From Macrostomum lignano (lineage: Eukaryota): a DNA stretch of 64,000 nt. Positions within the stretch are counted from its first letter, which is position 1; each line of letters begins with the position of its first letter. Both the position numbers and the translations under genes were made by a program. The stretch covers positions 434,001-498,000 of the forward strand of contig NIVC01000085.1 of the NCBI GenBank assembly GCA_002269645.1, in the 5' to 3' direction. Under the pieces are notes generated by a model that worked only from the letters and a program-made list of their open reading frames with translations, was not told the origin of the DNA and did no database searches. Shown here one piece after another: positions 1 through 64,000 of this stretch.

Positions 1-1758
1 CCCTGACAGCTTTGTGCTGAACATCAGCAATTGGCTCCTCCTGATGCGGGCTTGCCAGCCACATGTTATAATTGCCAGAACCTGGAAATTGTTACATTTG
101 CAGAGTTGATTTTTTACGATTTCAAAAATATAACAACAATGCTCGATAAGCCTACTGTAAGTAGACAGACAGCACATAAATTACTTACGCGCCAAGCCTT
201 CAATATGCAGCCAAGCTTTTTGCTGAGTTGGCACCATCGGCAGACAGTCGGGCATCATTAGCGACTTCGGTGTAATTCGCACCGCCCTGTGCTGTCCTGA
301 GTAGTATAGATAGCAAATTCGTTTAAAACTGTGTCGGAATTACAATAAAACGGCTAAGTTAAAAAACATTCAGCGCAACCCACTGTAGATGGCTTCAGTA
401 ACGATTCGAATGCAGTTGCCAGTTGGCTCGTGGTGGAACACGAAGGCCAGGTGCACGCTCTCCAGCAATGATATATGGCGCGTGTACACGTCGTGAGCAG
501 TTTGGGTGAATTCTGCCGATATGTATCGAAAGTATACATTGTAGAGCAATAATTACTACAATATAGGAAAGAAAGTTGCTGCAATTTGAGGGACTCACGG
601 TGGAGAAACGGCACCTCGCCAGTTTGCAGGCGGTTGGCGATGGCCTGGCGCAGGGCCTCGTGATTTCGCTTGACGCAGAAAATTGCGATGTCGCTCAGCC
701 TGCGCGATAAACAATGGATGAGTTGATTATCTCTCCCCAGTTTTTAATACCCAGGGTGCTTCCCTTATGCCTTTCATTATAAGCCCTAACACATCGCTTT
801 CTTGCGATCCCGCATCCACTTTGTGTGATCCCACACTCCCGTCTGTGATCTCACATCCCCTTTCCTGTGATCTCACATCCCCTTTCCTGGGGTCCCATAT
901 CCCTTCCTGTGATCCCATATCCCATCAATGACCCCACATCCCTATCAGTGATTCCACATCCCTATCAGTGATCCCACATCCCTATCAGTGATCCCACATC
1001 CTTATCAGTGATCCCACATCCCTATCAGTGATTCCATATACTTTTCTTGTGATTTCATATCCCTATCTATATTTCCTATATGTTCCTATAGATCCTATAT
1101 TTCTTTCATGTGATTCAATATTTCTTTCCTGTGATCCCACATCCCTTTCCTGTGATCCCATACTCCCTATCAGTAATCCCACGTCCATTTCTTGTGATCC
1201 TATATCCCTATCCTGTGATCCCATATTCCTATTAGTGATCCCACATCCCTTTCCTGTGATCCCAAATCTCCTTCAGCGGTTCCACATTTCCGCCAATGAT
1301 CCCAAACCATTCGAGCCATCCTCCTGCCCTCAGTAACCCAGATTCCCCTATAATGATGGTTATCATACCTTAATCTTTTGAAAGTCCCAGAATCTATAGT
1401 CAAATGACCCCCCCCCCACTGCTCACTCGACCAGCAGCCCGACCCTGCCATCCTCAAATGTGAGGCTGGGCATTTCGTAGCGACCCCGGAAGATGCCGTT
1501 CTCGCAGCCGCTGCCCACCATGAAGTAGGGATGGATGAGACCGTCGGAGCTGACTGTGGACACGGTGACCGAGATGGAGCCTTGCAGGTAAGGAGCCGAA
1601 GCTGCATCGGTGGACAGACAGGCGGTCACGTACTTGGACCGATTGTATGGCTGTCGACTGTACAAGATGGAGCGAGCCTTCTCAGTGACAAACCGGAATC
1701 TGTACTCTTGCTGAGGCTGGTCCACGATGGAGGCGGAGAGTTGACATTGAGCAGTCAT
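1..1758 (-). CDS. Rel/NF-kB-like RHD-IPT gene F (3'-truncated by window edge)
   Basis: Exons 1427-1758 (DQPQQEYRFRFVTE...HPYFMVGSGCENG), 599-699 (LSDIAIFCVKRNHEALRQAIANRLQTGEVPF, cf. RelA [22 protein letters not shown]), 384-512 (ESVHLAFVF...IVTEAIY), 189-296 (QKAWLHIEGL) and <1-81. All junctions are GT-AG with phases 2,1,1,1 matching the paralogs. Confidence 0.85.
800..1265. repeat. Degenerate ~20-bp minisatellite (GTGATCCCACATCCCTATCA) in intron 1 of gene F
   Basis: Tandem units read directly; related to the array at 27.6-28.4 kb. Confidence 0.85.
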
Positions 1759-1933
1759 GCTCTGGTTGTCAGGGGGCAGCGTCTGCAGGTTGCCATGACG
1801 ACTAGATAATTATTGATATGTTGACATCTCAATTGAGTCATTTGAAGAACTTAAAATAAAATTCTATTTTTCTGATTCTATGATAACTAGATAGGCCAAC
1901 TTAGGCATATTTTCTATTGTAGGTTAAACTTCT

Positions 1934-3216
1934 ATGTCAGTCATAAAAGAAGCGTCATGTCAGTCATAAAAGAATCGTCATGTCAGTCATAAAAGCAGCA
2001 TCATGTCAGTCATAAAAGCGTCATGTCAGACATAAAAGAAGCGTCATGTCAGTCAATAAAGAAGCGTCATGTCAGTCATAAAAGAAGCGTCATGTCAGTC
2101 ATAAAAGAAGCGTCATGTCAGTCATAAAAGAAGCGTCATGTCAGTCATAAAAGAAGCGTCATGTCAGTCAATAAAGAAGCGTCATGTCAGTCATAAAAGA
2201 AGCGTCATGTCAGTCAATAAAGAAGCGTCATGTCAGTCATAAAAGAAGCGTCATGTCAGACATAAAAGAAGCGTCATGTCAGTCATAAAAGAAGCGTCAT
2301 GTCAGTCAATAAAGAAGCGTCATGTCAGACATAAAAGAAGCGTCATGTCAGTCAATAAAGAAGCGTCATGTCAGACATAAAAGAAGCGTCATGTCAGACA
2401 TAAAAGAAGCGTCATGTCAGTCATAAAAGAAGCGTCATGTCAGTCATAAAAGAAGCGTCATGTCAGTCAATAAAGAAGCGTCATGTCAGTCATAAAAGAA
2501 GCGTCATGTCAGTCAATAAAGAAGCGTCATGTCAGACATAAAAGAAGCGTCATGTCAGACATAAAAGAAGCGTCATGTCAGTCATAAAAGAAGCGTCATG
2601 TCAGTCATAAAAGAAGCGTCATGTCAGTCATAAAAGAAGCGTCATGTCAGTCAATAAAGAAGCGTCATGTCAGACATAAAAGAAGCGTCATGTCAGACAT
2701 AAAAGAAGCGTCATGTCAGTCAATAAAGAAGCGTCATGTCAGTCATAAAAGAAGCGTCATGTCAGTCAATAAAGAAGCGTCATGTCAGTCAATAAAGAAG
2801 CGTCATGTCAGACATAAAAGAAGCGTCATGTCAGTCAATAAAGAAGCGTCATGTCAGACATAAAAGAAGCGTCATGTCAGACATAAAAGAAGCGTCATGT
2901 CAGTCATAAAAGAAGCGTCATGTCAGACATAAAAGAAGCGTCATGTCAGTCATAAAAGAAGCGTCTTGTCAGACATATAAGAAGCGTCATGTCAGTCATA
3001 AAAGAAGCGTCATGTCAGACATAAAAGAAGCGTCATGTCAGTCATAAAAGAAGCGTCATGTCAGACATAAAAGAAGCGTCATGTCAGACATAAAAGAAGC
3101 GTCATGTCAGTCATAAAAGAAGCGTCATGTCAGTCATAAAAGAAGCGTCATGTCAGACATAAAAGAAGCGTCATGTCAGACATAAAAGAAGCGTCATGTC
3201 AGACATAAAAGAAGCG
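1934..3216. repeat. 23-bp minisatellite (GCGTCATGTCAGTCATAAAAGAA) between genes E and F
   Basis: About 55 near-identical tandem units. Confidence 0.97.
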
Positions 3217-3824
3217 CCATCTTGAACGTAAGAATCGCAAGATGTCAAGGTTCATGGAAATTCCTGAGATGTCAAGTCTGAGTGGTTTTTGCTTACTAAC
3301 AGGGGGCGGGCGCCTTCTTCTTTTCTAAAGTGTTGTGACAAATTCTTAACAAACCAAAATTAAACAAGGCGAAAAGCAAACTATACCTTGAATAGTTCAA
3401 AGAAAAGTACTGGCGCTTGGTGTAATTGGTTCGCTGGAGCGTGTTAAAAAATTAACTTTAAAGGCACATACACTGTTGCTACTTAAAGTAGCACAGCATG
3501 GTGAAAATAAGGCGTACGGTTGCTTTAAAGTACATTGTACACAGGAAATTATCAACAAGGATTTGATAATCCTGAAAAATTTGGTCACGTCACAATGTTT
3601 AGTCAAAAATGAGATGATCAAAACGTACAAAATAGTTCAAGTAAATCCCTAGAATATCCTAATAGAATCAATCAAAACAACACGCGTTGTGTACAAGAAG
3701 CCAAACGATCAGTAGGGTAAATAATTCTGCTTTGATATAATAGCAATAATATTGATTTTTCTTAGAAGATAAAATTCCTAACTTTTATGTTGAATTTGAG
3801 CACAAAAACTGCGATTACTGGCAG

Positions 3825-4280
3825 TTAAGGATTACTCAAAAAGGCCATAAAGTCCTCTTCTAGCCCGATGCTGCGCAGAGCATCCACCACAGCCGGGTCA
3901 CCGGCAGAGTTGAGATTTTGATCGGCTGCCGCTGGTCTCTTGCGCTTGGACTGCGGCCCTACAAAGGGACAATTTTATGCCGGTTTTACAAGCATATTTC
4001 AAGGTCAAATTAAACAAATTTCCCCAAAACTCACCAGCATCCTGAGATAGAAACCTGCATCCGCAGTGGCCGCAGCTGTCGGTCAGCACAATGTCCAGGC
4101 AGCTGTCCACCTCGCTGCGGAGGTCCTTCACAACTAGCTGGCCACGGAGGCGCTCGCAGCTGAAATTGCTGCCGATTAGAGTCTGCCGCAGGTCTGGCGT
4201 CACGATGGAGAGCAGATGCTGCGGGGCGGCGCATTGTGGGGGCTGGGTGAGTGGACAGACAGACAGACAGACAGACACAA

Positions 4281-4317
<37 letters not shown>

Positions 4318-4386
4318 TACAGACACAAAGACAGACATACAGACATACAGACAGACATACAGACAGACAGACAGACAGACATACAT

Positions 4387-4443
<57 letters not shown>

Positions 4444-7400
4444 GCAAAGTACCTTTTGCAATTTTTCAATCCGAGCCGGCTGACTGAGATCGGTGTCCGG
4501 GATGCACAGGCTCACCTGATACTGGCTCTTGTCCTCGTCTGCAATTTGTAGCGAGGCAAAAATACCTGTATCTACTAAATATATCCATGTAAAACATATT
4601 GAGTGATGAAATAGCGCTCTCACGAGGCAGCGGATCCTTGAAATAGATCCAGACATCTTGACCACCGCACAAGCTGCCTTCCGGAGGCAGCACCGAGTCA
4701 ATGTTGAGCTTCACCAGCTGCTCTGCGGTTTGATGAAGACAATTGAAAATAATCAAGTAATTAAGAGAATCTATAAGCTATAGCAGTTTAGACTAGAAGA
4801 ACTCACTGATATCGGAAACAACATCTGTGACTGCATTAGCAAATTGATGGGGACTGGCCTGCAGAGCGCCATCCTTGTCAACGAAGTGCAGCTGAAAGGC
4901 CAGTCTCAACTGGTTCAGGTTTCTAGACGTGTACTTCACGTCTTGCAAGTTCTCTGCAACAGGTTAGCGATTTGGTAACATAAATCTGCATGGGTTATGA
5001 CGTACATCAGCCCTAACAGGTCATGACCTTAGCCCCGAGTTTAGTGGCCCTAAAACTTTATTTATGGTTTATGGCATGTACACTTCACTGTGCCTTGGGT
5101 TGGCCCTCAAGCTGGGAGTTAATTGCACGAGCAGAGCCAAGCCGAGATTCCAATTCAGTCCCCAGATCAATGCGACTGCACTTTGGAATCGAGCCTGGGC
5201 CGCTGGTACATCAGACCACTGGGCAACCCCACATGCCCTTCGGTGACACCCGGTCGCTTTTGTTGCACGTTTCAGGAGCTAAATGAACTCAATGCAACTC
5301 ACTTCCATATGGATTGAAGCCGAGTTCGTTGCGTTTCCTAATTGCGGCAGCCAATTTTGCGCCAAGTTTGCCAACGCAAATTAGCGAAACCTTTTCTAAA
5401 CTGAAATTTATAATGAAAATTATCAAGTGTTATATATTTCGATACATATCGGTTGAGGTTTAAAATCTTTAATTGATAAATTTTCGATACATATCGGTAA
5501 GGTTAAAAAATTAATTGATTAACCTTTGATACATATCGGTTGAGGTTAAAAATCAAATTAATAAACTTTCGATACATATCGGTTGAGGTTTAAAATCTAA
5601 TTAATAAACTTTCGATACATATCGGTTGAGGTTTAAAATCTAATTAATAAACTTTTGATACATATCGGTTAAAGTTTAAAATCTAATTAATAAACTTTCG
5701 ATACATATCGGTTGAAGTTTAAAATCTAATTAAGATTGATTAACTTTCGATACATATCGGTTGAGGTTAAAAATCAAATTAATAAACTTTCGATACATAT
5801 CGGTTGAGGTTTAAAATCTAATTAATAAACTTTCGATACATATCGGTTGAGGTTAAAAATCAAATTAATAAACTTTCGATACATATCGGTTGAGGTTTAA
5901 AATCTAATTAATAATCTTTCGATACATATCGGTTGAGGTTTAAAATCTAATTAAGATTAATTAACTTTCGATACATATTGGTTGAGGATTAAAATCAAAT
6001 TAAGAAACTTTCGATACATATCGGTTGAGGTTTAAAATCTAATTAATAAACTTTCGATACATATCGGTTGAGGCCCGGTTGAAAAACTTAGCGGGCCTCA
6101 GTGGGCTTTTGAGCGGGCCATTAGCGGGCCGAAGCGAATCGGCCCGTATTACAGGCCTTTTACAACAAATTGGCCCGCTGAAACCCGGCCTGCTCTGAAG
6201 CCCGCTGATTAGCCCGCTAATGGCCCGCTCGAAACCGATCCGCAGATCGGCCCGCTGATTAGCCCGCTGGTTGGCCCGCTCACTGGCCCGTTCTAAACCG
6301 GCCCGCTGCGCGGCCCACTGCGCGGCCCACTGGTTGGCCCGCTGGTTGGCCCGTTCTAAACCGGCCCGCTGGTTGGCCCGTTGGTTGGCCCGCTCAATGG
6401 CCCGTTCTAAACCGGCCCGCTGGTTGGCCCGTTGGTTGGCCCGCTCAATGGCCCGTTCTAAACCGGCCAGCTGCTCGGCCCACTAGTTGGCCCGCTCACT
6501 GGCCCGCTGGTTGGCCCGTTCTAAACCGGCCCGCTGGTTGGCCCGCTCAATGGTCCGTTCTAAACCGGCCAGCTGCTCGGCCCACTAGTTGGCCCGCTCA
6601 CTGGCCCGTTCTAAACCGGCCCGCTGGTTGGCCCGCTGGTTGGCCCGCTCAATGGTCCGTTCTAAACCGGCCAGCTGCTCGGCCCACTAGTTGGCCCGCT
6701 CACTGGCCCGTTGTAAACCGGCCCGCTGGTTGGCCCGCTGGTTGGCCCGCTGGTTGGCCCGCTCAATGGTCCGTTCTAAACCGGCCCGCTGCACGGCCCG
6801 CTGGTTGGCCCGCTGATTGGCCCGTTCTTAACCGGCCCGCTGGTTGGCCCGTTGGTTGGCCCGCTCATTGGCTCACTCATTGACCCGTTGTAAACCGGCC
6901 CGCTGGTTGGCCCTCTGGTTGGCCCGCTGGTTGGCCCGTTCTAAACCGGCCCGCTGGTTGGCCCGCTGGTTGGCCCGCTCAATGGTCCGTTCTAAACCGG
7001 CCCGCTGGTTGGCCCTCTGGTTGGCCCGCTGGTTGGCCCGTTCTAAACCGGCCCGCTGGTTGGCCCGCTGGTTGGCCCGCTCAATGGTCCGTTCTAAACC
7101 GGCCCGCTGCACGGCCCGCTGGTTGGCCCGCTCACTGGCCCGTTCTAAACCGGCCCGCTGACTTGTTGTGAACGTAATAATCTTATCAAATGGTGTATAA
7201 ACTTGTACGTGTAAACTTTTGCGGTGTCTTGGCGCTCGGGCAATTATTTGATTTGTAGAGCACTAATGCTGTCCAATAAACTGTGCATACACAAATTTCA
7301 TGATGACATGTACAATGAGTGTGTCAATTTTATTTATTTTTATCGCCTTATACGCCCACAGCAATTTGTATATCGCGCTAAGTTGTGACGTATGTACTTC

Positions 7401-10400
7401 AGATATCACCCAGTTTAGTGTGAAACCATTGCTTCGCCCTTTGTTGGCTCTTGGGCTAAGATAGCAAACTGATTCAAACTGATAGTAGAATGATGGTATT
7501 TGTTAATTAACAATTTTAGTACGGATTCTCTCCTAGTCACACAGGTATTCAATTTCTTCATTTTCAGTCACTTGAACGACTAAAAGAGCTCGACAAGAAG
7601 TCAGTTGCCATCGCACGGCGCTTCAGTCGACTCAAAGAATCACTCAGACAGACAGTTGCGGCGACAGCCCGTCCGACACGAGCAGAAGCTTCAGTGAGCC
7701 ATTTACTAACTGCAACTCGGACCACTCATGACGTACCAACCACTCATGACGCGCAAACAAGCAACAGTGTAGCCAGTGTTGGCAGCAGCTGGCAGCCAGC
7801 ATTGGCAACAGGTGGATGTAGCAGTGGCGTCCAGACTCCCATGGTCGTCGAGCCTACCGGCTCGCAGTATTCAGACAACGACGATGAGGACGTATCTTCT
7901 AGATCTATCGTTGAGGAACCAGGCGAAGAAGCTCCAGATGACGACTATTGGAGTGGCGCTCCAATGGCGTTTGACGCCATCGAGCAGTGCGACGATTGTG
8001 AGGACTTCACTGAAGATGACCGCCCACCAGAGGATGAGGATGTACCGTGTGTTGGCAATGGAGCCACCCATAACCCAGAAGCTATGGATATGCAGCCGCG
8101 TATGAGAAATGGAGCCGCACTTTTCCTAGACTCTCCGTTGACCTACGATTCGTTTGCGGCCTATGTGCATTTGTTCAGCGAGCGCCAGTCTCTGCCAAGG
8201 AAAGGCATAGCTGACCTGCTTCGCCTCTTCCATGCAGCTGTGCCAGTCGGTAGCAACCTGCCTGGTAGTGTATATTTACTACGGAAAACAGTCCAGGCAT
8301 TCGCGAACGACTTTACATCGTCACCCCGACTGTTCTGTTCCTCCTGTAGTGCTGAGGTCACGTCAGCACAGGCTCAGAACCGTGAAAATTGCACTTATTG
8401 TAACAAGGAACTGTCGCCGGCCGGCGTATCCAAGTTTTATACCACCGACTTTAAATTGCAAATCAGACAGTTAATTGAACAGTGCCGGCTTCTACAGAGC
8501 GTAACTTTCCCTGTCGATTTGTCATCTGAAGATCGTAATTTTGTCTCAGTATCCAGTTGCGACGAGTATCGGCATTTCAAGCGTTCAGTTCGGCTACACT
8601 TGAAGCAAGATCTGTCGTATACTGTGAACATCGACGGCTTTCCAGTATTTGCAGACGCGCTGATGGAAATGTGCCCAGTGTACTTGAGTATCAACGAAGT
8701 ACACGAAGCAATGAAATCGCGTTTCATCGTCGTATGTGGTTTCTGGGCTGCAAAGTCGAAAGTCAAGACATCCACCTTCCTTCCCGGCCTTGTTAGAGAG
8801 CTGAATGAGCTCCGGTCTATCGGGATCACCTACAGCACAGGTGGTGGCACTGAAGGCGACGCGCCTGGTCTTCTTCGACTGCACCCGTACCTATTCGTCT
8901 TGGATGCCCCACAGAGAGCTGAGGTTGTCGGTCTAAAGCGTCACAATGCAGAGTTCGGCTGCGACAACTGCTATGTGAAGACGCAGAGATCATTGGGTGC
9001 CAATCGGTACCCAGTCAGTGGCAAAGAAGAGGCGGTTGCGCTGGCAACCGCAGTCGGTTGTATTACACCGCACGCTCGTAGCTTGCGAGACACGCGCCTA
9101 CTGGCGCACAACATCCCGGTCGGCAAGGACAACTATCTGGGCGTTATGTGCGTGTCAGTGTTGGACCAGTTAAACGGTTTCGACTACATGCATGGGTGTC
9201 CACCGTGTCTGCTTCATCAGTGCTATCTTGGACTCGTTCACTGGATTTTGAAACAGCTGTTTCATCCTAAGAAACCAGACATGTACCACGCGCATAACCC
9301 CAATCTAGTTTCGCGACGTGCAGATGTGGACCTTGCCTCTTCGCGGATTCACGTACCCCTGTCTCATCAACGTGCTCCCCGAAGTTTCCATGAACTCGGC
9401 ATGTTTCGGGGCCACGAACTTGAGGCATGGTTAATCGTCTACGGCCCTATGGTGATGGAAGGCATCCTGCCCGACCGCTACTACTGGCACCTTCAGCTAC
9501 TGTCCACGGCCATGTTCTGGCTTACATTGGATGGAGCGCCTCTAATGGAAGTGATAAAAGCCAGCCGGCTTCTGCACTACTTTTACAGTCAGCTGCCTCA
9601 GATGTACTCCAACATGGCCCTTACGTACAATGCACACCAAGTTTGTGAGCACTTTGTATCGTACGTAACTTTATACGGGCCAATGTGGAGGATGTCTGCG
9701 GGCTTGTTTGAGTCGTCGCATGCGAATCTTCGCACCAAAATTCACGGCTCCAGGAATGTTGACACCGAAGTTGCCGGCCTCCTACAGCGCCAATTGGCGC
9801 GAAGGCAAATGATGGCCGAATTGCAACTCCCCAACATCTTCAGCGAGGGACCACTAAATGGTGAGGTTCGACTGCCGGATGGTGTGCGACTGCGCAATCC
9901 TATTCGCCGCCAATTGGCGGGCGGTGACACACGGTATGGCAAAGCAGTACTGACCAGCGGGCTACGCATTGAAATATTCTTGCCTCGCCTGATCCACCAG
10001 CGCGCCGCCTCGTGCTTTGTTACTGTCCTCATCCCTAACTGTCGTCAGCCGTTTGAATTCGCAAGAATTGAGGAAATTCAACTCCGGGACAATTGCGCAT
10101 GGGTTCGCCTACGCCGCCTTCTGACTGTGGAGCCGCACGAGGACAATCATCCGTTGTACCGCTTGACTGGCGAACCGGACCACGGCGGATGCTCAGTCGC
10201 ACACGTTCGGCGCCTGCGTGCCAATCCATTTTGCGCAGTTGACAAATACTACTTCGAAATCCCTGCTAACGACGTACTCGCTACGTGTTGTGTGAACGAC
10301 CGCTACGTAGCATTCCTCCCCCATATTCAGTTTTCTTACGCAGCGTGAGAATTGTATGTACTCATTGTACGTAGGGTGTCCCAATAAGAAGGAAAAATCG

Positions 10401-13400
10401 TTGCACAGGCTTTCTGGTAAAACAATATAATTTCTTAGAACTCACATCACTATAGTAAGTAAACATTCGAAAGTTCTAAAGCTTTTTAAATTGAGTAGAA
10501 ATGTCACCTGTTCATTCAAAACTTATGACTACAGTTTACAACAAGGGGTGAGGGCTAGAGGACACCCTCGCTCAAACGGGACGGGATATGCCATAATTGC
10601 TCTTTTCCAGCATGCCTTCTTCAACTGTGTTTTGCTTTTATTGCTTTTTTATATAATATATATATTGCTTATACTGCTTACTACTGCACATTGCTATGTG
10701 GTATCATAGGAAATTATATTTATATTTAGTAACAAACGTCGGTCACATGACGTCTATATCCATATGTTGCCTTACTTTACGCCTTTATTTCTACCTGACA
10801 ATATAGTAGGTTACAACCGGTACGCAGCTGTCCTTTTGTTCCAATAATCGTGCACCTACTTCGCATTAATTTCAGTCGACCCACTGACAAAGAAGTACCG
10901 GCAAAAGAAACAAATAAACAAATTAAGATTAAGACATCAAAATGCCGGACCAGCAACCATGCCCCAAATGCAATTCGCGGGAATACTTCGCGTTCGCCGA
11001 CTATTGTTTTTTTTATCGCTCCTCTCACTGCGACGACTGTGAGGATGACATCCACGCAGCCCATGCCGAGCAGCAACGGCTAGTTAAATCGCGCGCCTGC
11101 AGCAACTGGGACGACGACTGTAGTGACGACGCCGGAGCTACAGTTGAGCCAGTCGGCTCGACCTGTGTCCCAGCTGCGTCTGCTGCCACAGGAGTAGTCA
11201 AACAGCTTCGCGACATGTCGTTGTACAACGAGCCTCTGAGCGATTCCGCTCAGCAGGCCGAAGGCACCCTCGGCGCGACGGGTCGTGTCGAGCCAACCGG
11301 CTCGACCTGTGCCCCAGCTGCGTCTGCTGCCACAGGAGTAGTCAAACAGCTTCGCGACATGTCGTTGTACAACGAGCCTCTGAGCGATTCCGCTCAGCAG
11401 GCCGAAGGCACCCTCGGCGCGACGGGAAATTACTCTGGCATTTGCGGTCGGTGCAGTGAGCTGTACGCGAATGGAAAAAACTGGCCATACTGCTGGCATA
11501 CAGATATGCAGACGTTCATGACTGCTGCTTCTTACAAACTACGGCAGTATGAGTCTGAACACAGCATACTATTTTCGGACAGCATGCGCAATGCCATCTT
11601 GACACTAGTTTGTGTCTTTATCTTTCTGTGGTCCCGGGGATGCGAAACAACGTGCTGGACTAATGCAGTCCGCACGTTGTATTCGCACCTCAGAGACAGC
11701 GGAATCGTAGACGCGCCGGCTGGCGCGAAGACCGAGTTGTCGCTCGACGCCCAGGCCATCTTCGACCGAGCCGTGAGCACCGTTAATGAGCACGCCGGAT
11801 CCGCCGGTGTCACGCCACCGGTGCAAAATCGGGTCAAGGTGCTGAAAAAGTCAAGGCGACGCGGTCGAGCTGCCCAGGAGTACCGGCTGGTGTACTTAGG
11901 ACATAAATCGAATGTCCTATACATGACTCTGGCCGTCGCCATTGTAGGGACGTGGGCGGCCTATGTGCGGTTTAAGTAATTAATGTAGGCCACGTTAGTA
12001 ATTCCGGAACGTGTAGTTAGCCGCAGCTTCAATCACTAGTCGTTTCTGCCCACCACAATTAAGAGAGTATAACAGAATATAGAGTTTATTGAATCTGATT
12101 AGATTCCGCTTAAACCGTACAAAGACCGCCACGTTTTAGAAAGAGCACGGCAATTTGGAGAAATTGGACAAATTGGCCCTTTGAAATCGAGCCAGTCGGC
12201 TCGATTTCAAAGGGGACGGGATATGCCATAATTGCTCTTTTCCAGCATGCCTTCAACTGTGTTTTGCTCATATTGCTTATATTGCTCATATTGCTAATAC
12301 TGCTTATATTGCTTACATTGCCTTTGTATTGATTATATTGCTTTCGCACTGCTTATTTAGTTTATATTGCTTACTTTGCTCATATATACATATATATATA
12401 CGATTTGTGGCGTATACAGGCCAATCAGGTCAATCATCGTTCGTTCACTAATCAAGTTTGTCAAGCGTCTCTACTTACTAGTAACGTAATAGTAATAAAT
12501 AGTTAACAATTTCCCACTGCACAGCCCAGCAGCATGGTATTGATTCTCCAAGCTCAGATGTGTGTCGGACAAACTTGCGTGTGCATAACAGACGACATAT
12601 ACTTGCTTTTCAGACATGTCGAACGACCTGAGCCCTAGAGGAGTTAACTTCTCCGCCATCATGGCAAGAGGCGCATGCGTCCACTGACGGGTGCTAGCGC
12701 CGGGCCGTCTAACACACGGGATAAGAAGCTGTAGGCAGCATAGGCTGTACGTCACTGTTAAATAATTGACAATATTGTACTGTAACTACTCTATTAGATC
12801 TAGATCTATTTATATAAATACTTCTAGTCGAGCCAGCCGGCTCAATGTCATGAGTAGTGTAGCGAGTACTACTATAGTAGCGCTTCTCCCAGCAGTAGCT
12901 TGCCAGCTTCCATGCCATCAACGTCTCATAGCTAAAGTATACTTGCGTCGACTTGTCAGCGTCGATTGCACATAGAAGATGCACAGGCGTTGCATTTTTC
13001 GTTATGGAATTCAATATCCTTCCTTACTTTCATTAGCATGACACTGACGCATGCTTGCGTCATATGACGCATGTCATATGAAACCGCATTTAGAAAGAAA
13101 CCTTTCCCGCTCCATTGCAGAATAATGGGAGACGGAAAGAAGACAGATAGAATGAATAAGAAGAAGAGGGATCACGAGAATCGGGCCGAAAAAGAGAAGC
13201 GGAAAGATAAAGATGCCAATACTGGCCTAACAACTGCAGCTGCTGACGTCCAGGAAAATCCTGCTGAGCTGAATGGCGACGGCAGAGATGAGCCCACGAC
13301 GCTCCCTAAAGCCCACGACGCCACTTCAACGGCGCTAATCGGCTCCGATATGAGCACGGCCGTGTCCGCGGAGCCGACCGGCTCTACTACAAAACGGAAA

Positions 13401-16400
13401 GCCGAAGCCAATGCCGATAGGCATCGGCATCGCGAATCTCTATCTGACTCATCGAGCGAGCCAGATCTAGAGTCGAGAAAGGAGATGCGGCATCGCAATA
13501 GGGCCGGTGGACCACCAAAGGCTAAGGCGCCCCGTGTCATGGTCATCCACAAAGCTATTTGGTGGGTGCTCACGTACACTAACACCGGCAAAGTTATGGC
13601 CATCGACCAAAAGTGCATCGTCGACCCGGACCCCGTAACACGAACAGTCGGCGTTAAAGTACAAGTACGGACTGGCCATAGCCCGAGTGCAAAAACTTTC
13701 GACGCTTTCCTGACAGCCGGGCCTTTTCCGGATAGGAAGTCCGCCTACGCTGCCCGGGACAACCTGGCCAAATCGGCAACTTTAATGGGGTCGGGCTCTG
13801 CAGGCGCCTATAGGCGCGTGCAACCCGTTATAAATCACCCTGATGCCGGATGCCCGCGCTGCCGGAACCTCGACATCGAATGTCGTGACCTACGTGAGGC
13901 AAATCGAGAAGAGACGGACAAGCGGGGGGCTGCTGAAACTGATGCAGCCAACCTGAAGATTGAGAATGAGGCCATTCGGTCTGAGAATGAGCAGCTGAAA
14001 CAGGAACTGGCACAGAAAGATGACGTGCTGCAAAAGTATGACACCCGTCTTGCAAGTTCCATGCATGCGAATTCTCAGATACTTGAGACGCTACGGTTCG
14101 TCACGGCGCAGGCGCGGTCGGCCAACGAGGTGGCACGTAGAACTACAGAATCATGCAGCCACCTCGAAAGTCTGGTGCGCTCTATTAGTGACTACGAAAC
14201 GTTGGTCGCTGGTTCGAGTACTGCACCCGGAGAGTCGTCATCAGCTGCTGCCGATATCGGCATCGATGCCGAGCCAAGTGGCTCGACGTCATCGCAGCTT
14301 ACCAGTGGATTTGTGAGCCACGCCATTGCGACGGCAATCGCAAATATATCGACCTCCATGATGGGCAACCAGTCGTCGAAACGTGTGCCGCTGATAGCTG
14401 CATTTCCCGGTGTCACGGTTTGTCCGTTGGCCCTGACAAAATTGGAAGCCGCAGCAGTTGAAATGCGAAAAGCCGCAAACAATAACAAGATTCGCAGACG
14501 AGCCATTCGGCTAGTCATACTTGCTGTGTGCCCTGAGCAAGACCTGCGAACCGCATCTTGGGCTGGTCGACAGGTGAAAGGAGAGAAAGCGGCCAACCGG
14601 GTTGAGCTGGATAGCTCCAAGAAGGCGGCCATACGGTCCTACCTGGCCAGTAAACTGGTCTCAGAGGAGGACAAAAAACTATTCACAGACGCCGAACTCG
14701 GCGAGGTCTTCCGCCGTACAGCCAGGACCGTACGGGATCGGGAGAGTTCGTCTGCGAAAAGTGGCGCCTGCGCAGAAAATGAAGAGGAAAGCGAGTAGTA
14801 GAGACTAGGCCTCGATTGTGGTGACAATTTTTCACTATGCTGACAAACATTACTTTGGGTTGAGAATAGACTCTGAGGCTAGGGTTGCTCTTTTATATAT
14901 TAGCTCTTTTAGCTCAGATAGCTCTATTAGCTATATTAGCTCTTTTAGCTATTCGTGCCACCATGAAAAAATACTAGTATTCAATTTTAACCTTAACATC
15001 TCTTTGTTTTTACCAGATCCGATGAAGTATATTCCCGGTTTTTATAAAAAAGCTAATTGTACGGCTCATCGGTCTGACTTAGAAATCTCATGCTTATTTT
15101 GCTTCTTTACTTATTTTTTTTGTTCGTTCAGCGGGCCAACCAGAGGGCCGGTTTAGAACGGGCCAACCAGCGGGCCAACCAACAGGACAGCCAGCGGGCC
15201 GGTTTAGAACGGGCCAATGAGCGGGCCAGCCAGCAGGCCGGTTTACAACGGGTCAATGAGTGGGCCAGTGAGCGGGCCAACCAGCGGGCCAACCAACGGG
15301 CCAACCAGCGGGCCGGTTTAGAACGGGCCAACCAGCGGGCCAACCAACGGGCCAGCCAGCGGGCTGGTTTAGAACGGGCCAATGAGCGGGCCAGCCAGCA
15401 GGCCGGTTTAAAACGGGTCAATGAGTGGGCCAGTGAGCGGGCCAACCAACGGGCCAGCCAGCGGGCCAAACAACGGGCCAGCCAGCGGGCCGGTTTAGAA
15501 CGGGCCAGTGAGCGGGCCAGCCAGCGGGCCAACCAACGGGCCAACCAGCGGGCCGGTTTAGAACGGGCCAGTGAGCGGGCCAGCCAGCGGGCCAACCAAC
15601 GGGCCAACCAGCGGGCCGGTTTAGAACGGGCCAATGAGCGGGCCGGTTTAGAACGGGCCAATGAGCGGGCTGGTTTAGAACGGGCCAATGAGCGGGCCAG
15701 CCAGCAGGCCGGTTTACAACGGGTCAATGAGTGGGCCAATGAGCGGGCCAACCAACGGGCCAACCAGCGGGCCGGTTAAGAACGGGCCAATCAGCGGGCC
15801 AACCAACGGGCCAACCAGCGGGCCGGTTTAGAACGGGCCAATGAGGGGGCCAATCAGCGGGCCAGCCAGTAGGCCGGTTTAGAACGGGCCAATGAGCGGG
15901 CCAGCCAGCAGGCCGGTTTACAACGGGTCAATGAGTGGGCCAATGAGCGGGCCAACCAACGGGCCAACCAGCGGGCCGGTTAAGAACGGGCCAATCAGCG
16001 GGCCAACCAACGGGCCAACCAGCGGGCCGGTTTAGAACGGGCCAATGAGGGGGCCAATCAGCGGGCCAGCCAGTAGGCCGGTTTAGAACGGGTCAATGAG
16101 TGGGCCAGTGAGCGGGCCAACCAACGGGCCAGCCACCGGGCCAAACAACGGGCCAGCCAGCGGGCCGGTTTAGAACGGGCCAACCAGCGGGCCAGCCAGC
16201 GGGCCCAAAAGCGGGCCGTGGAACGGGCCGATTTGAGAGACTCGTTGATTTGGAAAAATGAGCGGGCTTTTAGAGCGGGCTTTTCTGACACGAAGTGGCC
16301 GATGAGCGGGCCAATTTCAATGGGCTAATCCAGTATTTTTTTCAACCGGGAGGTTTAAAATCTAATTAATAAACTTTTGATACATATCGGTTAAAGTTTA

Positions 16401-17903
16401 AAATCTAATTAATAAACTTTCGATACATATCGGTTGAAGTTTAAAATCTAATTAAGATTGATAAACTTTCGATACATATCGGTTGAGGTTAAAAATCAAA
16501 TTAATAAACTTTCGATACATATCGGTTGAGGTTTAAAATCTAATTAATAAACTTTCGATACATATCGGTTGAGGTTAAAAATCAAATTAATAAACTTTCG
16601 ATACATATCGGTTGAGGTTTAAAATCTAATTAATAATCTTTCGATACATATCGGTTGAGGTTTAAAATCTAATTAAGATTGATTAACTTTCGATACATAT
16701 CGGTTGAGGTTAAAAATCAAATTAATAAACTTTCGATACATATCGGTTGAGGTTAAAAATCAAATTAATAAACTTTCGATACATATCGGTTGAGGTTAAA
16801 AATCAAATTAATAAACTTTCGATACATATTGGTTGAGGATTAAAATCAAATTAAGAAACTTTCGATACATATCGGTTGGGGTTTAGAATCTATTTGAGAC
16901 TTTCAATTGAAATTTTCAATATATATCGGTGATGTTAAAAATAATTTATAAACTTTCGATACATATCGGTTGAGGTTAAAAATCAAATTAATAAACTTTC
17001 GATACATATCGGTTGAGGTTTAAAATCTAATTAATAATCTTTCGATACATATCGGTTGAGGTTTAAAATCTAATTAATAATCTTTCGATACATATCGGTT
17101 GAGGTTTAAAATCTAATTAAGATTGATTAACTTTCGATACATATCGGTTGAGGTTAAAAATCAAATTAATAAACTTTCGATACATATCGGTTGAGGTTTA
17201 AAATCTAATTAATAAACTTTCGATACATATCGGTTGAGGTTAAAAATTAAATTAATAAACTTTCGATACATATCGGTTGAGGTTAAAAATCAACTTAATA
17301 AACTTTCGATACATATCGGTTGAGGTTTAAAATCTAATTAATAAACTTTCGATACATATCGGTTGAGGTTAAAAATCAAATTAATAAACTTTCGATACAT
17401 ATTGGTTGAGGATTAAAATCAAATTAAGAAACTTTCGATACATATCGGTTGGGGTTTAGAATCTATTTGAGACTTTCAATTGAAATTTTCAATATATATC
17501 GGTGATGTTAAAAATAATTTATAAACTTTCGATACATATCGGCGCACTAAAATTCAAAACCAATTACAACAAACCTGACAGTCATCTCAGTCGCCGTAAC
17601 AGGGCGTCGATAACAAAACAGGCCGTTTGGTTCGCAGTTATCCCCAGCCATGTAGTAAGGGTGCGGATAGAGCTCCGGATTCACTGTGCCACCTAGAACG
17701 ACAATCTCTTTATGCCTGTCGGGATCCAGGCCAGTAATCCGCAGTCGGACACAGCTGGATTTTCCACCAGACCGGCCATAGAGCAGGCCGCCCAGACGGC
17801 TGCCCGGAGCCTCAGATTCGTAGCGAAATCTGTGATGACTGGCCGGCTGCTCCAGTACAGAGATTGACGGCCAGTCACAGGGCTGCTGCTGCTCTGCCGA
17901 CAT
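3825..17903 (-). CDS. Rel/NF-kB-like RHD-IPT gene E (~358 aa), intron 1 interrupted by a transposon
   Basis: Exons 17575-17903 ([15 protein letters not shown]...GGLLYG...[10 protein letters not shown]), 5303-5400 (LEKVSLICV...GFNPYG), 4807-4953 (LRLAFQL), 4624-4722 ([18 protein letters not shown], cf. NF-kB IPT GSCLGGDEIFLL), 4453-4538, 4035-4218 (HLLSIVTP) and 3825-3958 (SKRKRP NLS, stop TAA). All GT-AG and frame-compatible. Confidence 0.9.
4253..4441. repeat. (GACA)n/(CATA) microsatellite in intron 5 of gene E
   Basis: Direct tetranucleotide repeat. Confidence 0.97.
5438..6073. repeat. ~43-bp AT-rich satellite (GATACATATCGGTTGAGGTTTAAAATCTAATTAATAAACTTTC), left part
   Basis: Tandem units; resumes at 16351 after the transposon. 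Confidence 0.95.
6090..7160. repeat. Left subterminal repeat array (GGCCCGCTGGTT / GGCCCGTTCTAAACC modules)
   Basis: Dozens of GGCCCG-cored modules; reverse complement of the array at 15128-16320. Confidence 0.92.
7490..10348 (+). CDS. EnSpm/CACTA-like DDE transposase (~928 aa if the short 5' exon is used)
   Basis: The frame is open from 7520 to the stop at 10346-10348. Motifs: CxxC...CxxC Zn finger, [11 protein letters not shown] (D1), LDAPQRA (D2), GCDNC, CLLH (C/DxxH), [14 protein letters not shown] (E). Predicted ATGATG|GT donor at 7490-7497 and TTTTCAG acceptor ending 7567 are in phase; this 5' exon is inferred. Confidence 0.9.
10942..11979 (+). CDS. Transposon ORF2, 345 aa, unknown function (Cys-rich N-terminus, internal duplication, C-terminal hydrophobic tail)
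   Basis: ATG-initiated, GC-rich and uninterrupted. CPKC...HCDDC and CGRC...CWH motifs, a 144-bp-period in-frame duplication, and ends [21 protein letters not shown]. Confidence 0.7.
   Translation: MPDQQPCPKCNSREYFAFADYCFFYRSSHCDDCEDDIHAAHAEQQRLVKSRACSNWDDDCSDDAGATVEPVGSTCVPAASAATGVVKQLRDMSLYNEPLSDSAQQAEGTLGATGRVEPTGSTCAPAASAATGVVKQLRDMSLYNEPLSDSAQQAEGTLGATGNYSGICGRCSELYANGKNWPYCWHTDMQTFMTAASYKLRQYESEHSILFSDSMRNAILTLVCVFIFLWSRGCETTCWTNAVRTLYSHLRDSGIVDAPAGAKTELSLDAQAIFDRAVSTVNEHAGSAGVTPPVQNRVKVLKKSRRRGRAAQEYRLVYLGHKSNVLYMTLAVAIVGTWAAYVRFK
13071..14798 (+). CDS. Transposon ORF3, ~556-575 aa, coiled-coil plus C-terminal BEN-domain-like DNA-binding protein
   Basis: Long intact ORF with a coiled coil (~13870-14160). 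The C-terminal [21 protein letters not shown]...[14 protein letters not shown]...[11 protein letters not shown] fits the BEN pattern (LLxxxFxxExLxxxSxxG...LDxxKxxAI). The start may be the ATG at 13126. Confidence 0.75.
   Translation: MSYETAFRKKPFPLHCRIMGDGKKTDRMNKKKRDHENRAEKEKRKDKDANTGLTTAAADVQENPAELNGDGRDEPTTLPKAHDATSTALIGSDMSTAVSAEPTGSTTKRKAEANADRHRHRESLSDSSSEPDLESRKEMRHRNRAGGPPKAKAPRVMVIHKAIWWVLTYTNTGKVMAIDQKCIVDPDPVTRTVGVKVQVRTGHSPSAKTFDAFLTAGPFPDRKSAYAARDNLAKSATLMGSGSAGAYRRVQPVINHPDAGCPRCRNLDIECRDLREANREETDKRGAAETDAANLKIENEAIRSENEQLKQELAQKDDVLQKYDTRLASSMHANSQILETLRFVTAQARSANEVARRTTESCSHLESLVRSISDYETLVAGSSTAPGESSSAAADIGIDAEPSGSTSSQLTSGFVSHAIATAIANISTSMMGNQSSKRVPLIAAFPGVTVCPLALTKLEAAAVEMRKAANNNKIRRRAIRLVILAVCPEQDLRTASWAGRQVKGEKAANRVELDSSKKAAIRSYLASKLVSEEDKKLFTDAELGEVFRRTARTVRDRESSSAKSGACAENEEESE
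15128..16320. repeat. Right subterminal repeat array (CAGCGGGCC / GGTTTAGAACGGGCC modules)
   Basis: Inverted counterpart of 6090-7160. Confidence 0.92.
16351..17543. repeat. ~43-bp AT-rich satellite, right part
   Basis: Same unit as 5438-6073. Confidence 0.95.
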
Positions 17904-17954
17904 GTTGCTGAAGTGGAATGGGATAGATTCTGTCTGATGTGATAGCGCTCCATC

Positions 17955-18350
17955 TGAGGTCATGACCTTTCATGCTGAGGTCATGATTCTGAATGTTGAG
18001 GTCATGATTCTGAATGTTGAGGTCACGATTCTTAATGTTGAGGTCATGATTCCTAATGTTGAGGGGTCATGATTCTTCAATGTTGAGGTCATGATCCTTA
18101 ATGTTGAGGTCATGATTCTTAATGTTGAGGTCATGATTCATGTTGAGGTCATGATTCTTCATGTTGAGGTCATGATTCTTCATGTTGAGGTCATGATTCT
18201 TAATGTTGAGGTCATGATTCTTCATGTTGAGGTCATGATTCTTAATGCTGAGTTCATGATCTTAATGCTGAGGTCATGATCTATCATGTTGAGGTCATGA
18301 AGCCTCATGTTGAGGTCAGGATCACCTATGTTAAGGTCACGATCCCTCAT
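17955..18350. repeat. 21-bp minisatellite (CATGTTGAGGTCATGATTCTT) just upstream of gene E
   Basis: Tandem units. Confidence 0.9.
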
Positions 18351-18921
18351 TTGTCAAAATGATTGCCTTTTAATGAAGCTAATTAATTCGAACAAAAAAA
18401 TAAAAAATACAATTTAACAGCCAGCCAACTGTTGACTAAAAGTAGGTTAAAATGTTTATATGTACTTTTTTAAAAAGATTATAACAGCAAACATAACTTA
18501 ATTGACTCCTGTTAGTAGTGGGTTAAGCATGACAATAAAAATTTTCCTGTTTAAACAAAAATGACCTTATTTACGAGAGTATAGTTTGTCCAAAAAATGA
18601 ATGTTTCATTATCGAGCAGCGTTGATGATTGCGTTGACCAATTGATTCAAGTTACAGTAAAAGGGGTTTCTTTCAAGCAAGCATTAATGAAGTTCAAATG
18701 CACTTGATTACTCGTATATTTAAAAAGAAGTAAACAGATGCCACAATATGAAGCGGGGATTCTAACAAACGAAATTCACTACATATTGGTAGAATCGACT
18801 TAATGTTTCGGATTTAGAAACAATATAATGGACAGCTCAATGAGCAGCCGGAATATCTATAAAGTTAATAATTGTAATTCCAGCTGACACGCAGATTGAG
18901 TAAACTACTGTAAGTAGTGAG

Positions 18922-21900
18922 TTATACTATTTGCAAAAACTCGTCCATATTCACCACGGGTTTCTGGCTGGGAGTGGCTCGTTTGCGCTTCTGCGGAGCT
19001 TCTGAAAGGATAAAGATGACCATTAACTTCCTTTTGAAGCCTGCAACCACAAACCTATGACCTTCTCAACGTTATGAATGACCCTAATCAGATGAGCACA
19101 AACCAATGACCAAATTGAATGAACCCAAACTATGACCAAAATCCATGATTCCAAAGTTATGAAGCAAAACACGTGACCTTAATTTTACAATATAAGGACC
19201 TGAAATCAAATCCATGAATCCAAACCAATGACCTCAAACCATAACCCCAAACCAATGACCTCAAAGCCATGACTCTAAACCAGTGACCTCAAAGCCATAA
19301 CCCTAAACCAATGACCTCAAAGCCATGATCCCTAAACCAATGACCTCAAAGCCATGATCCCTAAACCAATGACCTCAAAGCCATGATCCCTAAACCAATG
19401 ACCTCAAAGCCATGATCCCTAAACCAATGACCTCAAACCCATGATCCCTAAACCAATGACCTCAAAGCCATGATCCCTAAACCAATGACCTCAAAGCCAT
19501 GATCCCTAAACCAATGACCTCAAAGCCATGATCCCTAAACCAATGACCTCAAAGCCATGATCCCTAAACCAATGACCTCAAAGCCATGACTCCAAACCAA
19601 TGACCTCAAAGCCATGACCCCAAACCAATGACCTCAAAGCCATGATCCCTAAACCAATGACCTCAAAGCCATGATCCCTAAACCAATGACCTCAAAGCCA
19701 TGACCCCAAACCAATGACCTCAAAGCCATGATCCCTAAACCAATGACCTCAAAGCCATGATCCCTAAATCAATGACCTCAAAGCCATGACTCCAAACCAA
19801 TGACCTCAAAGCCATGACCCCAAACCAATGACCTCAAAGCCATGATCCCTAAATCAATGACCTCAAAGCCATGACCCCAAACCAATGACCTCAAATCCAT
19901 AACCCCAAACCAATGACCTCAAAGCCATGATCCCTAAACCAATGACCTCAAACCCATGATCCCTAAACCAATGACCTCAAACCCATGATCCCTAAACCAA
20001 TGACCTCAAATCCATAACCCTAAACCAATGACCTCAAAGCCATGATTCCTAAATCAATGACCTCAAAGCCATGACCCCAAACCAATGACCTCAAATCCAT
20101 AACCCCAAACCAATGACCTCAAAGCCATGACCCCAAACCAATGACCTCAAATCCATAACCCCAAACCAATGACCTCAAATCCATAACCCCAAACCAATGA
20201 CCTCAAATCCATAACCCCAAACCAATGACCTCAAAGCCATGACCCCAAACCAATGACCTCAAATCCATAACCCCAAACCAATGACCTCAAATCCATAACC
20301 CCAAACCAATGACCTCAAATCCATAACCCCAAACCAATGACCTCAAAGCCATGACCCCAAACCAATGACCTCAAAGCTATAACTCTAAATCAAAAGGCCT
20401 AAAGACTACAAAATCAAAAGCCCCAAGATAAACTGCCGAGCACTAACCAGTCAAAAACAGATGCATAGGGTCATTGTCCTGCTGAGCATTGAGCAGTATA
20501 AGATCCCTTTGATCCGCCATCCCATTCCGAGTGTCTGTGATCACCAAATCGCATTTGTTTCGCTCGTTAAGATTTGTTAAGTAGTTGGTAGCGTCGGGCT
20601 TCGAAATTATCAACAAATGCTGCGGAAAATGTAAATAAGTATAGAATACGTGAAGTGAACGCTTCGAAAAAGTTCCACCCGATACATGTATATGCGATAA
20701 ATCCAGAAAAATATGTTTACCTTCTTGGCCACTTTAACACCGCAAGGGCAGCTGCCATGAGGTCCAGCCTGAAGTTCAGCTTTAAAAGATGAAATATCTG
20801 CATCTGGAAATTATTGTTTGGTTTGATGTACCAGATAGACAGTCTACGAGCATGCCAGTGTTTAACTCAAGAGGAGGCATTGGGTGTCAGGACAGGTCTA
20901 TGCCACAGGCGTCAGGAGAGGTGTCAGGAGAGACTGGGGTATCAGGAGGGACAGTGAGGTGTCAGATGCTACAATAGGGTGTCAGAAGGATGTCAGATGC
21001 TACAATAGGGTGTCAGAAGGATGTCAGATGCTACAATAGGGTGTCAGAAGGATGTCAGATGCTACAATAGGGTGTCAGAAGGATGTCAGGAGCTACAATA
21101 GGGTGTCATCCCAGGCAGCTCGGACGAGGTGGAGTCGCCGATCGCGGCTCGGCCGCACCCGCGCCAGGCCAAAGGCGGAGACAAGAACTATAAAGAAGCT
21201 GATTTGCGCATGCGCTAACTGACTGTTTGATTTCTTTGCGAACTTTCGTGCGCGCTTCGCTATTTATTTCTGGCAATCATGTTGCCTCCAATATTCCTTT
21301 TTTTAGTCCAAATCCCTATTATTTTTATTCCACTCGGGGAGAATTGTCATGCCGCAGCCCTGCACTCGCTTGTTTTTGCTAAACGGGGTGCCTAGCAGTG
21401 TGGGGTGCTCACGCACTGTACTTAGTTTGTGTACACTGTACCCCCGGCTTTCCTCCCCCTTTTTATGCCTGTTATGCCTACTCGGCCGCACGTGATTGGT
21501 CGAGACCTAAAGCCAAAAAATATATATCGGCGCTCTCGCCCTACTTCGAGGGCCAAGCGTTTTCGCACTTCAAAATTGAGACTGACTTCTGAGTCATTAC
21601 AAGGAGGATGTCAGGAGCTACAATAGGATGTCAGGAGGATGTCAGATGCTACAATAGGGTGTCAGGAGGATATCAGATGCTACAATAGGGTGTCAGGAGG
21701 ATGTCAGATGCTACAATAGGGTGTCAGGAGGATATCAGATGCTACAATAGGGTGTCAGGAGGATGTCAGATGCTACAATAGGGTGTCAGGAGGATATCAG
21801 ATGCTACAATAGGGTGTCAGGAGGATGTCAGATGCTACAATAGGGTGTCAGGAGGATATCGGATGCTACAATAGGGTGTCAAAGAAGCACGACAGGATCT

Positions 21901-24075
21901 TACGCGGCAGCGGATCGTCAAAGTACACCCAAATATCGTGGCAGCCACTGACTGTGGCTTGGTTTGGATGAATATCAAAAATGCCAAGTTTAACTTGCTG
22001 TCCTAAAATGTTTGTTGAAAATAAAAACAAAAACGATGCATGCAATTCATAAAGCACTAATTGTTTTACAATCTCAGAACAGAAACGATATTAAGAACTC
22101 ACTAGAATCGGTGATGACATCAGAGGTCACAATGGCATTGGTAGGCTGGTGCTGGTCATTATAATCAGTATAAAACACCTGGAAGACCAATCGTATTGAC
22201 TTCAAATTCCGAGAATTGTACCTGGCTTCATCCATGTTTTCTGTGGGAAAAAGTTGACTGAATCAGGTTAAATCAAAGCGACAAGCATGACTCAGAAGCA
22301 GGCACACGCTCACACAGGGTGTACAGCGTTTTTTAATTGATATTTATGAGAAGCCCAAACAGGAGCAACACAAATGAGAAGAGCCGCAACTCACTGTTGA
22401 ACGGATTGAAGTTGATCTTCTTCCGGTTTTCGATTGCCTCCTGCAGCTTGGCGCCTTTGGTTGATACGCAGACCAGCGACACTTTCTCTAGGCTGGGGAG
22501 ATGGCAGCGAATGGGATTAGCAACTGGGGATCTGGGAGGCTGGCCCTGCAACTGGGAATCTGGGAGGCTGGCCCAGCAACAGAGGATCTGGGAGGCTGGA
22601 CGAGCAACTCCGGATCTGGGAGGCTGGCCCAGCAACTGAGGATCTGGGAGGCTGGCCCAGCAACTGAGGATCTGAGAGGCTGGACGAGCAACTCCGGATC
22701 TGGGAGGCTGACTCAGCAACTCCGGATCTGGGAGGCTGGCCCAGCAACAGAGGATCTGGGAGGCTGGACGAGCAACTCCGGATCTGGGAGGCTGACTCAG
22801 CAACTCCGGATCTGGGAGGCTGGCCCAGCAACTGAGGATCTGGGAGGCTGGCCCAGCAACTGAGGATCTGGGAGGCTGACTCAGCAACTGAGGATCTGGG
22901 AGGCTGGCTCAGCAACTGAGGATCTGGGAGGCTGACTCAGCAACTGAGGATCTGGGAGGCTGACTCAGCAACTGAGGATCTGGGAGGCCGGGCCAGAAAC
23001 TGAGGATCTGGGAGGCTGGCCCAGCAACTGAGGATCTGGGAGGCTGGCCCAGCAACGGAGGATCTGGGAGGCTGACTCAGCAACTGAGGATCTGGGAGGC
23101 TGACTCAGCAACTGAGGATCTGGGAGGCTGGCCCAGCAACTGAGGATCTAAGAGGCTGGCTCAGCAACTGAGGATCTGGGAGGCTGGCCCAGCAACTCCG
23201 GATCTGGGAGGCTGGCCCAGCAACTGAGGATCTGGGAGGCTGACTCAGCATCTGCATGAGGATCGGGGAGGCTGGCCCAGCAACTGGGGATCTGGGAGGC
23301 TGGCTCAGCAACTGAGGATCTGGGAGGCTGACTCAGCAACTGAGGATCTGGGAGGCTGGCTTAGCAACTGAGAATCTGGGAGGCTGACTCAGCAACTGAG
23401 GATCTGGGAGGCTGACTCAGCAACTGAGGATCTGGGAGGCCGGGCCAGAAACTGAGGATCTGGGAGGCTGGCCCAGCAACTGAGGATCTGGGAGGCTGGC
23501 TCAGCAACTGAGGATCTGGGAGGCTGGTCAAGCAACTGAGGATCTGGGAGGCTGGCCCAGCAACTGAGGATCTGGGAGGCTGGCCCAGCAACTGAGGATC
23601 TGGGAGGCTGGCCCAGCAACTGAGGATCTGGGAGGCTGACCCAGCAGCTGAGGATCTGGGAGGCTGGCCCAGCAACTGAGGATCTGGGAGGCTGGCCCAG
23701 CAACTGAGGATCTGGGAGGGTAGTCCAACCTAACAAGAACAATCGATAAATTTGAGCAGACTGTAAAACTTACGCAAATTCGAACTCCGACTTGTTACTA
23801 AGCGAGTCCACATCCTTCTTGAGCTGAAACGCCCCATTGCTGCAGTTGTCTCCAACCATAAAGTAGGGATGAGGAAGCAGGTCCGAGTTGATGGTGGCGC
23901 CAATAATGATGAGGCTCTTGTGCAGCAGCGGGTCAATGCCGGACACCCGCAGTCTCACGTGGCTCCTATTGCCTGTCCTGCCGTACAGCAGGCCGCCCAG
24001 TTTGCCATTGGAGACTTCAGTCTCGTAGCGAAATCTGTGATATTCGCTCGGCTGCTCTAAGAGTTCAATTTTCAT
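18922..24075 (-). CDS. Rel/NF-kB-like RHD-IPT gene D (~323 aa)
   Basis: Exons 23774-24075 (LLEQPSEYHRFRYETE...HPYFMVGDNC), 22395-22492 (LEKVSLVCV...INFNPFN), 22103-22240 (IRLVFQV), 21904-22002 (HDIWVYFDDPLP), 20721-20803, 20448-20619 (HLLIISKP) and 18922-19001 (QKRKR, stop TAA). All GT-AG and in frame. Confidence 0.9.
19080..20400. repeat. 28-29-bp minisatellite (AACCAATGACCTCAAAGCCATGATCCCTA) in intron 6 of gene D
   Basis: Tandem units with degenerate edges. Confidence 0.95.
20960..21885. repeat. 31-bp minisatellite (GATGCTACAATAGGGTGTCAGGAGGATGTCA) in intron 4 of gene D, split by an insert
   Basis: Units at ~20960-21103 and 21602-21885. Confidence 0.92.
21104..21601 (-). mobile_element. 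Solo-LTR-like insertion (498 bp)
   Basis: Unique sequence interrupting a minisatellite. Termini TGTCAT...ATTACA (TG...CA), minus-strand TATA-like (~21525) and AATAAA (~21265). The TSD is imperfect (AGGG/AGGA). Confidence 0.45.
22513..23720. repeat. 28-bp minisatellite (GCTGGCCCAGCAACTGAGGATCTGGGAG) in intron 1 of gene D
   Basis: Tandem units; same family as 31336-33245 and, inverted, 45030-45297. Confidence 0.96.
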
Positions 24076-24307
24076 TGATTTGTTATAACGCTGAAATGCG
24101 TTCAACATGGCTGTTTGGTTAATTTCAAGACAATTCTCAAAAAGAGACAGCGAGTATAAAAAGTGATGTTTTGACACCTCGTGTGTCTTCAAATAACGAA
24201 ACCACTAGCTTGCAAGTGTTATCTTAGTTGATTTTATTGTAAAAGAAACTAGCATTTTTTACTAGAGTCTACCAAAGTAAACTGGCGCAAGGCATTCAAA
24301 ATTTGTA

Positions 24308-25964
24308 CCTTAATGCGTCCAAAAAGTTCTTAGACACCCCTCCTATCTCTGCATCTGTTCAATCGATTTTTATGAAAATTTACACAAACATGGGCCTATA
24401 TGTAATGAATTCAGTGCTTAAGTTTCAGCTTAATCGGGTTGACAGAGCAAAAGCAATCGATCATTTACTGTGAAGGTTTAGCCATAGATTAAAGAGCAAA
24501 AAAGAACAAAGCAGCAAGCAGCATAGCCAGATTCGGATGCTGAGACGCGGAACCAGCCTCAGATGGTTTAAGAGCTGAAGAATCGCCGATACAAAGTCTG
24601 CTTGCAACAAAGGAACTTCTTGAACTTTAGGTAGATAAAATAGTTGCAGTTTCAATAGGATCATAATTTTGTCTCTATAGAGGTTTTTAATGGTGCTGAT
24701 TTCAAATTTGAGCTTCATTTTTTTGTAGCTTAAAGCCAACCACCGGGATATGGGGAATGGGCGGTTTTAGGGTGGGGAGAATCTTAATGGGGATTGATTT
24801 TATGTACCTAAACTTCAATACAGGCATGGAGGTATATTGAAGATTAGGTAGATAAATTCGGAGACTGAGGGGGGGGGGTCCTAGGGGGGAAATTGAAATG
24901 AAGAGCTTAAATTAAAAATTCAACAATTTATCAAAAACACACCATGGAGAAGAAATTATAATCCTATCAAAACTAATTGAAATTAGCAGCTGTAGTTACC
25001 TTCGGAATAAAGACAACGCAGATTAGTAGAAATAAGTATAGGTAAACAAGTAAAGAATGCACGGCTAGTGGTAATCAACAATGAGAAAACAACAGCGAAT
25101 CAAAAAGCGGGTGGCAAACCGTGAGTCAGCATTTTTTTAAAATTCTCCAAAACTGCTTGGATCAAATTAACACTAGTTACATAGGAGATTAACAATTCGA
25201 CCTCCTGTTACCTCTGAGGGTAATTTTTTGCAGTTTTTTTGCTTTATTATCATTTTGGACAGCCTGTAAGACTCTGGCGAAAGTTCCAGAAAAAGTTTGT
25301 TTGTACGCAATCGATTAGAGAAAAAATGGCTGGACCGATTTTCTTCGAACTTGCACTGTTCGATCAGAAATTTTCCCGTGACGGTACATGCATCTTGGCT
25401 AAGAAATTGCTCCATGTTAAAGTGATTAAATATTCGAAAAACATGCTTTTTTGCAAAGGTCAAGCAAACTTTTCGACTTGAAATGCATTTTAAGAATGCT
25501 AGAGAAAAAACTGACTGGTTGAATTCTGATTCTGAAATAGATTGCATCATAACTGAATTATAATTGCGTCACAGTATTGAAAATGCAGTGTGGAAGCGTA
25601 GCACCAGACTTGATTTAGATTAGATTTTACGTACCTAAAGTTCAAGAAGGCCCAGCTGATCAGAGCGACAACCTAGGGATATGTGGTCGGCGTGGATTGA
25701 GGACTGAGGAGTTGCCGATGCGATATGACAGGTGCATTCGACAGAATGAAGATTCCTCTGAAGATTTTCACGATTGGTGATCTGTGTTTTGAAGTTCGGA
25801 AACTTGTCAGTTTGAACTGTTTGCTCGTTAAATTTTGCACTTTGTTGAGTTTAAAATCGTATTGCTAATTTCGTAGGTTCCTCAGTAAATATATCGATTG
25901 CCTTCGCTCTGTCAACCCGATTAAGCTGAAACTGAATGCTAAGAACTTTTTGGACGCATCAAGG
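24308..25964. mobile_element. Degenerate/non-autonomous TIR DNA element (~1.66 kb) between genes C and D
   Basis: CCTTAATGCGTCCAAAAAGTTCTTAG (24308) is the inverse of CTAAGAACTTTTTGGACGCATCAAGG (ending 25964). A second inverted block lies at ~24415-24478 vs ~25878-25938. TA flanks both ends. No recognisable transposase. Confidence 0.75.
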
Positions 25965-26374
25965 TAACAGAATTGATACAATAGATTCATAAAACCAACG
26001 AGTCGAGCTGTGCCATGCATTTTTACAATTTTGAAATCGCATGAAACTTACGATTGATAAAAAAATTAATTAATATAGAATCCTAATTTTATGAACGAAC
26101 TCTTTTACAATTCTGCAGCTCACGTGATGCGCTTGGGACTCAACAGTCACCTCAAGTTTTACCGATATTAAGGGTCGGTTGAGTCGTTAAAAAGTCACTA
26201 GTGAGTATTGGGAGACTATTTTGTCACGGTAACGCTTTTAACGAGTATGTAGTCAAGATTCATGATAGCGACCAGCGCGATTAGATAAAAAAACTTATTG
26301 AATACTAGTAATGACAATCTGAATAAAAAAGCCTTTCTGAATAATAAACAGCGTTTTCTTAAAGCATCTTTGAT

Positions 26375-29032
26375 CTATTGATTAGCGAAACTTGTTAGCA
26401 GATCGCTAAGATCGACATCTCCGGGCTTCTGAGGCTCCGGACGTTTTCGCTTTGTTGGCGGATCTGAAATATATAGATATCAAACATGAATATAAGATGA
26501 GAAATGAACAAAATCTTATCGCTTCAGAATAAGCTTCAGCCTCACCCTGGTCAGAATTATCTGCAAGATAGTTTAACGAGAACATTGCGTGTGCAGCAGT
26601 CGGGCTGTTCAACAGGATGATTTCGCTGTCGCAGGTGATATCGTTGTGCGTCTCGGAGATGATTAGCTTGGCAGCGATTCTCTCGCTGGCCCCGACAAAC
26701 CAGTGTGCAACGTCCGGCTTTGTGACAATCAGCAGGTGCTGCGGGAACCGGTGCATGAGGTGTTGGGTCTGTGTGGTAGTAACAACTAAAATCTAACAAA
26801 TTAGGCTTTTACAGATGTGTCTATGTGTTACATTGGAACTCACGGTACAGATCGGCTGTACAGTCTACGTACTACGACATAAGTAGTCGTATAACATACG
26901 CACGTACTACGAGCTACTCTTAGTAGCGTTTAGTTCCTTTTAGGGGGTTGCAGACGCTGTAGCCTAAGTGGCTAGAGCGTCGGACTCACGACGGAAAGGT
27001 TAGGGGTTCGATTCCCAATCCCACAAGAACAAACTGTGCAAACTGAGCAAGAAACTCAACTCTGCATTGCTTCAGTTCACCCAGCTGTAAAATGAGTGCC
27101 AGCATTAGCTGGGGTAATTGAGGCTGTGTGGTAACCCCCCAGTCCTTGGACTGAGCAGTCGTGCGCAGCCTAATAGCTGCGGCTGAGCTGTCGGTTGCAC
27201 ATTTGGGGCCCAATTTGGGCAGGTGCAATCAATTATTTACCTTTGCTTACCTTTTTCACCTGTTTCATGGTGCAAGCAAACAAAACATTAGGTACAGCTT
27301 CAATTCGTGCAGAATAAGAAGCCAAGTCCGAGCCTACAATTAAAAGTACATTTAAAAGTTACTCAATCAAAATATCAAAGGCAAAATTGCAGAAAGAAAA
27401 CTCACGTTGCAGTTCTTTATCGAAATAGACCCAGAAGTCAGTCAGACCAGCTACCGGGGCTTCGGTTGGATGAACCCCATAAAAGTTCAGCTGTGCTTCT
27501 TTGCCTGAAAATAGAAAACAATTACGGCAGTTATTAGACTGATAATGTGAATAGAAATTTACCTTAAACCACAGCTGCCAGTGTGGCAGCCAACTGTACA
27601 GTGATCCCACACCCCCTTCAGTGTTCCCACACCCCCTTCAGTGTTCCCACACCCCCTCAGTGATCCCACACCCCTTCAGTGATCCCACACCCTTTCAGTG
27701 ATCCCACACCCCTTCAGCGTTCCCACACCCCTTCAGTGATCCCACACCCCCTTCAGTGTTCCCAAACCCCTTCAGTGATCCCACACCCCTTCAGTGATCC
27801 CACACCCCTTCAGTGATCCCACACCCCTTCAGTGATCCCACACCCCTTCAGTGATCCCACACCCCTTCAGTGATCCCACACCCCTTCAGTGATCCCACAC
27901 CCTTTCAGTGATCCCACACAACCCCTTCAGCGTTCCCACACCCCTTCAGTGTTCCCAAACCCCTTCAGTGATCCCACACCCTTTCAGTGATCCCACACCC
28001 CTTCAGCGTTCCCACACCCCTTCAGTGATCCCACACCCCCTTCAGTGTTCCCTCACTCCTTCAGTGATCCCACACCCACTTCAGTGACCCCACACAACCC
28101 CTTCAGTGATCCCACACAACCCCTTTAGTGATCCCACACAACCCCTTCAGTGATCCCACACGACCCCTTCAGTGATCCCACACAACCCCTTCAGTGATCC
28201 CACACAACCCCTTCAGTAATTCCACACAACCCCTTCAGTGATCCCACACAACCCCTTCTATGATCCCACACAACCCCTTCAGTGATCCCACACAACCCCT
28301 TCAGTGATCCCACACAACCCCTTCAGTGATCCCACACAACTCCTTTACTGATCCCATACCCCTTTTAGCAATCCTATAGATTTCTTTTAATTATTCCACA
28401 TCCATTAAGTGATACCAAATCTTTTCAAGTGATCCTAGATCCCCACAAGTGATCCGACAAAACTTTCACTGGTTTCTAACGAAAAGTAATTTATTGTACT
28501 CTTATTTAATAACAAATCATCAAATAATAACGCTTCAACATTGCTGAGGCTAAATGTGGTCAAAAAACACACCAACTTAGTAACAAGTTCAATTTAGATG
28601 AGTACTAACCGCCACCAGCTGTGCTTTACTTGATTATTTTTGTATCTTATGCAGGTACACAGGTATATTATATAAGAAGTGTCGCTCACTCTTTGCCGCA
28701 ATCTCCTCAGTGGCTACCATAGCCCCCGTAGCAATCATGGTATTATTCGAATCGATATAGAACGCTTGAAAAGCTAACCGAATCGGTTTCTGGTACTTCT
28801 TCTGCTTGGCATAGTCGACTTGCGACGGGTCCACTGAAAGTTGTTTTTAGAAACAATTTTGCATTCATAACTCCGACGCGATTCAATAGCGAACTTTGAT
28901 GTCAGTTTGGAGTGTACGAATGAGTTTGACATTTTTTACTTCTAGAAGCTAAGAAAAAGCTCATGCAGTGGTTTCCTGACCACCAAGAGTCGAACTTGGA
29001 CCTTCGAAGTTACAGATTCTGAGAAACTGACT

Positions 29033-29077
<45 letters not shown>

Positions 29078-30370
29078 TCTATCTCTTTAAACTCGACTTT
29101 TTGAAAGCAGATCAAATGCTACTCAAACACAAAAACTGGCCCAGGGAGTTGACAACCATGAAGTACTCAGGAGTCCGCAGAGTTGTCCCACGGCTATAGT
29201 TTTGGAATTTAGGACGATGTTGCCAAAGACGTTCTCTTTTGTGTGTTCTACCGCTAAAGCATTGTAACAGACAAATCTCCGTTCGTGTCTTGTGTAAAGT
29301 CAGCCTGTGGTGCGCAGTTTTGTTTACATTTTCTTTCCAAGTAAAAAATACCGAAACCGTGCAACTGACTTACTTTCAAACGGATTAAAATTTTGATTAA
29401 TTCGTCGCTGAAGTGCATTGGACAAGTTGCCACTTTTAACGCAGACAAGAGACACTTTATCCAACCTACAATACGCAATATAGGTGACGATCATTAGACC
29501 ATAATTTAGTTAAACTTTTTAGACCCGATAAAAACGGTACCCAGGACAAGAAGCGTCCCAGAGTCACAATTGCGTCGTCTCAAGGGTCATTTTAGTGTCG
29601 TTGTAGGTAGCAGATAAAATAGAAAACAAGTGACTCAGAGGACGACTCAAAAACAACGAGATGTTACGATACATGTCGACAAAAAAGCCGTCAAAGAGTC
29701 GCCTAAGAGCCAATTTGAGACGTTTTATAGTCTGCGACTCTGAGACGAATTTGGGGTGCTTCTATAATGATTATAGAGCTGTATAGAGTCGTATCTGAGG
29801 CGTGCAAGAGCCGCAAGTAGAACTTTCCCATTTACTCATATAACAACTCTAGCTATTTAATCGACTCGATCGAGTTAGTACAAAGTTAAGCGCCAACACA
29901 ACGTTCAACGAATTACAGTCATTTGAGTCACTGGCGAGTTGTTTGCAAATGACTCTTTCGCGTTTCTTGTCCCGGTAACGCTTTCATCAACAGGCAAACC
30001 AGCTACCAGCTAATTATAACAAAACTCATTCACAGACCGCTTACGCAATCGTTACTTCAGTTCTGCCATCAAGCGAGCTTAATTCCTTAGTAAATTGATA
30101 CAATACATTGGTGCAATTGTCGCCCAGCATGAAGTAGGGATGCGGATACAAATCTGAACTGACGGTGCCACCAATCACACGGACGGATCTGTAAGCGAGT
30201 ACATCAAGACCGGACAAGCGCAACCGAACCGGGCTTTTGCCATCCGCGCACCTGCTGTACAAGTAGCCGCCCTGAGTCCCTTTAGCTACCTCTGACTCGT
30301 AGCGAAATCGGTGATATTGTGTCGGTTGGTCGATCACTTCGAGTTTTGGACAGCTCGACAACTCCTGCAT
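26375..30370 (-). CDS. Rel/NF-kB-like RHD-IPT gene C (~351 aa)
   Basis: Exons 30045-30370 ([15 protein letters not shown]...HPYFMLGDNC), 29374-29465 (LDKVSLVCVKSGNLSNALQRRINQNFNPF), 28690-28833 (IRLAFQA), 27406-27504 (DFWVYFDKELQ), 27251-27333, 26546-26768 (PQHLLIVTKP) and 26375-26463 (TKRKRP, stop TAG). All GT-AG and in frame. Confidence 0.9.
26946..27200 (+). mobile_element. tRNA-derived SINE in intron 5 of gene C
   Basis: Pol III A box TAGCCTAAGTGG (~26960) and B box GGTTCGATTCC (~27005). The body (CACCCAGCTGTAAAATGAGTGCCAGCATTAGCTGGGGTAATTGAGG) is shared with the copy at 40505. Confidence 0.8.
27597..28375. repeat. 19-22-bp minisatellite (AGTGATCCCACACCCCTTC) in intron 3 of gene C
   Basis: Tandem units. 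Confidence 0.95.
29032..29078. repeat. (CT)n microsatellite
   Basis: Direct dinucleotide repeat. Confidence 0.95.
29820..29975. mobile_element. Dispersed repeat copy (TAACAACTCTA...GAGTTAGTA...TTAAGCGCCAACACAACG)
   Basis: Similar blocks at 35440-35740 and 42591-42810; weaker similarity at ~26120-26260. Confidence 0.6.
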
Positions 30371-30549
30371 TTTCTAGCTGTTGCTATGGCGGTTGCCAAA
30401 AGAGTGGCTGGTCTGAAATCTTTAGCAGGTTTCAAATAAAGGAATTTATTTAAAACTTGAACATTTTTACTTGAGGGGCATTCAGTCTAGATTTCGAGTG
30501 ATATCAGTTTGCAGGAACCACATTCGAGGGAATATTATATGATACGATA

Positions 30550-30810
30550 AGGGAATTCAGCTTTGGGGGGATTCAGCTTTGGAATAATTCAGATGAGGGG
30601 AATTCAGATCAGGGGGCATTCAATTTAGGGGAATTTAGGGGTAATTCAACTTAGGGAAATTCAGTTCGGGAATTCTGGGAAATAAGCTTTGGGAAATTCA
30701 GCTTTGGGGGAATTTAGCTTTAGGGGAATTTAGCTTTGGAGGAATTCAGCTTCGGGGGAATTCAGATTAGGGAAATTAAGACAATTCAGAGGATTCGATA
30801 CGGGGAAGAA
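30550..30810. repeat. Degenerate GGGGAATTCAGCTTT-type short tandem repeats upstream of gene C
   Basis: About 15 degenerate ~16-bp units. Confidence 0.75.
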
Positions 30811-31335
30811 GTTCGGGGGCGAGGACTCAGTTTGGAGTTTGAGGATATTTCAATTTTAGAATTTGCCTATAATTGACGAAATTTTAAACCAAAGGAATGA
30901 AACTCTTACACTTGAGCAGCAATTACATGAGAACAAATTCTGTACACTGTATTTGAAAATACAAAAAGGCAAACAAAAACTTTAATAAACATTGATTTTA
31001 TTGTATATTAATCAAATCAATTCACAATATAAACTAACAAACTACTATTGAAAGGACAGTAATGTCGCGCTCACCAGAAGCGGCATTTTCCGCAATGTTA
31101 GTACAAAAATGTTTGGGCATTTTAATACTAAAAAAATATCGTTATACTCAATATTTAGCTTTTAAATGTAGAATAAAAGCACTGGAATCTGAATAGAGCT
31201 AATGACGAAATTAGTAATCAACAAGCAAACGACTATTTGTTATAAATAGAACAATAAAAAAAGCAGGCAATGACAACTGCTTTGGCAAAAAGTTGTGTAC
31301 TCAAAGCACTTGGTTAATGCGGCATTTAATGCGGC

Positions 31336-33245
31336 ACTCTGGGAGGCTGGCCCAGAAACTGAGGATCTGGGAGGCTGGCCCAGCAACTGAGGATCTGGGA
31401 GGCTGGCCCAGAAACTGAGGATCTGGGAGGCTGGCCCAGCAACTGAGGATCTGGGAGGCTGGCCCAGCAACTGAGGATCTGGGAGGCTGGCCCAGAAACT
31501 GAGGATCTGGGAGGCTGGCCCAGCAACTGAGGATCTGGGAGGCTGGCCCAGAAACTGAGGATCTGGGAGGCTGGCCCAGCAACTGAGGATCTGGGAGGCT
31601 GGCCCAGAAACTGAGGATCTGGGAGGCTGGCCCAGCAACTGAGGATCTGGGAGGCTGGCCCAGCAACTGAGGATCTGGGAGGCTGGCCCAGAAACTGAGG
31701 ATCTGGGAGGCTGGCCCAGCAACTGAGGATCTGGGAGGCTGGCCCAGAAACTGAGGATCTGGGAGGCTGGCCCAGCAACTGAGGATCTGGGAGGCTGGCC
31801 CAGAAACTGAGGATCTGGGAGGCTGGCCCAGCAACTGAGGATCTGGGAGGCTGGCCCAGAAACTGAGGATCTGGGAGGCTGGCCCAGCAACTGAGGATCT
31901 GGGAGGCTGGCCCAGAAACTGAGGATCTGGGAGGCTGGCCCAGCAACTGAGGATCTGGGAGGCTGGCCCAGAAACTGAGGATCTGGGAGGCTGGCCCAGC
32001 AACTGAGGATCTGGGAGGCTGGCCCAGAAACTGAGGATCTGGGAGGCTGGCCCAGCAACTGAGGATCTGGGAGGCTGGCCCAGCAACTGAGGATCTGGGA
32101 GGCTGGCCCAGAAACTGAGGATCTGGGAGGCTGGCCCAGCAACTGAGGATCTGGGAGGCTGGCCCAGAAACTGAGGATCTGGGAGGCTGGCCCAGCAACT
32201 GAGGATCTGCGAGGCTGGCCCAGAAACTGAGGATCTGGGAGGCTGGCCCAGCAACTGAGGATCTGGGAGGCTGGCCCAGAAACTGAGGATCTGCGAGGCT
32301 GGCCCAGCAACTGAGGATCTGGGAGGCTGGCCCAGCAACTGAGGATCTGGGAGGCTGGCCCAGAAACTGAGGATCTGGGAGGCTGGCCCAGAAACTGAGG
32401 ATCTGGGAGGCTGGCCCAGCAACTGAGGATCTGGGAGGCTGGCCCAGCAACTGAGGATCTGGGAGGCTGGCCCAGCAACTGAGGATCTGGGAGGCTGGCC
32501 CAGCAACTGAGGATCTGGGAGGCTGGCCCAGCAACTGAGGATCTGGGAGGCTGGCCCAGCAACTGAGGATCTGGGAGGCACTCTGGGAGGCTGGCCCAGA
32601 AACTGAGGATCTGGGAGGCTGGCCCAGCAACTGAGGATCTGGGAGGCTGGCCCAGCAACTGAGGATCTGGGAGGCTGGCCCAGCAACTGAGGATCTGGGA
32701 GGCTGGCCCAGCAACTGAGGATCTGGGAGGCTGGCCCAGCAACTGAGGATCTGGGAGGCACTCTGGGAGGCTGGCCCAACTGACACTCTTGGAGACTGGC
32801 CCAGCAACTGATACTCTAGGAGACTGGCCCAGCAACTGATACTCTAGGAGACTGGCCCAGCAACTGACACTCTGGGAGGCTGGCCCAGCAACTGATACTC
32901 TAGGAGACTGGCCCAGCAACTGACACTCTGGGAGGCTGGCCCAGCAACTGATACTCTAGGAGACTGACCCAGCAACTGACACTCTGGGAGACTGGTCCCG
33001 GCAACTGAGGATCTGGGAGGCTGGCCCAGCAACTGGGGACTTGGGAGGCTGGCTCAGAAACTAAGGATCTGGAGGGCAGTAGCTCAGCAACTGAGGATCC
33101 GGGAGGGCAGTAACTCAGCAACTGAGGATCCGGGAGGGCAGTAACTCAGCAACTGAGGATCCGGGAGGGCAGTAACTCAGCAACTGAGGATCCGGAGGTC
33201 AGTAGCTCAGCAACTGAGGATCCGGGAGGGCAGTAGCTCAGCAAC
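31336..33245. repeat. 28-bp minisatellite (GCTGGCCCAGCAACTGAGGATCTGGGAG) between genes B and C
   Basis: About 65 units with alternating CAGCAAC/CAGAAAC variants and a diverged right edge. Confidence 0.97.
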
Positions 33246-33422
33246 TGAAGAGTTGGGACGGTGCATACCCATTTGAAAGCGGCAAAAGGCGATATAAATA
33301 TGAAATATGCCAGCATACAAGCCAAAAAAGTAATTAACTTCACACAATGGGGTATACAGCAATCCTCAAGGCTGCCACTTTCATCAAGAATAACTAAATT
33401 ATGAAATGACAGCATCTCGCGC

Positions 33423-36400
33423 CTAGTTGGAGCCGCCAGATGCGCCGGGCAGTTGCTGATGTGCAGCCAAATTGAAGGCATCCAGTGCCGGATAGGCGCT
33501 CGCTTGAGCAACCGGTGGCTGCGGCTGCGGCTGCGACGGCTGCTGCAACTGCGCGTTGATGTGGGAAATCTGAGGATTGACTACGTCTGATTCCCTAAGC
33601 CGCTTTGCTTCTGGCTGATGGTCCAAATCATCTAAAAGTATAAGAAAAGAGCGATTAGCTTATAATATATTAGAAGATATAGCCAGATTGCGTTTAATAG
33701 ACTCTGGGACCGTAGTTTGAAATGACTCATTAAGCGACTTTTTCTAAATTAGAATCAGGCGGTTGCAGTATAAATTGTTTATAAAAATTTTAAAACCCAC
33801 AGTCCCTACCTGCAACTAACTAACAGGTACAGTACAATAAATAAGTAGAAGCAAGAATGCTTACACAAAAGGTCAACCAATACGTCATCAGGAACTTCAT
33901 CTGCATAGACATGCAGTAGCGCAGCTCGCGGATTTTCCACGATAAAACTGCGACTATCTTTAATATTATTCTTCTTATCAGTGATGACGAGCTGGCATTT
34001 TAGTCGCTCATTAGTGCTCTGGAATAGGTTGGTGAGGTCCGGCTTCTCGGCAACAATTAGGTGCTGAAAAATAGCGAGACAGATCAAGAATGAGAATTCA
34101 TTGAGTGTTCGATGAAGCTGATTTCTACTCGTAGCAATTATTCAGCCTCTCGATACTTCCCAAATAGGTACTTCCCAAACCCCAAAGCTTCCCTATCCGC
34201 AAACTTCCTCATCCCTAAGCTTACCGATACCTAAACTTCCCCGTCCCTTAACTTCCCCATCCTCAAACTTCCCTATCTCTAAACTTCCTGATCCCTAAAC
34301 TACCTGATCCTTAAGCTTCCTCATCCTCAAACTTCCCTATCTTTAAACTTCCTGATCCCTAAACTACCTGATCCTTAAGCTTCCTCATCCTCAAACTTCC
34401 CCATCCTCAAACTTCCCCATCCGGTAACTTCCCCATCTGGTAACTTCCCCATCCGGTAACTTCCCCATCCTCAAACTTCCTCATCCTCAAACTTCCCCAT
34501 CCGGTAACTTCCCCATCCCCAAACTTCCCCATCCGGTAACTTCCCCATCCTCAAACTTCCCCATCCGGTAACTTCCCCATCCGGTAACTTCCTCATCCTA
34601 AAACTTCCCCATCTGGTAACTTCCCCATCCGGTAACTTCCCCATCCGGTAACTTCCCCATCCTCAAACTTCCCCATCCGGTAACTTCCCCATCCGGTAAC
34701 TTCCCCATCCCCAAACTTCCCCATCCGGTAACTTCCCCATCCTCAAACTTCCCCATCGGTAACTTCCCCATCCGGTAACTTCCCCATCCGGTAACTTCCC
34801 CATCCGGTAACTTCCCCATCCGGTAACTTCCCCATCCCCAAACTTCCCCATCCGGTAACTTCCCCATCCTCAAACTTCCCCATCCGGTAACTTCCCCATC
34901 CGGTAACTTCCCCATCCGGTAACTTCCCCATCCCCAAACTTCCCCATCCGGTAACTTCCCCATCCTCAAACTTCCCCATCCGGTAACTTCCCCATCCGGT
35001 AACTTCCCCATCCCCAAACTTCCCCATCCTCAAACTTCCCATCCTCAAACTTCCCCATCCGGTAACTTCCCCATCCTCAAACTTCCCCATCCTCAAACTT
35101 CCCCATCCTCAAACCTCCCTACCCTAAAACTTCTCAGTCCGTAAGCATCTTATACTTCAATACCGATCCATAAGCATAAATAAGCAGACGTGTCGCATAC
35201 CTTTTTAGCCATTTTAATACGAAGCTCAGCCTCAAGGAAAGCCTCACTGTCGTGTTCGTTGTGATCTTCAACTAGGAACACAGAGAACTGGCTGCAGTCT
35301 GTGTCTGTGGGAGCACAAAATTAAATGCATTATTTAGTAAGTTTTACTTGAACTTCAGCTCATATATTAGTCTAACTTTTAATACTTAGGAAACGCCCCA
35401 GACTCCGAGACTGTAGAGTCGTATTTGAGGCATGTCCAAAGCGCATTTGCGTTACTTTATGAATTTTAGAATCGCATTTTCACATTTTTAACAACTCTAT
35501 TTGGGCTACTTGAGTTAGTAGAACTTTAAGCGCCAACACAACGGCTCCTGGACTACTTTTTAGCGACTATTTTTACAATTTATGCAACTCACCTGATGCT
35601 CTAGCGAACAAACATTCGCCTCTCCGTTACATTACAGTCGTTTGAGTCGTAAAAAAGTCACACGAGTCACCCCAGAGTCGCCTTAGTAACTTTTGAGTTG
35701 CTTGCAATGACTCTTTATCCATTGGCGGCAGAGACCACAGCCCTCCCCATATTGCGACTATCACTGTCTATTAAAAAAAGTTCTAAAACAAGCAATCAAC
35801 TTACGAGATAAAGGTGCATCAAAATAAAACCAGATATCGTGAGTGCCAGGCACTTCGGATGAGCTCGGGTGCAAATCGTACAGACCCAGCCGAGGCTCCT
35901 GCTCTGTAGGTAAACAAGAAGCAATTATTGATGGCTGTTATTAATGAGTCATATCTACATGTATACATGTGTATATATATTGATGTCAAGACTCTAGGGG
36001 AATTGCTGAGATGTCAAGACTCTAGGGGAATTGCTGAGATGTCAAGACTCTAGGGAGAATTGCTGAGCTGTCAAGACTCTAGGGAGAATTGCTGAGCTGT
36101 CAAGACTCTAGGGAGAATTGCTGAGCTGTCAAGACTCTAGGGGAATTGCTATAATGCTGTGGTGACTCTTGGGGGAATTGCTGAGATGTCAAGACTCTAG
36201 GGGAATTGCTATAATGCTGTGGTGACTCTTGGGGGAATTGCTGAGATGTCAAGACTCTAGGGGAATTGCTATAATGCTGTGACTCTTGAGGAGAATTGAT
36301 GGGATGTCAAGACTCTAGGGGAATTGCTATAATGCTGTGGTGACTCTTGGGGGAATTGCTGAGATGTCAAGACTCTAGGGGAATTGCTATAATGCTGTGA

Positions 36401-39313
36401 CTCTTGAGGAGAATTGATGGGATGTCAAGACTCTAGGGAATTGCTATAATGCTGTGGTGACTCTTGGGGAATTGCTGAGATGTCAAGACTCTAGGGGAAT
36501 TGCTATAATGCTGTGACTCTTGAGGAGAATTGCTGGGATGTCAAGACTCTAGGGGAATTGCTATAATGCTGTGGTGACTCTTGGGGGAATTGCTGAGATG
36601 TCAAGACTCTAGGGGAATTGCTATAATGCTGTGGTGACTCTAGGGGGAATTGCTGAGATGTCAAGACTCTAGGGGAATTCCTATAATGCCGTGGTGACTC
36701 TTGGGGGAATTGCTGAGATGTCAAGACTCTAGGGGAATTGCTATAATGCTGTGGTGACTCTTGGGGGAATTGCTGAGATGTCAAGACTCTAGGGAGAATT
36801 GCTGAGCTGTCAAGACTCTAGGGAGAATTGCTGAGCTGTCAAGACTCTAGGGGAATTGCTATAATGCTGTGGTGACTCTTGGGGGAATTGCTGAGATGTC
36901 AAGACTCTAGGGGAATTGCTATAATGCTGTGGTGACTCTTGGGGGAATTGCTGAGATGTCAAGACTCTAGGGGAATTGCTATAATGCTGTGACTCTTGAG
37001 GAGAATTGATGGGATGTCAAGACTCTAGGGGAATTGCTATAATGCTGTGGTGACTCTTGGGGGAATTGCTGAGCTGTCAAGACTCTAGGGGAATTGCTAT
37101 AATGCTGTGACTCTTGAGGAGAATTGCTGGGATGTCAAGACTCTAGGGGAATTGCTATAATGCTGTGGTGACTCTTGGGGGAATTGCTGAGATGTCAAGA
37201 CTCTAGGGGAATTGCTATAATGCTGTGGTGACTCTAGGGGGAATTGCTGAGATGTCAAGACTCTAGGCGAATTGCTATAATGCTGTGACTCTTGAGGAGA
37301 ATTGCTGAGATGTCAAGACTCTAGGGGAATTGCTATAATGCTGTGGTGACTCTAGGGGAATTGCTGAGATGTCAAGACTCTAGGGGAATTCCTATAATGC
37401 CGTGGTGACTCTAGGGGGAATTGCTGAGATGTCAAGACTCTAGGGGAATTGCTATAATGCTGTGACTCTTGAGGAGAATTGCTGAGATGTCAAGACTCTA
37501 GGGGAATTGCTATAATGCTGTGGTGACTCTAGGGGGAATTGCTGAGATGTCAAGACTCTAGGGGAATTGCTATAATGCTGTGGTGACTCTAGGGGGAATT
37601 GCTGAGATGTCAAGACTCTAGGGGAATTGCTATAATGCTGTGACTCTTGGGGAGAATCGCTGAGATGTCTCCAGAGCTCTAAGGCCAGAGCTCTCAGGGG
37701 GTGTTGGTATCTCAGGTACAGTAACCTTACTGTAATCATAGATCTCCTCTGAATAAACAGCGGCACTTGTAGGTGCTGTCACATCATTATAATCTGTGAC
37801 AAATATTTGAAAAGCCAATCGTAGCGGTTTCAAATTTCTAGCCGTATACATCGATGACATGCTTGTGAGATCCTCTGGAAAAAACACAGTAGAAAATTGT
37901 TTTCAATCCAGCGTTGAAAGTCTATTGACACGAAACAATATTTGAGTGAAAATTCTCACTATTAAACGGATTAAAGTTGATAGCCAGGCGTCTGTTCACC
38001 GCTTCTTGAAGCTTGTCTGGCGGCCGCAACAGGACGCACACTAGGGACACCTTTTCCAGTCTGAAATTTAATCAGCAAGCAAATATGAAATCATGATTAA
38101 TATTACAACCCTGATTCCTGCATTTACAGCTTTGATTCCTGCATTCACAGCTTTGATTCCTGCATTCACAGCTTTGATTCCTGCATTCACAGCTTTGATT
38201 CCTGAATTCACAGCTCTGATTCCTGAATTCACAGCTTTGATTCCTGCATTCACAGCTTTGATTCCTGCATTCACAGCTTTGATTCCTGAATTCACAGTTT
38301 TGATTCCTGCATTCACAGCTTTGATTCCTGCATTCACAGCTTTGATTCCTGCATTCACAGCTTTGATTCCTGCATTCACAGCTTTGATTCCTGCATTCAC
38401 AGCTTTGATTTCTGCATTCACAGCTTTGATTCCTGCATTCACAGCTTTGATTCCTGCATTCACAGCTTTGATTCCTGCATTCACAGTTTTGATTCCTGCA
38501 TTCACAGCTTTGATTCCTGCATTCACAGCTTTGATTCCTGCATTCACAGCTTTGATTTCTGCATTCACAGCTTTGATTCCTGCATTCACAGCTTTGATTC
38601 CTGCATTCACAGCTTTGATTCCTGCATTCACAGCTTTGATTCCTGCATTCACAGCTTTGATTTCTGCATTCACAGCTTTGATTTCTGCATTCACAGCTTT
38701 GATTCCTGCATTCACAGCTTTGATTTCTGCATTCACAGCTCTGATTCATGCATTCACATCCCTAATTCTCATATTCACAGCCCTGAATTCCCCATTCACA
38801 GACCCGATTCTCGTATTCACAGCCTTGATTCCCGTATTCACAGTCCTGATTCCTGCATTCACAGTCCTAATTCCCATATTTACCGCCCTGATTTTCCCAT
38901 TAACCTAAACACAATGGACCATTCACTAAAATACAAGACAGTCGCTTAAGGTACAGCAGACATATTTCTACAAAACATTCACACTTTGATATTTCCATAA
39001 CTTACGAAATTTCAAATTCAGTTTTCCCCCCAAGCGAATCTGTGTCTTTCTTTAATTGAAATGTGCCACTGCGACAGTCGTCACCGACCATGAAGAATGG
39101 ATGCGGATAGAGGTCTGGACTGACGGTGCCACCAATAACAGTCACAGACTTCTGCATCAGAGGATCGATGTTGGACACTCTGACTCTAACGCAGCTCTTC
39201 TCGCTGCGACCGTACAGCAGACCGCCAAGTTTACCACCGGACACTTCTTTTTCATACCGGAATCTGTGATATCTGGTTGGCTGTTCCAATATTTCAATGC
39301 TTAGACTGGTCAT
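33423..39313 (-). CDS. Rel/NF-kB-like RHD-IPT gene B (~385 aa)
   Basis: Exons 39006-39313 (LEQPTRYHRFRYEKE...HPFFMVGDDC), 37960-38060 (LEKVSLVCV...INFNPFN), 37731-37874 (LRLAFQI...SEEIYD), 35805-35903 (HDIWFYFDAPL), 35201-35298, 33865-34063 (HLIVAEKP) and 33423-33631 (AKRLR, Q/P-rich tail, stop TAG). All GT-AG and in frame. Confidence 0.9.
34165..35130. repeat. 16-bp minisatellite (AACTTCCCCATCCGGT/AAACTTCCCCATCCTC) in intron 5 of gene B
   Basis: Tandem units. Confidence 0.95.
35440..35740. mobile_element. Dispersed repeat copy in intron 4 of gene B
   Basis: GCGCATTTGCGTTACTTTATGAAT...TAACAACTCTATT...GAGTTAGTAGAAC...AAGCGCCAACACAACGGCTC matches 42591-42810 and 29820-29975. Confidence 0.65.
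35982..37670. repeat. Composite ~28/33-bp higher-order minisatellite (GATGTCAAGACTCTAGGGGAATTGCT...) in intron 3 of gene B
   Basis: Two alternating related subunits. Confidence 0.95.
38112..38900. repeat. 21-bp minisatellite (ATTCCTGCATTCACAGCTTTG) in intron 1 of gene B
   Basis: Tandem units; source of the spurious repetitive ORFs in the track. Confidence 0.96.
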
Positions 39314-39437
39314 TGAGCTGTAAAAATAGACAGATTCTTATTGTATGCCTTTTGCCTGCCTTTTCATATTGAACCCATTGTTAGGGAAAATGCTAAATTA
39401 ACTATATTGTAAATGCACACATATTAATGCCGCTCAT

Positions 39438-39848
39438 TTGGGGTGGTGGGGTTGGCCAGTGTGCAGACACAAGGGGTGGTGGGGTTGGCCAGTGTGCAGA
39501 CACAAGGGGTGGTGGGGTTGGCCAGTGTACAGACACAAGGGGTGGTGGGGTTGGCCAGTGTGCAGACACAAGGGGTGGTGGGGTTGGCCAGTGTACAGAC
39601 ACAAGGGGTGGTGGGGTTGGCCAGTGTACAGACACAAGGGGTGGTGGGGTTGGCCAGTGTGCAGACACAAGGGGTGGTGGGGTTGGCCAGTGTACAGACA
39701 CAAGGGGTGGTGGGGTTGGCCAGTGTACAGACACAAGGGTGGTGGGGTTGGCCAGTGTACAGACACAAGGGGTGGTGGGGTTGGCCAGTGTACAGACACA
39801 AGGGGTGGTGGAGTTGGCCAGTGTGCAGACACAAGTGGTGGTGGGGTG
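39438..39848. repeat. 33-bp G-rich minisatellite (GGGGTGGTGGGGTTGGCCAGTGTGCAGACACAA) upstream of gene B
   Basis: About 12 units. Confidence 0.96.
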
Positions 39849-40504
39849 GCCCTCATATCATACCATACTAAACAATCTTTATAATTAGAATTTTATATTT
39901 AAATTCCTTGATTGATATAACTCTGAATTCAGCACATGTGCCTGTGCTTAACGTATGGCACTAAATTAAGACAGTTATAATGTAACAACAAAACGATTTT
40001 CGCAATTATTCTAATAACTAGTCGAATAACAGCATTACAGCATTAACAATACTCGTATGTAAAGGTACCTCTTCATTAATGTATTATACGTACATTAAGA
40101 CTTATTAGTCTTGAATTCATGGAAAATACGGTTGTATAAAAACGGAATTGAAACAATGACATTGTCATTCTCAACATTAAAAAGTTCCGCTACAATTACA
40201 CGGACCTTGGCGTGTTGATTGACAGATCGAATAATGATAAATTACAATGATTTACGATGAAACGTAAGTTACGAAAAAATCAATTTCAAGCAGAGCGTAT
40301 TGACAGTAGTATATGCGATATATTAAAATTTACCTAATTTGACTTATTAATAAATTAAAAAGGGTGACAATAGAAGCTGCAGGTAATACATTAATTACTC
40401 CCTAATAAGACAAGTGCCAAACTGTTAGGTCAATGGCGGTAAACAAAGACACAATAGCAAAGCTTGGATTTAGGAATTACTCAATAATTCCAAAACAGCT
40501 CATA

Positions 40505-40700
40505 GGGGCGTAGTAGCCTAGGGGTTAGAGCATCGGACTCACGACTTGAAGGTCGGGGGCTCGATTCCCGATTTCACTCGTAACTTTGCATTGCTTCACC
40601 CAGTTGTAAAATGGGTGCCAGCATTAGCTGGGGTAATTGAGGGTCCTTGGACGAGCAATAGCTGCGGCTGAGCTGTTAATAAACACTCATAAACACACAG
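40505..40700 (+). mobile_element. tRNA-derived SINE just downstream of the gene A stop codon (antisense)
   Basis: A-box-like TAGCCTAGGGG, GGACTCACGAC, B-box-like GGCTCGATTCC; body shared with 26946-27200. Confidence 0.78.
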
Positions 40701-40733
40701 ATTGACACCTGAGAAAAGCTTTTATATTAATAA

Positions 40734-46389
<5,656 letters not shown>

Positions 46390-46544
46390 GGTGCTGGTTG
46401 GACTGGGATCAATAAGAGGACGTTTTATGACGAGATGAGCCACTTACTGCGCACTATATCAAAATTTTCAGCAGCATTGCAGAATCAGAATTCAAAGCTG
46501 AAAAAATAGTTCGGTGCTGGATTAACTGCTAACTTTATAACCAC

Positions 46545-47640
46545 TTACTCAATACTACTTACTGATTCAAAAAAGTTACTGAATACTACTCACTGAATAC
46601 TACTCATTAAATACTACCTATCTGTACTCAACATTATTTGCTTAATTAACTACTCACAATACTACTCACTCAATACTACTAACTGAATGCTACTCACTCA
46701 ATACTACTAACTGAATGCTACTCACTCAATACTACTAACTGAATACTACTCACTCAATACTACTAACTGAATACTACTCACTCAATACTACTAACTGAAT
46801 ACTACTCACTCAATACTACTAATTGAATACTACTCACTCAATACTACTAACTGAATACTACTCACTCAATGCTACTAACTGAATACTACTCACCCAATGC
46901 TACTAACTGAATGAAACTCACTCAATGCTACTAACTGAATACTACTCACCCAATGCTACTAACTGAATACTACTCACTCAATGCTACTAACTGAATACTA
47001 CTCACCCAATGCTACTAACTGAATGAAACTCACTCAATGCTACTAACTGAATACTACTCACCCAATGCTACTAACTGAATACTACTCACTCAATGCTACT
47101 AACTGAATACTACTCACCCAATGCTACTAACTGAATGAAACTCACTCAATGCTACTAACTGAATACTACTCACCCAATGCTACTAACTGAATACTACTCA
47201 CTCAATGCTACTAACTGAATACTACTCACTCAATGCTACTAACTGAATACTACTCACTCAATACTACTAATTGAATACTACTCACTCAATGCTACTAACT
47301 GAATACTACTCACTCAATGCTACTAACTGAATACTACTCACTCAATGCTACTAACTGAATGCTACTCACCCAATGCTACTAACTGAATACTACTCACTCA
47401 ATGCTACTAACTGAATACTACTCACTCAATACTACTAATTGAATACTACTCACTCAATACTACTAACTGAATACTACTCACTCAATACTACTAATTGAAT
47501 ACTACTCACTCAATACTACTTACTGAATACTACTCACTCAATGCTACTTACTCAACACTACTCACTCAATACTACTAACTGAATGAAACTCACTCAATAC
47601 TACTCACTTAATACCGCATACTACTACTCACGTACTACTG
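46545..47640. repeat. 28-bp minisatellite (TACTACTCACTCAATACTACTAACTGAA) upstream of gene A
   Basis: Tandem units. Confidence 0.96.
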
Positions 47641-49214
47641 CACAAAAACTTTTAATCAAGAAATCACTAGCGCTTTAATCTTCATTAAAACTATAAAAAG
47701 TAGAATAAATTAACAAATCACTAAATAATACACAGTTTTGTAAATTAATAGTTTTAAAAATTTAGCAGAAAAAAGAACTGCACAAAAGCCGGATTTTTTG
47801 CTTTTAGCTTTCATGGATAAAATTTAAAGCAACAACAACATATTTTAGCCAGATTAGCAAGGCATAAAAATTTACAGACATAGAGACATACTAAAGCGAT
47901 AAACTATTATTAATTTATAATAGAAGACTTTAATGGCGATATTCATAACAAAAACAAATAACTGCAATTTGTTATAATTAAATACCAATATATAAACTTT
48001 AGTGTTTGAGTAATATATTTTGCATTAAAAATTATTAAATATAAAAAAACACAAACTGATTTGCATAAATACTACTGACAGTAGCGAGAAAATGTGGACA
48101 AATTTGAAGCAGCAGTACAGTTTAGAAAATTCTTTGTCAATTGAATATGGCGAACACACCAGTTGTGAAAAGCATGCAGATGAAGCAACAGTTTATAATA
48201 AACAAACCATGAATATCATAGATAAACCTTTGTTATTTACAGCAGATAAAGCTGTCCAAATATTGCACTGAATTTGGTGAAAAATATTATTTTTAATTCA
48301 ACATATAGAAGTATAGAGATTAAATAAATTCGATAAAAAACACACAACAAAAATTTGAGTATTCGAAAATCGATATTGCTGTAACAGCAGACAGGCAGCT
48401 TAGGTTAGATAGATAAAATAAAATAGCAACAGTCCGTGTACATCAGATTAGAGCAGATTGAGTAAGGATTGAGAAGGCCTTTTGAGTAGTTCTTAATGAC
48501 TAGACATAATTTAACAGCTTAATATATGCATAAATAAGATCTAAAAAACTTTCAATTTTTATAGAAGCAAGCGCAAAATAATGGTAATATACGCACGTGT
48601 ATTTAGTTACTATTAGTAGTACTATTTAATAGTATATTTGGCTTAAAAGCAACAAAAGCACTAATAGCATAATTTATTACAAAAGAAAAATTCTTTTAAC
48701 CCAATCTATATTGTTATCAAAAGCAATGTCAAAGGAAGACAAAAATTACTAAAATTAAACTATAAATTTATGAAATATTAGCAAACTCTTATGGGATTGC
48801 ATGCGGAATTAACGTAGCTAGCCTTACTATTCAAGGCAAAAATAAATAAATAATTAGAGTTTATCATTTTCGTGAGTAATTAAACAGGAAAAATACTTTC
48901 AAACATGATTGTCGTTTAAAATGATATATAGGTATAATATTTAACACAGAACGGAATTGCGTTAATAAGTTTTTCTACTCTTATTGATTACTTGTTTATT
49001 ACGATTCAGATGTACCATAAACTTATTGTCAAATTGATTTGATAGGTATTATTTAAAATCTAATTCCGATTTTCAACTTAATAATCAAATTATTAATTAA
49101 TAGCCAGAGTTCCCACTATAAATTATAATTAGTTTGCCTTGGGCACAAAGATTTCGTAAGCCAATGAATTCGATTGTACAAAAATCCATTGCTAGTGACT
49201 CGGTGATCCAGGCA

Positions 49215-49335
49215 ATCAATCAATTAATCAAACAATCAGCCTATCAATTAATCAATCAATCAAACAATCAACTAACCAATCAATCAATCAGCCAATCAAT
49301 CAGTTAACAAATCAATCAATCAATTAAACAATCAG

Positions 49336-49371
<36 letters not shown>

Positions 49372-49400
49372 CCAACCAATCAATCAATCAATCAATAAAC

Positions 49401-49442
<42 letters not shown>

Positions 49443-49595
49443 GCCAATAAGTCAATCAATCAACCAATCAATTAATCAATCAATAAGCCAATCAATTATT
49501 CAATCAATCAATCAATCAATCAGCCAATAAGTCAATCAATCAACGAATCAATTAATCAATCAATAAGCCAATCAATCAATCAATCAATCAATCAG

Positions 49596-49635
<40 letters not shown>

Positions 49636-49671
49636 GCAATCAATCAATCAGCCAATCAATCAATCAATAAG

Positions 49672-49718
<47 letters not shown>

Positions 49719-49790
49719 GCCAATCAATCAATCAATCAATCAATCAGCCAATCAATCAATCAATCAATTAATCCATCAATCAATCAATCG
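49215..49790. repeat. (CAAT)n-type microsatellite immediately after the Abl stop
   Basis: Direct repeat. Confidence 0.95.
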
Positions 49791-49794
49791 CCAT

Positions 49795-50181
49795 TCACCG
49801 CTTCAACAGCTGCTGCAGCTCTGTAAAATCGGCCCTCAACGATTCCAGCATCGCCGGCACGCCGACATCCTCAGGCGACTCGATGCCTCGCCGACGAAAC
49901 TCGACCAGCCGGTCAGACAGGCAGCCGTCAGCCTGTTGACTGGCCGAGCCGCCGCAGGCAACCAACAAGCGATTGAGCCAATCGGGCATACCCGAGCTGC
50001 TGCTTCGGCTGAGCTGCTCCTGCTGCAGGGCGTAGCAAGCCAGCAGTTTGATGCCGGCACTGGCTTGATCGCTCAGCTCTCTGACATCGGCCGCTGTCAG
50101 AGGGAACAGGCCCAGAAGGAAGTCGCAACCGCAGATTAATTCGTTAATACTGGTTAGAACTTCTTCTCTAGTTGGAGAGGC

Positions 50182-50248
<67 letters not shown>

Positions 50249-53200
50249 GATTTCGAAGGCTGGGTAGGCAGAGGCTTTAACTGCTGATCAATCGATGAAG
50301 AAGCTGACGAAGTTGAAGCTCTTTGCTGCGGATGCTGATGATGATGCTTGCGACGACGCTGGGGTTTACCGTTACCTGTAGCAGTGGAGGTGCCTGCATT
50401 GCTGGTAAAGGCTGTCCAAGACCTTCTCTGCTGTTGCTGCTGTTGCTGCTGCTGCTGCTGCTGGCTGGACAGATCTTCCGTCAAAGACTGGCGGAGCTGC
50501 TGCTGCTGCTGCTGATGCTGCTGCAAATGCGACGAAACCTGGCGAATACCAATCGGAGGACTCGATTGGCAGGCAACGGCCGTTTTCATTGGCTGAGGCG
50601 GCTGACGATGCAGCGACTCCCTAGACGACGTGTTGGACTCGGAGCTGCCTCCGGTGTCGCTGGGAGTCGCCGTTGCGCCGCCGCTGCCGCCGCCGCCCAG
50701 CTGACCTCGCCGGTGACGATGATGTCGATGGCGGCGCCGCTGCCGTTGCTGCGACAGTCGCTGGTGTTGCTGAAGCCACGAAGCCGACGATGCCGCGTCG
50801 CTATCGTTGCTATGGTGATGATGATTGTTAGAGTCCATGGCAACCGCAGCGGCGGAGGAGGACGGAGCATCAACTGGAGTGCTGACGCTTCTCATGTGAG
50901 CGACTGCTGCAGTGGAGGACGCGGAATTGTCGTGCGCTGCTGCCGAGGCTGCGGTTGCCAAGCTGAGGGATGGCCTCATTATCAGCATGTTATTCATTAG
51001 CCTAGGCGGATGCTGAGACTGGGAAGCAGATGAAGCTGACGTTGGTAGGCGCTTGCTGACGCCTACGAGGAGGTGAGGTGGTATTAGGTGATAGTGGTTA
51101 TATTCCATGGTTATATTCTATGATTATATTTTATGATTATATTCCATGGTTATATTCAATGATTATATTTTATGATTATATTCCATGGTTATATTCCATG
51201 ATTATATTCTATGATTATATTCTATGGTTATATTCTATGATTATATTCTATGATTATATTCTATGATTATATTCTATGATTATATTCCATGGTTATATTC
51301 TATGATTATATTCCATGGTTATATTCTACGATTATATTCCAGGGTGTTATTCTATGGTTAATTGATTATCATTTGTGCTTCTATTTTATGACACATGCGG
51401 CCGGCCCGCAAAGTCTCTCTTATCCGGCCCTCGGGTCCTTTGAAACTTCAGCTCAAGGTTTGTGTCTCTTCTCAACTCGCTTCTCTCACCCCTCTCCCCC
51501 TCGTCTCATATCTCATCTTTTTCCTCTCGCAAAAACAGCGCTTACCAGGGCAGGTCACAATCGAAGTCTGCTGAATCGTTGATCCTCCACCGCCGCGTCG
51601 CCTTCGAGTTGGCGCCGAGCTCGGGTGCTGCCCACCGCCACCGCTGCCTGCGGTGTTCGTCGAAGAACCTCCAACTCCGGTGGCACCACCTGAATTGTCC
51701 AATTCCTCATCAAGCGTGGGAGTTCTCCGATGCTGCTGCTGCTGCTGCTGCAAATCAAATCTTCGACTCCGATTGGAGCTGCAGGTGGAGCCGCTGTGGT
51801 GGCTGGCGACATCGTCTGCCGGATTGCTGTTGGAGCCCGCCGAGGCCACCGCTGCGCGAGGGGATTTAGGGGACGGATTACAGGGATAGCATCGTTTTTA
51901 GAGGTTAGATAATTATGATCCGTATGCTCATGATATGGGTCATTTGGTGTGTGGGTCATAGGATATTTGGGTCAAGGGTCACAACGTCAAAGGATGGTTA
52001 AGGTCATTGTATATTTGTGTTGCAAGATTTTCCGGTCATAAGATATTGGGTCATGAATTGGATCAGAAGATATTTTGGTCATGGAGTATAATATTAAGGT
52101 CATTGAATATTTTTCGATCATGGAATGTTTAAGACATGAGATTTTGAGTCGAGGATTGGCCATAATATTTGGATCATAAGATATTGGTCATCGACTATTT
52201 GGGTCATAAATTGGGTCATACAATATTTGAGTCATAGATTCGGTCATGGGATATACAGGCTCTGGAAAAACATTACAACAGAAAAATGAAAATGAAACAA
52301 AATCCAATGCAATAAATCTATTTGCATTATCAGTAAAATTAAGCCACAAAATACCTCTAATTAACTAAAATTGGGTTTAAACAACATATTGCTAAACTAT
52401 AGAAACAATTATTTAAAAAGCCAATGAAGGAGCAACACTGACACAAAATCAAAATATAGGAATTAAAGGGATTAGACTAGTAATCTTATAAAAAGGCGTT
52501 GGCCAGTACTTGACAGGGGCTTGGCCTGGGCGCCAGTGGTACACAGGTACATGGCTGATGGGGCGTCAGTCTGTAGACAGCAGCTGACTTTGGTAACGCC
52601 GCTGGAAGACGGGGGCGCCTCAGCGATCTGCAACGACTGCTGCTGCAGCTCCTGCAACTGCAGCTCCAGAGCTGCGATGTCTGCGAAATTGAAATGCATA
52701 CTTAGCCACATTTTCCCAGGTTCAATAATCTGATACTGGCATGCATTATTAAAAATATGGCTTTATTTAACAAAATAATCACCATAGATCTAGTAGCCGT
52801 GATCACCAACAGGGGAATTCCCTTGAATTGTCCACCAACAGGGGAATTTCCCTGAGTTGTCCATCAACAGGAGAATTTCCCTGAATTGTCCACCAACAGG
52901 GGAATTTCCCTGAATTGTCCACCAACAGGGGAATTTCCCTGAATTGTCCATCAACAGGAGAATTTCCCTGAATTGTCCACCAACAGGGGAATTTCCCTGA
53001 ATTGTCCATCAACAGGAGAATTTCCCTGAATTGTCCACCAACAGGGGAATTCCTCTGAATTGTCCATCAACAGGGGAATTTCTCTAAATTTTCCACCAAC
53101 AGGAGAATTTCCCTGAACTGTCCACCAACAGGAGAATTTCTCTAAATTTTCCACCAACAGGAGAATTTCCCTGAATTGTCCATCAACAGGGGAATTCCCC

Positions 53201-56200
53201 TGAATTGTCCACCAACAGGGGAATTCCTCTGAATTGTCCACCAACAGGGGAATTTCCCTGAATTGTCCATCAACAGGAGAATTTCTCTAAATTTTCCACC
53301 AACAGGAGAATTTCCCTGAATTGTCCATCAACAGGGGAATTCCCCTGAATTGTCCACCAACAGGGGAATTCCTCTGAATTGTCCACCAACAGGGGAATTT
53401 CCCTGAATTGTCCATCAACAGGGGAATTCCCCTAAATTGTCCACCAACAAGGGAATTCCCCTAAATTGTCCTCCAACAGGGGAATTCCCCTGAATTGTCC
53501 ACCAACATGGGAATCCCCCTGAGTTTTTTCACGAACAGGGGAATTCCCCTGAGTTTTCCACGAACAGGGAATTCCCCTGAGTTTTTCACGAACAGGGAAT
53601 TCCCCTGAGTTTTCCACGAACAGGGGAATTCCCCTGAGTTTTCCACGAACAGGGAATTCTCCTGAGTTTTTCAGGAACAGGGAATTCCCCTTGAGTTTTT
53701 CCACGAACAGGGAATTCCCCTGAGTTTTTCACGAACAGGGAATTCTCCTTGAGTTTTTCCACGAACAGGGAATTCCCCTGAGTTTTTCACGAACAGGGAA
53801 TTCCCCTGAGTTTTCCACGAACAGGGAATTCCCCTGAGTTTTCCACGAACAGGGAATTCTCTTAAATTGTCCACCAGTGGGCCCGGGATTTCCCTGAACT
53901 GTCCACCAACAAGGGATTTCTATTAATTGTCTACTAACATGGGGATTCCTCTAGATTGTCTTGTGACGGGGAATTCCCTTGAACTTTCCACCCACAAAGA
54001 ATAAAAAAGTTCGAACTGGGAATTTCCCCAAATAGCCCATCAACAAGAGATTCTACAAACATCCGGTGTCCAACAGATGATTCAGTGTCCTTCAAATTGT
54101 CCGTGAACAGGGGAATCGCGATTTCCCAAAGCAACAGGAGGCCTCACCGTCCTCTCTCCCGGCGCCGCCGCCGCCGCTCTGCAGGCAGCCCTGGTTGCAG
54201 AGGCCGGTCAGTTCGTCGTGCAGCTGCCCGAAAGCCGGCCGCCGCTCCGGCTCCCACAGCCAGCAGAGCCGCATGAGCTGGTAGACAGAGTCCGGACAGC
54301 CGGGTGGCTTGTCCATGCGGTAGCCGCTCTCTAGCAGCTGGTACACCTGGGGAGCGGGAGGCAGTGAAATTGATTAAATTAATGTGGGATAAAATCCCTT
54401 TTATCAATTATATCCAACATATTTTAAGCATAAATGAGTTCTCTGTTCTGATCCAACAGGACTCCGATTCTAAATCATGTATCTACTAAACTCCAAATCC
54501 TGAATCTTAGCCCTAATGTTATCCCACACCCTGAAGATAAATATCCCACACCCTGAAGATAAATATCCCACACCCTGAAGATAAATATCCCACACCCTGA
54601 AGATAATAACCCACACCCTGAAGATATTGTAAATATCCCACACCTTAAAGATAAATAACCCACACCCTGAAGATAAACATCCCACACCCTGAAGATAAAC
54701 AACCCACATCCTGAAGATAAACATCCCACATCCTGAAGATAAACATCCCACACCCTGAAGATAAACATCCCACACCCTGAAGATAAACAACCCACATCCT
54801 GAAGATAAACATCCCACACCCTGAAGATAAACATCCCACACCCTGAAGATAAACAACCCACATCCTGAAGATAAACATCCCACATCCTGAAGATAAACAT
54901 CCCACATCCTGAAGATAGATTATATTTCAACACAGTAGAAAAGAATCCCAAATAGCCAATTTACTCGCCTGAGTCAGCTCAATATTGGGGTACGGCGAAC
55001 AACCATACGTAGCAATCTCCCATAGCAACACACCGAAAGACCAAACATCTGATTGGCTATTGAACCGATTATAAGCCAGACTCTCTGGCGCTGTCCACTT
55101 GATGGGGAATTTCGCGCCCCGTCTAGCAACATAGACATCTGAGTCGCCTTCCAGACAGCGGGTGAGGCCGAAGTCAGCCACCTTCACCACGGAGCCGTCG
55201 CTGACCAGGCAGTTGCGGGCGGCCAGGTCGCGATGAACAAACCGGTGCTGCTCCAGATAGGCCATGCCGCTGGCCACTTGGCTGGCCATGTAGAGCAGCA
55301 CAAAGGGCCGGAGTTCGAGTCGGCGATTTCTTAGAAAGTCTAACAGATTGCCGTGCGGCATGAACTCGGCGATGATGTAGTAGGGAGCTTCTCTGGTGCA
55401 CACGCCTGCGGGGCGGTGGAATGTGGGTCAGTAGTGGGTCAGTGTGTCAGTCAGTGGGTCGGTCAGTCAGTTTACTCACCAAAAAGCTGTACCAGATTCT
55501 CGTGATGCAGCCGTTTCATCACTTGAGCCTCGGCTAAGAATTCGTTCACCTTGGAGATCATTTCCTCCTGTGCGGTTTGAAGACAGGAAAAAAAAGAACG
55601 ATAATTTTTTGTTTAATTTCAAAATTTCTAAAGGCTATGAATAAATTTTCAGAAACAAGCGCAGGAGGGAAGCCGAAAACGGAAGCGGAAAGGGGATGAG
55701 CGGGAGCGGAAGAGAGGAATGGAAGTGGGGACTGAAGTGGATGCAGAAGTGGGGGCGGAAGAGGGGCGGAAGTGGGGGCGGAAGAGGGGCGGAAGTGGGG
55801 GCGGAAGAGGCCAGCGGAAGAGAACAGTGGTAAAAAGGGAGCGGAAGAATAGAGCGAAAGAGGGGAGCGGAAAATGGGGTGGAGGGGAGCGGAACAGAGA
55901 GCGGAAGAAGGGAGCGGAAAATGGGGTGGAGGGGAGCGGAACAGAGAGCGGAAGAGGGGAGCGGAAAATGGGGTGGAGGGGAGCGGAACAGAGAGCGGAA
56001 GAAGGGAGCGGAAAATGGGGTGGAGGGGAGCGGAACAGAGAGCGGAAGAGGGGAGCGGAAAATGGGGTGGAGGGGAGCGGAACAGAGAGCGGAAGAAGGG
56101 AGCGGAAAATGGGGTGGAGGGGAGCGGAAAATGGGGTGGAGGGGAGCGGAACAGAGAGCGGAAGAAGGGAGCGGAAAATGGGGTGGAGGGGAGCGGAAAA

Positions 56201-59200
56201 TGGGGTGGAGGGGAGCGGAACAGAGAGCGGAAGAAGGGAGCGGAAAATGGGGTGGAGGGGAGCGGAAAATGGGGTGGAGGGAGCGGAACAGAGAGCGGAA
56301 GAAGGGAGCGGAAAATGGGGTGGAGGGGAGCGGAAAATGGGGTGGAGGGGAGCGGAACAGAGAGCGGAAGAAGGGAGCGGAAAATGGGGTGGAGGGGAGC
56401 GGAACAGAGAGCGGAAGAAGGGAGCGGAAAATGGGGTGGAGGGGAGCGGAACAGAGAGCGGAAGAAGGGAGCGGAAAATGGGGTGGAGGGGAGCGGAACA
56501 GAGAGCGGAAGAAGGGAGCAGAAAATGGGGTGGAGGGGAGCGGAACAGAGAGCGGAAGAAGGGAGCGGAAAATGGGGTGGAGGGGAGCGGAAAATGGGGT
56601 GGAGGGGAGCGGAACAGAGAGCGGAAGAAGGGAGCGGAAAATGGGGTGGAGGGTAGCGGAACAGAGAGCGGAAGAAGGGAGCGGAAAATGGGGTGGAGGG
56701 GAGCGGAACAGAGAGCGGAAGAGGGGAGCGGAAAATGGGGTGGAGGGGAGCGGAACAGAGAGCGGAAGAAGGGAGCGGAAAATGGGGTGGAGGGTAGCGG
56801 AACAGAGAGCGGAAGAAGGGAGCGGAAAATGGGGTGGAGGGGAGCGGAACAGAGAGCGGAAGAAGGGAGCGGAAAATGGGGCGGAAGAGCGGAGCGAAAG
56901 AGAGGACGGAAGAGTGAGAGTTTTCAGTAAAAAAAATTATTCTAAAATAGGAAAAACACACACACACACCCACACGATCAAGTACGGCTGGTTGGCACTA
57001 ACCATGGCTAACTAACATCAAGATTTAGCTAGAAGGCGGGGAAGGCATCAGAGAGATCAGAGAGTTTACAAGGCTAACAACTGCAGCAGTAAACAGAAGT
57101 GCATACAGAATTTCATACGGACCAATGGATAGATAAGAGAAGAGAGACAGTATTGGATATTATGGATTTCAATAGATCATAAAATAAAAAATCAAATCTG
57201 GAGTTAAACTTCAGCAGTAGTTTAGTTGACGAACGAAATTATAGCCAGAATTTAGTTCGCAGTCCTTGAATTATATTGCTAAGCCTTCACAGTGCGGCAT
57301 ATACTCGTAGATAAACATATCTATATAATCTGGCCGGGTGGTGCTGGAATGATGAAGAAAGACCTGCGGAGACTGGGGTATGGGAATTCTTTGGCTGGGG
57401 TAGGAAGAGATGGGAGGGTTGTGGGGGTGAAAGTTCTGCCCCTGGTGAGTCATTGGTTGGCCCCAACACACTCACTCTCTCCCCCATCCCCTGTTTGACC
57501 CTTCAGGCCACAGTCTGTCAAAATGCGTTGCACTTGACAAGCATTAAAATAAAATATTATTATTAATGATTATCAGGCTTTATTGGCACTTTAGCACTAA
57601 GATGGAATTGGGCGATTCTTAAGCTGGTATTGGGCGATTTTATCAGCTGGTATTGGGCGATTTTATTAGCTGGTATTAAGCGACGCTTTCAGCTGGTATT
57701 GAGCGATTTTATTAGCTGGTATTGGGCGATTTTATCAGCTGGTATTGGGCGATTCTTAAGCTGATATTGGGCGATTTTTTCAGTTGGTATTGGACGATTT
57801 TATCAGCTGCTATTGGGCGATTTTATCGGTTGGTATTGGGCGATTCTTAAGCTGGTATTGGGCGATTTTAATAGCTGGTATTGGACGATTTTATCAGCTG
57901 ATATTGGGCGATTTTATCAGCTGGTATTGGGCCATTTTATCAGCTGGTATTGGGCCATTTTATCAGCTGGTATTGGGCCATTTTATCAGCTGGTATTGGG
58001 CGATTTGATCAGCTGGTATTGGGCCATTTTATCAGCTGGTATTGGGCCATTTTATCAGCTGGTATTGGGCGATTTTATCAGCTGGTATTGGGCGATTTTA
58101 TCAGCTGGTATTGGGCGATTTTATCAGCTGGTATTGGGCCATTTTATCAGCTGGTATTGGGCGATTTTTATCTAAACTAAAAATCGTGCAAGATGATTTT
58201 CAAACCAAAAAACTCGCCAAACTCACGCGGACAGTTTTCACAGCAACCATCTGGTTGCCCCAGCGCTTCCACACGGCCTGATAAACGTCTCCATACTGCC
58301 CGGCTCCCAGCTTGTTGTGCAGCACCAGCTCTGTGCGGTCCACCTCCCACAGGTCCTCAGGCTGGCAGCCGCGTGCAGCGGACCTGTGTTGCCGCTTCGG
58401 CGCCGGGTACAGCAGGGCACACATGAGACCGTCAGGCCGTTGAGAGTGATGCTGCACCAGCTGACACACGGTGGGGAAGGCGTGCTCGGAGATGACGAAA
58501 TAGATTGGATCGCCGTTTGGGCCTTCAGCTCGGCTGATTCGATAGTGAAATACCTGCGGCCGGTGGGGAGGGGGTGAGAGTGAGAAATCTGAATTTGTAG
58601 CGGGTATATGAAGTGGTGTGTTAAGTGTGAGAGTAGTTGCCATTGCCACGGTAACCAGGTGGCTTCAAAGAAAATAGTCGTAAATACTGTCACAATAGAC
58701 GGTCACTGAGAGAGAGAACGGTCACTAAAAGAGAAAGAACGGTCACTAATAGAGAAAGAACGGTCACTAATAGAGAAAGAATGGTCACTAATAGAGAAAG
58801 AATGGTCAATAAGAGAGAAATAACGGTCACTAATAGAGAAAGAATGGTCACTAAGAGAGAAATAACGGTCACTAATAGAAAAAGAACGGTCACTAATAGA
58901 GAAATAACGGTCAATAAGAGAGAAATAACGGTCACTAATAGAGAAAGAATGGTCACGAAGAGAGAAATAACGGTCACTAAAAGCAAAAGAACGGTCACTA
59001 ATAGAGAAAGAACGGTCAATAAGAGAGAAAGAGCGGTCACTAAAAGCAAAAGAACGGTCACTAATAGAGAAAGAACTGTCACTAATAGAGAAAGAATGGT
59101 CACTAAGAGAGAAATAACGGTCACTAATAGAGAAAGAACTGTCACTAATAGAGAAAGAACTGTCACTAATAGAGAGAGAACGGTCACTAATAGAGAAATA

Positions 59201-59881
59201 ACGGTCACTAAAAGCAAAAGAATGGGCACTAAGAGAAAACGGTCACAAAGGGAGGGAGAAAGAACCGTTACTAAAAGAGCCGGTTACAAAACACGGTCAG
59301 AACAGCAAGACACCACAACGGCAACATTCACAGTCCCAAGTGACCACGCCATCTTACAACTGAACCCCTCACCCCAAAAGGCCTCACCTTGCTATTATAT
59401 CGCACACTGATGCTCATCTGACCGGGCTCAGACTCGCTGTCCCTCACCAGGTAGCTACCATTGATACCAGAGCTCAGCAGGTACTCAGCCCGTCGCCTGC
59501 TCACTTGGCCGTGATACCAGGCGAACAAGTTGAGATTCCTAGGCGGAGCAACATAGCTTGAAGGCACCCAGCCCCGGCAACCGCTAACCGGATTGTCCAC
59601 CTCCATCCAGTGGCCAACCGAGCTGTTTAGGCCGCGAAATTTCAATTGTTCACCTCGGCGGATGCTTAACTGAGTCGGCTTAGTAGCGGTGAAGTCGTAC
59701 AGGGCTACAAGAGGCTCGCCTTCGCACAGGCTACCGGGAGGATAGGGAGCCGCTTGAGCTAGCATTGAGTCTGAGGACTGAACTGATTGCTGCTGTTGCA
59801 GTTTGTGTTGTTGTTGTTGCTGTAGTGGTGAGCCACTTGGTGCAGCACCAATTGCGGTGGCCGCATTTGCTGACCAGCCAT
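49795..59881 (-). CDS. abl: Abl-family non-receptor tyrosine kinase (SH3-SH2-kinase, long low-complexity tail with polyQ, probable F-actin-binding C-terminus); 5' coding exon not firmly located
   Basis: Exons 59388-59881 (ALYDF...GWVPSSY; WYHG...[18 protein letters not shown]), 58227-58553 (DGL...[10 protein letters not shown]...VAVKT), 55480-55567 ([10 protein letters not shown]), 54969-55405 ([48 protein letters not shown]), 54148-54346, 52510-52680, 51546-51851 and 49795-51062. Phases are compatible throughout; one GC-AG intron. Confidence 0.96.
51095..51355. repeat. 13-bp repeat (ATTATATTCTATG) in Abl intron
   Basis: Tandem units. Confidence 0.93.
52803..54030. repeat. 29-bp minisatellite (CCACCAACAGGGGAATTTCCCTGAATTGT) in Abl intron, containing consensus kB motifs
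   Basis: About 40 units; roughly 25-28 match GGGRNWYYCC by eye. Confidence 0.95.
54523..54915. repeat. 22-bp minisatellite (CCCACACCCTGAAGATAAACAT) in Abl intron
   Basis: Tandem units. Confidence 0.95.
55680..56910. repeat. Purine-rich composite minisatellite (GGGGAGCGGAACAGAGAGCGGAAGAAGGGAGCGGAAAATGGGGTGGA) in Abl intron
   Basis: Tandem modular units; near-pure purine strand. Confidence 0.95.
57605..58170. repeat. 23-bp minisatellite (CTGGTATTGGGCGATTTTATCAG) in Abl intron
   Basis: Tandem units. Confidence 0.95.
58700..59245. repeat. 21-bp minisatellite (GGTCACTAATAGAGAAAGAAC) in Abl intron
   Basis: Tandem units. Confidence 0.95.
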
Positions 59882-62800
59882 CTAGAGAGTTGATTTGATA
59901 TATTTTTTCATGTAGCTTTTGCCTACTTTGTAGCTTTTTAGGTCGGGAAACATGGTGGCATATTGGAAGTACAGACATAAAAAAAAATAAAAATTTTAAT
60001 GTCCATCATACTATAACTTGTATTGATTGCATTGTAGGTAAAAGTAATAATAAAAAACATTTTCAATCATGTACCAAATAGTACAAACTAAGAATGTGAC
60101 AAGCTTTTTCAAAATGATTTTCTTTTAAAAGTTATTTATTTTGAAATAAATAACTCTCATACAAAGTTGTCATTAAGATAGTTTTTATGCCATATTCATG
60201 GATTGCTACCATTCAGTGTCAGTCACATTAGCAAAAAGACACTTTAGCAAAAGCCAAACTTATATATTAGAATTTGAAATTGTACTTGGTGTAAACAAAA
60301 AGACCATTTGCTGCACATGTGTGATGATTTTTACATGTAAATGGCTATTAATGCCACATTTGTTTGTGACATGACTCTAATAGTAGACAAAGTAGCCTGG
60401 TAGATTTGACAAGTTTTACTGCACAAGATTTTCTAGTTTGAATGTGCAAACTTAAAACTGTGACACTGTCCCCAATTTACATTGGTGTCAAGTACCAATG
60501 AACAAACCAAAGATCTAAGTGACCCAGCCTCACTTGCTTTACAAATGAATAGAAAACAGAAAATTGAACTGTTTTGAGGCTATACACAATAATTACTTGT
60601 TCATTTAAACAAATATAGCATCTAAAATGTTTATACAATATGATACTTATATACATTTATAATACACAAAGAAATAGCCCAAGAAAAACTTAAGTATTTA
60701 AACAACAAAGGGCGAATATGCAATTTCTGCAAATTTTATACAAATATGACAAATTAACATGATTTTGTTGGTCAATTATTTATGAGGTTCTCATTTGTAA
60801 ACCCCTTTGGCCAAAATGACTAATAATATCTAACTTTTGCCATTGTGTCCTTCACCACATTTTTTTCTACCAAAATGACAATATCCCTTATGATCCCCCT
60901 TCTCCCTAGTCCATTATGCCAAGCATGCAACATAGGCAGTTTAGGCCTAAGCCTCTAGTAAGTCAGGTATAAGTGATAAAAAATTTTTAATTTACCCCCT
61001 GACATAAATTTCAGTGTCAAGATCATATACTAGTGTATGCCAAAATGAAATTTACTTTCCTAGCTCCAGTATGCCAATGTATGCCAACACATTGCACAAA
61101 AAATATGCCAAAGAAAAAAATGAAAAAATGACAATCAAAATTTTAGGTTTGTGAATTTTTTATCTTAGCAAAAAAGATAAATAAAAACTAATTTCACTAA
61201 ACCAAACCATAATGAATTAGTTTATTTTAATTATTTCTATTTTACTTTTAACTTCCTAGAAAAGTTAAACATAATTTTTTAAATAAATTTTTCTGTTAAT
61301 CTTTGGGAGCTATTATTATTTTATTAAAATTTAGCTACTTTAACTATGCATGTCAAATTAAAACTTGGCCATTTTTGTACGCTAATTATATTACATTGGT
61401 TGGGACTTAGAACTTTGTCCTATCTGCTGTCTTGGCAATCTCTATGATTATATATCAAGCTATATACCAGGGGTATATTAGGTAATGTAAGTTTTGTTTG
61501 TATCTAAAATCATAAAATCTACAATATAAAATCTGTCATTGGATTGTCTGTTGTTAGATCATCTTGTTACTAGATTGACTAGAAGCTAAAGTATAGTTTT
61601 TAATTTTATATATATAAAAATTTCTTTTTATAATGGCTAGTATCTTTTTTAATAAAAACGGTATATTATGGCATATTTCTAGCATAATTTAGGGTGACAC
61701 AACAATCTAATATAATAATGTGTCTGATTATAAAACTGGGTAGTGTGCTTTCCTTTTCTTTTCCTTTTCCTTTAGTGAAAAAAAGAATGCATCAATTTAA
61801 TGCAGTTTCCCATTTTTTAAATTCCTTAAAACAATAATGCAATATCATCATTATAATAAAACAAGCTATTGAAACCTGTGTATTTTGAACTGCTAAATTC
61901 TAATCCTTAGAAGAATGTTTGTATATGTTCTATTAAAAATAAATAATGTTTATTATCACCAGATTGTCTGTCTAGATCATCCTATTGCTAGATTGACTGG
62001 ATACTTGTCAGGCCCCCTTATATGCCAATAATGTATGCCAGGCATTGCCAGATCCTTTGGTATACCAAGAAATTTTTAGCAAATTTCTATCTAGAATATT
62101 CTAGCATACATGTATGAGTGTTGGAAACATATCAACTTTTTTGTCAACTGCTTAGCTATATAGTAAATTCATTAAGTAGGGGTAGTAAATTATTTAACAT
62201 AGTATATTATATATAGCTATTTTACTTCACAAAAATAATAGATTCAAAAAACCAATGAATCAAGTTATGTTATTGTAGTATTGTTTTTTAGGTATCCATA
62301 AGACATGACAATTGTCATCAATTATCAATCATGACAATTATGATAATTCTCACCTTTACTGTCACTATATCAGTAGATAATTTATTGCTGCAAAATCTTT
62401 GCACTAGATTGACTAGATAAGAGACAACAATGCACACTAGTCAGTAGTCTACCATGTACAAATATAATAAAATACAATATACAATAAAATTGAAAAAACA
62501 AAAAAAAACAATTTTCTATGTGAACATCATACCATAAGTTGTAAGATCCCAATCTTGATCAATTTCAATTTGAACAAGTTTTAATAAATTTAACTCAACC
62601 AAAAACTATAAATTAATTTTTACATACATACAAATTAAGACTTTATTGCTTTTGCTTTGGTTTGCATCTCTTACTTCTAGGCCTACTTTATTAGACTGCA
62701 TATCAATTATGAGCTATGCAAATAGTACATGGTCATTTTATCTACTATCCTTTTGTCTACCAAAAGACAAAATGAATTTTCAAACATAAGCAGCAAAATA

Positions 62801-64000
62801 GGTTTTATAAATGGCCAGAAGTAATCTATGGTTTATTTTTAAAAATTTCAATTTGCAAGTAATTTTTAGATTTAGAATTAGATATAATATTTGTATTTTT
62901 TATTTTGTTTATTGCAATGTTTCTAAGAAATATCATTTCCTCCTTTGTTAATTTAGCTATAGGTATTCTTTTATAAAGTAACATGTGCACTCTTACATAT
63001 ACTTGTGCTTCTTTAAATTGAATATATTTAATTTTTTATATTGTCCAATACAAAATAAATGAATTCTAATAAATAATAATTCTAACTAGGCCTAGGCTAA
63101 CTGTTTTTGAGCTTTGAAGCTTTGAGACAGTTAGAGATAGATAATATGGGGTCATATGAGATCATGACAAAAATGCATTGGTTTTTGTTCCATTGCAAAA
63201 TTTATTAAATACAAACTAACCCTATTGGAATAAATGTTAAAAACCCGCGGATGCACGCTTTAGAAAAGAGTCAAACTATTTTACCACGCTTTAGGATTAT
63301 TAGAGATGTTCTGAAAGATCTGCAGCTTCGTCGAAATCAAAATTCGCTAACTTTTCAAAATCAAAATTGAAATTTCCCAAAATCATAATTCAGAAAAACA
63401 AAGTTTAGTATGATCAACACTCACTTTTTTACTTTCAATTTACTGCTTAAGCAAAAAGTAATACATGTATATGTTGTAGAAAGTAGTTTATTTTTAGCGA
63501 CTTTTTAGACACTACCAAAATTTTCACTTCTAAATTTTTTTTGAAATTGAAATTTGCTCTAAAAAATTTCAAATTTTGGAAAATTGACATTGAATTTTTG
63601 GAACATCTCTAAGCTTAATAAATTACAAGTGTATAAGCCCCTTCAACAGAGGTATTATACCCATTTCCATGTATATGTATTTGCTAGAGCAGCAGCCAGT
63701 AAGAAAGGGCAGCGCGTGCGACGCAGGCACTGTGCCTGTGCGCACACTGCACTTTAGAAAAATTTCAAAAGTGCGCCGGACACCGTCCGTGGTTTTACAA
63801 CTTTTTCCTATAGGGCAAACTAAAATATTCAGAAATTACTCATTAAAGTAATTATTACTAACAAATGATATTGATATCTTAATCATTGTTATCTTAATCA
63901 CTATCTCAAATTAATGACAACTGACATTTGGCCATTTTACACTTATTAAAGTATATTACTATTTATGGCAGACAAAACAACTATTATATTCTTATAGACA

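Follow-up and report, generated by a model that had tools for sequence, protein, structure and literature searches.

Why does one short palindrome, GAGCC-N4-GGCTC, recur through the coding and non-coding DNA of a single Macrostomum lignano transposon? In the window, i.e. the whole 64-kb stretch of DNA that was analysed, an exact scan for GAGCCNNNNGGCTC returned the seven copies listed in an earlier note, starting at positions 7850, 11146, 11290, 12189, 12830, 13371 and 14271. Only 0.05 copies were expected in 64 kb, a count of seven was reached in none of 100 shuffles, and not one copy was produced in 100 simulations with a second-order Markov model of the element interior. All seven copies lie within the transposon bounded by terminal inverted repeats (TIRs; 6074–16350) and none was found in the remaining ~54 kb of the window. 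A scan allowing one mismatch gave eight matches (1.46 expected), namely the seven exact copies and GAGCCattcGGCTA (14500–14513), which falls within the BEN-like domain of ORF3 (codon phase 1, R-A-I-R-L) and may be a chance occurrence. Of the 13 GGCTC sequences in the interior, seven have a GAGCC partner exactly 4 nt away, and the dyad extends outward to a consensus GTCGAGCC-N4-GGCTCGAC (GTCGAGCC-ARYC-GGCTCGAC with the centre included), the flanks approaching GTC and GAC on each side independently. The motif is real, occurs far above chance and is element-specific. The element was examined as a single copy, from which all motif and palindrome counts were taken.

The host element is a complete DNA transposon of 10,277 bp on the plus strand (6074–16350), CACTA/Mirage/Chapaev-like, with 13-bp termini (CCCGGTTGAAAAA and TTTTTCAACCGGG) and a 3-bp duplication, AGG, at both edges (6071–6073 and 16351–16353); the insertion target was a satellite repeat, which reads through when the transposon is removed in silico. 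The left TIR (~1.1 kb, 6074–7160) consists of tandem 12–15-nt subrepeats with a GGCCCG core (56 copies), and the right TIR (15127–16350) carries 66 copies of the CGGGCC core, its subrepeats including 15 GCC-N4-GGC units (GCCAGCGGGC). Three ORFs are encoded on the plus strand. ORF1 (7694–10348), the transposase, shares 99% identity with an M. lignano protein in UniRef and has 4921 relatives, the distant ones matching Pfam Transposase_21/tnp2 at, or just under, the cut-off; its frame is open upstream as far as a TTTTCAG acceptor at ~7566, and its earliest in-frame ATG is at 7841. ORF2 (10942–11979, 345 aa) and ORF3 (13071–14798, probable start ATG 13125) are orphans for which homologue searches found none. 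ORF2 has N-terminal CxxC motifs, C-terminal hydrophobic segments and a 48-aa tandem duplication, which corresponds to 144-bp units at 11143–11282 and 11287–11426 that are 97% identical. A 48-nt plus-strand repeat, D5, is present at 10572–10619, where it ends in CTCTTTTCCAG and follows a 9-bp hairpin containing two G:U pairs (10546–10573) in the 3' region of ORF1, and again at 12207–12254 (98% identical).

Five copies of the motif are coding and two are non-coding. Copy 1, gtcGAGCCtaccGGCTCgca (7850–7863), lies 9 nt past the first in-frame ATG of ORF1 and encodes V-E-P-T-G-S; copy 2, gttGAGCCagtcGGCTCgac (11146–11159), encodes V-E-P-V-G-S-T and starts the first duplication unit of ORF2, and copy 3, GTCGAGCCaaccGGCTCGAC (11290–11303, 8-bp arms), starts the second, each unit beginning 3 nt ahead of the motif. 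Since this pair stems from the ORF2 duplication, six copies are independent, four of them coding. Copy 4 is part of a non-coding 38-bp palindrome (12177–12214), whose arms are perfect over 17 nt (12177–12193 and 12198–12214) around an AGTC centre; the palindrome precedes D5 copy 2 and overlaps its start with the 3' arm. As it is situated 198 nt past the ORF2 stop and upstream of an AATAAA (12494), copy 4 probably belongs to the ORF2 3'UTR. Copy 5, gtcGAGCCagccGGCTCaat (12830–12843), also non-coding, begins 10 nt beyond the last base of a TATA-like box, TATATAAATA (12811–12820), and thereby coincides with the predicted ORF3 transcription start, a start deduced solely from the distance to this box. 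Copies 6, gcgGAGCCgaccGGCTCtac (13371–13384), and 7, gccGAGCCaagtGGCTCgac (14271–14284), encode A-E-P-T-G-S-T and A-E-P-S-G-S-T in ORF3, copy 7 closing a run of three abutting 14-bp palindromes (14249, 14258 and 14271). The earlier note was correct on the arms of copy 4, the discounting of the ORF2 duplication and the position of the motif at the start of its units, and also in that all coding copies (5/5) read E-P-x-G-S at codon phase 0, a peptide found nowhere else in the three ORFs. It had further considered a preference for this peptide with free synonymous change, contrary to which GAG, GGC and TCN are invariant in all five coding copies and variation is confined to N4, i.e. the third base of the Pro codon and the entire x codon. 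With the codon usage of the element (GAG 0.56, GGC 0.49, TCN 0.65), an EPxGS peptide matches the DNA motif with a probability of ~0.18 per site, or ~1e-3 for four independent sites. Given this lack of synonymous variation, the constraint acts at the nucleic-acid level.

Short palindromes in general are in excess in the element, by about 40 and for unexplained reasons, and GAGCC-N4-GGCTC is the most frequent among them. In the interior, 45 palindromes of the perfect 5-N4-5 form were counted (8.4 ± 3 expected); their arms are diverse, and their stem lengths peak at 5 with a tail reaching 17. Only spacers of 4 and 0 are enriched, while spacers of 3 and 5 are at chance (11 and 12 versus about 8.4). 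The excess is nearly all in the perfect class (45 versus 12), the one-mismatch class being barely increased (149 versus 137). Forty-three of the 45 palindromes fall within 9035–14828, with 9 in the C-terminal half of ORF1 (1.3 expected), 8 in ORF2 (1.0), 11 in the ORF2–ORF3 spacer (1.1) and 11 in ORF3 (1.6), whereas the first 1.9 kb of the interior showed no palindrome excess. Synonymous-codon shuffling removed the excess (10, 8 and 11 observed versus 2.8, 1.9 and 2.1), the observed values being reached in 0 of 300 shuffles. The interior has 16 occurrences of GCC-N4-GGC (2.8 expected), and the sister dyads GCGCC-N4-GGCGC (9094, 9787, 11713 and 13804; zone 9094–13817) and CCGCCAATTGGCGG (9907) fall in three different codon phases. 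Palindromes also form overlapping chains with shared arms (9035–9059, 13047–13077, 13411–13427 and 14249–14284). The excess of palindromes with unrelated arms had been missed in the earlier note.

The explanation that we prefer, although only tentatively, is that GTCGAGCC-ARYC-GGCTCGAC is an operator, a dyad-symmetric site in duplex DNA that would be specific to this family of CACTA/CMC-type transposons and would most probably be recognised by a dimeric protein that the element itself encodes. The restriction to spacers of 4 and 0, with 3 and 5 at chance, is more easily reconciled with a symmetric dimer on duplex DNA than with hairpin thermodynamics, and single mismatches at spacer 4 show no strand bias, G·T and A·C being equally frequent. 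Three loci with related transposases (36–44% identity) lack GAGCC-N4-GGCTC and the palindrome excess, and also lack ORF2 and ORF3, a joint absence that was counted for an element-encoded binder. A dimeric protein of this kind is a reasonable candidate, and the best one would be ORF3, which combines a basic N-terminus with a coiled coil (~13941–14045) and a helical, putatively BEN-like C-terminal domain (~14424–14759). The BEN domain ascribed to ORF3 in the earlier note was not detected in Pfam and PDB sequence searches; in the low-confidence model of the C-terminus (pLDDT 61), the top Foldseek matches were BEN–DNA structures, including NACC1, Insv, Bsg25A and BANP complexes and a bracovirus BEN protein, with non-significant E-values of 0.1–5, and a paralogous transposase (P0006) has a coiled coil at its C-terminus and matches Pfam BEN below the threshold, so that a BEN-like C-terminus is weakly suggested. 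Of that note's operator-or-hairpin reading, a real, element-specific constraint at the nucleic-acid level is supported, membership of ORF3 in the BEN family is putative, and binding by a protein is a candidate function beside an RNA hairpin. Through binding, the element could sense the level of its own protein, with copy 5, at the predicted start of ORF3 transcription, acting as an autorepressor operator; the coding copies sit in linker-like segments, where the DNA motif would dictate (V/A)-E-P-x-G-S-T and not vice versa. Binding might also link the interior to the subterminal repeats, which would be reminiscent of TnpA of En/Spm; the subterminal core CGGGCC and the internal half-site CGAGCC are one transition apart.

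The CACTA element En/Spm of maize, in which TnpA binds 12-bp subterminal motifs, resembles the present element in its CACTA/CMC type, 3-bp target duplication, long subterminal arrays, one or more accessory genes next to the transposase, many repeats of a short motif inside the element and inverted motif pairs as the preferred form, as well as in promoter-near sites for autoregulation, which are proposed here. It differs in that our dyads are internal and overlie coding DNA of all three ORFs, that CGGGCC is related but not identical to the CGAGCC half-site, that the termini are CCCGG rather than CACTA, and that the candidate binder is BEN-like and unrelated to TnpA. BEN homodimers bind short palindromes: the BEN-solo proteins Insv, Elba1 and Elba2 act as homodimers on CCAATTGG, and binding of Insv homodimers to such palindromes leads to repression (PMC4281564). 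Both systems have a short perfect dyad, bound in theirs by homodimers whose DNA-binding domain is all-helical, with repression as the outcome (PMC4281564), and share the inner CC-N4-GG geometry, CCAATTGG being contained exactly in the 14-bp palindromes at 9787 and 9907; they differ in the sequence of the main motif and its free centre, in the failure of ORF3 to match Pfam BEN, its BEN-likeness being a weak fold resemblance, and in the location of our sites inside transposon genes. As the arms are unrelated, a lone sequence-specific operator cannot account for the excess. Several observations speak against an operator: a single sequence-specific binder leaves ~30 further palindromes of the perfect 5-N4-5 class, whose arms are unrelated, unexplained, the four independent coding copies share one codon phase, and the 17-bp arms at 12189 and the G:U-containing hairpin after ORF1 resemble RNA structure.

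Such structure is the basis of the next reading, which we judge unlikely but not negligible, that the motif is a small stem-loop (stem of at least 5 bp, 4-nt loop) in transcripts or single-stranded DNA and the commonest of ~40 hairpins selected across the element, e.g. for RNA processing, stability or a hairpin-binding factor. This would accommodate the sequence-diverse arms, the dependence of the excess on synonymous choices and its overlap with conserved, ungapped transposase residues (most ORF1 palindromes in an alignment of paralogues). Moreover, the copy at 12189 is predicted to fold at −31.2 kcal/mol (z −6.4), those at 11146 and 11290 reach z −3.6 and −4.4, the −1/+1 flank gives a sixth pair in six of the seven copies if G:U is allowed, and the two-G:U hairpin before D5 in the ORF1 3' region occupies an equivalent position. 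However, hairpin energies barely differ among 3-, 4- and 5-nt loops according to nearest-neighbour parameters, yet the 3- and 5-nt loops are unenriched, and among plus-strand single mismatches at spacer 4, G:U is not in excess over A·C (28 versus 28). Three of the seven copies fold like shuffles (z −1.1 to −1.9), the minimum free energy structure at 13371 omits the motif, no Rfam family match was found, and the copy at 12830 is probably at or upstream of the transcription start. Seven identical arms out of 1024 possible would in addition require sequence specificity.

Slightly more doubtful is a neutral origin, in which an element-specific, palindrome-making mutation process combined with patch copying (for example template switching or fold-back synthesis in the course of gap repair after excision) generated functionless sites, GAGCC being the patch copied most. 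Consistent with this, palindromes are equally dense in coding and non-coding DNA (5–6 per kb), palindrome chains share arms, 16 nt are identical between the copies at 11146 and 12189, a 6-aa insertion contains the palindrome at 9907, which is similar to that at 9787, motif copies border duplicated segments (the ORF2 tandem unit and D5), and the left arm at 12189 is an inverted copy of the D5 start. Short template-switch mutations create hairpins through clustered substitutions with unchanged length and, as here, yield perfect short inverted repeats in coding and non-coding DNA, but they do not explain the strict parity and spacing (0 or 4 only), the seven-fold arm recurrence or the restriction to one element. 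Rickettsia palindromic elements, bacterial repeats of 100–150 bp that occur genome-wide and in frame in protein genes, likewise share the palindromic repeat with one frame in unrelated proteins and a presence in non-coding DNA; they differ from our unit of 14–20 bp in one eukaryotic transposon, where the ORF1 palindromes are mostly not insertions. Several coordinated, protein-preserving substitutions would be needed for each ORF1 palindrome over ungapped conserved residues. The near-confinement of the excess to the perfect class, the lack of excess in the first 1.9 kb despite the same repair, and the paralogous transposon of the same genome, which showed no such palindrome pattern, also argue against this origin.

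A host dimeric factor, either a BEN-solo protein or an AP-2-like one, whose site was captured for expression is a much less credible explanation. AP-2 recognises GCC-N3/4-GGC, the N4 form of which is enriched here, and one copy of the motif adjoins the TATA-like box. The Insv site (PMC4281564) in two 14-bp palindromes would also fit, but the number of CCAATTGG sequences across the 64-kb window is not significant, host sites would be expected in promoters and not across three coding regions, and the motif was found neither in the 54 kb of flanking host DNA nor in 23.6 kb from a different M. lignano locus. Least probable of all is that (V/A)-E-P-x-G-S-T is needed in all three proteins, for example for docking or modification, the palindrome being incidental: the shared frame, the Ser/Asp/Glu-rich, linker-looking segments and the recurring V/A and T would agree with this, but the motif would be lost in ~82% of the codon combinations that preserve the peptide, yet its fixed bases are unchanged, two copies are non-coding, the flanking V and T codons are the palindromic extension GTC...GAC, and the peptides specified by the other coding palindromes, which use all three phases (5/5/12), are unrelated. 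The single codon phase of the four independent coding copies, with a chance of ~0.04, hints at a peptide constraint or at their common descent.

An exact scan of the window for GAGCCNNNNGGCTC (extended dyad form, GTCGAGCC-N4-GGCTCGAC) returned seven sites, at 7850, 11146, 11290, 12189, 12830, 13371 and 14271, which are the seven copies of the GAGCC-N4-GGCTC palindrome that an earlier note, made from the sequence alone, had listed within the transposon (6074–16350). Dinucleotide-preserving shuffles gave 0.05 copies expected in the window (0 of 100 shuffles reached seven), a second-order Markov model of the interior (7150–15130, between the TIRs) produced no copy in 100 simulations, and permitting one mismatch added a single site, at 14500. 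The copy at 12189 lies inside a 38-bp palindrome whose 17-nt arms are perfect, as had been claimed. Both copies in the accessory ORF2 belong to one 144-bp tandem duplication (97% identical) that starts 3 nt ahead of the motif, so that six copies are independent, four of them coding, in agreement with the earlier count of six after discounting the duplication. Among the 13 GGCTC pentamers of the interior, seven are paired to GAGCC at exactly four bases. The earlier description of the motif was right in each detail that could be checked, including its reading frame: all five coding copies, in the transposase gene (ORF1) and the accessory ORF2 and ORF3, are read in codon phase 0 as E-P-x-G-S, and the three ORFs contain no other EPxGS peptide.

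In these five copies Glu is always GAG, Gly always GGC and Ser always TCN, and a peptide preference with free synonymous change, which the earlier note had considered, thus does not describe the copies of this element. The positions that vary are the third base of Pro and the whole x codon, i.e. the N4 of the palindrome, and the variation pattern therefore tracks the DNA motif rather than the peptide. With the codon usage of the element (GAG 0.56, GGC 0.49, TCN 0.65), the probability that an EPxGS peptide matches the DNA motif is ~0.18 per copy, or ~1e-3 for four independent copies. An explanation purely at the peptide level is unlikely because of the fixed codons, the two copies in non-coding DNA, the pairing of half-sites, and the V and T that recur on the flanks, which are the palindromic extension GTC...GAC itself. 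Judged from one copy of the element, the motif is real, element-specific and constrained at the nucleic-acid level.

Among the many 14-bp dyads of the element, the motif is the one seen most often. The interior contains 45 perfect inverted repeats of the form 5-N4-5 (arms of 5 nt around a spacer of 4 nt), where 8.4 ± 3.1 would be expected and no more than 17 appeared in any of 100 simulations; this excess, about five times expectation, is the most interesting observation of our analysis. It lies mainly at 9035–14828 (C-terminal half of ORF1, 9; ORF2, 8; ORF2–ORF3 spacer, 11; ORF3, 11; expected 1.0–1.6), palindromes over the initial 1.9 kb of the interior being at chance level. Palindrome density is the same in coding and non-coding DNA. 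The arms are diverse: GAGCC occurs seven times and GCGCC four times, and the remaining arms are single, save two inside the ORF2 duplication and an AT-repeat. Almost all of the excess is perfect (45 vs 12 in the perfect class, 149 vs 137 with one mismatch). Odd spacers are at expectation and, with only maximal runs counted, spacers 2, 6 and 8 are at chance; enrichment is seen for spacer 0 (27 vs 7.8, with a peak of 14-bp perfect palindromes, 12 vs 0.5 expected) and spacer 4 (27 vs 5.8). Composition was ruled out as the source, since complementarity by lag is flat at ~0.25, mirror controls give 10–18 and only spacers 0 and 4 are enriched. Codon or peptide bias was likewise ruled out by a within-ORF synonymous-codon shuffle, in which 10, 8 and 11 observed palindromes compare with 2.8, 1.9 and 2.1, none of 300 shuffles reaching the observed values. 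Beyond the element, at 18 kb and 52–54 kb, spacer-4 peaks are due to tandem repeats; those of the interior are not. A satellite at 52660–53630 has a unit that holds the perfect palindrome AGGGGAATTCCCCT, and GGGGAATTCCCC resembles a symmetric kappaB-type site; a small tandem array at 18150–18300 has CATGA-N4-TCATG units.

The palindromes of ORF1 overlie conserved ungapped residues, with the exception of one at 9907, which falls in a 6-residue insertion. This palindrome (9907–9924, CCGCCAATTGGCGG) is an insertion relative to all paralogues and resembles GCGCCAATTGGCGC (9787–9804), which lies 120 bp before it, and the pair look like the outcome of copying a short palindromic patch. Several palindromes are chained together, neighbours having an arm in common and orientations alternating (14249–14284, 13047–13077, 9035–9059 and 13411–13427); the first, TGCCGatatCGGCAtcgaTGCCGAGCCaagtGGCTC, is protein-coding and reads TGCCG-atat-CGGCA-tcga-TGCCG followed by the GAGCC dyad. 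An apparent 9-bp register common to palindromes and direct repeats may reflect codon periodicity.

The motif was found neither in the remaining 54 kb of the window, nor at L001, 23.6 kb of M. lignano DNA surrounding a paralogous transposase (44% identity), nor in two metagenomic relatives (L003 and L004, 36–37% identity). As these three loci lack both the motif and the palindrome excess, a trait of the whole transposase clade or of the host was ruled out. ORF2 and ORF3 were not detectable at the same loci, homology searches gave no match for either, and both are orphans. Exact-product look-ups, with three alternative starts for ORF1 and two for ORF3, found no match for these, for ORF2 or for P0001, an ORF1-related M. 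lignano UniRef protein. No second copy of the element is present in the window, a profile search of metagenome loci gave no confirmed relative of it, and the metagenome contigs searched do not contain the 34-nt core of D5, a repeat described below.

Our leading, still tentative reading is that the dyads are operators for a dimer encoded by the element, with ORF3 as the candidate. Such a dimer would bind the dyads and, once bound, would regulate its own element and/or connect it to the subterminal repeats, in the manner of TnpA of En/Spm. A duplex DNA site is favoured by the strict parity and spacing, with only spacers 0 and 4 enriched; the energetics of hairpins scarcely separate loops of 3, 4 and 5 nt. 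Further points for it are the seven identical arms with a half-site consensus that is independent on each side, the copy at 12830, which lies 10 nt 3' of TATATAAATA at the predicted transcription start of ORF3, the likeness between CGAGCC, the internal half-site, and CGGGCC, the core of the TIR, and the presence of 15 GCC-N4-GGC units within the right TIR. At spacer 4, palindromes with one mismatch carry G·T as often as A·C (28 vs 28), and predicted folding is weak or absent in three of the seven motif copies, both of which lean towards duplex DNA; wobble counts per centre, a measure of sense-strand RNA pairing, are too small to favour either side.

The BEN domain that the earlier note had assigned to ORF3 was not recovered by sequence: Pfam BEN (PF10523) gave no match to ORF3 nor, even at E <= 10, to its isolated C-terminus, and a PDB sequence search gave no match. 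A weak likeness of fold did emerge. The C-terminal 170 residues, modelled by single-sequence AlphaFold (AF2) with a mean pLDDT of 61 (70–85 in the helical core), retrieved four BEN–DNA complexes (NACC1, Insv, Bsg25A and BANP) among the top 12 Foldseek matches in the PDB, at a target-normalised TM of 0.46–0.51 and E of 1–5 for this low-confidence model, and among the BFVD viral models the top named match was a bracovirus BEN protein (E 0.1–0.3). A coiled coil lies directly upstream of this domain, and the model of residues 139–290 (pLDDT 44) was too poor for use. P0006, a paralogous transposase (1314 aa, 42% identity to ORF1), has at its C-terminal end a CxxC region, a coiled coil and a match to Pfam BEN that stays below threshold (E 0.006); these parts are fused or mis-joined to it, and ORF3 shows the same order of parts, which suggests that BEN-like partners recur in the ORF1 transposase clade. 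BEN homodimers recognise short palindromes, CCAATTGG for example, and act as transcriptional repressors (PMC4281564). This Insv-type operator is not contained in the main motif; it occurs exactly at 9790 and 9910, inside 14-bp palindromes, a count that is not significant alone (1.5 expected window-wide, at least two in 45 of 100 shuffles). A dimeric BEN-like binder encoded by ORF3 is therefore a plausible candidate.

A less likely alternative to the operator is that the motif forms a small hairpin. The sequence diversity of the wider palindrome population would suit a hairpin, as would two stems: one of 17 bp at 12189 (−31 kcal/mol, z −6.4), and one of 9 bp, with G:U at two of its pairs, that occupies the corresponding place ahead of D5 in the 3' region of ORF1. 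The strict spacing, the equal G·T and A·C counts and the three poorly folded copies lean against a hairpin. Rfam gave no match at gathering score, the only hit being MIR2646 over the 38-bp palindrome (23 bits vs 245, E 0.12), and a histone stem-loop was rejected, its arms being in the opposite order (GGCTCT...AGAGCC) with no Rfam match. Slightly less likely than the hairpin, the dyads may be a functionless product of palindrome-making repair and short-patch copying; a site for a host factor is far more doubtful. About as little weight falls on EPxGS as a peptide motif, for which the single phase of four independent coding copies (chance ~0.04; other coding palindromes, 5/5/12 over the three phases) can be cited, but which is opposed by the invariant GAG, GGC and TCN codons and the two non-coding copies. 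The shared phase could reflect an in-frame 21-bp patch with common descent or a secondary peptide constraint.

Each of these five readings leaves part of the 5-N4-5 excess unaccounted for, and we know of no process that accounts for it. The excess points either to a constraint on transposon sequence of a hitherto unseen kind or to a mutational process that makes palindromes and is confined to one element. One speculative possibility, which we consider rather unlikely, is that a transposon factor (a 5-N4-5 dimer or a tetraloop-hairpin protein) imposes a second layer of information, in which ~40 selected 14-bp dyads mark 'self' DNA or RNA. These dyads, of which GAGCC-N4-GGCTC would be the preferred form, would run through three protein-coding genes and the intervening spacers, and the marking would serve regulation, synapsis or protection from host silencing. 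If instead an element-encoded dimer binds the dyads as operators, the element would be an animal example of a CACTA-type transposon equipped with an accessory DNA-binding protein, and operators written over its own coding sequence would combine compact dual coding with transposon self-regulation. M. lignano is a flatworm with transgenesis, which makes the operator idea testable.

The element (10,277 bp) ends in a perfect 13-bp inverted repeat (CCCGGTTGAAAAA and its complement) rather than in CACTA/CACTG, termini that are acceptable for the wider CACTA/Mirage/Chapaev (CMC) superfamily and not for CACTA proper. Its TIRs (~1.1 kb each) consist of tandem subrepeats with the core GGCCCG (56 and 66 copies), subterminal arrays of the CMC kind. 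It is flanked by a 3-bp duplication, AGG (6071–6073 and 16351–16353), and its removal restores a unit of the ~50-bp AT-rich satellite (..aaactttcgatacatatcggttgaggtttaaaatctaattaat..) into which it is inserted (5990–6073 and 16351–16500); CMC target-site duplications are short (2–4 bp, typically 3 bp). ORF1 has no Pfam match and 4921 relatives; among three distant ones scanned, one scored exactly at the cut-off of Transposase_21/tnp2 (PF02992; 28.6 bits) and two fell under it (26.3 and 23.8 bits). Because of these scores, the 3-bp duplication and the subterminal arrays, the element can provisionally be placed in the CMC group with non-CACTA termini. ORF1 is 99% identical to P0001, publicly a 'Guanylate cyclase domain-containing protein', which on comparison with 6074–9200 is a chimeric gene model that translates TIR subrepeats and then the N-terminal half of the transposase.

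AATAAA sites at 10913 and 12494 and a pyrimidine-CAG acceptor ahead of each ORF (7556–7700/7566, 10870–10875 and 13112–13120) suggest three transcription or processing units. Upstream, the ORF1 frame continues without a stop as far as the acceptor at ~7566, and its first ATG is at 7841, an arrangement compatible with spliced-leader trans-splicing or with a further exon upstream; M. lignano makes wide use of spliced-leader trans-splicing and operons, with ~30% of genes trans-spliced (PMC8629364). The 48-nt D5 module (98% identical, ending in CTCTTTTCCAG) follows ORF1 (10572–10619) and ORF2 (12207–12254), each time preceded by a hairpin and followed by tandem TGCTYATAT 9-mers (10633–10700 and 12256–12393); a similar TAGCTNNNT array lies 3' of ORF3 (14880–14950). 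Modules and arrays are probably 3'UTR or intercistronic signals, and the two 3' regions were rejected as homologues over the stretch preceding each D5 hairpin (z = 0.2). CRE-like (C)ATGACG(T/C) sequences, possibly promoter elements, are found ahead of each ORF or at its beginning (7721–7756, 10745–10757 and 13047–13080), those before ORF3 being three overlapping palindromes (TGACGCAtgctTGCGTCAtatGACGCA).
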